Source: an uncultured Hormoscilla sp.
Lineage (GTDB): Bacteria > Cyanobacteriota > Cyanobacteriia > Cyanobacteriales > Desertifilaceae
Reading direction: 5' to 3'
DNA: 64,000 nucleotides
Assembly (NCBI GenBank): GCA_963921275.4
Contig: OZ001293.3
Span: 1,088,001-1,152,000 of the forward strand
Within the stretch, counting starts at the first letter, position 1. Each line of letters begins with the position of its first letter. The notes below the pieces were generated by a model. It was not told the origin of the DNA and did not search any database. It saw only the letters and a program-made list of their open reading frames with translations. Of this stretch, positions 1 to 64,000 are shown in pieces. The translations under genes and the position numbers were made by a program.

Positions 1-895
1 TGGGCTGCTGTTGTTTTACCTGTACCAGCTGGTCCTTTTAATAATACCACTATGCCCGCCGATTCATTGCGTTCAAATCCCCAGACAATATCTACCTGGG
101 ACTGTAATTGCCACTGTCTGCATATATGTTGCAAAGAGCCCAACTGTTCTGCGGGCAAAATCAAATCTGACCAATGTTTCGGAATACGGCTAATTTCCAA
201 TATCGAAGACAATTTCTTCTTCTTTTCGAGTACCAAGCTTTCTAGCACTTGCGGGTCGGGGGAAGCAGCTAGCAGGTAATTCACTAGTCTCTCGTCTAGT
301 TTAAGCCTGCGTTCCAGAAGGGTTTGAGCATTAGCATTTAGGAGTTCTACTAAACCTAGCTTAATTAAGGGAGAATTGCTCGTCAAGCGAGCGCGCGCAT
401 CTCGCCAGTCCGTGTCATTACGACACAGCAGCCGAAACACTAAGTCCACTGTCGGCAGACTTTCTCCTTCCGTTCCTTGCAGGTAGCCATAAAGCTGTCC
501 ATAGCGGCGATTTACTTCTGGTGCTAGAGTAATGAGCGCCAGATTTTTCTCGAATAGGGTCAAAGCCGCCCGATCGCGCAGGCAAGGTAATCCCAGCACT
601 ATCCCCTGAGCATAACTTGCTTGAATTCTCGCTTGCAACTGTTCCTGATAGCTATTTGGGAGCGGGGGGTTAGTTAGCCCTGGGATATTAGGTTGTCTCT
701 GGTGTTTGTCATCATTTCCTATTTGCTTTTCCAGGGAGATCAACCCCTTCCACCAGTGACTCGTCGCTTGGTCCACTTTCGACTTGGCAACTCGATCGAT
801 TTCTTTGACATCTTGTAGCTGTCGCGCCACTGCTAACCTGAGCAAGCGGTCTAGCCAGCTTAATTCTAGTCTCAGATAAGCCCAATTATCAGCAA
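1..895 (-). pseudogene. AAA-family ATPase, frameshifted, runs off the window start
   Basis: Manual minus-strand translation gives ADNWAYLRLEL, then a frameshift to WLDRLLRLAVARQ...SHWWKG...EVNRRYG...WSDLILP, then Walker A GPAGTGKTTAA in another frame near positions 1-35. Confidence 0.7.
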
Positions 896-909
896 GAGCT
901 AAAGTCTGA

Positions 910-1350
910 TTACCTACCATTGGCCAACATCCGTATAAATTCTAGAGGCAACGAGTCCGTGTCCGCTATAAAGGCCACTTCGTAAACCCGATCGCCGATC
1001 ATTTGCTGAGTAGGCTCCAGTAGTACCTGCATTGGTGGCAGCTGCCCTGAGTCCCTCAAGCGTCCGGCCAAGGCTGCCAACCAGCTGGGTAAGTCAGTTG
1101 TCACCTCCGTCAGATCGAAGCATAAGTGGTAATATCCAGTATAATGTTCATCGCCAAAAGCATCTACTGCCGGACGCGGTTCCGGAATTTGAATCAGTTC
1201 GATGCGCCCTCCCAACCCTTCCATCCAGCAGGCCAGAGTCATCCCAGTAGTAAACCGTTCCTTTACCGCCAAGCCTAGCTGTTCGTAGAAGGCGATCGCC
1301 TGGTGTATATTCGCAGTACGGATGGATACATGATGCATTTGACTGGTCAC
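910..1350 (-). CDS. VOC/glyoxalase family protein
   Basis: MHHVSIRT...AIAFYE, IELIQ, YYHLCFD, and D..LPLEF motifs. Confidence 0.85.
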   Translation of the reverse strand: MTSQMHHVSIRTANIHQAIAFYEQLGLAVKERFTTGMTLACWMEGLGGRIELIQIPEPRPAVDAFGDEHYTGYYHLCFDLTEVTTDLPSWLAALAGRLRDSGQLPPMQVLLEPTQQMIGDRVYEVAFIADTDSLPLEFIRMLANGR

Positions 1351-1856
1351 TCAAATAGGCGGAAATAGGGATAACGCACTGGCGTGCCCGATTCTTTTTC
1401 TAAGTCAAAATTTATTACTTCCCAGCAAGGTTCATCTGCCGGGTCTGGACTAAAGGAGACTGGCAAACCATAAAGCTGGAGTGGCTGTGGTTCTATCTGG
1501 GGGCGCCAAGGAATGCTACGTTCTAGATAGGAGCCAATCAACTCTTTATAGCGCATTGTAATAATCACTCGCGTTGCCCGGTATCCTTGAGTATAGAGCC
1601 GATCGAGGGCTTCGTGGATTTCAAACCTAATCCCATCGGGATGGGTATGCTGCCGATACCATTGGTCGTTCCAGCGACGCCAGTGACGCCCTGACTGGAG
1701 GTGGACGAGTTCACCGGTTTTCGAGTCTGCCTCAAATGCACCATGACGGGGGCATAGATAACTATCCATCAGGGTCAACGCTGGTATCATCTGGCGGCAA
1801 TGTGGGCATTGAATCTCTGCCCCAAATATGGGGTATTGTAATCCTGGATTGGTCAT
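1347..1856 (-). CDS. Conserved cyanobacterial Zn-ribbon protein (TIGR02652-like)
   Basis: MTNPGLQYPIFG.EIQCPHC...YLCPRHG. Start placed at the internal ATG because the longer ORF begins inside a MITE. Confidence 0.75.
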   Translation of the reverse strand: MTNPGLQYPIFGAEIQCPHCRQMIPALTLMDSYLCPRHGAFEADSKTGELVHLQSGRHWRRWNDQWYRQHTHPDGIRFEIHEALDRLYTQGYRATRVIITMRYKELIGSYLERSIPWRPQIEPQPLQLYGLPVSFSPDPADEPCWEVINFDLEKESGTPVRYPYFRLFE

Positions 1857-1911
1857 CGGGCACTCAAGAGCATAATGAACTCTGGACCTGCTACCAGTTA
1901 TTTTATTATAA

Positions 1912-2117
1912 TCTACATTCCGCACGGACAAATTTTTGACGTAATGATGACAAACAGCTTGTGATTTTACTAACCGAAAATTTCATATTCGTATAAATAA
2001 ATACACTTTTTTTTTCTAAATTGTCAGAGCTAGTACGGATTACAAAAAGTAGTGTAATAGTAATCTAACCGATAAATTATGTAATATTATACTACAACTT
2101 GTAGTGCTAAAAGTGGG
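1912..2117. mobile_element. ~210-bp AT-rich MITE, copy 1
   Basis: Homologous to 31389-31600 and 22396-24965; imperfect terminal inverted repeats; 6-bp target duplication TTATAA. Confidence 0.8.
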
Positions 2118-2127
2118 TTATAACTAG

Positions 2128-3661
2128 AGCGTCGGTCAAGTAGAAACGATTGACAAAATTGCTATCTCAATGCATCTGGAGACGTCAGTAGCGAGTTGTT
2201 ATCTTGTCTGGGGACTGAAATCCTTATCCTGTGGGGGGGTACGGCGTCCCAAACATGCACCAGTTATGAAAAAAGTGGTCATATGTCCAATCCACATTCC
2301 ACACTTCACTTTGTGACATATCTAGTCATAGGCCAAACCTCCCAAATACTGCACTGTTAATATCTGGTAGTACGTAAATTATGGGAATTTTGGTAAAGAG
2401 CAAGGTAGAAAATTTATCCAATACATGGCCAGAGCCATAACCTTGCATCAAACGTTCTATACGATCTGCATGTTCGACTTGAGTCTCTGTAATGCCAAAA
2501 CCTCGAGTTTTGAAATCCGAAAACATGGGTTCAATTCCCCAGCGAATCCCATAATCTCTTGTTTTGTATTCAGAAGCAGGACAATCCCTAGCTATGATCC
2601 AAGGTTCGTCATAGCCTGGGTCTTGAAGAATTCCAATGTTAGTTTTTACCTTGGTTGCGTTAAAGCAAGCTCCCTTGAGTACTTTTACTCCCCGTGCGGC
2701 TGCATCTCTACCATTAATTTCTCCTCCCAGTATCACTTGACATAGCGTGATATTATATATTATCACGCATGTCAAGTGATACTGCCCTGATGTTGGAAAA
2801 TCAGATTACCCTTCAGGCGAATTCTGTAGCTACATTGATGGATGATTTTGACACCATTCAACCAACGTGCCATAAAACCTGTCAGCCATCAACAAGATGG
2901 AAAAGTCATCATCCAGCAGCTCATCGACTTTTTCAAGTAATTGTTTTGGCTCGGTGAACTCTATGGAGCCCTTGGTTTTTTTCACGTACCATAGCCTTGG
3001 CTTGGACCTCCATCCCATGCTTACACTCACCATCAGCACTTCAAAACCATTTCCCACTTTGCTTTGGTCTAATATTAGGAGCAACTGCTCTCCAGAAGCG
3101 GTTAGCTTCACACAACTCCCGTCCATAAGAAGCCATTACCAAAGCAATGTCCACCTAGTCACTGGCGAGAAACCGGCTGATATAAAGATGCGCGTTTTTC
3201 TTTGTGTTTGATTGTCAGAGGTAAGGCGGCTGCCAAGACCATTAAATTCGCAGTTCTATCTGACAGCATGCAACCGATCAAATTTGCCAAACCTAGTCGC
3301 TTGGGTTTGCTCAAACCTAGATCGCGTTGTTCGATATCTGCCAAGATATCGAACAAATTTTATGAATGCCACCTGATTCCATATATAGATATTTATCTGT
3401 GAAAACGCTTTCGAATTAACAATCCATATTATTCCCTAATTGTGCAACAGCAAGGCTCTGCTGGAGCGAGCGGAAAAATGTATCCTAGGATCCCAATGTA
3501 TTGACGGATTACATTTAGGGAGCAGTTAGAGTCTGAAACCCTTGATTTTGCCTGTAGAGTAAGTTTTACTTATCACCACAAACCCAGGAGAGCCAGCGGC
3601 TTTTTTTGTGCTATTCAGAATTATAGCAGAATTTTGAAGGGTGGCAAGCTTGACCGACGCT
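2128..3661 (-). mobile_element. Degraded IS region with an IS4-like DDE transposase pseudogene and nested MITEs
   Basis: Inverted ends AGCGTCGGTCAA / TTGACCGACGCT, both flanked by CTAG. Fragments read LILDQSK, LMADRFYG, and RWGIEPMFSDFKTRGF across frameshifts. Confidence 0.75.
2728..2784. repeat. 57-bp hairpin mini-element, copy 1
   Basis: CAGTATCACTTGACAT...ATGTCAAGTGATACTG; near-identical inverted copy at 47386-47442. Confidence 0.85.
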
Positions 3662-3774
3662 CTAGGGGCATTCTAACCTATTGCCAATTTTACTTCGATA
3701 TTTCCTGGCTGCTCTTCGCTCCGTGACGGCATCCAGGAAATATCGACCATTCACCTGTTGCAGCGATTGCTATT

Positions 3775-4329
3775 ATGAGAAGTTTCCCCACCGCATCGGA
3801 AAACCCGATTTCCTCTTGGCCAACTCCAGATTTATCTAAAGCTGCTTTTGTGGCGGCAAATGCCACGGTGATGGGCTGGGTGCAGATAGGAGCCGGTGCG
3901 AGCATCTGGTATGGAGCCGTGGTGCGGGGGGATGTGGAACGGATAGAAATTGGAGAATGTACAAATATTCAGGATGGGGCGATTTTACATGGCGACCCCG
4001 ATCAGCCGACGATAATAGCCGATTATGTCACGGTAGGTCATCGGGCAGTGATTCACAGTGCCTATATTGAACGGGGTAGTCTGATTGGTATTGGTGCGGT
4101 GGTACTCAATGGAGTGCGGGTAGGGTCCAGTAGCATCATCGGTGCAGGTGCGGTGGTGACCAAGGATGTGCCGCCTCATTCCCTGGTGCTGGGGGTTCCG
4201 GCTCAGTGGGTACGGGAGGTTTCCCCAACGAAAGCCAAAGAACTGATCGAACATGCTCAGCATTATCAACAACTGGCGCTGGTGCATGCTGGCAAAGGGA
4301 CCAACCCGGGGTTCTCCCAGCCCCATTGA
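3775..4329 (+). CDS. Gamma carbonic anhydrase family (hexapeptide repeat) protein
   Basis: [20 protein letters not shown], and [10 protein letters not shown] motifs. Confidence 0.9.
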
Positions 4330-4567
4330 ACTGGGCTGTGTCCCCCGTTCGATGTACTCCGGGCGCACTACTCCTACTGCCATACTGTATCAAGTGATAC
4401 ATGTCGCACATCTAGAGGCCCTACTCGCACGTTCCCAGGCAGAGCCGTGGGAACGAGGGGGGGACACAGCGCGGCAATCTCAATTGTGAAAATCTCGCTC
4501 AGTTGGGTCAATAATATAATAATATGAGAATGATTAAAAAAACTTAAACTTGGGAGGACAACAGAAC

Positions 4568-4687
4568 ATGGACTGGCGGATTATAGTAGTTTTGCTGCCC
4601 ATTCTCGTGGCGGGCGGCTGGGCATTTTTAAGGATCGGTAAAATTGCGATCGAGCAGCTCCAGAACTTTTTGAATAAGGAAGCCTAG
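4568..4687 (+). CDS. psbY: Photosystem II protein Y
   Basis: 39-aa [42 protein letters not shown] (below the ORF-track cutoff) with a GGAGG RBS upstream. Confidence 0.9.
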
Positions 4688-4742
4688 TGTCAGTGACCAG
4701 TGACCAGTAAGGCCAGGTTGAAATCCGGTGGAAATTTAGCAC

Positions 4743-4845
4743 TTAGGAACGAGGATTAAACAAGATGTTCATTCGAGAAGCCCTAAAATCCTGTCAGCTA
4801 GGGTGTTTCAGGCGAATTTGACACGTTATTAAATCCTCATTCCTT
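4743..4845. mobile_element. ~100-bp MITE
   Basis: Ends TAGGAACGAGGATTAAA / TTAAATCCTCATTCCTTA; a similar end lies at ~38735-38753 after the ISAzo13 remnant. Confidence 0.55.
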
Positions 4846-4929
4846 ATTTGGGTCACTGGTCAGTCCCTCTCCCCCTCTCCCCCTCATTCCTTTACCCAAA
4901 ATCTGTTCTACTGGACCGACGCTCTAGGT

Positions 4930-5110
4930 ACTTATCAGTGGAGCAGCTACAGCAACTAGATCTAGATGCACAATAGAGAAAGTGCTACCACCGGAGATTG
5001 GAGTAACGCAAATTGGTCGCCTGTTTCAGGTATTCCAGGCCAAGATCCAAGGACGGCTTCACTATCGCCCCCAACCCTATGCCAGTCGGATATTCCTGTT
5101 TTGTACTAGT
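4930..5110 (+). pseudogene. Fragment resembling an NRPS/PKS thioesterase domain
   Basis: LSVEQLQQLDLDAQ* / VLPPEIGVTQIGRLFQVFQA...HYRPQPYASRIFLF, next to an IS end (GACCGACGCTCTAG). Confidence 0.5.
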
Positions 5111-5193
5111 AGGGCATAATTGCTAAAATCAGCAAAGAGTGCTAACATTTGTTCCAGCACAACAATAAAGAAGAAAGGGTAGGTCAATGGAAG

Positions 5194-5307
5194 TGTCTCC
5201 TGGGTTTTGGGTGATAAGTAAAGCTTATAGTGACGCCAAATAAAGGGTTTCAGCCCTTAATGTGGGAAAAACGTATATGCCAATTTCTCCTCATTACCCA
5301 GGAGATC
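5194..5307. mobile_element. ~115-140-bp MITE family (also ~3455-3595 and ~38594-38713)
   Basis: Shared end TAAGTTTTACTTATCACC.CAAAC.CAGGAGA in three places, with TCTCCTG inverted termini. Confidence 0.6.
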
Positions 5308-5858
5308 CCAATGGAACGGCAACGATATATCGTGAGGGACTTCCAAAAAATAAATTACCCAATTTCTATCGCTGTACCAACTGGTGCATATAGATTACTG
5401 GATCCTCAAGGAGGATTATTTGCTTGGAGTTCCCTAAAGAATTTTGCATGACTACTTATCGGGTGGGCACTACCCACCTGATAATTGTACTATAATTGTG
5501 TGTTTTTGTCAAGAATAATGTAGACAAAATTAGATGCGCTTACCCTGGGCGATCGAACTGCTGTGGAAATTTATCAGTGTGTGCTTAAAGTTAGACCAAC
5601 TCATTACTAAAAAATCTAGATTCGTCTTTGATTGTATATTAATGTTACAGTTGGTAAAAATAGCCCAATAATTTGGTCCTAAATAGTTAGACTATTTTAA
5701 ATATTTTATGCAGTAGGATGTTAAGAATAATCCATAGCAATGTATTAACGAGATATATTTACAAATAGGAGATGCTTCGGAGGTGGTTGACTGATAAGAT
5801 TGTTAATGTTCTGATAAAATGTCAAGATAGTAAGGATTTATCAGTAGAGAAGTAAAAT

Positions 5859-7094
5859 TTGGATATTCAGGAAATCCTCAAACCATTTCAACATTTTGGC
5901 GTCCGCCTGGGACTAGAAAGAATGCACCAGCTATTAGCTGCGAAGGGAAATCCCCATCAGCAAGTCCCAATTATTCACGTGGCGGGTACGAATGGAAAAG
6001 GATCTGTTTGCGCCTATCTGTCGGCAGTATTGACCCAGGCAGGTTATCGCGTCGGACGCTATACTTCGCCTCATTTAGTGGATTGGACGGAACGTATATG
6101 TATCAAAGAACAGCCCATCGCCTCGGAAAAACTCCAGCAACTACTGTTACAAGTCATTGATGCGATCGAACTAGGAGAAGAGTCACCCACTCAATTTGAA
6201 GTATTGACCGCTGCGGCCTGGCTGTACTTTGCCCAAGAACAATGCGATATAGCTGTGATAGAAGTAGGATTAGGGGGAAGATTGGATGCTACAAATGTAT
6301 GCGATCGCCCCTTGGTCACCATCATCACCACCATCAGTCGGGAACATTGGCAAGTCCTCGGTCCTACCCTAGCTGACATTGCCAGAGAAAAAGCCGGGAT
6401 CCTGAAACCAGGATGTCCAGCAGTCATCGGACAACTGCCACCAGCCGCAATGGCTGTGGTAAAACAGAGAATAGCAGCACTAGACTGTCCCGCTATTTAT
6501 CCGGAACTGGCAGTATACTTAGAACCAGGCTGGGCAGCATATCAAGGTAGGAAATATCCCTTGCCCTTGCTGGGAGACATGCAGCTGGGTAATTCTGCAC
6601 TGGCGATCACCTGTCTGCAAATCCTCGGGCAGCAAGGTTGGGACATTTCTGCCGAGGCCATCAGTCAGGGAATGGCAAAAACCACCTGGCCAGGGCGGAT
6701 CCAATGGACAACCTGGCGCAACCATCCTATATTAATCGATGGTGCCCACAACGGGGCCGCAGCCGCAGCATTACGCCAATATGTTGACAATCTCGACCGC
6801 CAAGCAGTAAGCTGGGTAATAGGGATGCTCTCCACCAAAGATCATTCTGAAATATTCAAAACCTTACTCCGTCCAGCTGACAAGTTATATCTAGTCCCAG
6901 TACCAGATCCTCGTGGAGCCGATCCACAACAGCTAGCAACGCTAGCTCAGAGTATATGCACAAAGTTGGCTTCTTGTCAAGCATGTCTAGATCTGATCGC
7001 AGGTCTAGAAGCAGCTGTGACAGATTCAGAAAACTTAACAGTATTGTCAGGTTCTCTCTATCTTGTAGGTGATTTCCTAGGGAGTAAGTGGTAA
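5859..7094 (+). CDS. folC: Folylpolyglutamate synthase/dihydrofolate synthase
   Basis: HVAGTNGKGS, YTSPHL, EVGLGGRLDATNV, and DGAHN motifs. Confidence 0.95.
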   Translation: MDIQEILKPFQHFGVRLGLERMHQLLAAKGNPHQQVPIIHVAGTNGKGSVCAYLSAVLTQAGYRVGRYTSPHLVDWTERICIKEQPIASEKLQQLLLQVIDAIELGEESPTQFEVLTAAAWLYFAQEQCDIAVIEVGLGGRLDATNVCDRPLVTIITTISREHWQVLGPTLADIAREKAGILKPGCPAVIGQLPPAAMAVVKQRIAALDCPAIYPELAVYLEPGWAAYQGRKYPLPLLGDMQLGNSALAITCLQILGQQGWDISAEAISQGMAKTTWPGRIQWTTWRNHPILIDGAHNGAAAAALRQYVDNLDRQAVSWVIGMLSTKDHSEIFKTLLRPADKLYLVPVPDPRGADPQQLATLAQSICTKLASCQACLDLIAGLEAAVTDSENLTVLSGSLYLVGDFLGSKW

Positions 7095-7117
7095 ATTGGG
7101 AATTGGGAATTAAAAAT

Positions 7118-8239
7118 ATGGTTAATTTTCTCAAAGGTTTATTAGGAAATCGTTCTCAAGGAATAGGTGTGGAACTGACGCCAGAGAAAGTGAATATAGT
7201 CCGTCTGAGCAAAAAAGGTCAAGGATATAAATTAATCAATTTCCACTCTGCGGATGTGCCAGAAGGGGTATATAAAGAAGGACAGATCATAGACGCCCCA
7301 GAAATGGCGCAAGTGATTCAGACAGTGCTGGAAGAAAATAAGATCAAGGTAAAAAATGCGGCGACAGCAGTATCAGGAAGGGAAGCAGTAACCCGTTTAA
7401 TCCCAGTGCCAGCAGAATTGGACGACAATGAGCTGCGGGAAATGGTACTGAACCAGGAAGCAGGTTTATATTTGCCGTTTCCCCGGGAAGAAGCAGATGT
7501 AGATTATCAGAAGCTGGATCTGATGATAGATGACGATGGGATAGAAAAAGTGCGCGTCCTGCTAGTGGCAACCCGCAAGGAAGTGACAGATAACTACATG
7601 AATACATTTGAACAGGCAGGGTTGCAACTAGATATTTTAGAAATTAGCAGTTTTGCTTTGATTAGGACAATCAGAGAACAGTTGCGGCAATTTGCGCCCA
7701 CCGTTCCGGAAAAATCGGGAGCAGTGGCGATCGCCAATATAGAATATGAGGGGACGGAGATAGCGATCGCAGTAAATGGGGTGCCGCAGTTTTCGCGCAC
7801 AGTCCAGTTGGGCACGGCCCAAATTCAGACGGCTCTATCCCAAGCGATGAACCTACCGCCTTCGCGGAATACGGAATTGCTGCAAGGAATGTCGATTCCG
7901 ACGACACCAATAGATAGCGTGCGCACTGGGATGACGGGCACAAATCCCGGTGCGGCTGCTATGATTAGAGTATTGGGAGAATTGGCAGATGAACTGCGTC
8001 GATCGATTGATTTCTACGTAAATCAAGGGGAAAATCAGGAAGTGGCTCAACTGTTACTAGCAGGACCGGGTGCTGGCATTGGACAACTGGATGAATTCTT
8101 CACTCAGAGATTGTCGTTACCAAGTTCGTTTGTGGACCCGAGCGAGGTACTATCTCTAGAGTTGGATACAGAAATCCCCCCTAGCAAAAGACCGGGTTTA
8201 GGGGTAGCATTGGGATTAGGATTACGGTTTGTAACTTGA
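7118..8239 (+). CDS. pilM: Type IV pilus assembly protein PilM
   Basis: GIGVEL, EAGLYLPFPREEADVDYQ, ELRRSIDFY, and LAGPG motifs. Confidence 0.92.
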   Translation: MVNFLKGLLGNRSQGIGVELTPEKVNIVRLSKKGQGYKLINFHSADVPEGVYKEGQIIDAPEMAQVIQTVLEENKIKVKNAATAVSGREAVTRLIPVPAELDDNELREMVLNQEAGLYLPFPREEADVDYQKLDLMIDDDGIEKVRVLLVATRKEVTDNYMNTFEQAGLQLDILEISSFALIRTIREQLRQFAPTVPEKSGAVAIANIEYEGTEIAIAVNGVPQFSRTVQLGTAQIQTALSQAMNLPPSRNTELLQGMSIPTTPIDSVRTGMTGTNPGAAAMIRVLGELADELRRSIDFYVNQGENQEVAQLLLAGPGAGIGQLDEFFTQRLSLPSSFVDPSEVLSLELDTEIPPSKRPGLGVALGLGLRFVT

Positions 8240-8251
8240 GGTGTTAACAGC

Positions 8252-11200
8252 ATGTATAGCCTAGAGATTAATTTTCTCAAAAACAGAGGTATAGCGCAGG
8301 GTGGAGAAGGGGAAAAGCTACCTAGTACTCCGAGAAATATTGAACTCAAGGATATCGTTCCGGTGGCGGTGGGTTTGATGGTGGCAGTAGTGCTGGTGGG
8401 TGGAGCTTTGGGGATAAAAATATACCAGGATGGAGAAAATGAGAAGTTGCAAGACCTAGTGGGGCAAGTAGATAGTAGTCTCAAACAGATCCAGGCAAAA
8501 AAGAAGAAAATCGCAGTAATCAAAAAAGAGACAGAGGGGATAAATGCTCAGACGGAAGCGCTAGCAACGGTGTTTAATCAGATTAAACCATGGTCAGCAT
8601 TGTTGCAGGAAATGCGCGATCGGACGCCGGCCAGCGTGCAAATAGAAGAACTGAAACAAGTAGAAGTGGTAACGAGAATTCCGGGGAAAAACAATAAAGA
8701 AAAGCCGACTCAGCTCAAAAAACTGAGAATTGAAATAACGGGATTGGCGAGATCCTATAAGGATGTGAACGATTTTATGCTACTGCTGACGAAATCAAGT
8801 TTCTTGAGCGGGAAAACGGAACTGGTGTCAGCGAGAATGCAAAATAACCCCACGAGAGTGGAAGGAGTGGAACTGCCGCCGGTGGTCAACTATAAAATCC
8901 GCACATTCCTGTCAGATGCTCCAGCTGAAGAAATCCTGGCAGAACTAGAACGGAAAGGAGCAGTGGGATTGGCCCAAAGCACTACTCCCACTGCTACTCC
9001 CCGGCCACAAGTAACATCGCCGGTTCAATTGCCCCGGCTCCAGAACGGAGCCCCGGTTTGGCCTCAAGCCCAGAACGTGGCACCGCCCTTGCGACCAAGG
9101 GCGATCGCCCCTCCGGTAGGAGATATTTCTGTCTCAACGATCGACTCTTCGGCCAGTACCATCAATCTCGGCAGTAATGAACTGGTGCCCCGCTTAGTAT
9201 TGCGGGATGCTCCCGTCCGAGACGTGTTATCTCTCCTGGCTAGAGTTGCTGGCTTAAACATAGCGTTTAGCATAGAAAAAGCTGACGTTGGCCCAACAAT
9301 AACCCTAGATGTGGAAAACGAGCCAGTGCAAGATGTGTTTAACAACATTCTGCGGGTGACTGGTTTAGAAGCAAATCGCATGGGGCCGACAATATTTGTG
9401 GGCAAAAAACTGCCGATCGCAGCCAGTCAGATAGTGACTCGTACTTTACGACTAAATCAAGTCCCGGTGCAGAGCGCAGCGGCATTTCTGGCTATTCAGG
9501 GAGCTTTCAGCCAACGAGTTGTAACCAAGACAACCAGAACAACTCAGGGAGAGGGAGTTGGACGTGTAGTCAGAGAAGAAACAGAAACAGCAATTGAAGC
9601 CCTGACGGGGAAGCCAGACACTGAAGAAGGGATAGGACCATTGTTACTAAAAGGGTTATCAGTGGTAACGGATGAGCGTCTCAACGCGATCACGCTGATC
9701 GGGGAAGCCAGAAAAGTGGAAATGGCTACAGCCTTTTTGATTCAGCAAGACCTGCGCCGTCGCCAAGTAGCAGTGAATGTAAAAATAATTGATGTGAACT
9801 TGTCAGCGACGGATAACTTTAACAGCAGCTTCTCCTTCGGCATTGGCGATTCCTTCTTTGTGGTAGATAGTGGTCAAGGAATAGCAAATTTTGGGCGACT
9901 TACACCACCTTCAGCTGAGGACACAACATTAAATCGATTTGGTCGCCCCATCCTTCCCAACCCACTTACTCAACAGCCATTTGAGAATGACGGTCCTCGA
10001 CTTTTCCTCAATCCTGACGGCAATCAACAGATACGCGACCCCGCTAGCGGTCAATTTGTACCCGTAGGTCCTAACGCAGCTGGTTCGATATTCAGTCCCG
10101 GCGGCGTGCCTAGCAACCCTGGAATCACTGGAATTACTCCTCAGCAACTGCCAGCTGGTGCATCTGCACCTCTCTACCTGGATGCTCAGGGCATTCCCAG
10201 ACCGGCTAATGAGCTGACGATCGGTGGAGGCAATATTGCACCTTTCATTAGCCCCGAGGGAGATTTAGTTCAAGCCAGAGCATTTAGAGTGGGAATCACT
10301 GGAACGGCAGGAGTTCCCCAGCAATTCTTTGATTTTCAAGGAAATCCTAGGCTTCCCAGTCAGCTCGCTAATCCTGGCGATATCCCAGGTTTTACTGGCT
10401 CAATTCAACCTTTACTTCACCCAAATGGGACCCCTGTAACGGCTGTAACGGGGGTGCTAGGAAATCCGGGAGTTTCCACATCATCTCCTTTATTCTTTGA
10501 TGTCAACTCCATTCCTAGAACTCTCAGTCAGTTGACCATTGCTGGGGGCTCTTTTCAACCCCTGTTTGAATAGAACGAGCTGATCCAAGTAGGAACTCAG
10601 GCGACGGGTTTAATTCCTTTCATCGGCAGGGCGGCTCAATTTGCCTTCGGACTGCCCGAAGCGTTTCAGTATCCTCGACAATTCCTGGCACAGTTACAAG
10701 CTACTGTTGTCGAGAATAATGCCAAGATTCTCACCGATCCGACCCTGACAGTACAAGAAGGGGAAACAGCGACAGTAAACTTGACACAAAGAGTCCCGAT
10801 CAACGTAAGCCTTACCAGGACAATCACAGACGCAGGTGTAGTTGTAGGAGTAAGTACGATATTTGAAGAGGTGGGGCTTTTGTTACCAATTAGTATTGAG
10901 AGAATTGATGATAATGGTTTTATCACTCTCAATGTAGATCCGAGAGTATCAACAGTGATAGATACTTTTGAGATTGAGACAATAACAGCCGGGCAGCAGG
11001 TATTTCTGACTTCTAAACGAGAACTGAATTCTGGAAAAATTCGCTTGCGGGATGGTCAAACATTGATTTTGGCAGGTATAATTCAAGAGCAAGACAGAGA
11101 ACTTGTGCGGAAAATACCTATTCTAGGCGACTTGCCGATCATCGGCTCCCTGTTCCGCAGCCGAGAAAGTGAGGACGTGCGCAATGAAGTCGTGATTGTG

Positions 11201-11290
11201 ATTACGCCTCGGATTATCGAGGATACAGAACGATCGAATTTTGGGTACGGCTACAGGCCAGGTCCAGGGGTACAACAAATGATGCCCTAG
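8252..11290 (+). pseudogene. In-frame pilN::pilQ fusion (pilO and the PilQ N-terminus missing) with an internal TAG at 10571-10573
   Basis: N-terminus MYSLEINFL...KPWSALLQE...ELERKGAVGL is PilN. It continues as secretin (LVLRDAPVRDVL, QVAVNVKIIDV). After the stop the same frame gives ILTDPTL, LRDGQTLILAGII, and KIPILGDLPIIGSLFR. Confidence 0.85.
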
Positions 11291-11336
11291 GGTGGTTTAC
11301 CGTTCCGGAAAAATCGGAATCTCAATCGTTAATATA

Positions 11337-11491
11337 ACTCAAGTTGCGACCTACAGAACCTCAACCCCAAAATTAGTCGGCAAAATTAGCTAAAATTACC
11401 TTGTGATTTACCCAAAAAAGGCATAGTTTTGAATTTTTTTAGCAAAAATGTTGTCTCAGATGTCAAAATTTTTATAGGTAGCAACTTAGGT
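11337..11491. mobile_element. IS982-derived MITE
   Basis: Ends ACTCAAGTTGCGACCTA / TAGGTAGCAACTTAGGT match the IS at 12895-13906; 7-bp duplication TAATATA. Confidence 0.85.
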
Positions 11492-11621
11492 TAATATAGG
11501 AAATTGGGAAGTAAAAATGGAAAATAGAAAGTAGGGTATGCCGTGCCCACTGTCATCCGCTACAAAATAACTCGAAAGTAGGGCAAGAGCCACTGCAAAA
11601 ATAGTAGAAGGAGGTGGAAAA

Positions 11622-14600
11622 ATGGCAACGATCGCAGGCACGCCGGGGAACGATTTCCTATTGGGAACCCTAGAGTCGGATATCATTCTGGCAGCACAAG
11701 GGAATGACAATATAGATGGGAGTTTGAGTAACGATACCATCTTCGGCGGCAAAGATAATGACTTTGTGCGCGGTGGGGAAGGCTTTGATGAGCTTTATGG
11801 AGACCTGGGCGATGACACTGTCTTGGGAGAGAATGGGTTAGACCTGATCTATGGTGGAGAGGGTAACGACTTCCTGGAAGGAAATGAGCAAAACGATGTT
11901 CTGTTTGGGAACCAAGGCAATGATACGATCTCGGCTGGAGAAAGTAATGACCGGGTGCGTGCAGGCAAAAACAACGACCTGGTGCTTGGCGGTACTGGTA
12001 GAGATACTCTCTTCGGCGACCTGGGAGACGATATCATCCACGGCGGTAAAGACAATGACAGCATTAGAGGTGGCAAAGGGGATGACCAGTTGTGTGGCGA
12101 CCTCGGTGATGATTCCATACTGGGGGATCTGGGTGACGATACCGTCTCTGGTGGGGATGGAGATGACTCGATCGGAGGAGGTAGCGACAGCACCAGAGAA
12201 GATGGTAACGATCGGCTGTTTGGCGAAGCGGGGGATGATACCATCTTTGGTCAGGCCGGGGATGACATCCTCTCCGGCGGTGATGACAATGACCTGTTGC
12301 TGGGAGGCAATGGCAGGGACGAAGTTTCTGGGGATGCCGGTAATGACACGCTCTTTGGTGGTAGCGGCGTAGATACTTTCACAGGAGGTGCTGGCTCTGA
12401 CAGCTTCACAGTCACCGCAACATCTGAGGCGGATGTTGTGCTTGACTTCCAAGATGGTCAGGATTTAATTGGTCTAGCAGAGGGACTCGCCTTTGCGGAT
12501 CTGGAGATTACTCAGGGTACAGGAGCAAATGCCAATGACGTAATTATTGAAGACACCCTCCAAGGCAATGTTTTATTAGTGATCGAGAATGTCAATTTTG
12601 ACTCGATAGACGATACAGATTTCATAGATGTTGCACTCCCCGAAGAACCGATACCACCAACACCAACACCAACACCAACACCAACACCGACCCCAACACC
12701 AACAGGTAATGGTCCCAGCATCGTCGGCGCAGAGGTACTGGTTGCCAATAGTTCAACGCCGATCGGGAATTTAGCCCAACTGACAGGGACTGGCGCTTCC
12801 AGTTTTACGATTAACAATGCTACTGGTAACACTGGTCAAGAGGTATCGGCAGCTTTTGAGATTCAGGGTAGTAACCTCAGACTGGTAAATAGTAACTCAA
12901 GTTGCGACCTATAAAAATTGGATACAAAAAGCTATGATAAAGAGAATTATTTTCAACTCTAATCCCTTAGATGTAACAGCATGAATTGACTTGGGAAACA
13001 AATTGGTGATTCGACTAAAACAGGTTTCAACTTGTTTTCTTGTTACTTTTTGTATATATTCAAAACAAGAATATTCTTTTCTTTTTGAGTTCTTTTTTCG
13101 CAAAGGTTTTAACATTATACTTGACGACTCTTTTAGTAAATTCTCTAATTGATAATCATTATAAGCTTTATCTCCATAAACTATTGAATTTGATGGTAAG
13201 TCAAAGCCAAAAGATTGCAAAACTTTAACATCATTATAACTACCAGGATCTAGATAAAATTCTATTGGCTTTCCATTTTTGTTTACCAACATATGAACTC
13301 TTAATCCATAAAAATAACGTTTTTTACTGGCAATATACCCTCGATATTCTTCCTTGTTATAAATTTGGCATCTATCAATCCTAATATTATCACATACTGG
13401 CACCGGGAAACTATCAAGAATATATTCTTGACCCGGATTGAGCTCTTTAAATGTTTGAGCTATAACTTGGAAGAAAAACATCCAAATTGGTTCCTCAATA
13501 TTGTGTAATCGACGATTGAACCTACTTTTACTTAACAGATTTTTTATATACTTGTGTTGGACCATAAATTGACAAGAGCGATCGTGGTGTCCTCCGAAAA
13601 AATATGCAGCAACTAATCCGACTGTCATCACTTCGGCATTGTTCATTTTTACTTGTGGATCTTCTTTTATATTTAACGCTTTTAGTAGCTCGTCACAAAG
13701 AACAAAAATTGTTGTAATCATATCTTCCATCATCTACATCCCCCAGCAATTAACTATTATTTTAGTACATTATAACCTATAAACAGCCAACCCGCCGTCT
13801 AGCACAAAAAAAATATAATTTTGTATCAAAAGCTACGAAATATCCCAAATATCTGTAAAGTCTAAGTGGGTAATTCATATTTTTTTTAATAGGTCGCAAC
13901 TTAGGTTAAATAGTAGTGTGTTGGCTTCAGGTATATCTGGTAATAGCTCTGTGAATCTGACAATTGCATCACAAGATGCAGAGGGAGGGACTTTAGGCAC
14001 GACTCAATTCACTGTTTACAGAGACATTGATGACGCGATTCGAGATAGCGCGATCTCTGATAACTCTGATATTAGTGATGGGACTGGGCAAGATACTGTC
14101 TTGGTGGCTTCTGGAACCTATGATGATGAGAACTTGCCCAGCAATAGTACCACTACTTTGAAGTTTTCCAGTTTGAATCAGTTTACCCTAATTCCCAATG
14201 ACCTGCCCGAAATTGCTGGGAATATCGATGGGGTACTTGTGGGTACCTCTAGCGTTGACAACCTGACTGGTGGTAGTGGTAATGACCTGTTCCTGGGTGG
14301 CGGTGATGCTGATAACCTGACTGGTGGTGGCGGTGAGAATTACTTTATCTTCACCAACCCATTGGATCGTGGTGACGATGGCGATCGTATCGATGACTTT
14401 ACCGCCGACGATCGGATTTTTGTGGAGGCCACTGCTTTCAGCTTGACTGAGACGGGCGATCGGGGAACTCTCCGGACTACTCGGTTTGCAGAGGGAAACG
14501 ATCTGGATCCAGCCAATCCTGCTGATGGTACTACTGATGATATCAGATTCGTCTACGACAACTCTAATGCTCTGTTATACTTTGACTCCAATGGTGATAA

Positions 14601-14694
14601 TGCCGGCGGCGGCAGACTGATGGCCAGCCTACCGGACGGTTTTGACCTGACTAACGATAACATTGTGGTTTTTCCAGAAACGGCTAAGGTTTAG
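11622..14694 (+). pseudogene. RTX/haemolysin-type calcium-binding repeat protein interrupted by IS982
   Basis: GGxGxD nonapeptide repeats and a PT linker. Removing the IS and one duplication restores RLVNSSVLASG in frame. Confidence 0.88.
12895..13906 (-). mobile_element. IS982-family element with an intact 274-aa transposase (12909-13733)
   Basis: ILDSFPVPVC, YFYGLRVH, YGDKAY, and RKQVET motifs; terminal inverted repeats; 9-bp duplication TAAATAGTA; low GC. Confidence 0.92.
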
Positions 14695-15263
14695 ATTGTA
14701 GCATATAAAAATAAATAAGTCAAGGAAAAATTGTTAGTGGTCAGTTGTCAGTTGCTCCGGACTTGTCCCGTCGGAGAGTCAGTTGTCAGGAGGCATGGTA
14801 CGTGGTCAAGGGAGTAAAATGCCGGAAACACTGGCGGTGGGGCTCCGAGAGGGGATAGGTGAGCCAATTCACCATCTGGTAAAAGGTAAGCTGTAGCGAA
14901 GCGTGCATTCAAATTGCATAGTCCAAAATAGCCGTTCTGGCTGAAACGCTTATGGGTCGAGGGTTGCCTCGACCCATAAGCCCCAATATGCAGTTTAGAT
15001 GCGCGACAGCTTATCAAAAATGGCAGTATAGAAGGCGATTGACTTCTATACTGCCCAAATCCAGATAAATAGCGGTGTCCTCGATCCATATCGGGTAAGC
15101 AGCACTTAGAATAAACCATGGAAAAGTCGTATGCATGGGAGTTTTGGCGTAAGACAGTAAAAATACTCCCACATCCGGGTGACCCCCGCCATCGTTGAAT
15201 CAGCAAACGGTGGCGGGGGATTTAAGGCCCGTTCAGATAAACCCAAAGGAGAGACAAGACAAA

Positions 15264-15575
15264 ATGAATAAAGGCGAATTGGTGGATACAGTAGCTGAGA
15301 AGGCTCAGGTGACGAAGAAGCAGGCAGACGCCGTGCTGAGTGCTGCCTTAGAAACAATTATCGAAGTAGTTGCTGGAGGCGATAAGGTGACGCTAGTGGG
15401 GTTTGGCTCCTTTGAGCCGCGGGAGCGCAAGGCCCGTGAGGGACGCAATCCCAAGACAGGCGATAAGATGGAAATACCAGCTACTAAGGTACCAGCTTTT
15501 TCAGCTGGCAAGTCGTTTAAGGATAAGGTGGCACCACACAAGAAATCCAATGCAGTGGAAGAGGAGCAAGATTAA
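15264..15575 (+). CDS. hup: DNA-binding protein HU
   Basis: MNKGELVD...VTLVGFGSFE.RERKAREGRNPKTG; AGGAG upstream. Confidence 0.95.
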   Translation: MNKGELVDTVAEKAQVTKKQADAVLSAALETIIEVVAGGDKVTLVGFGSFEPRERKAREGRNPKTGDKMEIPATKVPAFSAGKSFKDKVAPHKKSNAVEEEQD

Positions 15576-15585
15576 TCCTTGGTCG

Positions 15586-16773
15586 GTGTCTCCTAGGAGC
15601 GCTACGAGCACTACCCAGAAGACACCGAAGACTCCTGTACATGGGGGGAATTTAGTCTGGGCAGCTGCACTGGCAGGCTGTTCAGCAGAGGAATTACTGG
15701 ATTTCTCTGCCAATATCAATCCTTTGGGACCTCCCGAAACGGCTCTCGCGGCTATTACTGCCCACTTGGACGCCTTGAAAGCCTATCCCGACCCAGATTA
15801 TCAGCAGCTGCGGCAGGCGTTGGCTCAAATGCACCAGCTGCCGCCGGAGTGGATTCTACCCGGCAATGGTGCTGCGGAGTTGCTGACTTGGGTGGCTTGG
15901 TCCTTGTCTCGGTTGGAGGCAACCTATTTAGTCACTCCTGCCTTTGGAGACTACTGGCGGGCACTCCGGGCATTTAATGTCAAGGTGCTGGAGTGTCCTT
16001 TGTCAGTGGTCAGCAGTCGCTGCCTCCTGGGTAGTGCGGTTATGATGTCCCCCGGGTTTCGCCGTGCGTCCGGGGGACATCAAGCTCCCAGGAGGCAGCG
16101 AAAGTGGTCATTAGCTTGGAACTTCGGATCGCAGACATTGGAGAAAGGTTTACTACTCAATAATCCCCATAATCCCACAGGTCTGCTGTGGACCAGAGAG
16201 GAGATTTGCTCCATCCTGGAGAGGTTTGCTCTGGTGGTGGTGGATGAGGCGTTTATGGATTTTCTACCCCCAGACCAGGAGCAAAGCTTAATCCCGGTGG
16301 TACGGGATTATCCCCATTTGGTAATCCTGCGATCGCTCACCAAGTTCTACAGTCTGCCGGGACTGCGCCTGGGTTATGCGATCGCCCATCCAGACCGGCG
16401 GCAACAGTGGCGTGCTTGGCGCGACCCCTGGCCAGTGAACACCTTGGCAGCAGCAGCAGGAGTGGCCTGCGTGGGGGATACTCAATTCCAACAGCAAACT
16501 TGGTCCTGGTTGCCTCCAACCAGGTACGATCTGTTCGGGGGGTTAGGGTCTTTACCCGGCTTGCAACCTTTCCCCAGTGCGGCTAACTTTTTATTGGTAG
16601 AGTCGGACTACCCCAGTTCCCAGTTGCAGTCAGCTTTACTATTGCACTACCAGCTTCTGATTCGGGATTGTCTGAGTTTCTCCGAATTGGGCGATCGCTA
16701 CTTCCGAGTAGCTGTACGTTCCGTAGCGGACAACCAGCGTTTACTCTCCAGTCTAGCCGACCTACTTTCCTAA
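15586..16773 (+). CDS. cobD: Threonine-phosphate decarboxylase CobD (start uncertain; carries repeat insertions)
   Basis: HGGN, LDFSANINPLGPP, NNPHNPTG, VDEAFMDF, and SLTKFYSLPGLRLGY motifs. Confidence 0.85.
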   Translation: MSPRSATSTTQKTPKTPVHGGNLVWAAALAGCSAEELLDFSANINPLGPPETALAAITAHLDALKAYPDPDYQQLRQALAQMHQLPPEWILPGNGAAELLTWVAWSLSRLEATYLVTPAFGDYWRALRAFNVKVLECPLSVVSSRCLLGSAVMMSPGFRRASGGHQAPRRQRKWSLAWNFGSQTLEKGLLLNNPHNPTGLLWTREEICSILERFALVVVDEAFMDFLPPDQEQSLIPVVRDYPHLVILRSLTKFYSLPGLRLGYAIAHPDRRQQWRAWRDPWPVNTLAAAAGVACVGDTQFQQQTWSWLPPTRYDLFGGLGSLPGLQPFPSAANFLLVESDYPSSQLQSALLLHYQLLIRDCLSFSELGDRYFRVAVRSVADNQRLLSSLADLLS

Positions 16774-16913
16774 TCCCAGTTCTCTATATGGGAGCTACAC
16801 TTTCGCTAGCTGTTAAACAGCTAGCGCCAATTTTTTACTCAGAAAGCTATTATTAGCGATATGTAGCATTTGAAAAAAATAGAGTAATTGGTCGTTATTA
16901 GTCTAAAAAACAG

Positions 16914-18395
16914 ATGACAGTTGAGTACGATTTAGTTGTGATTGGTGGCAGCACTGCTGGTGTGTATGCGGCAACTGCTGCCGCCCAGCTGAAAGCCCGC
17001 GTCGCCCTGGTAAAACCCCAACTGTCTGGGACTCCCAGGGGTGCTATGGTTCCCGATTTCTCGGGATTTCGACACAAGGATTGCCTACACCAGGTGGGAC
17101 GGGTAGCCCAGCTGCTGCGTGAGAGGGCAGGCTTGGGATTTAGCATAAATGTCCCAGCAACGGGTGATGCTAGGGGAATGCAATTTGCTGATGCACAGCA
17201 ATGGGCCGCAACTGTTGAAAGTACCCTCCAATCACAGCAAGAACCAGCTTTGTTGGCGTCTTTGGGGGTAGATGTGATTATCGATCAGGGTGAATTTGTC
17301 TACCACCGGAACCAGCCTGTATTTGCAGTCAGCGATCGCCGTCTGCGCGCCTCTGCCTACTTAATCGCCACTGGTTCAAGTCCGGATGTCCCAGATCTAG
17401 AAGGACTGCTATCTACTGGCTATGTGACGACTGAAACCCTGGGTAGTCTGGAAAAGCTACCGGAAACAGTAGTGGTGATTGGATCGGATCCCGTTGGAGT
17501 GGAACTAGGTCAGACTTTGGCCCGGCTAGGTAGTCGAGTTACACTGGTAGTCAGTAGTCCCCAGATTTTTCCAAAAGAGGATCCAGAGGCGGGACAACTG
17601 ATTCAAGCGCAGTTAGAAGCAGAGGGGATAAAGGTTCTCACCCAAACTGAAGTAACTCAAGCTAAGCTGCTGGAGAACAAAAAGTGGATTCAGGCCGGAA
17701 ATAAGGCGATCGAGGCTGATGAAATTTTCCTAGCAATGGGTCAACGCCCAAGCCTGCCCGATATCACCTGCTTAAATCTGGAGGCGGTTGGGGTCAAGTG
17801 GAACAGCAGGTGCATTCAGACTAATCAAAAACTGCAAACTACTAATCCCCGCATTTACGCCTGTGGAGATATTATTGGTGGCTATCGGTTTGGGCATTTG
17901 GCCATTTATGAAGCCGTAATTGCCTTAAAAAATGCTTTATTTTTCCCAATATTTAATGTAGATTACCTCCCAATTCCTTGGGCAATATTTTCCTCACCAG
18001 AGTTGGCACGAGTGGGGTTGACAGAAGCGCAAGCCAGACGCAGGTATGGTAAGGATGTGTTAGCGGTGCGGCAATATTTTAAGACTGTTGAGGCTGCTGT
18101 TATCCGGGGGGAAACTACAGGTTTTTGTAAGCTGATTGGACGGCGCAATGGTCAAATTTTGGGAGCTACTATTGTCGGACCTGCTGCTAGTGAGTTGATC
18201 GGGACGATCGCTCTAGCGATGGGGCAGAAGATTAAGTTAGTATCCCTGAATCTGGATGCTATTGTCAGACCCACTCTTTCAGAAATTATTTCTCAAACTG
18301 CTCTCGAATGGAGACGCCAACGCTTCACCCACAACACCCGCAAGCAAAATTTCCTTGAAAGCTTCTTTAGTCTGCGTCGTTCTTGGTCAAATTGA
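16914..18395 (+). CDS. Pyridine nucleotide-disulfide oxidoreductase family protein (LpdA/MerA-like, no obvious CxxxxC)
   Basis: YDLVVIGG, IATGS, TTNPRIYACGD, PELARVGLTE, and ILGATIVG motifs. Confidence 0.85.
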   Translation: MTVEYDLVVIGGSTAGVYAATAAAQLKARVALVKPQLSGTPRGAMVPDFSGFRHKDCLHQVGRVAQLLRERAGLGFSINVPATGDARGMQFADAQQWAATVESTLQSQQEPALLASLGVDVIIDQGEFVYHRNQPVFAVSDRRLRASAYLIATGSSPDVPDLEGLLSTGYVTTETLGSLEKLPETVVVIGSDPVGVELGQTLARLGSRVTLVVSSPQIFPKEDPEAGQLIQAQLEAEGIKVLTQTEVTQAKLLENKKWIQAGNKAIEADEIFLAMGQRPSLPDITCLNLEAVGVKWNSRCIQTNQKLQTTNPRIYACGDIIGGYRFGHLAIYEAVIALKNALFFPIFNVDYLPIPWAIFSSPELARVGLTEAQARRRYGKDVLAVRQYFKTVEAAVIRGETTGFCKLIGRRNGQILGATIVGPAASELIGTIALAMGQKIKLVSLNLDAIVRPTLSEIISQTALEWRRQRFTHNTRKQNFLESFFSLRRSWSN

Positions 18396-18602
18396 GAATT
18401 GAGAATTGAGAATTGAAAAAGGTAAATTTATTTATTCATGGGGCAGGTTGGGACCATGTTTCATTCGCAATTTGCCATGTTCTATCTGATGCAAAAGCAC
18501 TGGTAACCGATCGCCGATCGCTGACACTAGCGAATCTCTAGCGACACCAGCGAAATTAGTTCGGAAAAGCGAGCAAAATCACCCCTGTTGTACGTCAGCA
18601 AG

Positions 18603-18778
18603 TGCGGAGGAAGCTGTGACAGAGGAAGCTATAATGGAAGAAGCTGTAGCGGAGGAAGCTATAATGAAAGAAGCTGTAGCGGAGGAAGCTGTGGCGGAAG
18701 AAGCTGTGGCGGAGGAAGCTGTAGCGAAGGAAGCTGTAGCGGAGGAAGCTATAGCGGAGGAAGCTGTGGCGGAGGAGA
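18603..18778 (+). repeat. 15-bp tandem repeat (~11-12 units) reading AEEAV/AEEAI in one frame
   Basis: GCGGAGGAAGCTGTA variants in tandem. Confidence 0.9.
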
Positions 18779-18784
18779 TATCTC

Positions 18785-18960
18785 TTAACCATTGAAGCGG
18801 AACCTGTCAAGGTTAAAGTGGATATCTGTTAACTGTTGAAGCGGAATCTATCAACTTTAAAGTGGATATCTGTTAACTGTTGAAGCGGAATCTATCAACT
18901 TTAAAGTGGATATCTGTTAACTGTTGAAGCGGAATCTATCAACTTTAAAGTGGATATCTG
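18785..18960 (+). repeat. 44-bp tandem repeat x4 (three identical, first divergent)
   Basis: TTAACTGTTGAAGCGGAATCTATCAACTTTAAAGTGGATATCTG at 18829, 18873, and 18917; variant at 18785. Confidence 0.92.
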
Positions 18961-18985
18961 TTGACATAAGAAATAGGAGATTGAC

Positions 18986-19647
18986 ATGAATCTAACTGAA
19001 AATCTAATTGGACCGTATCGTTTCTTGGCCAATTATGAAAACGAGGGGTATATAGTGCTACCCTTAGCATGGGTGAAAGACTACGTTACCTGGACATTTG
19101 GAGATTTCATCCTAGCGGGAAAAGTGAATGCTTGTAAAGTTTCTTTGAGGGCGTCGATTGCCATAATTCGGGCAGGTTTTCGGAAAAGAAGGTTTACGGT
19201 TACGAACCTCTACCTTGGAGCGAGGTAAAAGATCTAAAGAGTGAGAACGGAATTGTCGACTATCTAGACATCAGGGGGGAGTTTTGCACATTCACGTTAT
19301 GCCAACTCAAGACCGACTCTAAGCTGGCAAAGTTCTTTCCGAATGAGGTTCTAGACAAGGTAGTAAGCTATTTCCATGAGGTGTACGAGAAAGTTCAAGA
19401 TAAGACTGGGGACCATTATAGCGGGATCGTGTTGAAGGCTTCTTACCTCCTCCAGGTAACTGAAACAAATGAAAATGCTTGTCTGATCCTTCCAAAAGTG
19501 AAGATATCAGAGAAGTCGCCCAAAAAGGTGAGACCACTTCTAACCACGGTGTTCTATCCTCATAATTTTCATTGGAGCATTCCTGAGACTGGCCAGTTTG
19601 CGGAAGAGATAGAACGTCTCCAAGCTCTCCGGAAGAAAGTGTCTTAA
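18986..19647 (+). pseudogene. Hypothetical ~220-aa protein split by one frameshift near 19175
   Basis: AGGAG RBS; the second frame is open from about 19177 (FSEKKVYGYEPLPWSEV...) into ORF 19381-19647. Confidence 0.55.
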
Positions 19648-19648
19648 C

Positions 19649-19711
19649 TAAAAGAAAACTTTCCCTCGAAAGGTAAAAGAAAACTTCCCCTTTGAGGGAA
19701 AGTTTTCTTTT
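19649..19711. terminator. Long inverted repeat, likely terminator
   Basis: TAAAAGAAAACTTTCCCTCGAAAGG...CCTTTGAGGGAAAGTTTTCTTTTA directly after a stop codon. Confidence 0.55.
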
Positions 19712-19734
19712 ATAATAGAACTTGGAATCAAAAG

Positions 19735-20208
19735 ATGGCTTTAGACCTTATGTTTATTATCCAAGTGACCCAGAATCTAGGTTTTTTATTTCCTCTCAAT
19801 ACGAGAGAGACAATAACATCTCTATATAAATCTCAGGTTGTAAGTAGATATAATTTTCAAGGCAATCTCATAGAGACTTATGCTGGATTTAGTACGAGTC
19901 TCTATACTCAAATAGATCGTTTCCTTTTTTCTCAAGCAATCAGCGATCTGCGAATAGCTATGCTTCTAGAAAGCCAATGCTCTTACTGTTCCATTAACAC
20001 CATAGCAATAGGGTATTATCTAGATTATTGCTCAAAAAAACAGCAATTACCTAAATGGAGTGAAATGCTCAAAGCCTGTAAACATTACGAAATCATACTT
20101 ATTAGAAAGAAGTGGGCTTTGTTAAAACAGCAAAACAGTTCCCGAAAACGTATAATAACTATTCCTCCTGTTACACCTACTTTAAGGGGGATCTTTAACC
20201 TTTTGTAG
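19735..20208 (+). CDS. Hypothetical protein, AT-rich
   Basis: 157-aa ORF with no recognised motif. Confidence 0.45.
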   Translation: MALDLMFIIQVTQNLGFLFPLNTRETITSLYKSQVVSRYNFQGNLIETYAGFSTSLYTQIDRFLFSQAISDLRIAMLLESQCSYCSINTIAIGYYLDYCSKKQQLPKWSEMLKACKHYEIILIRKKWALLKQQNSSRKRIITIPPVTPTLRGIFNLL

Positions 20209-20264
20209 TAACATTGGGTTACATTAAAGGGGAGAATAAACCTTACTAGACCTTACTAGACACT

Positions 20265-21740
20265 ATGACTTATAGAGCTTTACACAAACCTAATCAATTG
20301 ATTTACGGTACAGGGCAAACAGCAGTAGTCACGGGCTGGACTATCAAGCAAGCAGTTGCTAAACATTTGCATGTGACTGAATTTGCTGTAATTGGTCAGC
20401 TATACAGCCCGACAAGAGGCATTAGTCTGCTAGTCAGGAATTTGTTAGCTAATCCCCACGTGCGTTTCTTAGTAGCACTAAACGCTACCAAAGAAGATCG
20501 GAATGCTGGTGGAATAATCTGTTTGTTGGATTTCTTCCGCAACGGGTTTACAGAAGGCAAAAGTGATACAAATCGCCCCTGCTGGCTCATTAATTCTTCC
20601 ATCCCTGGCTACATTGATATAGAAATCGATCCTAGCATACTACTTCAGCTGCGAGAGTCGGTAGAATGGCAAGAGGTATCCTCGATCGCCCAAGCAGTCA
20701 GTCAAGTTAAGTTATACGCGCAACGCGGTGTAGTTCCACCTTGGGGTTCGCCGCAGGAATTTCCTCTGACTGAGATCGGGAGTAAGATATTGCCTGGACC
20801 CCGTTACGGACATAGAATTGAAGGTCAGACGATCGCCCAAACTTGGGTAAAGATTATTCATAGGATCAGAACTACAGGAACTCTGCGACCTACGGGTTAT
20901 GATGGCCAATGGCAAGAGTTAATTGATTTGATGGCTGTGGTGACGGATGAACCCCATGATTTCTATTTTCCCGAACCAAATTATTTGCCGGTAGAGCGTG
21001 CCTTTATTCAAGAGTACATTCCGCAAATTTTAGATGATGCTCCCTACCGGGAAGGAGTAAAGTATACTTACGGTCAACGCTTGCGGTCCTGGTTTGGACG
21101 AGACCAAATCGAGCAGGTGATCGCTAAATTAATTGGAGAAATTGACGCGGCTAGTGCAGTTATGTCTCTCTGGGATGTGCAGGACCACGAAAAGGGTGGT
21201 AGCCCTTGCTTAAATCATATTTGGGTCAGGGTTGTCGATCGGGAATTGTCTTTGACGGCGACGATTCGCAGTAATGATATGTATATGGCTTGGCCTGCAA
21301 ATGCTATCGGGTTACGGGCTTTGCAGCAATATATCCGAGGTGCGATCGCTTCTCGTTCTGATTATGACCTGAAGATGGGACCGCTGATTACTGTAAGTCA
21401 AAGCGCTCATCTATATGACGATACTTTTGAAAATGCCGATGGGCTGATTAAAACCCAATATGCCAAAATCTGTCAGCAACGAGACTATCACGATCCTACA
21501 GGTAATTTTGTCATTACCGTGCAGTCCGGTAAAATCCTGGTAGAACAAATGACACCTGGTTTGGGAGAGGTAGTTAACCGTTATGAGGGCAGATCCGCCC
21601 TTTCGCTTTATCGGCAAATTGCGGCAGACTGTCAAGGGATGGAAGTGGAACATGCCATGTACTTGGGCACGGAGTTGCAAAAGGCCGAGATCGCTTTGTC
21701 TAGGAAACAGGTCTACGAACAGGATAAACCACTCTCATGA
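20265..21740 (+). CDS. Multidomain ThyA-type thymidylate synthase (MtrA-like N-terminus, DUF4346-like C-terminus)
   Basis: YTYGQRLR, SPCLNH, RSND, and SAHLY motifs; N-terminal LLANPHVRFLV; C-terminal HAMYLGTELQKAE...YEQD. Confidence 0.85.
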   Translation: MTYRALHKPNQLIYGTGQTAVVTGWTIKQAVAKHLHVTEFAVIGQLYSPTRGISLLVRNLLANPHVRFLVALNATKEDRNAGGIICLLDFFRNGFTEGKSDTNRPCWLINSSIPGYIDIEIDPSILLQLRESVEWQEVSSIAQAVSQVKLYAQRGVVPPWGSPQEFPLTEIGSKILPGPRYGHRIEGQTIAQTWVKIIHRIRTTGTLRPTGYDGQWQELIDLMAVVTDEPHDFYFPEPNYLPVERAFIQEYIPQILDDAPYREGVKYTYGQRLRSWFGRDQIEQVIAKLIGEIDAASAVMSLWDVQDHEKGGSPCLNHIWVRVVDRELSLTATIRSNDMYMAWPANAIGLRALQQYIRGAIASRSDYDLKMGPLITVSQSAHLYDDTFENADGLIKTQYAKICQQRDYHDPTGNFVITVQSGKILVEQMTPGLGEVVNRYEGRSALSLYRQIAADCQGMEVEHAMYLGTELQKAEIALSRKQVYEQDKPLS

Positions 21741-21763
21741 ATTCTTTGGGGCAGGATGATATA

Positions 21764-22306
21764 ATGAATATGGAAGCAGAAAGACCAACATGGGACGAGT
21801 ATTTCCTGATGTTGGCTAAGCTGGCAGCTACTCGTTCAACTTGTCTCGCTTTTCCCGTGGGGGCGGTAATAGTTAAAGATCGGCAAGTTCTGGCAACGGG
21901 TTACAATGGTTCCCCGTCTGGTTCAGTTCATTGTACGGCTCAGGGATATTGCTATCCGGGGCTGAGTAGCTGCGATGCTAGTAAGATTTTGCCCTCCCGC
22001 GCTGTCCATGCTGAGGCAAATGCGATCGCCCAAGCAGCCAAGCACGGAATTTCCACAGATGGTGCCAGTATTTACGTTACCTTAGAACCTTGCCTCTCTT
22101 GCTTGAAGTTAATTATTTCTGCAGGAATTCATGAAGTTTTCTATGAAACAATTTTCAACAGTGGAGAAAAAGCCTTAGTGAGAGATTCCTTTATCTCCGA
22201 TGGCTTAGTTACCCTGAAACAAATTTGCCTCGATGAAGCTACTGCTAAAAGAGCAGCTTCATTCCTACTTCATCCCACTTCGGTTAAAAGCGATCGCTGT
22301 GGTTAG
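21764..22306 (+). CDS. dCMP deaminase family protein
   Basis: RPTWDEYF, TGYNG, HAEANA, and PCLSC motifs. Confidence 0.92.
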   Translation: MNMEAERPTWDEYFLMLAKLAATRSTCLAFPVGAVIVKDRQVLATGYNGSPSGSVHCTAQGYCYPGLSSCDASKILPSRAVHAEANAIAQAAKHGISTDGASIYVTLEPCLSCLKLIISAGIHEVFYETIFNSGEKALVRDSFISDGLVTLKQICLDEATAKRAASFLLHPTSVKSDRCG

Positions 22307-22395
22307 TAATTCCCTCACTTCGCTGTTAGCCCGCCGGGGGTTAAAACCCCCGGCTAATAGCTAAAGTCGGTTAAAACCGACTGAAAACCTTATGG

Positions 22396-24965
22396 CCCCT
22401 ATTATGCACTACAATTTGTAACATTTAAGTAATATGTAATGGTACGGCAAGATTGCAATTATCGTACATTTTGTAACATGCAATATATCTGGTGATTTGG
22501 CCAACTAAACGTATAATTTTTTATACGGATAAGAGTTTTTCGGTTCCCTTTCATCACCAAGCGCTTGTAATCATTGTGATTGAACTAAGCCAGGGAGTCA
22601 TCCCCCCGACTCGTCTTCAAAACCGGACGATCTGCTTTTCACCTCATCCGGCTCCTCAGTAATGCCACCCTTGTCATGGGTACGGCTACTACCATCACTG
22701 GCAGTTTTTTTATGTCGTGGCAGTGTTTGTGCAACAGTTGTAGGTTATCCCACCGGTCCTTACCACCTAATGAAAGCGGCTTAATGTGGTCTACTTCCCA
22801 ACTATCGCTATCCTTAAACGTTAATCCGCAATGTTGGCATTTCCCTTTTTGCATCCTGAGCAGCTTTGCTACTCTATTGCTCAATTCTGGGTTTCTGCCT
22901 AGTCTCGTGCTCCAATATGTGAGGTTCTCATCGTATGGGCTGGCTGTTCCTTTGACCTTTATATGTCTTACTATTTCTACACTTGCGTGTCGATATAGTT
23001 CCACATCCCCTTCTCGAAATCGCCATTGTCCATTTTGGCCTATTGACCAATAATTTCTGGCTATCCAACCTTTTGATTTATTAGGGTGCCTTCTTTTTGC
23101 CCATTTCCACAGGATTTCCCATAGGTAACTGTCCATATCCGAGTAAGTTTCTTTGCTTACTCCTGTCCTCAAGTAGTTGGCCCATCCTCGTATTATCGGA
23201 TTCAGTTTGCTTATCAGGGCAGCTTGTGGAGCTGCTTTATGTTTGTTTACTACTTCTGCCAGTCTTTCCTTGAGCTTACCTATGGATTTATTACTGGGTT
23301 TGATGAGGGTTTTGTAGCCTAGGGGTTTTCCATTTATACTCTTGCCGCTTCTGTACTTACTTACCTCATATTGCCTTATGTTGAATCCTAGGAAATCAAA
23401 TCCTGGTTCTTCTCCTTTTAGCATATGAGATATCTTTGTCTTTTCAGGCTTTAGTTCTAGTCCTATCCCTTTTAGCCACTCTGCTACGACCTTTTGCGCT
23501 TCTTCTATCTTTTCTTTGTCGTCGTGCATTACCACAAAGTCATCTGCATATCTAACTACTGTCAGTTTATGTTTTTCATTTTGTGTTTTTGCGAGTTCCA
23601 TTACAGCTTCTTCTAACCCGTGTAGGGCTATATTGGCTAGTAACGGTGATATGACTCCTCCCGTACCCTCTTTAGTTTCATACCATTCTTTCTTGTCTAT
23701 CACCCCGGCTTTTAACCATGCTCGTATCTGTTTACGAATTGGTGAAGTCGTATTTAGTTTTTCCATCAGCGCTTTATGGTCAATTTTATCGAAGCATTTG
23801 GCTATATCAGCATCTAAAACCCATTTGGATTTCTGTTTGATGCTATTAAATATTGCTCCGATTGCATCATGGCACCCTCTTCCCGGTCTGAATCCGTAGG
23901 AGTTACCTTCCATATACGCTTCCCATTCAGGATAACTGCGCAATTTTAAGTAACCCCTGTGTCGCACGGTCGTACATTGTCGGTATTCCTAATGGACGTT
24001 TTTCGTCCCTCTCTGGCTTTGGTATCCAGACCCGCCTTGCAGGTTTGGCCTTGTTTGAGATTTCTATTTGTCCTACCAGTTCCAGTCGTTGCTTTGGGGT
24101 CAGTGATTTTACACCATCCACACCTGCTGTCTTCTTTCCCTGGTTATCTTGTGTTACCTGTCGTACCGCTAGACTTTTGGCCGCCCGGGATTTTACCAGT
24201 AACCTCCTCTGCCTGCGAACTGTCCGCTTATCTCCACGTTGTGCCGCTCTGTAAATTCGCTTTTGCAACTTGAAGACTACCCTCTCTAGCTTCCGCCAGG
24301 GGGTATCCTTCCATTCATTCATCAATATATTTACCGTGCTCATGACATATACATTGCTACTTGCAACTCTACTTTTGACATTACCGTGAGGGCGTCAGCG
24401 TATCCTATCCATTACGGACAGGCGTTTGCTTCTCCACAGTATGACCTGCCTGATGGAAGCAGATGTTACGCCTTTGGTGGCTACTCTATCTATCGACCGG
24501 TGATAGAGAGTGCATACCTGGTTTACTTCGTTCCTATAGATGATTGTTCGTAGTTTTAGATGGATTCCCTACGCCGGGTTTGTTGTCAGTGCTTGCTGGT
24601 CGAATATTAAACCGCCAGCGACCTTTATCCTTTCCCTTTTGGGCCAGTGTGTCAGCCTTATTTCACTGGTTTTAAGTTACGACGCTGTAAATCTTCGCTT
24701 ACGCTCATCATGACTACTTGCTCGACGATAACCGGTGTGGGCTACCAGTTAGGGCGCCTTTTAACCCCGCTTTACGGATTGATGCCATCGCTACCGTAGG
24801 GGTTATGCTTTCAGTCCTGCACCTGGACGGGTGGGCTTTCACCACCATCATCTATAAGTTGTCTAGACTAATGAAATCTAGCTAGTGGTCCCCCAACTTG
24901 ACTTGTGTCAAGCATGTTTACACTAAACGAGTCGCACTAATACGTCTTGTAATGCAAAATGTAGG
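22396..24965. mobile_element. ~210-bp MITE, copy 2, interrupted by intron A
   Basis: 6-bp duplication TTATGG at 22390-22395 and 24966-24971; internal homology to the other two copies. Confidence 0.8.
22579..24937 (-). mobile_element. Group II intron A (IIB/chloroplast-like type) with a frameshifted RT-maturase-HNH ORF (~22585-24343)
   Basis: 5' GTGCGACTCGTTTAG; DV GAGCCGGATGAGGTGAAA; 3' GCTTAGTTCAAT; YADD. Frameshifts near 23935 and 22710, and PQ is missing from GTPQGG. Confidence 0.92.
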
Positions 24966-25111
24966 TTATGGAGAAGGCGGTTAGTCCACAAAGCGTGGAC
25001 TTGAGCTTTGACGCGAGGGTTTTAACCGGAGGCGGGTTATTGCGACAGGTGCATTCCGGTGAGTTAAAACCGACTAATACCATTACCGACAATTAACAAC
25101 TGACAAGGATC

Positions 25112-25648
25112 TTAGGGTCGGTGACTGCGACGAATTTCCGTGATTTGGTCGGCCACATCTAAAAGCACTGGGGGCATTTCTGGTCCAGTCAAGATGATAT
25201 CGATATGAGGTGGACGCTTTTCTAGCAAGGCTAACACCTCTTCTTTTGGGATCAGACCCAATTTAATTGCCAAGCTTAATTCATCCAGAACTACCAGAGA
25301 ATATTTACCGGTGAAGACTATTTCTTGAGTCCAGTCCCATAGCTGCTGTAAGCAGGAAGTTTCCACTTCATCTATCTGCGGGGTGTCAATGCAGCGAGGT
25401 AAGTCGCAGCGCACCCAGTCTAAGTTTTGCCCTAACTGAACCGGGCGATCGGGACCTTGACCGATACCGCCTTTGAGAAACTGCACCACCAGTACTGGCA
25501 TGCCCTGACCGGCAATTCTCAGGGCTTCTGCCATGACGCCGGTAAAAAAGTAGCGCTGTCCGCCTGTGAAAATTTGCACCAGTCCTTCAACTTTCGGGAT
25601 TATTGGTCGTTCCAGGTTGAGGGCTGGGGTTTCTAGCTGTGAGACCAT
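25112..25648 (-). CDS. CobO/BtuR-like P-loop (corrinoid adenosyltransferase-like) protein
   Basis: GLVQIFT, VVQFLKGG, LVVLDEL, IILTG, and ADQITE motifs. Confidence 0.8.
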   Translation of the reverse strand: MVSQLETPALNLERPIIPKVEGLVQIFTGGQRYFFTGVMAEALRIAGQGMPVLVVQFLKGGIGQGPDRPVQLGQNLDWVRCDLPRCIDTPQIDEVETSCLQQLWDWTQEIVFTGKYSLVVLDELSLAIKLGLIPKEEVLALLEKRPPHIDIILTGPEMPPVLLDVADQITEIRRSHRP

Positions 25649-25964
25649 GTAACAACATCCAATCAATAACAGGACCGATGGCAGCAGTCTGCTGCCATCG
25701 GTTGCTTAGATAACTAATATATCAATATATAGTGTGTTTGGGTGGTTTTTATCATCATTAAACACTATATGTGGGTATAGGTCAAGATCTGCTACGCTAT
25801 AGCGCAGGCCCTAGATCGGGAGTCGGCCAATGGCAGAAAATCTAATTTTGATGGGACAATAGCTTTGTAGGGTGGGCACCGCCTAGGCTGTTCACTTTGG
25901 GGGGATAAGCCTCAGAAAAGTTCAGGAGTAAGTTCGGCGAAATCTGTCTGGAGGAGAACGGCGC

Positions 25965-26473
25965 GTGAGATTGGTCATACTGGGAAGGCCTGGGGCGGGC
26001 AAGGGAAATCAAGCAAGGCGGTTATTCTACGGGAGGCGATCGCCGCTCAAACGGAGTTGGGACGCCAAGCACAACCCTATGTGGAAAAAGGGGAGTTAGT
26101 ACCTGATCGCACGATGATCAAGTTTATTAGCAACCGGCTACAGATGGCTGATACAACTTCCGGTTGGCTGTTGGAGGGCTATCCCCGCACGGCTTTTCAA
26201 GCGGAGGAGTTAGATTTCTGGTTGGAGGAGTTGCAGCAACAGTTTAATTGGGCCATTTGGCTAGATGTGCCCGAAGCGGTGACGATCACCCGCTGCTTGG
26301 GCCGGGCACGCACAGACGATCGCTCAGAGGTGATACAGCGTCGCATCGAATTATTCTACGATCGCACGATTCCGATGATGGAGTATTATGACTGGCGTCA
26401 GCGGCTGTTGAAAATTAACGGTGACCAGCCGCCGGACCAGGTACAGCAAGAGATTTTAGCTAAACTGTCTTAA
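25965..26473 (+). pseudogene. Adenylate kinase family protein with an N-terminal deletion/frameshift
   Basis: VRLVILGRPGAGKG at 25965 is out of frame with GELVPD...GWLLEGYPRT...RTDD. Confidence 0.75.
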
Positions 26474-26492
26474 TAATTTTGAGGTTCAATCT

Positions 26493-27227
26493 GTGATGTC
26501 TTGGCAGCGTCCCGATAGTCGTCAATTAAACCAATTGCGTCCGATTCATTTTCAGCGAGAGTTCACCCGATTTGCTGCGGGTTCGGTGTTAGCTAGCTGT
26601 GGCGATACTAAAGTTCTCTGTACGGTAACGGTTGAAGAGAAGGTGCCTAAGTTTCTGGAAGGCACTGGTAAGGGGTGGCTGACGGCTGAGTACCGCATGC
26701 TTCCCAGTGCCACACTCCAGCGACAAGGTAGAGAATTTCTCAAACTTTCGGGACGTACTCAGGAGATTCAGCGACTGATTGGACGCAGTTTGAGAGCTGC
26801 TCTAGATTTAACAGCCTTGGACTCATTTACTTTTACGGTAGATGCGGATGTCTTGCAGGCGGATGCGGGGACGCGCACTACCTCGATTACGGGTGGATTT
26901 GTGGCCTTGACCGATGCTGTGGAAAAATTGGTACAGCAGGGAGTTTTGGCGCGATCGCCCATCTGCCACCAAATCGCCGCTATCTCGGTAGGACTGTTGG
27001 GGGGCGAGCCAGTTTTGGACTTAAACTATGCAGAAGATGTGGATGCTGAGGTGGATTTAAATGTAGTGATGAACGAACAGTTGGAGATGATTGAAATCCA
27101 GGGAACTGGTGAATCAGGCAGTTTTAGCCGTAAGCAGTTAAATGGGATGCTGGATGTGGCAGAAATCGGCATTCGTGAATTGTTAGCAGCTCAACGGCAG
27201 GCTTTAGATATTCAGCCTGCTAGCTAA
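26493..27227 (+). CDS. rph: Ribonuclease PH
   Basis: [37 protein letters not shown], and IEIQGTGE motifs. Confidence 0.95.
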
Positions 27228-27299
27228 AACCACGGAGCATCGCCGCTGGGTGCATCTCAATTTTGTATTAAGAAACCAGGTTTTTTGGACAAAATTAGC

Positions 27300-27795
27300 G
27301 CGATCGTCCCCACAATGGACACCCACAGGACGATGCAGATTTTCCATCCCATCTTTTGGATTAACGACAGGGGAGAACACCCGACTCCTTCTGCTACTAA
27401 TATCACTCCCGCAGACCTTAAGCAAGGAAGAAAATCCTTTCACTGAAAACTATTCTATCCTGAGTCCGGAAGTATTAGAAGACGAAAAGGGTAACCCCAT
27501 CGCCCAGAAGAATACAGGTTTGATTAAATATCTGTTAGAGTTTGATGCTGTGTTCGTTGCAGAACAAGCTAAAAGTCACTGCGTTGCCTGGACGATCGCC
27601 GACTTGCTGAGTGAAATTCAAAACATAGATTCGCAGTTGGCCCAGAAAGTCTATCTGCTAGAAGATTGCACTTCCCCCGTAGTGGTGCCAGGGGTGGCGG
27701 ACTATAGCAAACAGGCAGATGCAGCATTTCAGGGATTTGCTGCCGCCGGGATGCATTTGGTTAAGTCAACTGATGCCATTGATAGTTGCTTTTAA
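27300..27795 (+). pseudogene. Isochorismatase/nicotinamidase-like protein remnant
   Basis: TMDTH...QIFHPIFW in one frame; NPFTENYSIL, QAKSHCVAWT, and LLEDCTSPV in another. Confidence 0.7.
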
Positions 27796-27839
27796 CTAAA
27801 GCACTTTGGCGGTGCTTTAGTCAATTATAACTACAAGGT

Positions 27840-28886
27840 TCAGAATGGCTGCGGGCTAGGTTTAGCTGTTGACGTAATTGTCCCCAACCACCACAAGCAA
27901 AAGGCAGTTAATCCACACAAAACGGCACCGATAGCAAAACAAGTGCTATATCCGAAACTTGCAGCGATATAGCCACTGGCTAAAGCGCCCAAAATTGTGG
28001 CAACACCGATGACAGAGTTATACATACCCAGCGCCATCCCCTCTTGACCTTTAGTAGCCAGCTGCGCCACACACATAGCACTGGATACGTTAATCACAGC
28101 CCAAGTTACACCCGTCAATAGATGGGTCAGTTCTGGGAGGACTAAAGTTACTGGTGTGGGTTTTGCGAGTGCCAGTAGAGTGAAACAGATCAAACTTCCC
28201 ATGGGCACTGCTGCCGACACCGCTTGAAGCTTAATGCTGTTCGGTTCTTGCAGGAACCGACCCATCGGTTTATAGAACAATGCCTCAATCACAGACTTGC
28301 TCAGACCGCTCGATAAAACCTGGATATTTGTCGCCCCCAAACCCTCCGTGAGAAAAATCGGAGGCGTTGTACATTTTGGGGATGATGCCCTTTTTTGCAC
28401 ATAACAGAAAATAGCTTGTACTATAAGTTTAAAAGTGCTGCAACTATGCCCATCATCCCGTGATTGTGCAACGCCAAATCGGAAAGGGAGTGAAGAAGAT
28501 ATGAATACCAATGAAAAATATAGCGGAACACAAGTAGTACAGAATCAGGGGGCTTTTTAGCTGCTTCCCCAACCACTGCGAGGTATCTCCCGGGTAGTGC
28601 AAGTAGCGCGAGGTGTCTCTTGGGTAGTGCGAGTAGCGCTCCCAAGAGACACCTCACCGGGAGATACCTCGGGCGCAGGATAAAGTAAATGGTGCGGGTG
28701 GGACTCAACATCAGCCGCCGTTCGATCACCGCGATCGAGAGGCGTCCCAGCAACTTGGGATTAAATGGGCGACGCGGTCTTACTTGCCGTGGTTCTCGCA
28801 CCCAGAGCAGACAAAGAATCAAACTGATGAAAGCAAGTAGCGCCGTGAACAAAAATAGGCTGCGCATTGCCCGGACTGTACCCCAG
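27840..28886 (-). pseudogene. MFS transporter, 5'-truncated by ISL3 and frameshifted
   Basis: Hydrophobic segments, QEGMALGMYNS...GALASGYIA; split across ORFs; contains nested palindromic repeats. Confidence 0.7.
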
Positions 28887-29950
28887 GGCTCCTTTAGACG
28901 GTGCATTTTTCCCGGATTTTTTTCTGGGATTTCTTTCAGCTTAATTTCTTGTTCTTCTTTAAGGTTTTCTTCATTTTTTAGCAGCTTTACTTTTATTTAA
29001 TCCCGATAATAGTTCTTCTTTTTCTGACTTTTTCTTGATTTTTTGGGCTTCATATTTGTTTTCGACAATTATCTAATTCCTCATTTACTTGCTTAGTCAC
29101 ACGGTCAGCTATAACTTCAGCATTAGGCATCAATTCTTCCACTAGACTTTGATAGTTTCCACATATCTATACTCACTTCTTCAATAGCATTCAACATCCC
29201 ATGATAGCAAGACTTATCGCAGATATTATTGTCGCCGAGACTTAACTATTTCCAGAAGTTTGCTATTCTCAATGTCCACGCCGTGTCTCCTGGGTAGTGC
29301 GAATAGCGCTCCCAGGAGACACGGCTAAAACAGCTAAATAATTACCTTGCCCTTTTACCAACGCAATTTCATCGATACCTAGCTTTTTTAGTTCGGTTCA
29401 ATTTTCACCTGTCCCGATAGCATTTGTTGAACCTCAGATTCTTTTAATTCATACCGAACCGCTACATTAATAATATCCCCATTTAATACTTCTCGAACCA
29501 CTTGTTATCCCAGTCTCTTCGTATATTTACGCCGACCTTCTACATATGACAATTTCTCACGGTTTCAAACAGCGCTCGCACTTGTCGGCGATTGATTTTG
29601 AGAAAAACTTTTTTTTCTACCCAGGGTAAATCCTTAATTAAATAATGATGCTTCTGATGCAATCGCTGACTTTTCTGATGACATCTAGGGCAAATTGCTT
29701 CTTTTTTTCTGCCTCAATTGTCATCATCACTTCTGTTAAATGAGTCTCGGTATACCCGACAACTTTCACCTCTGGAATGTTTAACAATGTTGTTAGTATT
29801 TTTAGATTCGAGCGTGGCATCTTATAAATTCTCCCTGTTTTTTCTAGAGAGCAGATTGTACCACAACTAGAAGCTGAATGTCAAGGTGGGAAGGTTTTCT
29901 GGCTTTCAGGATCTCCCGTTGAGCGGGCGCATCAACGCCCATTCAAGACC
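28887..29950 (-). mobile_element. ISL3-family transposase remnant
   Basis: LTTLLNIPEVKV, LGIDEIALVKGQGNYLAVL, and EEVS fragments; GGCTC / GGTCTT-type ends. Confidence 0.7.
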
Positions 29951-29954
29951 TATT

Positions 29955-30625
29955 TTAGCATACTAGATTGAGAAGAACCGTAATTCTAGCTGTCGGGATA
30001 ACTACTGCCAATGAAGCAGAAGCGATAGTAGTGGAGTCGCTCGATAGTGACTTAAAATCGCAAAACCAAGAGATGGTAGAGTTACATATCGATGGCGCTT
30101 ATTTGAGTAGTAGATGGGTTAATGAAGGAAAATTGACAAATATTTTGCCAAGCTTGGCCTGTAAGAAATGTCAAGGATTTTGACAAAACGGCTTTGGTAC
30201 TTGACGGGAATAATTTTTCTATCTTATGTCCTAATCAAATAACTCTTCCATTTTCTCCAGGTAAAGTTGTGAAGTTTCCCTTGTGCTGTCTGCCCCTTAC
30301 AGGCTCCCTGCACGACTAGCAAAAACCGTCCCAGTGCTTCTATCCATCCGGATGAGGCAATATTGCCAGGAATTGCGAGAGCTATGGCTGCGCCCCCCGG
30401 AGCGTAGCGTGGCCTAGCCATGGGCAGCGCGATCAGATGACATCATCTGGACGAGCCAAACTACGCTCGTCGAACCGCTGTCGAACATTCTCTTGCTCAT
30501 GTAGGATAAAGGCAGTTAAAATCAAGCCCGCTATATTGTCAGGCGAAAAAATTTGTTTGACCTTCGTCCGGTAGCGGTTGTTCATAATCTTCATGTCATT
30601 GCCAGAATACCTGAATTGAGCGAAA
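29955..30625 (+). pseudogene. DDE transposase remnant with small-repeat insertions
   Basis: ELHIDGAYLSS, C..CPLQAPCTTS, IHPDEA, and AVEHSLAH fragments. Confidence 0.6.
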
Positions 30626-31388
30626 ACCAGCAGCTCCCATCCCCCAGCGTAGCGTGCAGCCATGCCCTGACGCGATCTAATATCCCCTAACGCCAACTTG
30701 CGTGATACTTGTTGATTCATAAACATGAGCACAACACTAGCCCTTGCTCTTATTCTTACCCTACTATTTTCCGATCGCGCTGCGCTGGGGGCGCAGCCAT
30801 GCATATCGTCTCCTAGCTATGGTGGCGCCACCTGCCAACTCCGCGCGGAATACTCCCATAGCTAGATAGATGAAATTTATCTAATCCTTACGTGAGTCGA
30901 GCGCCGGGAAGTTGAGTCAACTTCCCGAGGCCTTGTGGTGGCTTTTTTTTATTTCTTTAGAGAAGACCGAAAAACACCGAAAAACAACCAATCCCTATTG
31001 AACTGAGCAGCTCACTTTGTAAATGTTGTACCAACGGGGTATAAATCATTTGTGATAATTCCATCCTGTTGGCTTCGGTAAAAAACTATACAGGGTAATA
31101 ATTTCAGTTGTTATAAAAATTCCCGTGCTAGTTGCTATATACATAAAAAGCTCCGGGCGTTGCACTTCGGACGGGATGATGGAGATAGTTGCAGAACTCT
31201 CAAACTTAGACTACAAGCCATTTTCAGTAGCGTTTTGCTGGTGCAAAAAAGGGCATCATCCCCAAAATGTGCAACGCCAAGCACCGTTTCTGGACAGTGC
31301 GAAGTTCTTTGGGGAACTGCTTGAAAGGAAGCGGGTTTGGGCCCGATCGACCGACCATGAGCAATGAGCGGGCTCCTAAAGGCTTACA

Positions 31389-31600
31389 CCCACTTTCCGC
31401 ACGACAAGTTGTAACATATCTTGTAATAAGTAATTTATCGGTCAGATTACAATTGCACGACTTTTTGTAATACGTACTATATCTGACAATTTAGCAAACA
31501 TGACGTATATTTATTTATACGGATATGAGCTTTTATGTTCGCAAAATCACAACATATCTGTAATCATTACGTACCTACATTTTGTCGTGCGGAATGTAGG
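31389..31600. mobile_element. ~210-bp MITE, copy 3
   Basis: Ends CCCACTTTCCGCACGACAA / TTGTCGTGCGGAATGTAGG; 6-bp duplication CTTACA. Confidence 0.85.
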
Positions 31601-32000
31601 CTTACAGCCTTTAGGAGCAAGGGGTTCAGCTTTTAGGATAGGTCCTATTTTCAGAGAACTTCGCACTCTCCAGGACCCTGCTTACTTTTGAATAAATTCA
31701 TTGCATGGCTGCGCCCCCAGCGCAGCGCTATCGGCGGCCACGACGGGGTGCAAAGCCTTTGACAGAGAGGATTATCTGTTGACTTGATCCAGCAGAATCT
31801 CAGCTATAACTTTTCACTGTCCAGTCCGTTTGTCAACTATTATTACTTGACCGACGCTCTAGGAGCACTACTCCGGAGACATCGTAGGAGCACTACCCCA
31901 CGCTGCGCGAAAAATCGCACATCGGTCGCCGATTTTTTCTTCTCGCTGAAGCTGATGGGAAAAAACTGCGATCGACAGTCCAGCGACGATGATTATTACT

Positions 32001-34420
32001 GTGCGATTCTTTTATGGTAAAATGACTTGACACGTGTCAAGAAAGGGGACCGCTAGCAGGGTTTCAATAGCCCTGACAACTTACAGATGATGGTGGTGAA
32101 AGCCCACCCCTCCAGGTGCTCTCGTGACAGCACCCTCCCGACGGTAGCGATGGCATCAATCCGTAAAGCGGGAAGGAAAGGCGCTCTAACTGGTAGCCTA
32201 AACCGGTCATCGTCGAGCAAGTAGTCATGATGAGCGCAAGCAAAGGTTCATAAGTGTCGTCAACATCAACCAGTGTAATAAGGCTGAGACACTGGCCCAA
32301 AAGGGAAAGGATAATGGTCATTAGCGGTTGTAATCCGACTAATAAGCACTGACAACAAACCCGGCATATAGAATCCATCTAAAACTACGATTAATCATCT
32401 GTAGGAACGAAGTAACCCAGCTAGGCACTCTCCATCACCGGTCGATAGATGGAGTAGTCACCAAAGACGCAACATCTGCTCTCATTTGGCAGGTCATAGC
32501 TGGGAAAGATTGAGTGGAGAAGCAAACGCCTATCTGTAATGGATGGGATAAGCTGACGCCCTCACGGTTTTGTCAATTGTGAAGTTGTGAGTAGTAGTTA
32601 ATATGTCACGGAACTTAGCCGAAAAGCAAGAGTATGAATGGAAGGAGGTGCCCTGGCAGGAGCTGGAGCGCCGATCGCGCTAGCGTGGCGCCAGCCATGT
32701 CTTCAAGCTACAAAAGCGAATTTACAGAGCGGCACAGGAAGGCAACAAGCGGAAAGTTCGCAAGCTCCAAGGGTTACTAAATAGGTCATGGTCCACGAAG
32801 ATGATAGCGGTGAGACAGGTAACACAACAAAACCAAGGAAAGAATGCGGCTGGTGTGGATGGTGTGAAAGCACTGACTATGGAGCAGCGACTGGAACTGG
32901 TAAGTCAGCTCAGAGTATCCAGGAAGGCAAAGGCGAAACCTACACTGCGTGTATGGATACCTAAGCCAGGAAGGGACGAAAAGCGGCCACTAGGAAGACC
33001 GACGATGCACGACCGCGCACTTCAGGGATTGGTCAAACAGTCGCTTGAGCCCGAATGGGAAGCGTACATGGAAGCCAATTCCTACGGATTCAGACCAGGA
33101 AGGGGATGCCACGATGCGATCGAAACGATATTCACCAGCACCAACAAGAAACCAAAATGGGTGTTAGATGCGGATATTGCGAAATGTTTCGACAAAATTG
33201 ACCACTCAGCGCTCCTAGAGAAATTGAATACAACATCACCAATCCGTAGACAGATACGGGCATGGCTAAAAGCCGGGGTGATGGACCAGGGAATATGGCA
33301 GGACACAGAAGCCGGAACTCCTCAAGGCGGAGTAATATCACCATTGCTAGCCAATATAGCCCTACATGGGTTGGAAAAGGTAGTGATGAGTCTTGCCCGC
33401 ACAAAGAGAGAGGAAAAGAAACTAACGATAGTCAGGTACGCCGATGATTTTGTGGTAATGCACGATGACCGGTCAATGATTGAGCGAGCACAAGGAGTGA
33501 TTGAGGAGTGGTTGAAGGGAATAGGACTAGAGCTAAAAGCCGAGAAAACCAGGATATCCCACACACTGGAAGGAGAAAACCCCGGATTTGACTTCCTAGG
33601 GTTCAATATCCGACAATACAAAGTAGGGAAACACAGAAGCGGCAAACTCAGCAACGGAACCCCCCTAGGATTCAAGACCCTAATCAAGCCTAGCGATAAA
33701 TCCATTAGGAATCATAAAGAGCAACTATCACAGATAGTTCGCCGCCATAAATCGGCACCACAGACAGCCTTGATAGTCAAACTAAACCCAATGATAAGGG
33801 GATGGAGCAACTACTTCAAGACGGTGGTAAGTAAGGAAACTTACAGCGACATGGATAGCTACCTATGGGAGCTGCTGTGGCAATGGGCAAAGAGAAGGCA
33901 TCCCAATAAATCGGGCGAATGGATTGCCAAAAATTATTGGGCCATGACCGGTAAGGACCGGTGGAGGTTCATCGGTAAATCCAAGAAAGGAGAAATAAAG
34001 CTAATCCGGCACTCTGAAACTGAAATAATCAGACACACAAAGGTAAAGGGGACAGCTAGCCCGCTTGACGGTAACCTAGTCTACTGGAGCCAGAGATTAC
34101 GAAAGAGCCCGGACGTAAGCATGAGAGTGATTAACCTGCTCAAGAGGCAGGATGGCAAGTGCCAGCATTGCGGACTAACGTTTAAGGACGGCGACAAATG
34201 GGAAGTGGACCACATCCTGCCAACCTCACTGGGAGGTAAGGACTGGTACTCCAACCTACAGTTGCTGCACGACTACTGCCATGATTATAAATCTGCCAGG
34301 GATGGCAGCAAAGGCCGTATCCATGACAAGGATGACGAAACTGAGGAGCCGGATGAGGTGAAAGTCTCACGTCCGGTTTTGAAGACGAGTCGGTACGGTG
34401 ACGTACTGGCTTAGTTTAAT
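32001..34420 (+). mobile_element. Group II intron B with an RT-maturase-HNH ORF (32602-34414) broken by a small repeat carrying TAG
   Basis: 5' GTGCGATTC; DV GAGCCGGATGAGGTGAAAGTCTCACGTCCGGTTT; 3' TTAGTTTAAT; YADD; CQHC...EVDH. Confidence 0.93.
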
Positions 34421-34629
34421 ACTCCTATAACCCAGCTCGTGATTCGGAAGTATGAAATATATCTTCATCAGCTTTGTCCTCTTGCCAGTTTACCTCAAAA
34501 GTTCCAGAACTGCCCTGGCGACTTAGCTTGCTATCTGCCGGTGCTAAGTTCATATTTCTTCACATTCAAGGTCCTCGCCAGGAAATCTGCTGTCCGCAAA
34601 CATCTCCCCACTGCGCCCCGCCGTGGCTG

Positions 34630-35620
<991 letters not shown>

Positions 35621-35760
35621 TTGCTGATTCACTCGGGTTGGGGCGAGAAACATCTTAACGATTCTTAATGTTAATCCTCATCAAATAGTTCTAAAGTATC
35701 TCAGGTAACAGTTTAGGCAGGCTGCCGGATAGTCAAATTTACACTCACAAACAGGAACAT

Positions 35761-36492
35761 ATGAGCAATAATCTAGCCACAAAATTGCGCGAAGGCACGA
35801 AAAAAGCCCACACGATGGCAGAAAACATGGGTTTTATCAAGTGCTTCTTAAAGGGCACGGTTGAGAAAAACTCTTACCGGAAGCTGGTAGGTAACCTCTA
35901 CTTCGTCTATTCAGCGATGGAAGAAGAGATGGAACGCCACCGCAACCACCCGATTATGGGTAAAATGTACTTTCCCGAGCTAAACCGCAAGCGCAGCTTG
36001 GAAAAGGATCTGACATACTACTATGGTGCCAACTGGCAGGAACAAGTGTTGAGCACGCCAGGGGGAGAAGCTTACGTGCAGCGGATCTGGGAAGTGTCTG
36101 CTACGGAACCAGAACTGCTGATCGCTCACCTTTATACCCGCTACATGGGCGACTTGTCTGGAGGACAAATTCTCAAGAAAATTGCCCAAACAGGAATGAA
36201 CTTGACAAATGGCCAAGGAACGGCTTTCTACGAGTTCGCAGAAATTTCCGATGAGAAGGCGTTTAAGGCTAACTATCGGCAAACCATGAATGATTTGCCG
36301 ATCGACGAGGCGACAGCAGATAAGATCGTGGATGAAGCTAATGACGCTTTTGGCATGAATATGAAAATGTTCCAAGAGTTAGAGGGTAGCTTGATCAAGG
36401 CGATCGGTCAGATGCTTTATAATTCTCTGACACTGCGTCGGACTCGCGGCAGTACGGAAACGGAAAAGGAACTGGCAACTGCTGAAAGTTAA
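35761..36492 (+). CDS. ho1: Heme oxygenase (biliverdin-producing)
   Basis: LREGTKKAHTMAEN, HLYTRYMGDLSGGQIL, and EANDAFGMN motifs. Confidence 0.93.
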   Translation: MSNNLATKLREGTKKAHTMAENMGFIKCFLKGTVEKNSYRKLVGNLYFVYSAMEEEMERHRNHPIMGKMYFPELNRKRSLEKDLTYYYGANWQEQVLSTPGGEAYVQRIWEVSATEPELLIAHLYTRYMGDLSGGQILKKIAQTGMNLTNGQGTAFYEFAEISDEKAFKANYRQTMNDLPIDEATADKIVDEANDAFGMNMKMFQELEGSLIKAIGQMLYNSLTLRRTRGSTETEKELATAES

Positions 36493-36514
36493 AAATTACT
36501 CAGGACCATGATGG

Positions 36515-38983
36515 AATGGCACTGACTTAAGTCGGGCAGGGCGCAAGAATCAATAAGGGGTATCTATTCTCAAATATCATGAGAATGATTGCCTTCTTAT
36601 TGCGAATCAGGCACAGTCCACTCGCAATTTTCGTGGCTCCATACCACATGCACAATTTTTCTTGCGCTTAAGTCGGGTGAAAAAAAGCTCCAAGGCATGC
36701 TAGATAAGGATTATAGCCCTGAAGCCTAGTAAGCTATTACCCATAATCATGCCTAATCGAGCTGATATTCTCAAGTGTCAATTGGCTTCAAAGCAATCGC
36801 TTTACCATTCCGACAGGTGCTGCCAGAATCAGACATTCAACAGTTATGCGGACCAAGAAAACGTCCCTCGTTCGCCATCGATTGTTTTCGCCGGTGGTTA
36901 CCCTGTGGATGTTCTTGCTGTGGATGCAGGTCATCGATATAGCTGCGCCACGCTACGGGATCAGCCTCTACTCGCACATTAGCAGTCAGTAAGGTTGTGG
37001 CCTGGTGCAGCGGGAGAGCAGGTCCCCGAGGATAGCGCAGCCATGGGCAGCGCTATGGGTAAAATTATGAGGGGTCCAGGGAGGTCGAGGGGGTGAGGGG
37101 GTGAGGAGGGGGTGAGGGGGTGAAGGGGTATAAAAGGTAAATCAACATGGCTCTATAATAGACAATTATCACCAAAGGCCAGCTCCCACTCCCCCACTCT
37201 CCCACTCAGTTGAATCTGGTAAAAATTCAAAACATACCCTTGAAAGAGAGGGAGGTCCAGGGAGAGGGGAAGGCGAGAAGATGTTGATTTTTCGTGTTCT
37301 GCACAGATGGAGAGAAAATGTCGGCGTATTATTAATGGACCGACGCTCTAGAAGCTAAAGTTACTGCGAGGGCAGCTATGGCTGCGCCCCCAGGGGAGAT
37401 ATCTCTGCTCCTTGCTCTTGTCCCAGGGTCCATAAGGCACACAGGAGACATCGCAGCGCTATTGGTGCTAATTAAGAAGTGTGCCTGCTAGATGGCTCTT
37501 CGGTGATTATGAGGGACACAACTCAGCTGGACAGTGGGAAGTTCTATGGCTGCGCCACGCTACGCGATTGGGAACTCTCTTCCGAGCAGGCCATGAGCGA
37601 TGAGCGCATCCGTCAGCCTGGAGGTGGACGTAAAAGAGCCACTGATGAAATAGAGGGATACTTTGCATTTTGGCGTGTTATAGAGAGCCATACAGCAGGT
37701 TCGCGCCCTGGATGAGTCTATTAAATGGACGCATTTAACTCGTCAGCAAATCGCCGATAAATTGTTGCAGGATGCTGGAATTTCAGTTAGCGTAACGGTT
37801 GTGGATCAATTGTTAGAAAAATACAAATTTCGTCGTCGCAAGGCTTTCAAAACCAAAGCTACTGGGGAGAACAAAGATCGCGGCCCGAGCAATTTGAGAA
37901 TATAGACTCTCTTGTCGAAAGCTCTCAAAATGCTGGAAATCCCGTGATAAGTATGGACACAAAAAAAAAGAGTTTATAGGTCAACTGTATCGTGATGAAC
38001 ACACCTATACTCAAGATAGAATCAAGCTTTACGACCATGATGGGCCATCTCTGGCTCAAGGCCGGATCATTCCGCACGGTTTATATGATATGAACTACAA
38101 CCTCGGCTATGTACAGATTGGGACATCCCATGACACGAGCGAGTTTGCCTGTGACTCAATTAACTATTGGTGGCTCACCTATGGTTCTATACTGTATCCG
38201 TTGGCAACCTCAATTTTATTATTGTGTGATGGTGGTGGTAGTAACAGCTCTCGCTCTTACCTGTTTAAAGAAAATCTGCAAAACCTTAGCAACAAGCTAG
38301 GCATTGAAATTCGGGTTGCTCATTATCCTCCCTATACCTCTAAGTATAATCCTATTGAACATCGCTTATTTCCTCATATCAGCCGTGGGTAATCTTCTAC
38401 AAGGTGGAAACGGCCTCAGACTTGATAGCTACAGCTACAACAAAGACGGGGTTAAAGGTGTTTACAACCGTGATTGACAAGGTTTATCAAACAGGAGTGA
38501 AAGTTAGCTTAAATTTTAAGGAAACTATGAAAATTGTATTTGACAATTTTCTCCCACAATGAAACTATACAGCCTTGCCACAACCGACGTAATGGCTCTC
38601 CTGAGCGGGGTAAATGTATTGCAGAATACAAATATGGCAGGTGGGAAAGGTAGCAAACCCTTGATACCAGCGTAAACATAAGTTTTACTTATCACCCCAA
38701 ACTCAGGAGACTCGATGTAATTTTGGACAAATTATTAAATCCTCAAATCCTTACTTTAATGTGAAACGCCACAATGGGAGAATCAGTCGTACCGTTACAA
38801 ATCTCCCGACAATCGCGGAGACCAAAAAATTATCCCCTCGATGTCTCCTGTGTGCCGTGCGCGCAGCGTGGCGCAGCCATGTCACCACCGGACAAGAGCA
38901 AGGAGCAGAGATATCGAAATGAGGCAACGGCGTCAAGAGTTGAAAGCACAGTTACTCGAATGATGCTTAAGTCAGTGCCATTC
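36515..38983 (+). mobile_element. Degraded IS4-like element containing other insertions
   Basis: Inverted ends AATGGCACTGACTTAAG / CTTAAGTCAGTGCCATT; MPNRADILK start shared with the copy at 46805. Confidence 0.7.
37570..38592 (+). pseudogene. ISAzo13-family transposase remnant
   Basis: RIRQPGGGRK, ISMDTKKKE, SHDTSEFA, and HYPPYTSKYNPIEHRLF across frameshifts. Confidence 0.85.
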
Positions 38984-39029
38984 AATGTAGGGTGGGCATT
39001 CCTGGCTGTGTGAAGCTACCGGTGATTTT

Positions 39030-39287
39030 TTATACCTCAGCCAGCCCTAATCTCCGGCGCATTTCATCGCTAGAAATTCCCCCCGACCCACGTCGCCGCG
39101 ATCGCTCAATCAACTGAATAAATTTAGGATTAGTACTCAGTGAAATTGTTTCCAAATCCGCATTTTCAATATTAACTAACGCTGCGATCGGCTCACCATT
39201 GCTAGTAATTATCACCGGTTCTTCAGAAAGACTAGAGGTATACTCAGCCAGTGTTCCCCTTGCTTCCGCTATTTCAACAATCTTCAT
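39030..39287 (-). CDS. Phd/YefM-type antitoxin
   Basis: MKIVEIAEARGTLAEY...EPVIITSNGEPIAALV; lies downstream of a RelE-like gene. Confidence 0.75.
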   Translation of the reverse strand: MKIVEIAEARGTLAEYTSSLSEEPVIITSNGEPIAALVNIENADLETISLSTNPKFIQLIERSRRRGSGGISSDEMRRRLGLAEV

Positions 39288-39289
39288 AG

Positions 39290-39583
39290 CTAGTAAATCT
39301 CTCCTGCTATATTAACCTGGTTGCGTTCCTTCACACCAACTGCGTTAATGTACACCACGGCCTCTGGTTACTCTTCTACATCATAGTATACAAGTAAGTT
39401 ACCAATACATAGTTCCCAAGCAGCAAGATAATTTGAACACATCAACTTCCTGTTTTTGGTTTCAACCGTTGGCTGATACATGAGTTGCTCATCTACATTA
39501 TCTAATACAATTGCTTGCTGTCGAGTAGTTAGGTACTTTAAGTGTGCTTCTGAGTCTGGTGAGTATTCTATATGGTAAGCCAA
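39290..39583 (-). pseudogene. RelE/ParE-family toxin with a premature TAA at 39368-39370
   Basis: YHIEYSP...WEL.IGN..VYYDVEE*, and the same frame continues PEAVVYINAVGVKERNQV. Confidence 0.7.
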
Positions 39584-40017
39584 TTTTAATGGGCAAATAT
39601 GTCAACAAAAATATTTTAGCACGAGGTCTAACACCTATAATCTATCTGATCTCCTCTGGCCCCGGGATCATCCCAGAGAAGCTTCTGTATTATAATTAGA
39701 GCCAATGTAGTAATAGATGTGCATAAAAATAACTACGAACTACGAACTACGAACCCGAGAATTTGTGCTTTTATGCTTTAGTGAGATGCGCCCTCTGGCC
39801 TCTCTCTAGGCGCTGAGCGCCTGGGAAGCACGCTTCGTGCTTACTACGAACCTACTCTCTAGTCGCTGAGCGCCTGGGAAGCACGCTTCGTGCTTACTAC
39901 GAACCGCATAACCGGTACGAGCCAATAATAACACCGGTGTTAAGAGAGGGATTTTCGGTGTGAAATGGTTTGTCAATCCTATTGGCTATTCTCCTAATCT
40001 GTGTTAACCTAACTTAA

Positions 40018-40140
40018 TGTAGTCGGTTCTGATGGGGAACAGCCATCAGAGGTAACGGGGAAAGTTCGGTGCAAGTCCGACCCTGTCCCGCAGCTGTAAT
40101 CAGACAAGTTTGTCTGTAAGTCAGAAGGCCCGCCGATGAA
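40018..40140 (+). promoter_or_regulatory. Cobalamin riboswitch
   Basis: CGGTTCT...GGTAACGGGGAAAGTTCGGTGCAAGTCCG...CTGTCCCGCAGCTGTAA...AGTCAGAAGGCCCGCCG (B12-box) upstream of cobalt/cobalamin genes. Confidence 0.88.
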
Positions 40141-40337
40141 AAGCACAGTAAGTTAAGCATCTGCGAGGTACGGATGATGAGCATAAGTGAATTTCTATTG
40201 GTCCGACTCAGGCGTGAGCCTAGCATATTCCTCTGCAAGTACCGATGCTAGAGATGCCAGACCACTTTACCCAGACTGAATAGGGAGATTACGCCAGATG
40301 CGGGCGCTTTCTGGTTCCTTTGCGGCCTGGCATGCAG

Positions 40338-40811
40338 TCAGTTGGACTTTTCGCCTAGGACAGTCCAAGCATTGAAGCTGGTTGGGGTCCACCCTGCTGT
40401 CTCTGTCAAGCTGCTAGCAACAGCGATCGGAATTAACCCCCAAGTCAAGGAACATAAGGTGACCAGAAAAACCAGTCCTAAGGGATGCTGGCGGTGCCGT
40501 TCCCCGTTCAATCTCGATATATCGCTATCGGACAGCAACATTTCTGCTGCTTGTGGTTTTAAGCTAGTGCCAGTCACATGCCGATTGACCTTGACTGTTA
40601 CTTCCGTTTTGGCAACCTTGATTAACTTAAGTTGCTTTAACTGCTGCAGGGCACTGAAAATCTCCCGATCGCTATAGGCTTTTTCCCGATATTCCCCTGT
40701 CCAAGCTTGGAAGTCCTGCAAATCAACTTTCATCTGGCGATCGCTTTCAGAGCGCCCTATCATCCAATTGTACATCAGGTTAGCACAAGGAGTAAGTTTT
40801 GCTTCTAACAT
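40338..40811 (-). CDS. Hypothetical protein with a C-terminal hydrophobic segment
   Basis: 157-aa ORF with GAGG upstream; possible winged-helix-like N-terminus (not verified). Confidence 0.55.
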   Translation of the reverse strand: MLEAKLTPCANLMYNWMIGRSESDRQMKVDLQDFQAWTGEYREKAYSDREIFSALQQLKQLKLIKVAKTEVTVKVNRHVTGTSLKPQAAEMLLSDSDISRLNGERHRQHPLGLVFLVTLCSLTWGLIPIAVASSLTETAGWTPTSFNAWTVLGEKSN

Positions 40812-41024
40812 GGCTCGATTTTTTCCTCAATTATCTTTACAAATGCGGACAAATGCTTTTATATGACTGTTGACCAGACCTGGAAGCCGACCCTAGTCCT
40901 TATAGGCACAATTGCTCATGAATTTGCAAGTTGTGACTAAACTTTTTCTCCTAAATTGTAACATCGTTTACAGTTTCCTGTCTACTTTGGTGAATCATGC
41001 CCAAAATCGGCCATTTAACATATA

Positions 41025-41690
41025 ATGTCGAAAATGTCAATGCCAAAAATCAAGATTTATGCCCGATCAGGGATAGGCCCGATCGCCCTAGTATCAGTAA
41101 TCGGACTGCTGCTCTTCGCGCAACCGGCGATCGCCCACCATGCTTTTGATGGCTCAACACCCACCAATTTCTTTGAAGGGTTTCTCTCGGGACTGGCGCA
41201 CCCGGTCATCGGTTTGGATCATTTTGCCTTCGTAGTAGCCGTAGGGTTGCTATCAGCGATCGAAAAGCAAGGTTTTTTAATTCCAGTGGCCTTTGTCTTG
41301 GCAGCAATAGGCGGAACGGGCCTGCATTTAATGGGTCTGGATCTGCCACTTCCGGAGGTAGTCATATCCGCTTCCGTGCTGGCCTTCGGTGTCATGCTGG
41401 CAATGAAAGATCGTCCTCAGGCGATCGCCCTAGCGGTCCTGGGGGCGATCGCGGGAATTTTCCACGGATATGCCTACGGCGAATCCATTGTCGGAGCCGA
41501 AATGACCCCCCTGGTAGCATATTTAGCAGGCTTTACCATCATCCAGCTAATTGTTGCCCTGATCGCCTACAAAATTGGTAAATTTTGGATGGAGAAATTT
41601 ATTGAGCAACCCTTGCTAAATTTACGATTTGCAGGCTTTACCATCTGTGGTGCAGGTGCCGCTTTTCTGGCCGGAGCCATCCTAGGTTAA
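41025..41690 (+). CDS. HupE/UreJ family Ni/Co transporter
   Basis: Signal peptide then AHH, GLAHPVIGLDH, and FHGYAYGE motifs. Confidence 0.9.
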   Translation: MSKMSMPKIKIYARSGIGPIALVSVIGLLLFAQPAIAHHAFDGSTPTNFFEGFLSGLAHPVIGLDHFAFVVAVGLLSAIEKQGFLIPVAFVLAAIGGTGLHLMGLDLPLPEVVISASVLAFGVMLAMKDRPQAIALAVLGAIAGIFHGYAYGESIVGAEMTPLVAYLAGFTIIQLIVALIAYKIGKFWMEKFIEQPLLNLRFAGFTICGAGAAFLAGAILG

Positions 41691-41782
41691 TTACCAATTA
41701 AGAAACCCGGTTTTTTAGAAAAACCGGGTTTCTGGGCTCCCGCGCAGCAACAACGCAATTAGTTAATATCATCTCAAGGAAC

Positions 41783-42157
41783 ATGTCAAAACACGCCATA
41801 TTTGTTTGCACGACCTGTGCCACTGTTTGGAAAGATGGAAAACCCCAAGGAATTAGTGGCGGACAGCGGTTCCTCGAACAACTGCAAACAATGCACTCGG
41901 ACTGGGAATTACGAGATGATTTTCCCATTCAGGAAGTAAAATGCATGAGCGCATGCAGTCATCATTGTGCAGTTTCCTTTGCCGCTGCTGACAAATACAC
42001 TTATGTATTCGGCGATTTACAAATATTGCCGGAAACTTCTGCTGCTGTGCTAACTTGTGCTAGTCAATATTATGCTAAACCCGATGGCATGTTGCCGTGG
42101 TCGGAACGACCCGAACCCCTCAAAAAATCTGTCCTGGCACGAATTCCGCCCCTTTAG
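41783..42157 (+). CDS. DUF1636-type Cys-rich metal-binding protein
   Basis: IFVCTTC, CMSAC...C, KYTYVFGD, and LARIPP motifs. Confidence 0.8.
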   Translation: MSKHAIFVCTTCATVWKDGKPQGISGGQRFLEQLQTMHSDWELRDDFPIQEVKCMSACSHHCAVSFAAADKYTYVFGDLQILPETSAAVLTCASQYYAKPDGMLPWSERPEPLKKSVLARIPPL

Positions 42158-42183
42158 CGATCGCCCGATAGTTGAGGAGATTG

Positions 42184-42490
42184 TCGGGTGGGTTAGGCGC
42201 GGCGGCGTGAGTAGCTACATAATAAGTTGTGCCTGTAAAAGCGCCGTAACCAAACATCTTCAGAAGTAAGATGCAGTAAGGTGGGTTAGGCGCGGCGGCG
42301 TGAGTAGCTACATAATAAGTTGTGCCTGTAAAAGCGCCGTAACCCACAATCTTCAGTCAGCAACTGGCTGCAACCAGGTGCGTTACGGCGCGAAATACAC
42401 TCAAACTGTCTGTTTCCATAACCGTTGGTCGCGCCTAACGCACCCTACTATCAGGCTAACAAATCACCGGTGGGCGGTGCCCACCCTACA
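42184..42490. repeat. REP-like cluster (93-bp tandem pair plus an inverted unit)
   Basis: GGTGGGTTAGGCGCG...GCGCCGTAACC twice; GCGCCTAACGCACCCTAC; GGTGGGC..TGCCCACCCTAC. Confidence 0.75.
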
Positions 42491-42506
42491 AGAAAGAAGA
42501 AAAAAG

Positions 42507-43535
42507 ATGGCAGCTAAAATACCAGTTACTGTGATTACAGGATTTCTCGGCGCAGGCAAAACGACTACCATTCGTCACCTGCTGCAAAATAATCAAGGAC
42601 GCCGCATTGCTGTAGTTGTCAATGAATTTGGCGAAGTTGGTATTGATGGAGAACTTCTGCGTGACTGTCAGGTATGCGACGATGAAGAAAGTGCTAACAT
42701 TGTAGAATTAACAAATGGATGCTTGTGCTGTACGGTGCAGGAAGAGTTCTTTCCCATGATGCAAGAATTGCTTCAGCGTCGCGATAAAATTGATTGTATG
42801 CTGATCGAAACATCAGGGCTAGCTTTGCCGAAACCTTTGGTACAAGCTTTCCGCTGGCCGGAAATTAAAAATGGCGCTACAGTGGATGGTGTTGTGACAG
42901 TGGTAGACTGTGAAGCGGTAGCTAAAGGCACTCTTGCTAGCGATCTTGATGCCCTCAACGATCAACGCCAAGCTGACCCCAATTTAGAACATGAAACTCT
43001 CATTGAGGAACTGTTTGAAGACCAACTGGCTTGTGCGGATATGGTACTGTTAACTAAGGTAGACTTGGTAGATGCTGAAACTCGCAGTAAAGTAGAAGCA
43101 TGGTTGCGATTGCAGTTACCTGCAACGGTGAAAATTGTTCCTTGTAAAAGTGGTGAAATTAGCCCTGACGTGCTATTGGGATTTAATGCCGCTGTGGAGG
43201 ATAACCTGGACTCTCGTCCCAGTCACCATGATACTGAAGAAGAACACGACCACGATGATGAAATAAATTCGGTGAATGTTGTCTGCGATCGCCCCTTCGA
43301 CCCGAAAGCCCTGATAGCCAAATTACGACAGCTAGTCGGACAGCAGGAAATATATCGGATCAAAGGTTTTGTCGATGTTCCCAATAAACCCATGCGCATG
43401 GTGCTGCAAGGGGTGGGCGATCGGGTCGAATCATTCTACGATCGCCCCTGGCAAGCATCGGAGGCCAGGCAAACACGACTGGTGTTCATTGGCCAGGCCC
43501 TCGATCGGGTAACAATTGAGCAAGCTTTGTGCTAA
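42507..43535 (+). CDS. cobW: Cobalamin biosynthesis GTPase CobW
   Basis: KIPVTVITGFLGAGKTT, ELTNGCLCCTVQEEF, ETSGLALPKPLV, and a His-rich linker. Confidence 0.93.
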   Translation: MAAKIPVTVITGFLGAGKTTTIRHLLQNNQGRRIAVVVNEFGEVGIDGELLRDCQVCDDEESANIVELTNGCLCCTVQEEFFPMMQELLQRRDKIDCMLIETSGLALPKPLVQAFRWPEIKNGATVDGVVTVVDCEAVAKGTLASDLDALNDQRQADPNLEHETLIEELFEDQLACADMVLLTKVDLVDAETRSKVEAWLRLQLPATVKIVPCKSGEISPDVLLGFNAAVEDNLDSRPSHHDTEEEHDHDDEINSVNVVCDRPFDPKALIAKLRQLVGQQEIYRIKGFVDVPNKPMRMVLQGVGDRVESFYDRPWQASEARQTRLVFIGQALDRVTIEQALC

Positions 43536-43934
43536 ATTTGGATAAAGGTGCAAAATCTTAACTGATGTTACAGCCCTGGGATGACTGGTAAGTAGGTGCG
43601 CGCAATTAAACTCAACTGATCTTAATTGTGCGCACCTACTTAGGAGTGAGTTTTTACGAGAGTTAAAAATCCTGACCTAATATCATGTCCGCTTAAATGC
43701 CCATAATAAAAATTGCATCACCTGTAGGTTGGGTTGAGGCACGAAACCCAACGGCAGTAAGCCCTGTTGGGTTTCGCTGGCGCTCTACCCAACAAACGCA
43801 AGAGATCTTTTTTATTACGGTTAATCATCCCGACATGATATAAGTTAGTCGTGAGGCCAGTGTCAGTGAGTGGATATCTTCGAGATCGCACTACAAGAGC
43901 CGCGATCGCACTTTGAATAATTTAGGGACATGTT

Positions 43935-44255
43935 TTAGTCTCTGACATCCATTGCCAAAGCTTGTGGAACAAGCTGATAGCCCATAGCATGTAGAATCGC
44001 GTTTACATTCTCAAAGAGTGGGTTTTCTTGCTCTGACAATGCTTTTTGTAGTCCTTTCCGGCTAATCCCTGCTGCTTCTGCTGTTGCTGTAACTCCTTTG
44101 ACACGGCTAATCATAAGCAATGCGGACAATAAAGCACCTGTGTCATTGTTCTTTGCATATTCCTCAAAGATAACAGTTATAAAACTGTCAATTTCCTCTG
44201 GATGTTCGCGGTAATATTCCTCTTCAACTTGGTCAAATGTTCTGTATTTACGCAT
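43935..44255 (-). CDS. Addiction-module antidote (HTH antitoxin)
   Basis: LLSAL..ISRVKGVT..AEAAGISR.GL.KALS...NP. Confidence 0.85.
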   Translation of the reverse strand: MRKYRTFDQVEEEYYREHPEEIDSFITVIFEEYAKNNDTGALLSALLMISRVKGVTATAEAAGISRKGLQKALSEQENPLFENVNAILHAMGYQLVPQALAMDVRD

Positions 44256-44580
44256 AACTTAGATGATCCTTCCAATAAGCTTTCGCCGCTTCAATATCTT
44301 GTGTGTGGCTGCTTTTGTCGCCGCCACACAGCAAAAGCACAATGTTGTCACCCTCTTCCCCGAAATACACACGGTAGCCTGGTCCGAAGAACATTCGTAA
44401 TTCTGAAAGTCCTTCGCCGATGGGTTCACAATCTCCGTAATTTCCCTGCTCTAGCCGTCTTAATCGGGCGCTGCTCCTCTTACGAACATCACGTAAACTA
44501 TTCAGCCAGTTTGTGAATGGCTCGTTTCCATCTGCATCCTGATAAACGGTTAAAGTTTTTGGTTTTACGGGTTTAATCAT
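44248..44580 (-). CDS. RelE/HigB-like addiction-module killer toxin
   Basis: GNYGDCEPIGEGLSELRMFFGPGYRVYF...LLCGGDKS. Confidence 0.88.
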   Translation of the reverse strand: MIKPVKPKTLTVYQDADGNEPFTNWLNSLRDVRKRSSARLRRLEQGNYGDCEPIGEGLSELRMFFGPGYRVYFGEEGDNIVLLLCGGDKSSHTQDIEAAKAYWKDHLSYA

Positions 44581-44735
44581 ATCATTCTATCTTATCACAT
44601 GCGTACCTCAGTACGCAAGCTCTTGTTTAGATTAGCACAGATGTCAAGTTTGATGCTTATCCCATTCAAAGGTTATGGGATTGAACTCAATAAAAACAAT
44701 GTTGGGTTGAGGAAACGAAACCCAACCTACGGCGA

Positions 44736-44858
44736 TGGGCGATCGCGTCGAATCATTCTACGATCACCCCTGGCAAGCATCAGAGGCCAGGCAAACACAA
44801 TTGGTGTTCATTGGCCGGGCCCTCGATCAGGTGACAATTGAGCAAGCTTTGTGCTAAA
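44736..44858 (+). repeat. Diverged direct repeat of the cobW 3' end (43414-43536)
   Basis: 123-bp match with scattered substitutions, including the cobW stop codon. Confidence 0.9.
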
Positions 44859-45119
44859 ATTGTCCAACCAGAAGGTCTGAAAATTATTCATACCAGCAAG
44901 TTGTTAGGGTCAAGTCAAGCCCACTTGACTTGACAGCTCAGTGCTTGTTATGCTATGATTATCAAATAATAATACAATATCCTACATAAAAATACAATAT
45001 CAAAGGTAAAAAGTCACGAACAGAGTATGGGCAAAACAGTTTGCCCAACCAGAACCGATGGACAAAAGAAACTCAGTTTTTAGGGTCTTGGCAGTATTCT
45101 CTGGATCCTGTAGTTTTCC

Positions 45120-45490
45120 ATAGCGATCCTGGAATTATTCCTCCTGATCGAAGCCAGTGGGCTTCTTGGAATTACACCTGATATGTAACTGGAGAAAACG
45201 ATTATAATTTTTCCTATTATCTAAATAGCGTTCACAACCATAAAACGGAAAAGGATTATTTCCTGACTTTAAACGATAGGAAAACAATCGATAGCAATTT
45301 AATCCTGAGGCAACTCAATTTTACCCATCCGATTTATTCTCTAGATTCTATGAGTTATCAACATCGTCTTTCTGAATTAAATGGAGAAAAAAGAACATAT
45401 TACTGTGGCAGTTATTTTGGCTATGGATTTCACGAAGATGCGGTGAAATCTGGATTGGCAGTTGCTCGCGCTTTTGGCATTGAATTATAA
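45120..45490 (+). pseudogene. C-terminal remnant of an FAD-dependent oxidoreductase
   Basis: WASWNY, FTHPIY, and YCGSYFGYGFHEDAVKSG fragments. Confidence 0.7.
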
Positions 45491-45609
45491 TGATCGCCCC
45501 AATGAATAGCAAGATATGGCGGTCAAAAAATATGCAAGTCCAACAGTCAGAAAAAATAGCACAAATTTGAAGATTACTCTGAGTAAAAAATACGATCCAT
45601 CAGTGATTT

Positions 45610-46458
45610 ATTCATGCGTTAGCCATTAACATCATTCCCGGATTGGGAACGATAGCTGCCATAGGACTTATTTTTAAACAGGGCATTTATACTTGGAAAA
45701 AATTATGTTAACGGTATTTTATATGTTAAATATTATGGGAATTACGGTAGGCTCGTCTATTTGCTCACCGGACATTCCAAACTTCAATAGTAGTTAAAGT
45801 ATGTTTCATTATTTTAGGATCGATGGCTTGTCAAGATCTCTATTGTATTGGGTCAGCAATCACAGACGACATCATCAATATAGCGATCGCCCAGGAGATT
45901 CTCACTCTCCTCATTGTTTTGAAACCAAAAAATTAAATACTATCCAAGGACTATGGCACGCTCAGATAGGCTGGACTTTTACCCATAAAATTACCAATGT
46001 TTTTGTATTCGCTAAAGACTTACTCAAAGACCAGACAATTGTCAAGTTAAATAGTTGGTACTATGTCTGGGTTTTACTAGGCTTGATTATACCAACTCTC
46101 AGAGGAGGTATTATTACGGGAACGAGTTGGGGATTGCTGTCTGTTTTTCTGTGGGGAGGTTGCCTTCGCTTATTCTTATCCTATCATTTCACGCAAAGTA
46201 TTAACTCAATTACTCATCTCTATGGAAGTCATCCTTTCAATACTCATGAATGGAGTACAAACAATATTTTGCTCGCATTACAAACATTAGGAGAAGCATG
46301 GCATAATAACCATCATGCCTTTCCGAATTCTGCAAAATTTGGTTGACAATTTTGGCAAATATATCTAGGGTATTGGGTGATTCGAGCATTAGAACAAGTG
46401 GGCTTGGTTTGGGATGTCAAAGTTCCTAAGAAGGAGGCTATCGCTGCCAAAGAATAAT
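45610..46458 (+). pseudogene. Acyl-CoA/acyl-ACP desaturase, frameshifted
   Basis: His boxes HRRHH and GEAWHNNHHAFP, plus DSHSP; premature TGA at 46344-46346 and a broken N-terminus. Confidence 0.8.
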
Positions 46459-46711
46459 TGGAGTTGACAAGGTAGATATTCCTCTGTTATAATGCGAATC
46501 CTATAAAAAACGAAAACGAGAAGAAAAAATGCAGGAAACTCAAGGCAAACTAAGAGGATGTTTGGAAACACGTAGAGGTAAGAAATGTTTCATGCTAGTC
46601 GGCGCAGCATAAGTCGAATCATGGCTATGTAGATAAAGGATTCTGATGAAGCAGGATCGGGTTCATAATCCATGTTGAGACGACGGCACCAATGTAGCCA
46701 GGAGTAAGTGG

Positions 46712-47510
46712 AATGGCACTGACGACGAAGGAGTGAAAAAAAGCTCCAAGGCGTGCTAGATAAGGATTATAGCCCTGAAGCCTAGTAAGCTATTACCCAT
46801 AATCATGCCCAATCGAGCTGATATTCTCAAGTGTCAATTGGCTTCAAAGCAATCGCTTTACCATTCCGACAGGTGCTGCCAGAATCAGACATTCAACAGT
46901 TATGCCGACCCGACCCGGAGCAAGAAAACGTCCCTCGTTCGCCATCGATTGTTTTCGCCGGTGGTTACCCTGTGGATGTTCTTGCTGTGTCCCTTGACAG
47001 GGCTCGGTATGAGATACTATCGGATCATACCTGTCAAGGGACACAGGATGCAGGTCATCGATTCAGCCTCTACTCGCACATTAGCAGTCAGTAAGGTTGT
47101 GGCCTGGTGCAGCGGGAGAGCAGGCCCCCGAGGAGGACACGCTTTACCGAAGGCAAAGCCAGAAAACCTCTACCCGATCGCGTAGCGTGGCGCAGCCATA
47201 CGAGTAGTGGAGCGTATGCACGACCTTACCGTACAAAAGCTAGAAGCTAAAGTTACTGCGAGGGCAGCTTTGCGGGGCGGGGTGCGGTTTACGAGTGTGC
47301 CTGCTAGATGGCTCTTCCGTGATTATGAGCGACACAACGAGCGCAATCTTAAGGCTTATCCTCAACACTCAAATCAACTAAAGGGCAGTATCACTTGACA
47401 TGCGTGATAATATATTATATCACGCTATGTCAAGTGATACTGGGTTGTGGTTTTCGTTTGAGCGCGAATCGTCGTTATGTTTAGCTTGGGTGTGGTCAAA
47501 AGTAGTTGAT
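46712..47510 (+). mobile_element. IS4-like element remnant, second copy
   Basis: Near-identical to 36677-37030 over its 5' part; same AATGGCACTGAC end; interrupted by the 57-bp hairpin at 47386-47442. Confidence 0.75.
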
Positions 47511-47859
47511 AGAGTAGAGAATCAATTTTGTCGCCAGGCTCAAAATTGATAATCATTACCATTCTCGTCAGCCAAAAACAATAAAGTATTACTTGACATC
47601 CGCGATCAAATATTATATAATAAGAGATCATATGGAGTGGTTGTTTATCGTAATTGAGGAAAGTAGGTAAGTGTAAATGGCAATATATAGTCATAGGTGC
47701 AGAAATCGCTGAAAGCATTTCTGGGAGAGGTTTTCAGCTATCTCGATCCCAATTTACTCCTGCCCTCGTTTAATTGTGAGCGCCTCACGCTCTTGCATTC
47801 TGGAAAGAAATATGGCAGTATTGAAATAGAGAGAAAACTAAATGTCAACACTGCCATGA

Positions 47860-49040
47860 AGAAAGACTACACCGATGTCCGATACGGAAGTTTGTGAATT
47901 ATTGTTCAATGCCATTCGCGAACGAGAACCTAATTTAGTGGATAAGGTACAAGGTCTAGACGGGGAATTGTTAAAATTATTGCGGATTATTTGCTTGCAA
48001 CTAATGTTGATGATTTTCACCTACTTAAGTTCTCAGGTAACAGCAGATGGGAAGGAAAAAGGGTATAAAGTTCACCGTCATCTACGAGTAGAATATTTCT
48101 GATATTTGGTCCGATAGAAGTAGAATCACCCTATCTGTGGTGCCGCAAAACGCTCACAAGGGTTACGTCCCGTCAAAGACAAACTAGGTATTACTGATCT
48201 CAGACGTTCTGTAGCTTTAGAAAAAGCCTTAGTAGATTTTGGAGCTTGTCAATCTTATTTGCAAGCGGCTAAGCAATTTGAACAACACTATGGATGGGAG
48301 TATCGATCGTTATCGAATCAGAAGATCGGTCGTCAAAACGGCTCCACAAGCAGAGGAATATGTTGCTCGACGACTATAAAGTTCAAGAGCCGAATATAAT
48401 AAACCTCTTGATTCCAGACCAGGAGAACCACAAATTTTACTTAGGCTTGATGGTAGTCATATTTGTACTGGTATCTTTCAATTAGCTGAAACGAAAGAGT
48501 TAACAAAAAAACGACAACTGCCGAAAAAATAACCGACGACAGAGTAGTGGAACCTGTGAAGTTAGAGTAGGTTTCGCGCGTCCACTTGAAGATAAAGAAA
48601 AACGCCATTTTGTATGTGCAAGAATGAGCAAGTATCCAGAGGTGGTAAATCTATTGGTAAGTGCGGCAATAGATCGAGGTATGTCTTCACTTAGTAAAGT
48701 CTATGCAGTAGGAGATGGTGCTCATGGGCTATGCTCAGCTCAGAACTGCAAAAACAATTTAACAACTTACAATTTATCCTAGATCGTTGCCATCTCAAAC
48801 AACATCTTTATGAAACGGCTGAAGCTCTAGGACTAGAGGGAAGCAAAAAGCATAATTTGGTAAATAAAGAACTCTAATTTATTGATGCCGGGAAAGTACA
48901 ACAACTATTGACAAACTTCAAGAAATATCTGGTTGGTAGTGACGGTTCGGTGGAGTTGACTGCCAAAGGGAAAGATCGTTTAGCCCGTTTGTGTAAGGAT
49001 CTTAAACAATTTGATAATTGCATTAATTATGGGCTACCAA
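47860..49040 (+). pseudogene. Degraded transposase (UPF0236/ISLre2-like)
   Basis: IFGPIEVESPYLW, ALVDFGA, YAVGDGAHGL, and LDRCHLKQHLYETAEAL fragments. Confidence 0.6.
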
Positions 49041-49147
49041 CTTAAGCCGGGACAGTAAGTCTGGGTAAGGGATTCGACGGTTGTCTAAAAGATGACTGTC
49101 GTGGCAGAGGGAGTTCACCCATATGGTTTACCACCCACTCAAATAAG

Positions 49148-49417
49148 TTGGGAGACCCAGTCATAGGGGGCAATACTTCGGAATCTATCTCTGTAGATAT
49201 CTCCCGTCAGACTTGGCGGGGTGTTGACAACAGAGAAAGGTCTGGGGCGCACAGTCCCTATATAGGGGCATCTGGTCAAATTGTCGAAGCGACGGGTTGG
49301 ATACAGCATCCCTATGGGATGATCGAGCTAGTTGCCCATCTCGGGCCCATGAGTAGTCCCGGGTTAAAACCGGTTTCCTGCCAGGATTTATCTTCCATGA
49401 TTAATAGAGAAGAATAG
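49148..49417 (+). pseudogene. C-terminal remnant of a filamentous-haemagglutinin-domain (TpsA-like) protein
   Basis: IVEATGW...G.IELVA; near-identical to 54637-54857. Confidence 0.7.
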
Positions 49418-51113
49418 CCGATGAAAAAAAATCCTATTACCTTGAAGTTATTGGGTCAGATAGAGGCAACTTTAGCTTTCCAGTTTGGTGCCAACGGTAG
49501 CCCAGTCCAAGCTCAAATAGTACCTGACGCCACCCTGCCAAGTAATTCCCGGGTTACCAGGGATGGCACAAGCTTCACCATTGACGGGGGAACAGTCAGG
49601 GTCCCAACCATTTTCACAGTTTTACTGAATTTTCTGTTCCCACTGGCGCCGAAGCATTCTTCAACAATGCAGAAGGCATTGAGAACATCATTACCCGCGT
49701 TACGGGGGACACAATATCCAATATTGATGGATTAATTCGCGCGGGGGGCGATGCTAACCTGTTTCTCCTTAACCTCAACGGCATTGTTTTTGAATCAAAT
49801 GCCAGACTCGACATCGGTGGTTCGTTTTTTGCCAGTACCGCTGACAGGATGCTGTTTGATGATGGTAGCAGCTTCAGCGCCACAAATCCGGCAAGTAAGC
49901 CATTGCTGACGATTAATGTTCCCATTGGCTTACAATGGAATGGACAGAATCAAGGAACCATTCTAGTAAGAGGCACTGGACAGCATCTCAAGGTTGAAGG
50001 ACGCATAGTTTCACCATCGGTTGTCGGAGCAGGTCAAAGCGACACAGGTCTGCGGGTAAACCCCGGTACGGTAAGACCCTAGCTCTAGTTGGGGGGAATG
50101 TCAGTTTTGATGGTGGGATATTGACAGCACCAGGAGGACGAGTAGAATTAGGTGCTCTCGCCCAAGGAAAGGTTGAGTTCAATCAATTTGACGGCAGTTT
50201 GAACTATGAGGGAGTGGAAAGTTTCGGTGACATCCTACTCGAGAGACAAGCATTAGTTGATGCTAGTGGGGTTGGTGGGAGCGCAATTCAGGTACAAGGA
50301 CGAAGTCTGGAACTCCGGGATGGTTCATTGATTGGTAGTGATAAATATGTAGTGATAGAACATTCCATCCCTCTATTAATCCTTACTTTTCTTAGGAATG
50401 ATATAACAGCTCTTTATCTTAGCCAAATTGATAGCAATGATAAAATATTCTCATGTATAGCCCATCAGAAAAATGCTCTTATGTTATTAGTCAAAAGCGA
50501 GTATAGACTTATGAACACATCATCATCTTTAGGGTCGCGACCCAATTGCCCTTATTGTAATTGTGAGCGAACAGTAAAAAATGGTAGTACTCATAATAAA
50601 AAGCAAAAATATGTAAAAAATCGGCAATAAATTGAAAACCCGACAGCAGGTATCGTCCGAAAAGAAAAAGAATATAGATGAGCTATTACTTGAAAGAATA
50701 GGCAAGTATTGCGCGTCGAGTAAAGCTTTCACAAACCTGGCGTTAATAAAAAATCTGCCGTGAGATAAAGGTTTCAGACAAGCCCAAAGGAAAATTGACT
50801 ATTGAATGTGATGAAATGTGGTCTTGGGAATAAAGAAAACAAACACTTGATACAAAAACAAGAGAAATTGTAGGAGTTGGGCGATCGCAAAAAAATTGTG
50901 GAAATATTTACCTTTATCGACGCATTTTTTTACTTTTTGGGAAGCATATAACACAGTAATACCGAAGTCATAAAGCGGTAGGTAAAGAAACTGGAAAAAC
51001 TAATCATATTGAAAGGTTAAACAACGAGGCAAAGAATTAGTCGCTTGGTTCGGAAAACATTATCATTCTCTAAGAAGAAAATCACGCGATTTGGTATTTT
51101 GTGCATGATTACA

Positions 51114-54100
51114 GTGCGATTTTTTTTATTGTAAAATGACTTGACACAGGTCCAAAAAAATGGAACACTAGCAGGGTTCCATTAGCCCTGACAACTTTTA
51201 GATGATGGTGGTGAAAGCCCACCCCTCCAGGTGCAGGAGTGACAGCACTCTTCCGACGGTAGCGATGGCATCAATCCGTAAAGCGGGAGAGAAAGGCGCA
51301 ATAACTGGCAGCTTAAACCGGTTACCGTCAAGCAAGTAGTCATGGTGAGCAAAAGCAAAGGCTCATAAGTGTCGTTATACCAAACCAGCGAAAAGGCTGA
51401 TACGCTGGCCCAAAAGGGAAAGGATACAGGTCATTGGCGGTTGTAATTCGACCAATAAGCACTGACAACAAACCCGGCATATAGAGTCCACCTAAAACTA
51501 CGACCAATCATCTAGAGGAACGAAGTAAACCAGGTACATACTCTCAACCACCGGTCGATAGGTTGAGTAGCCACCACAGGCGCAACATCTGCTCTCCGGA
51601 AGGCAGGTTGTATCTGGGAAAGATTTCGAGGAGAAGCCAACGCCTGTCTGTAATGGATAGGATATGCAGGTGCGATTCGTTCAGGCGTAAACCGGTGACG
51701 GTGAAAGTCTGGTCTGGTTTCATTTGCTAGACAACTCTGGTTATCATGGGGGTTAAATTCCCTCTCCCCAGGTGTGGGGGGTCGAGGGTACTACCGGTCC
51801 TTAGTGCTGCGGAGTCACATCGCCGTGGTGCTCCGCTAGGACTTAAATGTAGGGTAGCTGGCAGCCTAAGCTAGCAACACCGCGCTTGTTAGATGTTCAT
51901 GGTTAGAACAAGCGAACCTGTGTAAGCCTCGTCACCTATAACCAGCGGAATAAGGCTGATACGCTGGCCCAAAAGGGAAATGGTAGTTAGTGTTGGTAAT
52001 CTGTACTTACTAGCATCGCACTCGAAGAACTCCCGGGGTATAGCAGGAACCTAAAAGCATCGAGAAATGATACCAGGGAACGAAGTAACCTCTTGTGTGC
52101 AGTTCGGCTCAACGGGGCCGAACCAGTTAGATGTACGTCCGCGTAGCGTGCGCGGAGCGCATAGCGCAAGCCACGAGGGGAAGGATGTCCTAAGAAGCAA
52201 ATGCCCGGGGTAATGCCCGTGGATAAGCTGACGTCGGACGGATATGGTAAGAAGCCTTTGGTGAAAGTAGCCCTAATATGTCGCAAAACTTAGGAGAAAT
52301 CCAAAAGTATGAATATGGACTAGAGTCTCAGCCGGGTAAAGTTCAGAGCCCCGATAAATCAGGAATGGGGAAATGTTAGTAAAGAGCGGTTAGACCGGTT
52401 TGCTGAACTACCCTCCGCGAACCTTCCGGAGCTGAAATCATTAACGGTCCAATAGGATTGACCATAAGGGGTAAAATTACAGAGGGTAAGGGGAAACGGG
52501 GTGACCTAATTATTGATGATGATATGCCTAAGGACAAGCCCCAGCGGTGAAAGTCGCAAGTCCGGTTTCGCTCTTGGAGGGTTGGGAAGTGATTCCCAGC
52601 TCGACCCCGACCACGCCCTCACGGTAACGTTAATTGTAAAGTTGTAAGTAGCAATACACAGGTCATGAGCACGATTTCCGAATCGATGAATGAATGAAAG
52701 GATACCCCCTGGCCTCGGCTGGAGCGGGTAGTCTTTAAGTTGCAAAAGCGAATTTACAGAGCGGCAATGGAAGGCGTAATAAGCGACCAGTTCGCAGACT
52801 CCAAAGGTTACTGGTAAAATCCCGGGCTGCCAAAAGTCTAGCGGTACGACAGGTAACTCAAGACAACCAGGGAAAGAAGACGGCGGGAGTGGACAGTGTA
52901 AAAGCACTGACCCCAAAGCAACGCTCAGAACTGGTAGGACGGATTGAAATCTCAAACAAGGCCAAACCTACACGTCGTGTATGGATACCAAAGCCGGGGA
53001 GAGAGGAGAAGCGTCCTTTAGGAATACCAACGATGTACGACCGTGCGACACAGGGACTCCTCAAGATTGCGCTCGAACCCGAATGGGAAGCGTACATGGA
53101 AGGGAACTCCTATGGATTCAGACCGGGTCGGGGATGCCACGATGCAATCAAGGCAATATTTAACAGCATCAGATATAAACCCAAGTGGGTATTGGATGCC
53201 GATATTGCAAAATGTTTCGATAAGATTGACCACAAAGCGCTAATAAAAAAATTAAATACAACGTCACCAATCCGTAAGCAGATACGGGCATGGTTAAAAG
53301 CCGGGGTGATAGACAAAGGAGAATGGCATGCAACCGAAGCGGGAACACCCCAAGGGGGAGTCATATCACCACTACTAGCCAACATAGCCCTACATGGACT
53401 AGAGGAGGCAGTAAAGGAACTCGCCAGGACACAAAAAGAAAAGCAAAAGCTGACAGTAGTCAGGTATGCTGATGACTTTGTGGTAATGCATGAAGATAGG
53501 GGAATGATAGACAGAGCGCAGATAGTGGTGGCAGAATGGCTAAAGGGAATAGGGCTAGAATTGAAAGCCGAGAAGACAAAAATAGCTCATACGCTAAAAG
53601 GAGAAAGCCCGGGGTTTGACTTCCTGGGTTTCAAAGTAAGGCAATATGAGATAGGTAAATACAGAACCGGCAAGTCAACCAACGGAACACCCCTAGGATT
53701 CAAAACCCTAATCAAACCCAGTAATAAGTCCATAGGGAAGCATAAAGAACGGCTATCAGAAATGGTGGCCAGCCATAAAGCAGCACCACAAGCAGCCTTA
53801 ATAAGTAAGCTAAACCCGATAATACGGGGATGGTCAAACTATTATAGGACAGTGGTAAGTAAAGAAACATACAGCTACATGGACCACTACCTATGGACCA
53901 TTCTCTGGCAGTGGGCAAAAAGGAGACATCCCAATAAATCCAGTCATTGGATAGCTCGTAAGTACTGGTCCCTGAGTGAGAACGGTAAATGGCGATTCCG
54001 GTGCCAAATAGGAGAGGAAGAAATAACGCTGTACAGACACTCCGAAACTGAGATAATCAGGCACATAAAAGTGAAAGGTACAGCAAGCCCATATGACGGG

Positions 54101-54448
54101 AACCTTACATATTGGAGTACGAGATTAGGCAAAAGCCCCGAGCTAAATAAGAGGGTAGCAACGCTACTCAAGAGACAAAAGGGAAAGTGCCAACAATGCG
54201 GATTAACGTTTATGGATGGTGACAAGTGGGAAGTTGACCATATCAAGCCCCTCTCATTAGGGGGTAAAAACCAGTACGACAACCTACAGTTACTACACAA
54301 ACATTGCCACGATATAAAGACTGCCAGCGATGGTAGTCACAGCCGTACCCATGACAAGGGTGGCGTTACTGAGGAGCCGGATGATGCGAAAGTATCAAGT
54401 CCGGTTTTGGAGACGAGTCGGAGGGGTGACCCTCTGGCTTAGTTTAAT
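51114..54448 (+). mobile_element. Group II intron D with an RT-maturase-HNH ORF (52664-54442; +2 frameshift near 52776)
   Basis: 5' GTGCGATTT; 3' TTAGTTTAAT; EBS1 loop TGTAAT pairs perfectly with the 5' exon ATTACA; YADD. Confidence 0.93.
51670..52612 (+). ncRNA. ORF-less group II intron E nested in D (DV looks degenerate)
   Basis: 5' GTGCGATTCGTT; 3' CTCGACCCCGACC. Removal restores GATATGCAG|ACGCCCTC, matching GATATGCTGACGCCCTC in intron G. Confidence 0.9.
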
Positions 54449-54894
54449 ACAAATGCTTGTCGGGTTAGTTGTGCCATCACTACATGTTTATCACTACCCC
54501 CATTGATATTTCAAGTCTGCTGGGAAGAGATTTCTGTCAAGTGAGTCAAGATAGTTCTTTCGTCATCACCGGACGGGCGGGTTACCTGGGAGTCCTAGGG
54601 ACTATCTTACTGGTAACCTTGTGAGAGTTGGCTTGGTAGACCCAGTCATAGGGGGCAATACTTCTGAATCTACCTCTGTCGATATATCTCGTCAGACTTG
54701 GCTGGGTGTTGACAACAGAGAAAGGTCTGGGGCGCACAGTCCCTATATAGGGGCATCTGGTCAAATTGTCGAAGCGACGGGTTGGATACGGCATCCCGAT
54801 GGGACGATCGAGCTAGTTGCCTATCTCGGGCCATGAGTAGTCCCGGGTTAAAACCTGTTGAGTGCAGCGATCTGAGATAATGCTCAATGTAAAT

Positions 54895-55121
54895 TACAAT
54901 AGTCCGGACCGTTTTGGCTGTACGTAGCTGCAAGCCTTGCGATGCACTCGGGGCGCGCTACTCGCACTACCCCTCGCGCATCGCAGCGTCAGCCTTTGCT
55001 CGATAGAGCAATTTTAGGCAAGTTAGCCCTGGGGCAGACATTGAAAAAAATAAGGCGCTTTTGGTTGCAACCCTTGTGTTGTGGTCGTTCTGAGGGTCTA
55101 AAAACTGTCCGGAGTATTGTA
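54895..55121. mobile_element. MITE with TA-bounded inverted ends (IS630-like)
   Basis: TACAATAGTCCGGAC / GTCCGGAGTATTGTA; contains a palindromic small repeat at ~54939-54984. Confidence 0.7.
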
Positions 55122-56147
55122 GAATGAAATAGCCCTGCCGATCTGTCCAGTTGATAAACCTCTAGCCATCCCCGATCGGGATCGAAGATAGCATAAGTAG
55201 GAAGAAGCAGGATCTGCTCGTAGTAGTACCATTTTCCTGGGGGATGTTTGGATTGTGCGATGAGTTCTAGCCTAACGTAGTCAAATACGGAACGCTAGCC
55301 TAGGAAACTAGGAACTCTGATATTCATGGGGGTTAAATTCCCTCTCCCCAGGCGCGGGGGTAACCGCGTGAGGTGCTGCGGAGTAACATCACCGTGGTGC
55401 CTCCCGAGGACTTAAATGTAGGATAGCTGACAGCCTAAGTCGGTGACGCCGCGCTTGTTAGATGTCCAAGGTCAGAACAAGCAAATTCATGTAAGCCTCG
55501 TCACATCCAACCAGCGAAATAAGGCTTTATGCGCTGGCCCAAAAGGGAAAGTAGTTAGTATTGGTTATTATCCATGACCAATATCGTGCTCGAAGAACTA
55601 CCGGGGTAAAGTGGAGACCTAAAGGCATCGCGCTTCGGATATCAGGGAACGAAGTAACTACTCGTGTACTGTCCGATCGGACCAGTCAGATGTGAAGCGC
55701 AAGTCACGGGTAGAGAGATGGCCCAAGAAGCAAATGCCTGGAGTAATGTCTAGGATAAGCAGACGTGCGGTGAGGGTGGGTGATAGTAGGAAGTCTCGGG
55801 TAAAAGTAGCTCTAAAACGTTATCAGCCCTTCACTGCGAAGTGATGAGGAATAAATTACTGGTAAAACGGACGTGAAAATGGTGATACTAAAGGTTATCC
55901 GGCAGCGCCACTCACCAACCAGTGAAGGAGCAAAATCGCATGAGACAAGGGACAATGAGAGTAATGTGCGATTCGTTTAGTGTAAACCACCGGCGATAAG
56001 TCGATGGGGGACCACTGGCAGGGTTCCATCAGCCCTGACAACTTCTAGATGATGGTGGTGAAAGTCCACCCCTCCAGGTGCAGGAGTGACAGCACTTACC
56101 CGACGGTAGCGATGGCATCAATCCGTAAAGCGGGTAAGAAAGGCGCA

Positions 56148-57089
56148 GTGCGAATCGTTTTGGCGTAAGTCTGAAATATGGCGATCGCCGGGCTGGTTAA
56201 TACCAGCAACTCTGGTCATCATGGGGTTCAATTCCCCTTCCCCCAGGTACGGGGGTGACCGCGTGAGGTGCTGCGGAGTAACATTACCGTGGTGCCTCCC
56301 GAGGACAAATGTAGGATAAGGTCTCAGCCCAGAGACCGACGCCGCATGGCTGCGCCACGCTGCGCGATCGGAAAGAGGCTCATGGTTAGAGCAAGCGAAT
56401 CCCTGTAAGCATCGTCATCTTAAACAAGCGAAAAGAGGCTGACACGCTTGGTGCAAAATGCGCACGCAGTCCGCGTATCAGTGGTTGCACGTCACTGATA
56501 TCGTACCCGAAATGACTGCCGGTGTATAGGGGAGACCTAAAAGCCTCGTGAAATGATACCAGGGAACGTTCCGGACAAGAGCGGTGCTGTCCAGATGGAC
56601 AAGTCAGATGTGCGTCCGCGTAGCGTGCGCGCAGCGCCTAGCGCATGCCCGCGTGGGGAGGGAGGTCCTAAGAAGCTAATGCCCGGGGTAATGCCTGTGG
56701 ATATGCAGACGTAGGACGGATATGGTAAAAAGCTCTAGGAGATAGTAGCCCTCTAAACGTGCTTAACCAGTGGCAACACTAGGTAGTAATGATGGACTGA
56801 AATCCTAACCGGGTAAAAAATTTAGAGGCCCCATACGGGCACCTGTTAGTAAAGAACGGTCATAGTGGTTTTCTAGTTCTCCCCCGTAAACCTTCCGGAG
56901 TTAGGTACTCAACTAGTTCATGACTGACCATAAAGGGGCTATATTTCATAGGGCAAGGGACAACGGGAGTAATCCCTAGTAATCCTACCCGTGACAAGGG
57001 TTTACCAACCAGTAGCCGTGTGCGGTGAAAGTCGCTCTTCAGGTTCCGAATGGGAGGATTGTCCCGCGAGGGACAGCTCGACCCCGACC
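56148..57089 (+). ncRNA. ORF-less group II intron H nested in domain I of G
   Basis: 5' GTGCGAATCGTT; DV TAGCCGTGTGCGGTGAAAGTCGC; 3' CTCGACCCCGACC. Removal restores AGGCGCA|ATAACTGG as in intron D. Confidence 0.9.
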
Positions 57090-57512
57090 ATAACTGGTAG
57101 CCTGAACCAGTTACCGCCAAGCAAGTAGTCATGGTGAGCGAAAGCAAAGACTCATATAAGTGTCGTTACATTGAACCAGCGAAAAGGCTGATGCGCTGGC
57201 CCAAAAGGGAAAGGATACAGGTCATTGGCGGTTGTTTTTCCGACCAATAAGCACTGACAATAAACCCGGCATAGAAAGTCCACCTAAAACTACGACCAAT
57301 CATCTAGAGGAACGAAGTAAACCAGGTACATACTCTCAACCACAGGTCGATAGGTTGAGTAGCCACCACAGGCGCAACATCTGCTTTTATTTGGCAGGTT
57401 GTATCTGGGAGAGATTTCGTGGAGAAGCTAACGCCCTTCTGTAATGGACGGGATATGCTGACGCCCTCACGGTAACGTCAATTGTGAAGTTGTAAGTAGC
57501 AATGCATACGTC

Positions 57513-59291
57513 ATGAGCACGATCTCCGAATCGATGAATGAATGGAAGGATACCCCCTGGCGAAAGTTGGATCGGGTAGTCTTTAAGTTGCAAAAACGAA
57601 TTTACAGAGCGGCAATGGAAGGCAATAAGCGAACGGTTCGCAGACTCCAAAGGTTACTGGTAAAATCCCGGGCTGCCAAAAGTCTAGCGGTACGACAGGT
57701 AACTCAAGACAACCAGGGAAAGAAGACAGCGGGAGTGGACGGTGTAAAAGCACTGACCCCAAAGCAACGCTTAGAACTGGTAGGACAAATTGAAATCTCA
57801 AACAAGGCCAAACCTACACGTCGTGTATGGATACCAAAACCAGGGAGAGACGAAAAGCGTCCACTAGGAATACCAACGATGTACGACCGGGCGACACAAG
57901 GACTCCTCAAAATTGCGCTTGAACCCGAATGGGAGGCGCATATGGAAGGAAACTCCTATGGTTTCAGACCGGGTAGGGGATGTCACGATGCAATACAGGC
58001 AATATTCGGAAGCATCAAACAAAAATCAAAGTGGGTATTGGATGCTGATATTGCAAAATGTTTTGACAAGATAGACCACAGGGCGCTACTGGAAAAACTG
58101 AATACAACATCACCCATTCCTAGACAAATACGGGCATGGTTAAAAGCCGGTGTGATGGACAAAGGGGAGTGGCACGCAACCGAGGCGGGAACGCCCCAAG
58201 GGGGTGTCATATCCCCACTGCTAGCCAACATAGCCCTCCACGGGTTAGAGGAGGCAGTAAAGAAACTCGCTATGACACAAAGGGAAAAGCAGAAGCTAAC
58301 AGTAGTTAGATATGCAGACGACTTTGTGATAATGCACGAGGATAGGGAGATGATAGACAGAGCGCAGACAGTGGTAGCAGAGTGGCTAAAAGGAATGGGG
58401 TTAGAGCTGAAAGCCGAAAAGACAAAGATAGCCCACACACTAATCGAAGAAAACCCGGGGTTTGATTTCCTAGGATTCAACGTAAGGCAACATCAGGTGG
58501 GAAAACACAGAACCGGCAAATCAACTCAGGGAACACCCCTAGGCTACAAAACCCTAATCAAACCCAGTAAAAAGTCCATAGGGAAACATAAAGAACGGTT
58601 ATCAGAAGTGGTAACTAGCCATAAAACAATACCGCAAGAGGCCTTGATAAGTAGGCTAAACCCAATAATACGGGGATGGTCAAACTATTACAGGACAGTG
58701 GTAAGTAAGGAAACTTACAACGATATGGATAAATACCTATGGAACATCCTATGGCAATGGGCCAAAAGGAGGCACCCTAATAAGTCAAGTCACTGGATAG
58801 CCCGTAAGTACTGGTCCGTAGACCAGGATGGTAAATGGCGATTCCGATGTAAGACAGGAGAGGGAGAGATAACGCTGCGCAAACACTCCGAAACTGAGAT
58901 AGTCAGACACGTAAAAGTGAAAGGAATAGCAAGCCCATATGACGGGAACCTTACATATTGGAGTACAAGGTTAGGCAAAAACCCCGAATTGAGTAAGAGG
59001 GTAGCAACGCTACTTAAGAAGCAAAAAGGAAAATGCCAACACTGCGGACTAACATTCAAGGACAGTGACAAATGGGAAGTTGACCAGATCAAGCCCCTTT
59101 CATTAGGAGGTAAGGACCGGTATGACAACCTACAATTACTGCACAAGCATTGCCACGACTCAAAGACTGTCAACGATGGCAGCAAAAACAGCCGTACCCA
59201 TGACAAGGGTGATGTTGCCGAGGAGCCGGATGAGGTGAAAGTCTCACGTCCGGTTCTGAAGACGAGTCGGTCCGGTGACGGACTGGCTTAG
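57513..59291 (+). CDS. Group II intron reverse transcriptase/maturase, uninterrupted 592 aa
   Basis: KRPLGIPT, SYGFRPGR, GTPQGGVISPLLANIALH, YADDF, LNPIIRGW, and CQHC; the HNH motif reads EVDQ. Confidence 0.95.
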   Translation: MSTISESMNEWKDTPWRKLDRVVFKLQKRIYRAAMEGNKRTVRRLQRLLVKSRAAKSLAVRQVTQDNQGKKTAGVDGVKALTPKQRLELVGQIEISNKAKPTRRVWIPKPGRDEKRPLGIPTMYDRATQGLLKIALEPEWEAHMEGNSYGFRPGRGCHDAIQAIFGSIKQKSKWVLDADIAKCFDKIDHRALLEKLNTTSPIPRQIRAWLKAGVMDKGEWHATEAGTPQGGVISPLLANIALHGLEEAVKKLAMTQREKQKLTVVRYADDFVIMHEDREMIDRAQTVVAEWLKGMGLELKAEKTKIAHTLIEENPGFDFLGFNVRQHQVGKHRTGKSTQGTPLGYKTLIKPSKKSIGKHKERLSEVVTSHKTIPQEALISRLNPIIRGWSNYYRTVVSKETYNDMDKYLWNILWQWAKRRHPNKSSHWIARKYWSVDQDGKWRFRCKTGEGEITLRKHSETEIVRHVKVKGIASPYDGNLTYWSTRLGKNPELSKRVATLLKKQKGKCQHCGLTFKDSDKWEVDQIKPLSLGGKDRYDNLQLLHKHCHDSKTVNDGSKNSRTHDKGDVAEEPDEVKVSRPVLKTSRSGDGLA

Positions 59292-59864
59292 TTTAATCTC
59301 TAGTAATCCTACCATTGACTTGGGCCTACTACCCAGTAGCCGTGTGCGGTGAAAGTCGCATGCACGGTTTCGAATGGGAGGGTTGGAAAGCGATTTCCAG
59401 CTCGACCCCTAATTAATCGAGTATTCGCCACCTTCGGTGTCCGACAAAAAACTCCATCGCGATTATTGGCACTTCTCCTTCCCTGTGGGGGGTGTAGCTT
59501 CTGTGTCCCTCGGGTAGTGCGAGTAGCGCTCCCGAGGGACACAGAAGACGAGTTTGGTTCGTCCGGTTGGGGGGGATGACCGATCGCACGTAAAACCAAT
59601 CCGGCGCTAAAGAAACTATTTTTCCATCTACAGTAGCGCAGATATCGCAGTTAGTACCGATTAATGCCTGGGGTAAAATGCGTCCAGCGATTCCCAAGCT
59701 TTCGGTTAACGCTGCTGCTAGCGGGGGTTGATTGAAGTTGTCAACGGGGTCGTCTGGTATAGGAAAATCAGGAGGTAATTTCTCCCAAATGATTATCGGT
59801 TTACTGATAGTTATGGCCATGATAATCTTTCCCCCGTGCTGTTATCATTATTATGAGGGAGGAG

Positions 59865-60035
59865 GTGCGATTCGTTTCGGTATAAATCAGAAATGATGAA
59901 ATCCGGGTTGGGCGCAAGCTCAACAACTCAGGTCCGGAATGGGGGTTCAATTCCCCTCCCCCGCGGGGGTGACACCAGACCTCGGTGCTGCGTCCTAACA
60001 TCGCCCCCGGTGCTGAGCGAGGTCTTAAATATAGG
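59865..60035 (+). ncRNA. 5' part of group II intron I (ORF-less type domain I), interrupted by antisense intron J
   Basis: GTGCGATTCGTTTC...ATGGGGGTTCAATTCCCCTCCCC...CTTAAATATAGG, homologous to the starts of C, E, F, H, and K. Confidence 0.8.
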
Positions 60036-60425
60036 ATTAAACTAAGCCAACGGGTCACCCCGCCGACTCGTCTTCAGAACCGGACGTGAGACTTTCACCT
60101 CATCCGGCTCCTCAGTTTCGCCATCCTTGTCATGGATACGGCCTTTGTCACCATCTCTGGCAGACTTTACATCATGGCAATAATCATGCAGCAACTGTAG
60201 GTTGGTATACCAGTCTTTACCTCCTTTAGAAACTGGTAGAATATGGTCAACCTCCCATTTGTCGCCATCTTTGAATTTCAGTCCGCAGTGCACACACTTA
60301 CCATCCTGCTCTTTTAGCAGTCTGATAACTCTAGCGCTCACATCCGGGCTTTTTCTCAGTCTTTTGCTCCAATAAACCAGATTACCGTCAAACGGGCTAG
60401 CTGTCCCCTTAACCTTTACGTGTCT

Positions 60426-61296
60426 GTGCGATTCGTTCTAGCCTAACGTGGTCAAACACGGAACGCTAGCCCGGTTTCATTAGCCGGGAACTCTGACCGC
60501 ATGGGGGTTAAATTCCCCTCCCCCCAGGTACGGGGGTGACACCGGTCCTCGGTGCTACGAAGCGACATCATCGTGGTGCTAAGCGAGGACTCAAATGTAG
60601 GATAACTGGCAGCCTAAGCCGGTGACGCCGCTAGGAAAGATATCCAAGGTTAGAGCAGGCAAACATGTGCAAGCCTCGTTATAAGGAACCAGCGAAATAA
60701 GGCTATATGCGCTGGCCTAAAAAGGAAATGGTAGCTAGTATTAGTTTTAGACTCTGGCTAATATAGTACTCAAATAGCTCCCGGGGTATAGTGTGGACCT
60801 AAAGGTATCGCGAAATGTTGTTAGGGAACGAAGTAACCTCTCGTGTGCTGTCCATCAGGACAAGTTAGATGTTAAGCGCAAGCCACGGGGGGAGGGATGG
60901 CCCAAGAAGCGAATGCCCGGGGTAATTCCTGGGATAACATCTACAGTAATGTAGATGATGCTGGGTAGCCAGCGCTGACGTGGGTCGGTGATACTAGGAA
61001 GCTGCTGGAATGAGTAATCCTAAAAAGCCACGGAACTAATCCGAAACGCAAGTGGAGGATAAGGTATGGATAACTGGTAAAACTGACTTGAAAATGGTGA
61101 TACTAACGGTTATCAGAACAACCACTCGCTAAACCAGGAAAGGGAAGAAAAGACAGGCGGCAAGGGCTAACGGAAGTAATTCCTATTAAGTCTACCTATG
61201 AAAAGGGCCTAGTACCCAGTAGCCGGATGCGGTGAAAATCGCAAGTCCGGTTCCTCAAGGGAGGGTCGGGAAGCGATTCCCGGCTCGACCCCATCC
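60426..61296 (+). ncRNA. ORF-less group II intron K inserted antisense in the ORF of J
   Basis: 5' GTGCGATTCGTTCTAG; DV TAGCCGGATGCGGTGAAAATCGCAAGTCCGGTTC; 3' CTCGACCCCATCC; host frame is restored on removal. Confidence 0.92.
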
Positions 61297-63071
61297 GATT
61301 ATTTCAGTTTCAGAGTATCGGTTTAGCTTCATTCCTCCATCTTCTTTAGACTTGCCAGCGAACCTCCACCGGTCTTTCCCGGTCATACCCCAGTACTTAC
61401 TAGCAATCCATTTGCCCGTTTTGTTAGGATGTCTTCTCTTTGCCCATCGCCATAACAACTTCCATAAGTAGTTATCCATAGAGCTGTAAGTTTCTTTACT
61501 TACCACCGTCCTATAATAGTTGCTCCATCCCCTTATCATCGGGTTTAGTCTTGCTATTAAGGCCGTTTGCGGTGCCCCTTTATGGCGGCGAACTATCTCT
61601 GATAGCTGCTCTTTATGATTCCTTATGGATTTATCGCTAGGCTTGATTAGGGTCTTGAATCCTAGGGGGGTTCCGTTACAGAGTTTGCCGCTTCTGTGTT
61701 TCCCTACTTTATATTGTCGGATATTGAACCCTAAGAAGTCAAATCCAGGGCTCTCTCCTTCCAATGTGTGGGATATCTTCGTTTTCTCGGCTTTTTGCTC
61801 CAGCCCTATTCCCTTCAACCACTCCTCAATCACTCCTTGAGCTTCCTCAATCATCGACCGGTCATTATGTATTACCACAAAGTCATCCGCATATCTTACT
61901 ACGGTTAACTTCTCCTTCTCTCTTTTTGTGTGAGCGAGACCCATTACTACCCCTTCCAGCCCATGTAAAGCTATATTGGCTAGTAATGGAGATATAACCC
62001 CACCTTGGGGAGTTCCGGCTTCTGTGGATTCCATCCTTCCCCGGTCCATCACCCCAGCTTTTAGCCATGCCCGTATTTGTTTACGGATTGGTGACGTAGT
62101 ATTCAATTTCTTTAGGAGCGCGGAATGGTCAATTTCGTCGAAACACTTCGCAATATCCGCATCTAACACCCATTTCGATTTTTGACTGATGCTAGCGAAT
62201 ATCGCTGCAACTGCATCATGACATCCCCTACCTGGTCTAAACCCGTAGGAATTGGCTTCCATATACGCTTCCCATTCAGGCTCTAGCGCTTCTTTAACCA
62301 ATCCCTGAAGTGCGCGGTCGTGCATCGTTGGTATTCCTAATGGCCGCTTCTCCTCCCTTCGTGGCTTCGGTATCCACACTCTTCGTGTGGCTTTTGCCTT
62401 CGCCTTTCGAGTAACTTTGATTTGACCTACCAGTTCGATACGTTCTTTTGGGGTCAGTGCTTTCACACCATCCACACCAGCCGTCTTCTTTCCCTGGTTT
62501 TGTTGTGTTACCTGCCGTACCGCTATCATCTTCGCGGACCATGACCTATTTAGTAATCCTTGGAGCTTACGAACCTTCTGCTTATTACCTTCCAGTGCCG
62601 CTCTGTAAATTCGCTTTTGCAGCTTAAAAACTATCCTTTCCAGCTTTCGCCAGGCGACAGTCTTCCATTCATACTCTTGTCTTTCGACTAAGTTCCGTGA
62701 CATATTCACTACTACTTACAACTTCACAATTGACGAGACCGTGAGGGCGTCAGCTTATCCTATCCATTACAGACAGGCATTTGCTTCTCCACTCAATCTC
62801 CCCCAGTTGCGTCCTGCCTTCCGGAGAGCAGATGTTACGCCTGTGGTGGCTACTCCATCTATCGACCGGTGATGGAGAGTGCTACAACCGGGTTACTTCG
62901 TTCCTACAGATGATTGGTCGTAACCTTAGACGGGTTCTCTACGCCGGGTTTATTGTCAGTGCTTATTGGTCGGGTATACATCCGCCAATGACCAGTATCC
63001 TTTCCCTTTTTGGGCCAGTGTATCAGCCTTATTACACTGGATAGGCTTTACGACGTTGCAAACCTTCGCTT

Positions 63072-63906
<835 letters not shown>

Positions 63907-64000
63907 TACGCTCATCATAGTTACTTGCTCGACGATGACCGGTCTAGGCTCCCAGCCATAGCGCCTTTCCTTCCCGCTTCACGGATTGATGCCATCGCTA

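Follow-up and report, generated by a model that had tools for sequence, protein, structure and literature searches.

A three-level nest of group II introns in a cyanobacterial chromosome and its probable origin by successive insertion

Positions 55255-59413 of the window (the whole 64,000-nt stretch of DNA analysed here) contain three group II introns, all on the plus strand, nested as F(G(H)): an ORF-less intron, F, holds an intron encoding a reverse transcriptase (RT), G, which in turn holds a second ORF-less intron, H. We interpret this nest as most likely a pile-up of three separate retro-insertions in an intron-saturated chromosome, an ordinary product of crowding rather than a new type of element. 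The same-strand nest described in the first-pass annotation was confirmed with exact coordinates for all three introns, and its three junction strings, AGGCGCA|ATAACTG, GAGTAAT|CTCTAGT and TTGGATT|TAATCG, are correct, the first (G across H) being read directly from the sequence. The 5′ ends of F, G and H are all GTGCGA, the canonical GUGYG start, and at both levels (H in G, G in F) the inner intron lies wholly within the outer one and its excision restores an intact outer intron. The features are as follows.

55255..55965, + strand: F upstream of G, with domains I-III plus the 5′ half of its domain IV hairpin; starts GTGCGATGAG
55966..56147, + strand: G 5′ segment, the opening 182 nt of domain I; uninterrupted G copies align to it collinearly
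56148..57089, + strand: H, a 942-nt ORF-less group II intron whose ends and target motif are common to seven other full copies
57090..59297, + strand: G 3′ segment, the remainder of domain I and domains II-IV, with domains V/VI at 59221-59297
57513..59291, + strand: G intron-encoded protein, 592 aa, with RVT_N, RVT_1, GIIM (maturase) and HNH domains (ORF and Pfam)
59298..59413, + strand: F downstream of G, with the 3′ half of its domain IV hairpin followed by domain V (59338-59369) and then domain VI; RF00029 match at 59335-59413; ends CCCCTAAT
59414..59820, - strand: N-terminal part of the host gene, a putative Uma2-family pseudogene, 47% identical to the paralogue at C1:6255391
54989..55254, - strand: C-terminal part of the host gene (SKHPPGKWYYYEQ...), 63% identical to the paralogue over 48 residues

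With G(H) removed, F is an 827-nt intron. Relatives that lack both G and an ORF align to it from position 1 to 827 at 76-82% identity, with no break in collinearity at the G site. Its domain V/VI match to RF00029 scores 47.4 bits (Rfam gathering score 40), and its 3′ end folds better than shuffled sequences (z=-2.86). G had been placed about 40 nt before domain V of F, in domain IV; the distance is 41 nt, and the site is a small hairpin, GAGA-GUAA-UCUC. The exact site occurs unoccupied, as CAATGAGAGTAAT|CTCTAG, near C1:2036040, and in a contig from a run of another organism (X5) position 55961 is followed directly by 59294; the 3,332 nt left out equal the length of G, so that this contig presents a G-less F. 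Because TAAT both precedes and ends G, the boundary slides by 4 nt, but it is fixed by the GTGCG start.

G (55966-59297) is a 2,390-nt intron once H is taken out. Without 56148-57089 it matches C1:5054161-5051772 and C1:6623488-6625877 over positions 1-2390, each at 2388 of 2390 positions (99.9%) and ungapped. Its domain V/VI match (59221-59297) scores 58.8 bits against the same gathering score of 40, with a 3′-end fold z of -4.76. H follows G position 182 and the ORF starts at G position 606, bearing out the placement of H in domain I upstream of the ORF; the RNAalifold consensus of 18 G-family copies places the H site in a conserved hairpin of domain I, at its internal loop. The G ORF is intact, as had been claimed, and all four domains of its product are recognised by Pfam (RVT_N, 2.5e-45; RVT_1, 1.6e-32; GIIM, 3.2e-25; HNH, 3.1e-13), so that G carries a protein with RT, maturase (X) and En domains in its domain IV, and F and H have no ORF. 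We expect that this protein can still be translated from unspliced RNA. Among solved structures, the protein comes closest to chain 6ME0_C ("Maturase reverse transcriptase", E 1.4e-113), which we take to be TeI4h. The presence of an EBS2 loop argues against class IIC, and the three introns are putatively related members of the chloroplast-like (IIB-type) introns. The Rfam D1-D4 models gave no match to uninterrupted G copies at E<=1; elsewhere in the window there is one weak RF01999 match (60503-60622, E 0.5).

The description of G as carrying the only intact RT holds for the 64,000-nt window, in which the other four RT frames lack HNH or have RVT_N partly or wholly missing, but not for the genome. 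Genome-wide, 17 open frames span the G protein from residue 25 or earlier to residue 555 or later, and 14 of them, G's own included, begin at residue 5 or earlier. The stack therefore does not require a single maturase: many other genomic copies could supply one in trans.

The insertion sites are consistent with retrohoming guided by base pairing. Each site pairs with the EBS loops of the incoming intron at 9 to 11 of 11 or 12 positions, a degree of pairing found at 2 to 581 of 200,000 random genome positions, with the registers having been picked with the flanks in view. For F, whose EBS2 loop is ACATCCAA (55503-55510) and EBS1 loop TATTATCCATG (55566-55576), the target in the host is GGATGT..TGGATT| (55242-55254, + strand), paired at six of six IBS2 and five of six IBS1 positions; at its second locus the figures are 4/6 and 6/6. 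G in F pairs at 5/5 (IBS2) and 5/6 (IBS1), with EBS2 at 57168-57175 and a putative EBS1 loop at 57232-57239 that we assigned post hoc by fitting on two sites. H in G, with EBS2 at 56417-56424 and EBS1 at 56484-56492, pairs at 5/5 and 4/6. Covariation supports these loop assignments: in five loop groups examined visually, flank and loop are complementary (140, 10 and 7 copies, one F copy on its own, and a G group of 2 copies in which the match is partial); in the second-largest group (70 copies), the consensus has no clear complement at -13..-9.

H differs from its hosts in its domain V (57014-57045), which is non-canonical, with a tandem G.A / U.C mismatch in the lower helix. RF00029 finds no match at the H 3′ end even at E<=1, and the 3′-end fold is no better than shuffles (z=+0.30). 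H is nevertheless best classed as a group II intron on its 5′ end, its full-length similarity of 68-80% to F-type introns, its EBS/IBS-matched copies, and the AGC, GAAA loop and domain VI that it retains in conserved form. Its seven other full-length copies lie at unrelated sites, six of them 99.5-99.9% identical to H and the seventh 96.3%, and in all of them the 5′ terminus GTGCGAA and the 3′ terminus CCCCGACC fall on the same bases, downstream of the common target motif TAAGA...GCA|. The same 32-nt domain V is present at 22 places, some of them in introns with no more than 69-78% identity to H, and because this form is shared by diverged introns it looks like a maintained variant.

The aberrant domain V bears on whether the nest is an inert fossil, in which H cannot splice, domain I of G remains interrupted, and neither G nor F is removed, leaving at most the RT protein to be made if the region is transcribed. 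We consider this unlikely. By RNA-folding logic and by analogy, any splicing would have to run in the order H, G, F, and H may indeed fail to splice, leaving the G ribozyme broken; the missing RF00029 match, the poor fold relative to F and G, and the incomplete IBS1 pairing of H would all fit such a failure. The nest also lies antisense in a pseudogene, and a scan found 6 promoter-like and 6 terminator-like sites in it, the same as in shuffles (promoter-like mean 5.6). Against this, the many near-identical, target-matched H copies require a recently active ribozyme or help in trans, and the deviant domain V is kept letter for letter across diverged subfamilies. One of the eight H copies, moreover, is inserted in sense orientation in a long open frame that stays in phase across it (373 aa upstream, TPS domain), a weak proxy for splicing.

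A misassembly, in which repeats were collapsed or chimerically joined, is very improbable. The region is built of multi-copy repeats, and among the public-run contigs, which are short, none spans the nest, the pieces at the outer junctions reaching 28-30 nt on the intron side and so falling under our 31-nt rule. Every junction is, however, a precise intron end at an EBS-pairing target, whereas mis-joins between repeats would fall at homologous positions. The F|G junction recurs in a different context, contigs from three same-organism runs leave none of the 30 depth bins empty, and the assembly consists of one 6.88-Mb contig and six small ones despite approximately 400 repeat copies, a contiguity that suggests the use of long reads.

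We propose that F, mobilised by a protein supplied in trans, would first have inserted by reverse splicing into a putative Uma2-family gene or pseudogene, on its antisense strand; that G would then have entered the small domain IV hairpin of F; and that H would have entered the internal loop of the G domain I hairpin last. At each step, the EBS2/EBS1 loops of the incoming intron would have paired with the target at -13..-8 and -6..-1. H was evidently the last to arrive: F(G) is present without H at C1:6622023-6625993, and the exact H target is empty in both other G copies, so that it is occupied in one of three. The arrival of G separately from the spread of F is less direct and is favoured because the two F copies, with 5 differences in 827 positions, are more diverged than the G copies inside them, with 2 in 2390 (Fisher p=0.014). 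All five differences fall within F positions 1-381, away from G, and recombination or co-conversion could have shaped the pattern.

The second F(G), found at a different site of this genome when the pair was sought elsewhere as the first-pass annotation had envisaged, could alternatively be the product of composite movement. By this account, the ORF-less F captured a whole RT intron in its domain IV and moved as a 3.2-kb unit with F ribozyme ends and the G protein, and H and another insertion, X, later entered the two copies separately. The two copies have identical junctions at unrelated sites, both flanks fit the EBS loops of F, and similarity stops 5 nt past the F end; a simple tandem or segmental duplication of the nest is rejected, the flanks of the second F(G) being unrelated. 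Among the matches listed for 31 genomes, the full 240-nt span of the F|G junction occurs at only two loci, both in this genome, and the G|H junction was not found beyond the window (at most 25 matches scored per genome). Both known members of the F subfamily carry G, with no G-less member at 95% identity or above in the genome and the nearest other F relatives at 82%, and one exact G target is empty, indicating that homing of G is not saturating. Movement of F(G) as a whole explains these last observations equally well or better. Mohr et al. 2010 also name composite retromobility as a possible route (PMC2882425). A single recent composite jump predicts equal divergence, however, contrary to F parts that are some seven times more diverged than G parts, and the G of the window is equidistant (2 and 2 differences) from the other two copies, one of which lies outside any F, as in a star-like recent spread of G alone. 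Movement of F(G) as a unit is therefore not favoured, the divergence fitting a later arrival of G better, and we hold it to be a minority possibility beside the successive insertion of F, G and H.

The nest sits in a chromosome crowded with such elements. A rough census gave at least 320 paired introns, with intron-like DNA making up 7.39% of the genome and 364 of 375 5′ ends starting GTGCG, and at least 14 two-level and 3 three-level nests (that of the window and two others). Some composites recur as units: a 4.1-kb RT intron carrying two ORF-less introns (f1 and f2) is present, 99.7-99.9% identical, at 5 different sites; a self-twintron of 1,742 nt is present at 4; and two three-level nests share 99.3% identity over 5,144 nt. 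Private variants linking inner and outer parts were nowhere found among them, and these cases decide neither way. The five copies of the 4.1-kb composite have only singleton variants (13 variable sites in the outer intron, 7 in f1, 6 in f2) and no shared private ones; no variant separates the seven composite-borne f1 copies from 65 free copies; and the four 1,742-nt twintrons show 4 singleton differences, otherwise matching the family consensus, with no shared private variant. We are doubtful of the broader proposition that intron-in-intron composites are themselves mobile units, with F re-armed by capture of an RT intron and the 4.1-kb, 1,742-nt and ~5.9-6.5-kb composites multiplying whole, although, if true, it would give a natural example in which group II introns acquire or reacquire a protein module through nesting. 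Tentatively, and as part of that same proposition, with at least 320 copies this would exceed in density any other bacterial group II intron population in the literature searched, the published maximum that we found being 101 (PMC8919778).

This three-level bacterial nest is an additional case of the nested group II introns already known, unusual in the order of its levels, with ORF-less introns outermost and innermost and the RT intron in the middle. The Thermosynechococcus elongatus genome has 28 introns, compared with at least 320 paired copies here. Its twintrons are two-level, TeI4 carrying TeI3, and independent insertions were inferred for them from inner introns that are alike and outer ones that have diverged (Mohr, Ghanem and Lambowitz 2010, PMC2882425). 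They resemble F(G(H)) in being cyanobacterial, in having a protein of the RT/maturase/HNH type with ORF-less relatives mobilised in trans, in the homing of one intron into a conserved site of another, and in inner copies being closer than outer ones; they differ in that the ORF-less intron separates the first ATG of the RT ORF from the second, whereas here the RT intron lies in an ORF-less domain IV and an ORF-less intron in domain I of the RT intron. In the Trichodesmium erythraeum Tery_4732 twintron, likewise a cyanobacterial group II intron within another, the inner intron must leave before the outer one can splice (Pfreundt and Hess 2015, PMC4649490), and the same order would be expected here. 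That two-level twintron lies in sense in a conserved protein gene and splices in vivo to functional mRNA, in contrast to a nest that is antisense in a pseudogene.

In Methanosarcina acetivorans, homing is reportedly into related intron ORFs, as opposed to the domain IV hairpin and domain I internal loop used here. Its nested arrays, of up to five introns formed by repeated site-specific homing, are like ours in having multiple levels, in serving no coding exons and in making the intron a perpetual homing site, as later accounts describe them (Dai and Zimmerly 2003, per Zimmerly and Semper 2015, PMC4424553, and PMC2882425), but they are archaeal, whereas here a several-hundred-copy expansion has occurred in a cyanobacterium. 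Plant mitochondria contain self-invading and "zombie" twintrons, in which a group II intron has invaded itself or a relative, comparable to our 1,742-nt self-twintron; these are organellar and reportedly without contemporary RT-driven mobility (PMC7049729). Nested group II introns illustrate how such retroelements offer each other safe sites for insertion and how ORF-less ribozymes subsist on maturases that they share. Both are relevant to models of how spliceosomal introns and trans-acting splicing factors arose. The greater value lies in the setting, a cyanobacterial chromosome of cultivable size with 7.4% group II intron DNA, recurrent composites and a proliferating lineage with a non-canonical domain V, so that a single organism would allow tests of composite mobility, of trans-maturase networks and of how far domain V variation is tolerated.

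The nest itself presumably has no host function. F is antisense within the putative minus-strand Uma2-family pseudogene, and splicing could therefore never rescue the gene. The paralogue at C1:6255391, which scores 29.2 bits to Pfam Uma2 (PF05685; cut-off 27), aligns ungapped across the F excision point (EYS|IKSKHPPGKW), and the two host-gene fragments had no Pfam match at E<=0.1. The earlier observation that the last removal restores the Uma2 frame is thus right locally, across the junction, but the gene is broken elsewhere and is evidently a pseudogene regardless of splicing. It has a frameshift ~25 nt upstream of the junction, diverges from the paralogue soon after the junction, and carries a 17-residue insertion containing a perfect palindrome with 17-nt arms (59498-59547).

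The plus-strand interval 55255-59413, in a 7.03-Mb assembly of seven contigs, consists of three group II introns, each lying within the next (C1 denotes the chromosome contig; bare positions are those of the window, C1:1088001-1152000).

Components of the intron nest
55255-55965 and 59298-59413, plus strand: F, outer intron, ORF-less, 827 nt without G
55966-56147 and 57090-59297, plus strand: G, middle intron, RT-encoding, 2,390 nt without H
56148-57089, plus strand: H, inner intron, ORF-less, 942 nt

All three share the 5′ start GTGCGA; F and H, both ORF-less, are relatives of about 830-940 nt. With Rfam, domain V/VI is recognized at 59221-59297, where G ends (58.8 bits), and at 59335-59413, where F ends (47.4 bits), but not at the H terminus, even with the threshold at E ≤ 1. 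Alignment to copies and relatives gives exact boundaries for all three introns. Without H, G aligns ungapped over positions 1-2390 with both C1:5054161-5051772 and C1:6623488-6625877, at two mismatches each; H has seven further full-length copies at unrelated sites, 96.3-99.9% identical and beginning and ending at identical bases; and F without G aligns over 1-827 with G-less, ORF-less relatives at 76-82% identity. An exact G target, CAATGAGAGTAAT/CTCTAG, is empty near C1:2036040 within a 5′-truncated F-like fragment, and in a run from another organism one contig fuses 55961 to 59294, omitting 3,332 nt, the length of G. Across the point of F excision, a paralogous protein aligns ungapped (EYS/IKSKHPPGKW versus EYSSKESDPPGKW). 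The three junction strings proposed in the first-pass annotation, AGGCGCA/ATAACTG, GAGTAAT/CTCTAGT, and TTGGATT/TAATCG, are correct.

The sites of insertion were placed on RNAalifold consensus structures. In the consensus of 11 ORF-less representatives, G lies inside the small domain IV hairpin of F (GAGA-GUAA-UCUC), after the first base of the hairpin's 3′ strand and 41 nt before the domain V AGC, in agreement with an earlier estimate of about 40 nt. This hairpin covaries: its counterpart in H reads GGGA/UCCC, and a further family has GGAA/UUCC. The consensus of 18 G-family copies places H in a 3-nt internal loop separating the 4-bp and 7-bp helices of a domain I hairpin of G. The insertion point follows position 182 of G and precedes the EBS2 loop by about 90 nt and the start codon by 424 nt, in line with its earlier assignment to domain I upstream of the ORF. 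At these junctions the 5′ flank (IBS1/IBS2) is complementary to two domain I hairpin loops (EBS1/EBS2) of the incoming intron. For F, whose target in the host spans 55242-55254, the pairings are ACAUCC/GGAUGU at -13 to -8 (6/6) and UAUCCA/UGGAUU at -6 to -1 (5/6); G pairs with its target in F at 5/5 and 5/6 positions, and H with its target in G at 5/5 and 4/6. Of 200,000 random genome positions, between 2 and 581 equalled or bettered these totals; all registers were chosen with the flanks in view, and the EBS1 of G (GUUUUU) is our own assignment, fitted on two sites. When copies were grouped by loop sequence and five groups compared by eye, loop and flank consensus were complementary for UAAGG and CCUUA (140 copies), ACCC and GGGUU (10 copies), UCUUA and UAAGA (7 copies), and the single F copy, and partially so in the 2-copy G group; covariation in these groups supports the putative loop assignments. 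In the second-largest loop group (70 copies, loop ATCTAGAA), the flank consensus had no clear complement at -13 to -9. EBS-matched junctions of this kind are hallmarks of reverse splicing into DNA and speak against recombination or misassembly.

The nest must be read differently once its intron-saturated setting is taken into account. A rough BLAST census with four 5′-end and four 3′-end probes found 375 5′ ends (364 starting GTGCG) and 490 3′ ends, and same-strand bracket matching paired these into 320 introns forming 298 top-level elements, namely 281 single introns, 14 two-level nests, and 3 three-level nests. Insertions on the opposite strand and 5′ ends that have diverged escape this census, so that the counts of nests and composites are lower bounds. 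Intron-like DNA makes up 519,577 of 7,034,909 bases (7.39%) and 26.8% of the window; it is confined to the chromosome, with none on the six small contigs. Matches to RF00029 number at least 151 in this genome (150 scored of 867 first-look candidates), at least 122, 85, and 119 in three of four congeners, which are likewise intron-rich (136 candidates scored in each), 2 in the fourth congeneric species, and 0-16 in 16 genomes of other genera. The largest published count that we found is 101, reported for Arthrospira platensis (PMC8919778), and no higher group II intron load appeared in the literature searched. Two more three-level same-strand nests, at C1:6636006-6630135 and C1:4762604-4756093, each consist of one RT intron within another, plus an ORF-less intron located in domain I. 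Over 5,144 nt these two nests match at 99.3%; the sequences flanking them on the outside differ. A 1,742-nt self-twintron, in which an 871-nt ORF-less intron occupies domain IV of another copy of itself, is found at four sites (C1:1325884-1327625, 5180205-5181946, 6031315-6029574, and 4743593-4741852), and the 871-nt intron family counts 139 full-length members with identity of ≥97%. A 4.1-kb composite of an RT intron, an ORF-less intron in its domain I, and an opposite-strand ORF-less intron splitting the RT ORF is present at five different sites with 99.7-99.9% identity, one of them in the window.

Window copy of the 4.1-kb composite
60036-64000, continuing to about C1:1152150, minus strand: whole composite
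63906-63072, minus strand: domain I ORF-less intron, 837 nt
60426-61296, plus strand: RT-splitting ORF-less intron, 871 nt, dividing the RT ORF into 61255-62709 and 60042-60341

The protein encoded by G (592 aa) has all four Pfam domains RVT_N, RVT_1, GIIM, and HNH. Among solved structures, the maturase reverse transcriptase chain 6ME0_C is its closest match (E = 1.4e-113); this chain is the Thermosynechococcus TeI4h protein, of chloroplast-like IIB type. G may belong to the chloroplast-like IIB class, an assignment resting on one protein match. The earlier description of this RT as the only intact one holds within the window, where every other frame is incomplete, but not in the genome, where 17 open frames are near full length.

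Other RT frames in the window
22639-23967: RT frame without RVT_N
32801-34414: RT frame with only the last 37 of 83 RVT_N positions, counted from the first start codon
52889-54442: RT frame without RVT_N
61255-62709: RT frame without HNH; its HNH portion lies at 60042-60341, past the opposite-strand intron

These 17 are the members of 140 genomic open-frame segments similar to the G protein that extend in one frame from residue 25 or earlier to residue 555 or later; 14 of them, including that of G itself, begin at or before residue 5.

As for the order of events, H arrived last: it is missing from a second F(G) (an F holding G), and neither of the other two copies of G has anything inserted at the exact H target. 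Six of the seven other full H copies are 99.5-99.9% identical to that in the window. A search for F(G) elsewhere in the genome had been set beforehand as a test, and it returned this second copy at C1:6622023-6625993, at a site unrelated to that in the window, with an MFS-like frame upstream, no similarity to Uma2, and similarity to the window ending 5 nt beyond the end of F. It also carries X, a 754-nt ORF-less intron, inserted behind position 88 of F. The census holds 10 copies of the X family, and every one follows position 88 of another ORF-less intron, generating tandem 88-nt 5′ ends. The second F(G) by itself decides neither composite movement nor repeated homing of G. Movement of F(G) as one composite unit would fit the lack of any G-less member of this F subfamily in this genome, the exact G target that is still empty, and the recurrence of other composites whole at different sites. 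However, between the two F(G) loci the F sequences show 5 differences in 827 positions and the G sequences 2 in 2,390 (Fisher p = 0.014, in a comparison of seven substitutions overall), and the window G is two differences from each of the other G copies, which are four apart and one of which lies outside any F. We regard the unequal divergence and these star-like distances as evidence for a separate arrival of G, and composite movement as rather unlikely. The same divergence pattern led Mohr et al. to infer separate insertion as well (PMC2882425). All five F differences fall within F positions 1-381, and therefore recombination may have contributed as well.

Splicing of the nest raises the question of order. 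H would have to leave before domain I of G can form, and G would have to leave too, or at least leave F undisturbed; large inserts are tolerated by domain IV. The H-before-G order follows from this folding logic and from analogy with the Trichodesmium twintron, in which the inner intron was shown to splice first (PMC4649490). In Thermosynechococcus elongatus, a single protein is reported to serve the splicing and mobility of outer and inner intron alike (PMC2882425). The weak point for splicing of the nest is domain V of H (AGCCGUGUGCGGUGAAAGUCGCUCUUCAGGUU, 57014-57045), whose lower helix contains tandem G.A and U.C mismatches and which folds no better than shuffled sequences (z = +0.30 versus -2.86 for F and -4.76 for G). 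The 32-nt variant, with three listed single-base alternatives allowed, occurs at 22 places on C1, including ORF-less introns whose remaining sequence is only 69-78% identical to that of H, in which this domain V is preserved base for base. The sister subfamily of H has a canonical version of domain V. Because it is found at so many places and the H subfamily has spread to eight target-matched sites, this domain V is probably functional or helped in trans. One H copy, at C1:1555490-1556432 (2991-3933 of its extracted locus, L013), interrupts a long open frame in the sense orientation with the frame kept, and the 373 aa upstream carry a TPS secretion domain. Judging from this in-frame sense copy, H-type introns could splice in vivo.

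Nested group II introns are already known, and the present nest is new in its particulars rather than its mechanism. The twintrons documented in T. elongatus (PMC2882425) and Trichodesmium (PMC4649490) have two levels, whereas this nest has three. For an archaeon, Methanosarcina acetivorans, Zimmerly and Semper (2015) describe nests holding as many as five introns, formed as introns home repeatedly into other introns (PMC4424553), the same mechanism as here. What is new is the occurrence of three levels in a bacterium, the housing of an RT intron by an ORF-less one at its domain IV hairpin, the sites of insertion as such, and the several-hundred-copy intron background.

The minus-strand frames beside F resemble the paralogue at C1:6255391, at 47% across the N-terminal portion and, past the junction, at 63% for a stretch of 48 residues. 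This paralogue narrowly exceeds the cut-off of the Pfam Uma2 model (29.2 versus 27 bits); the host fragments have no Pfam match. The first-pass annotation had the Uma2 frame restored by removal of F, and the frame is indeed continuous across the excision point, but the gene has three further defects: its frame shifts roughly 25 nt upstream of the junction, it contains 17 extra residues relative to the paralogue, an insertion enclosing a perfect palindrome at 59498-59547, and it diverges from the paralogue shortly past the junction. Because F runs antisense to the host gene, its splicing could never restore the host mRNA. The inverted repeat at 59498-59547, with perfect 17-nt arms and a 16-nt spacer inside the Uma2-family pseudogene, may be a small palindromic mobile element. 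Elsewhere in the window, a cobalamin riboswitch aptamer (RF00174) lies at 40007-40151 on the plus strand, where its score of 59.9 bits exceeds the gathering threshold of 31.5.
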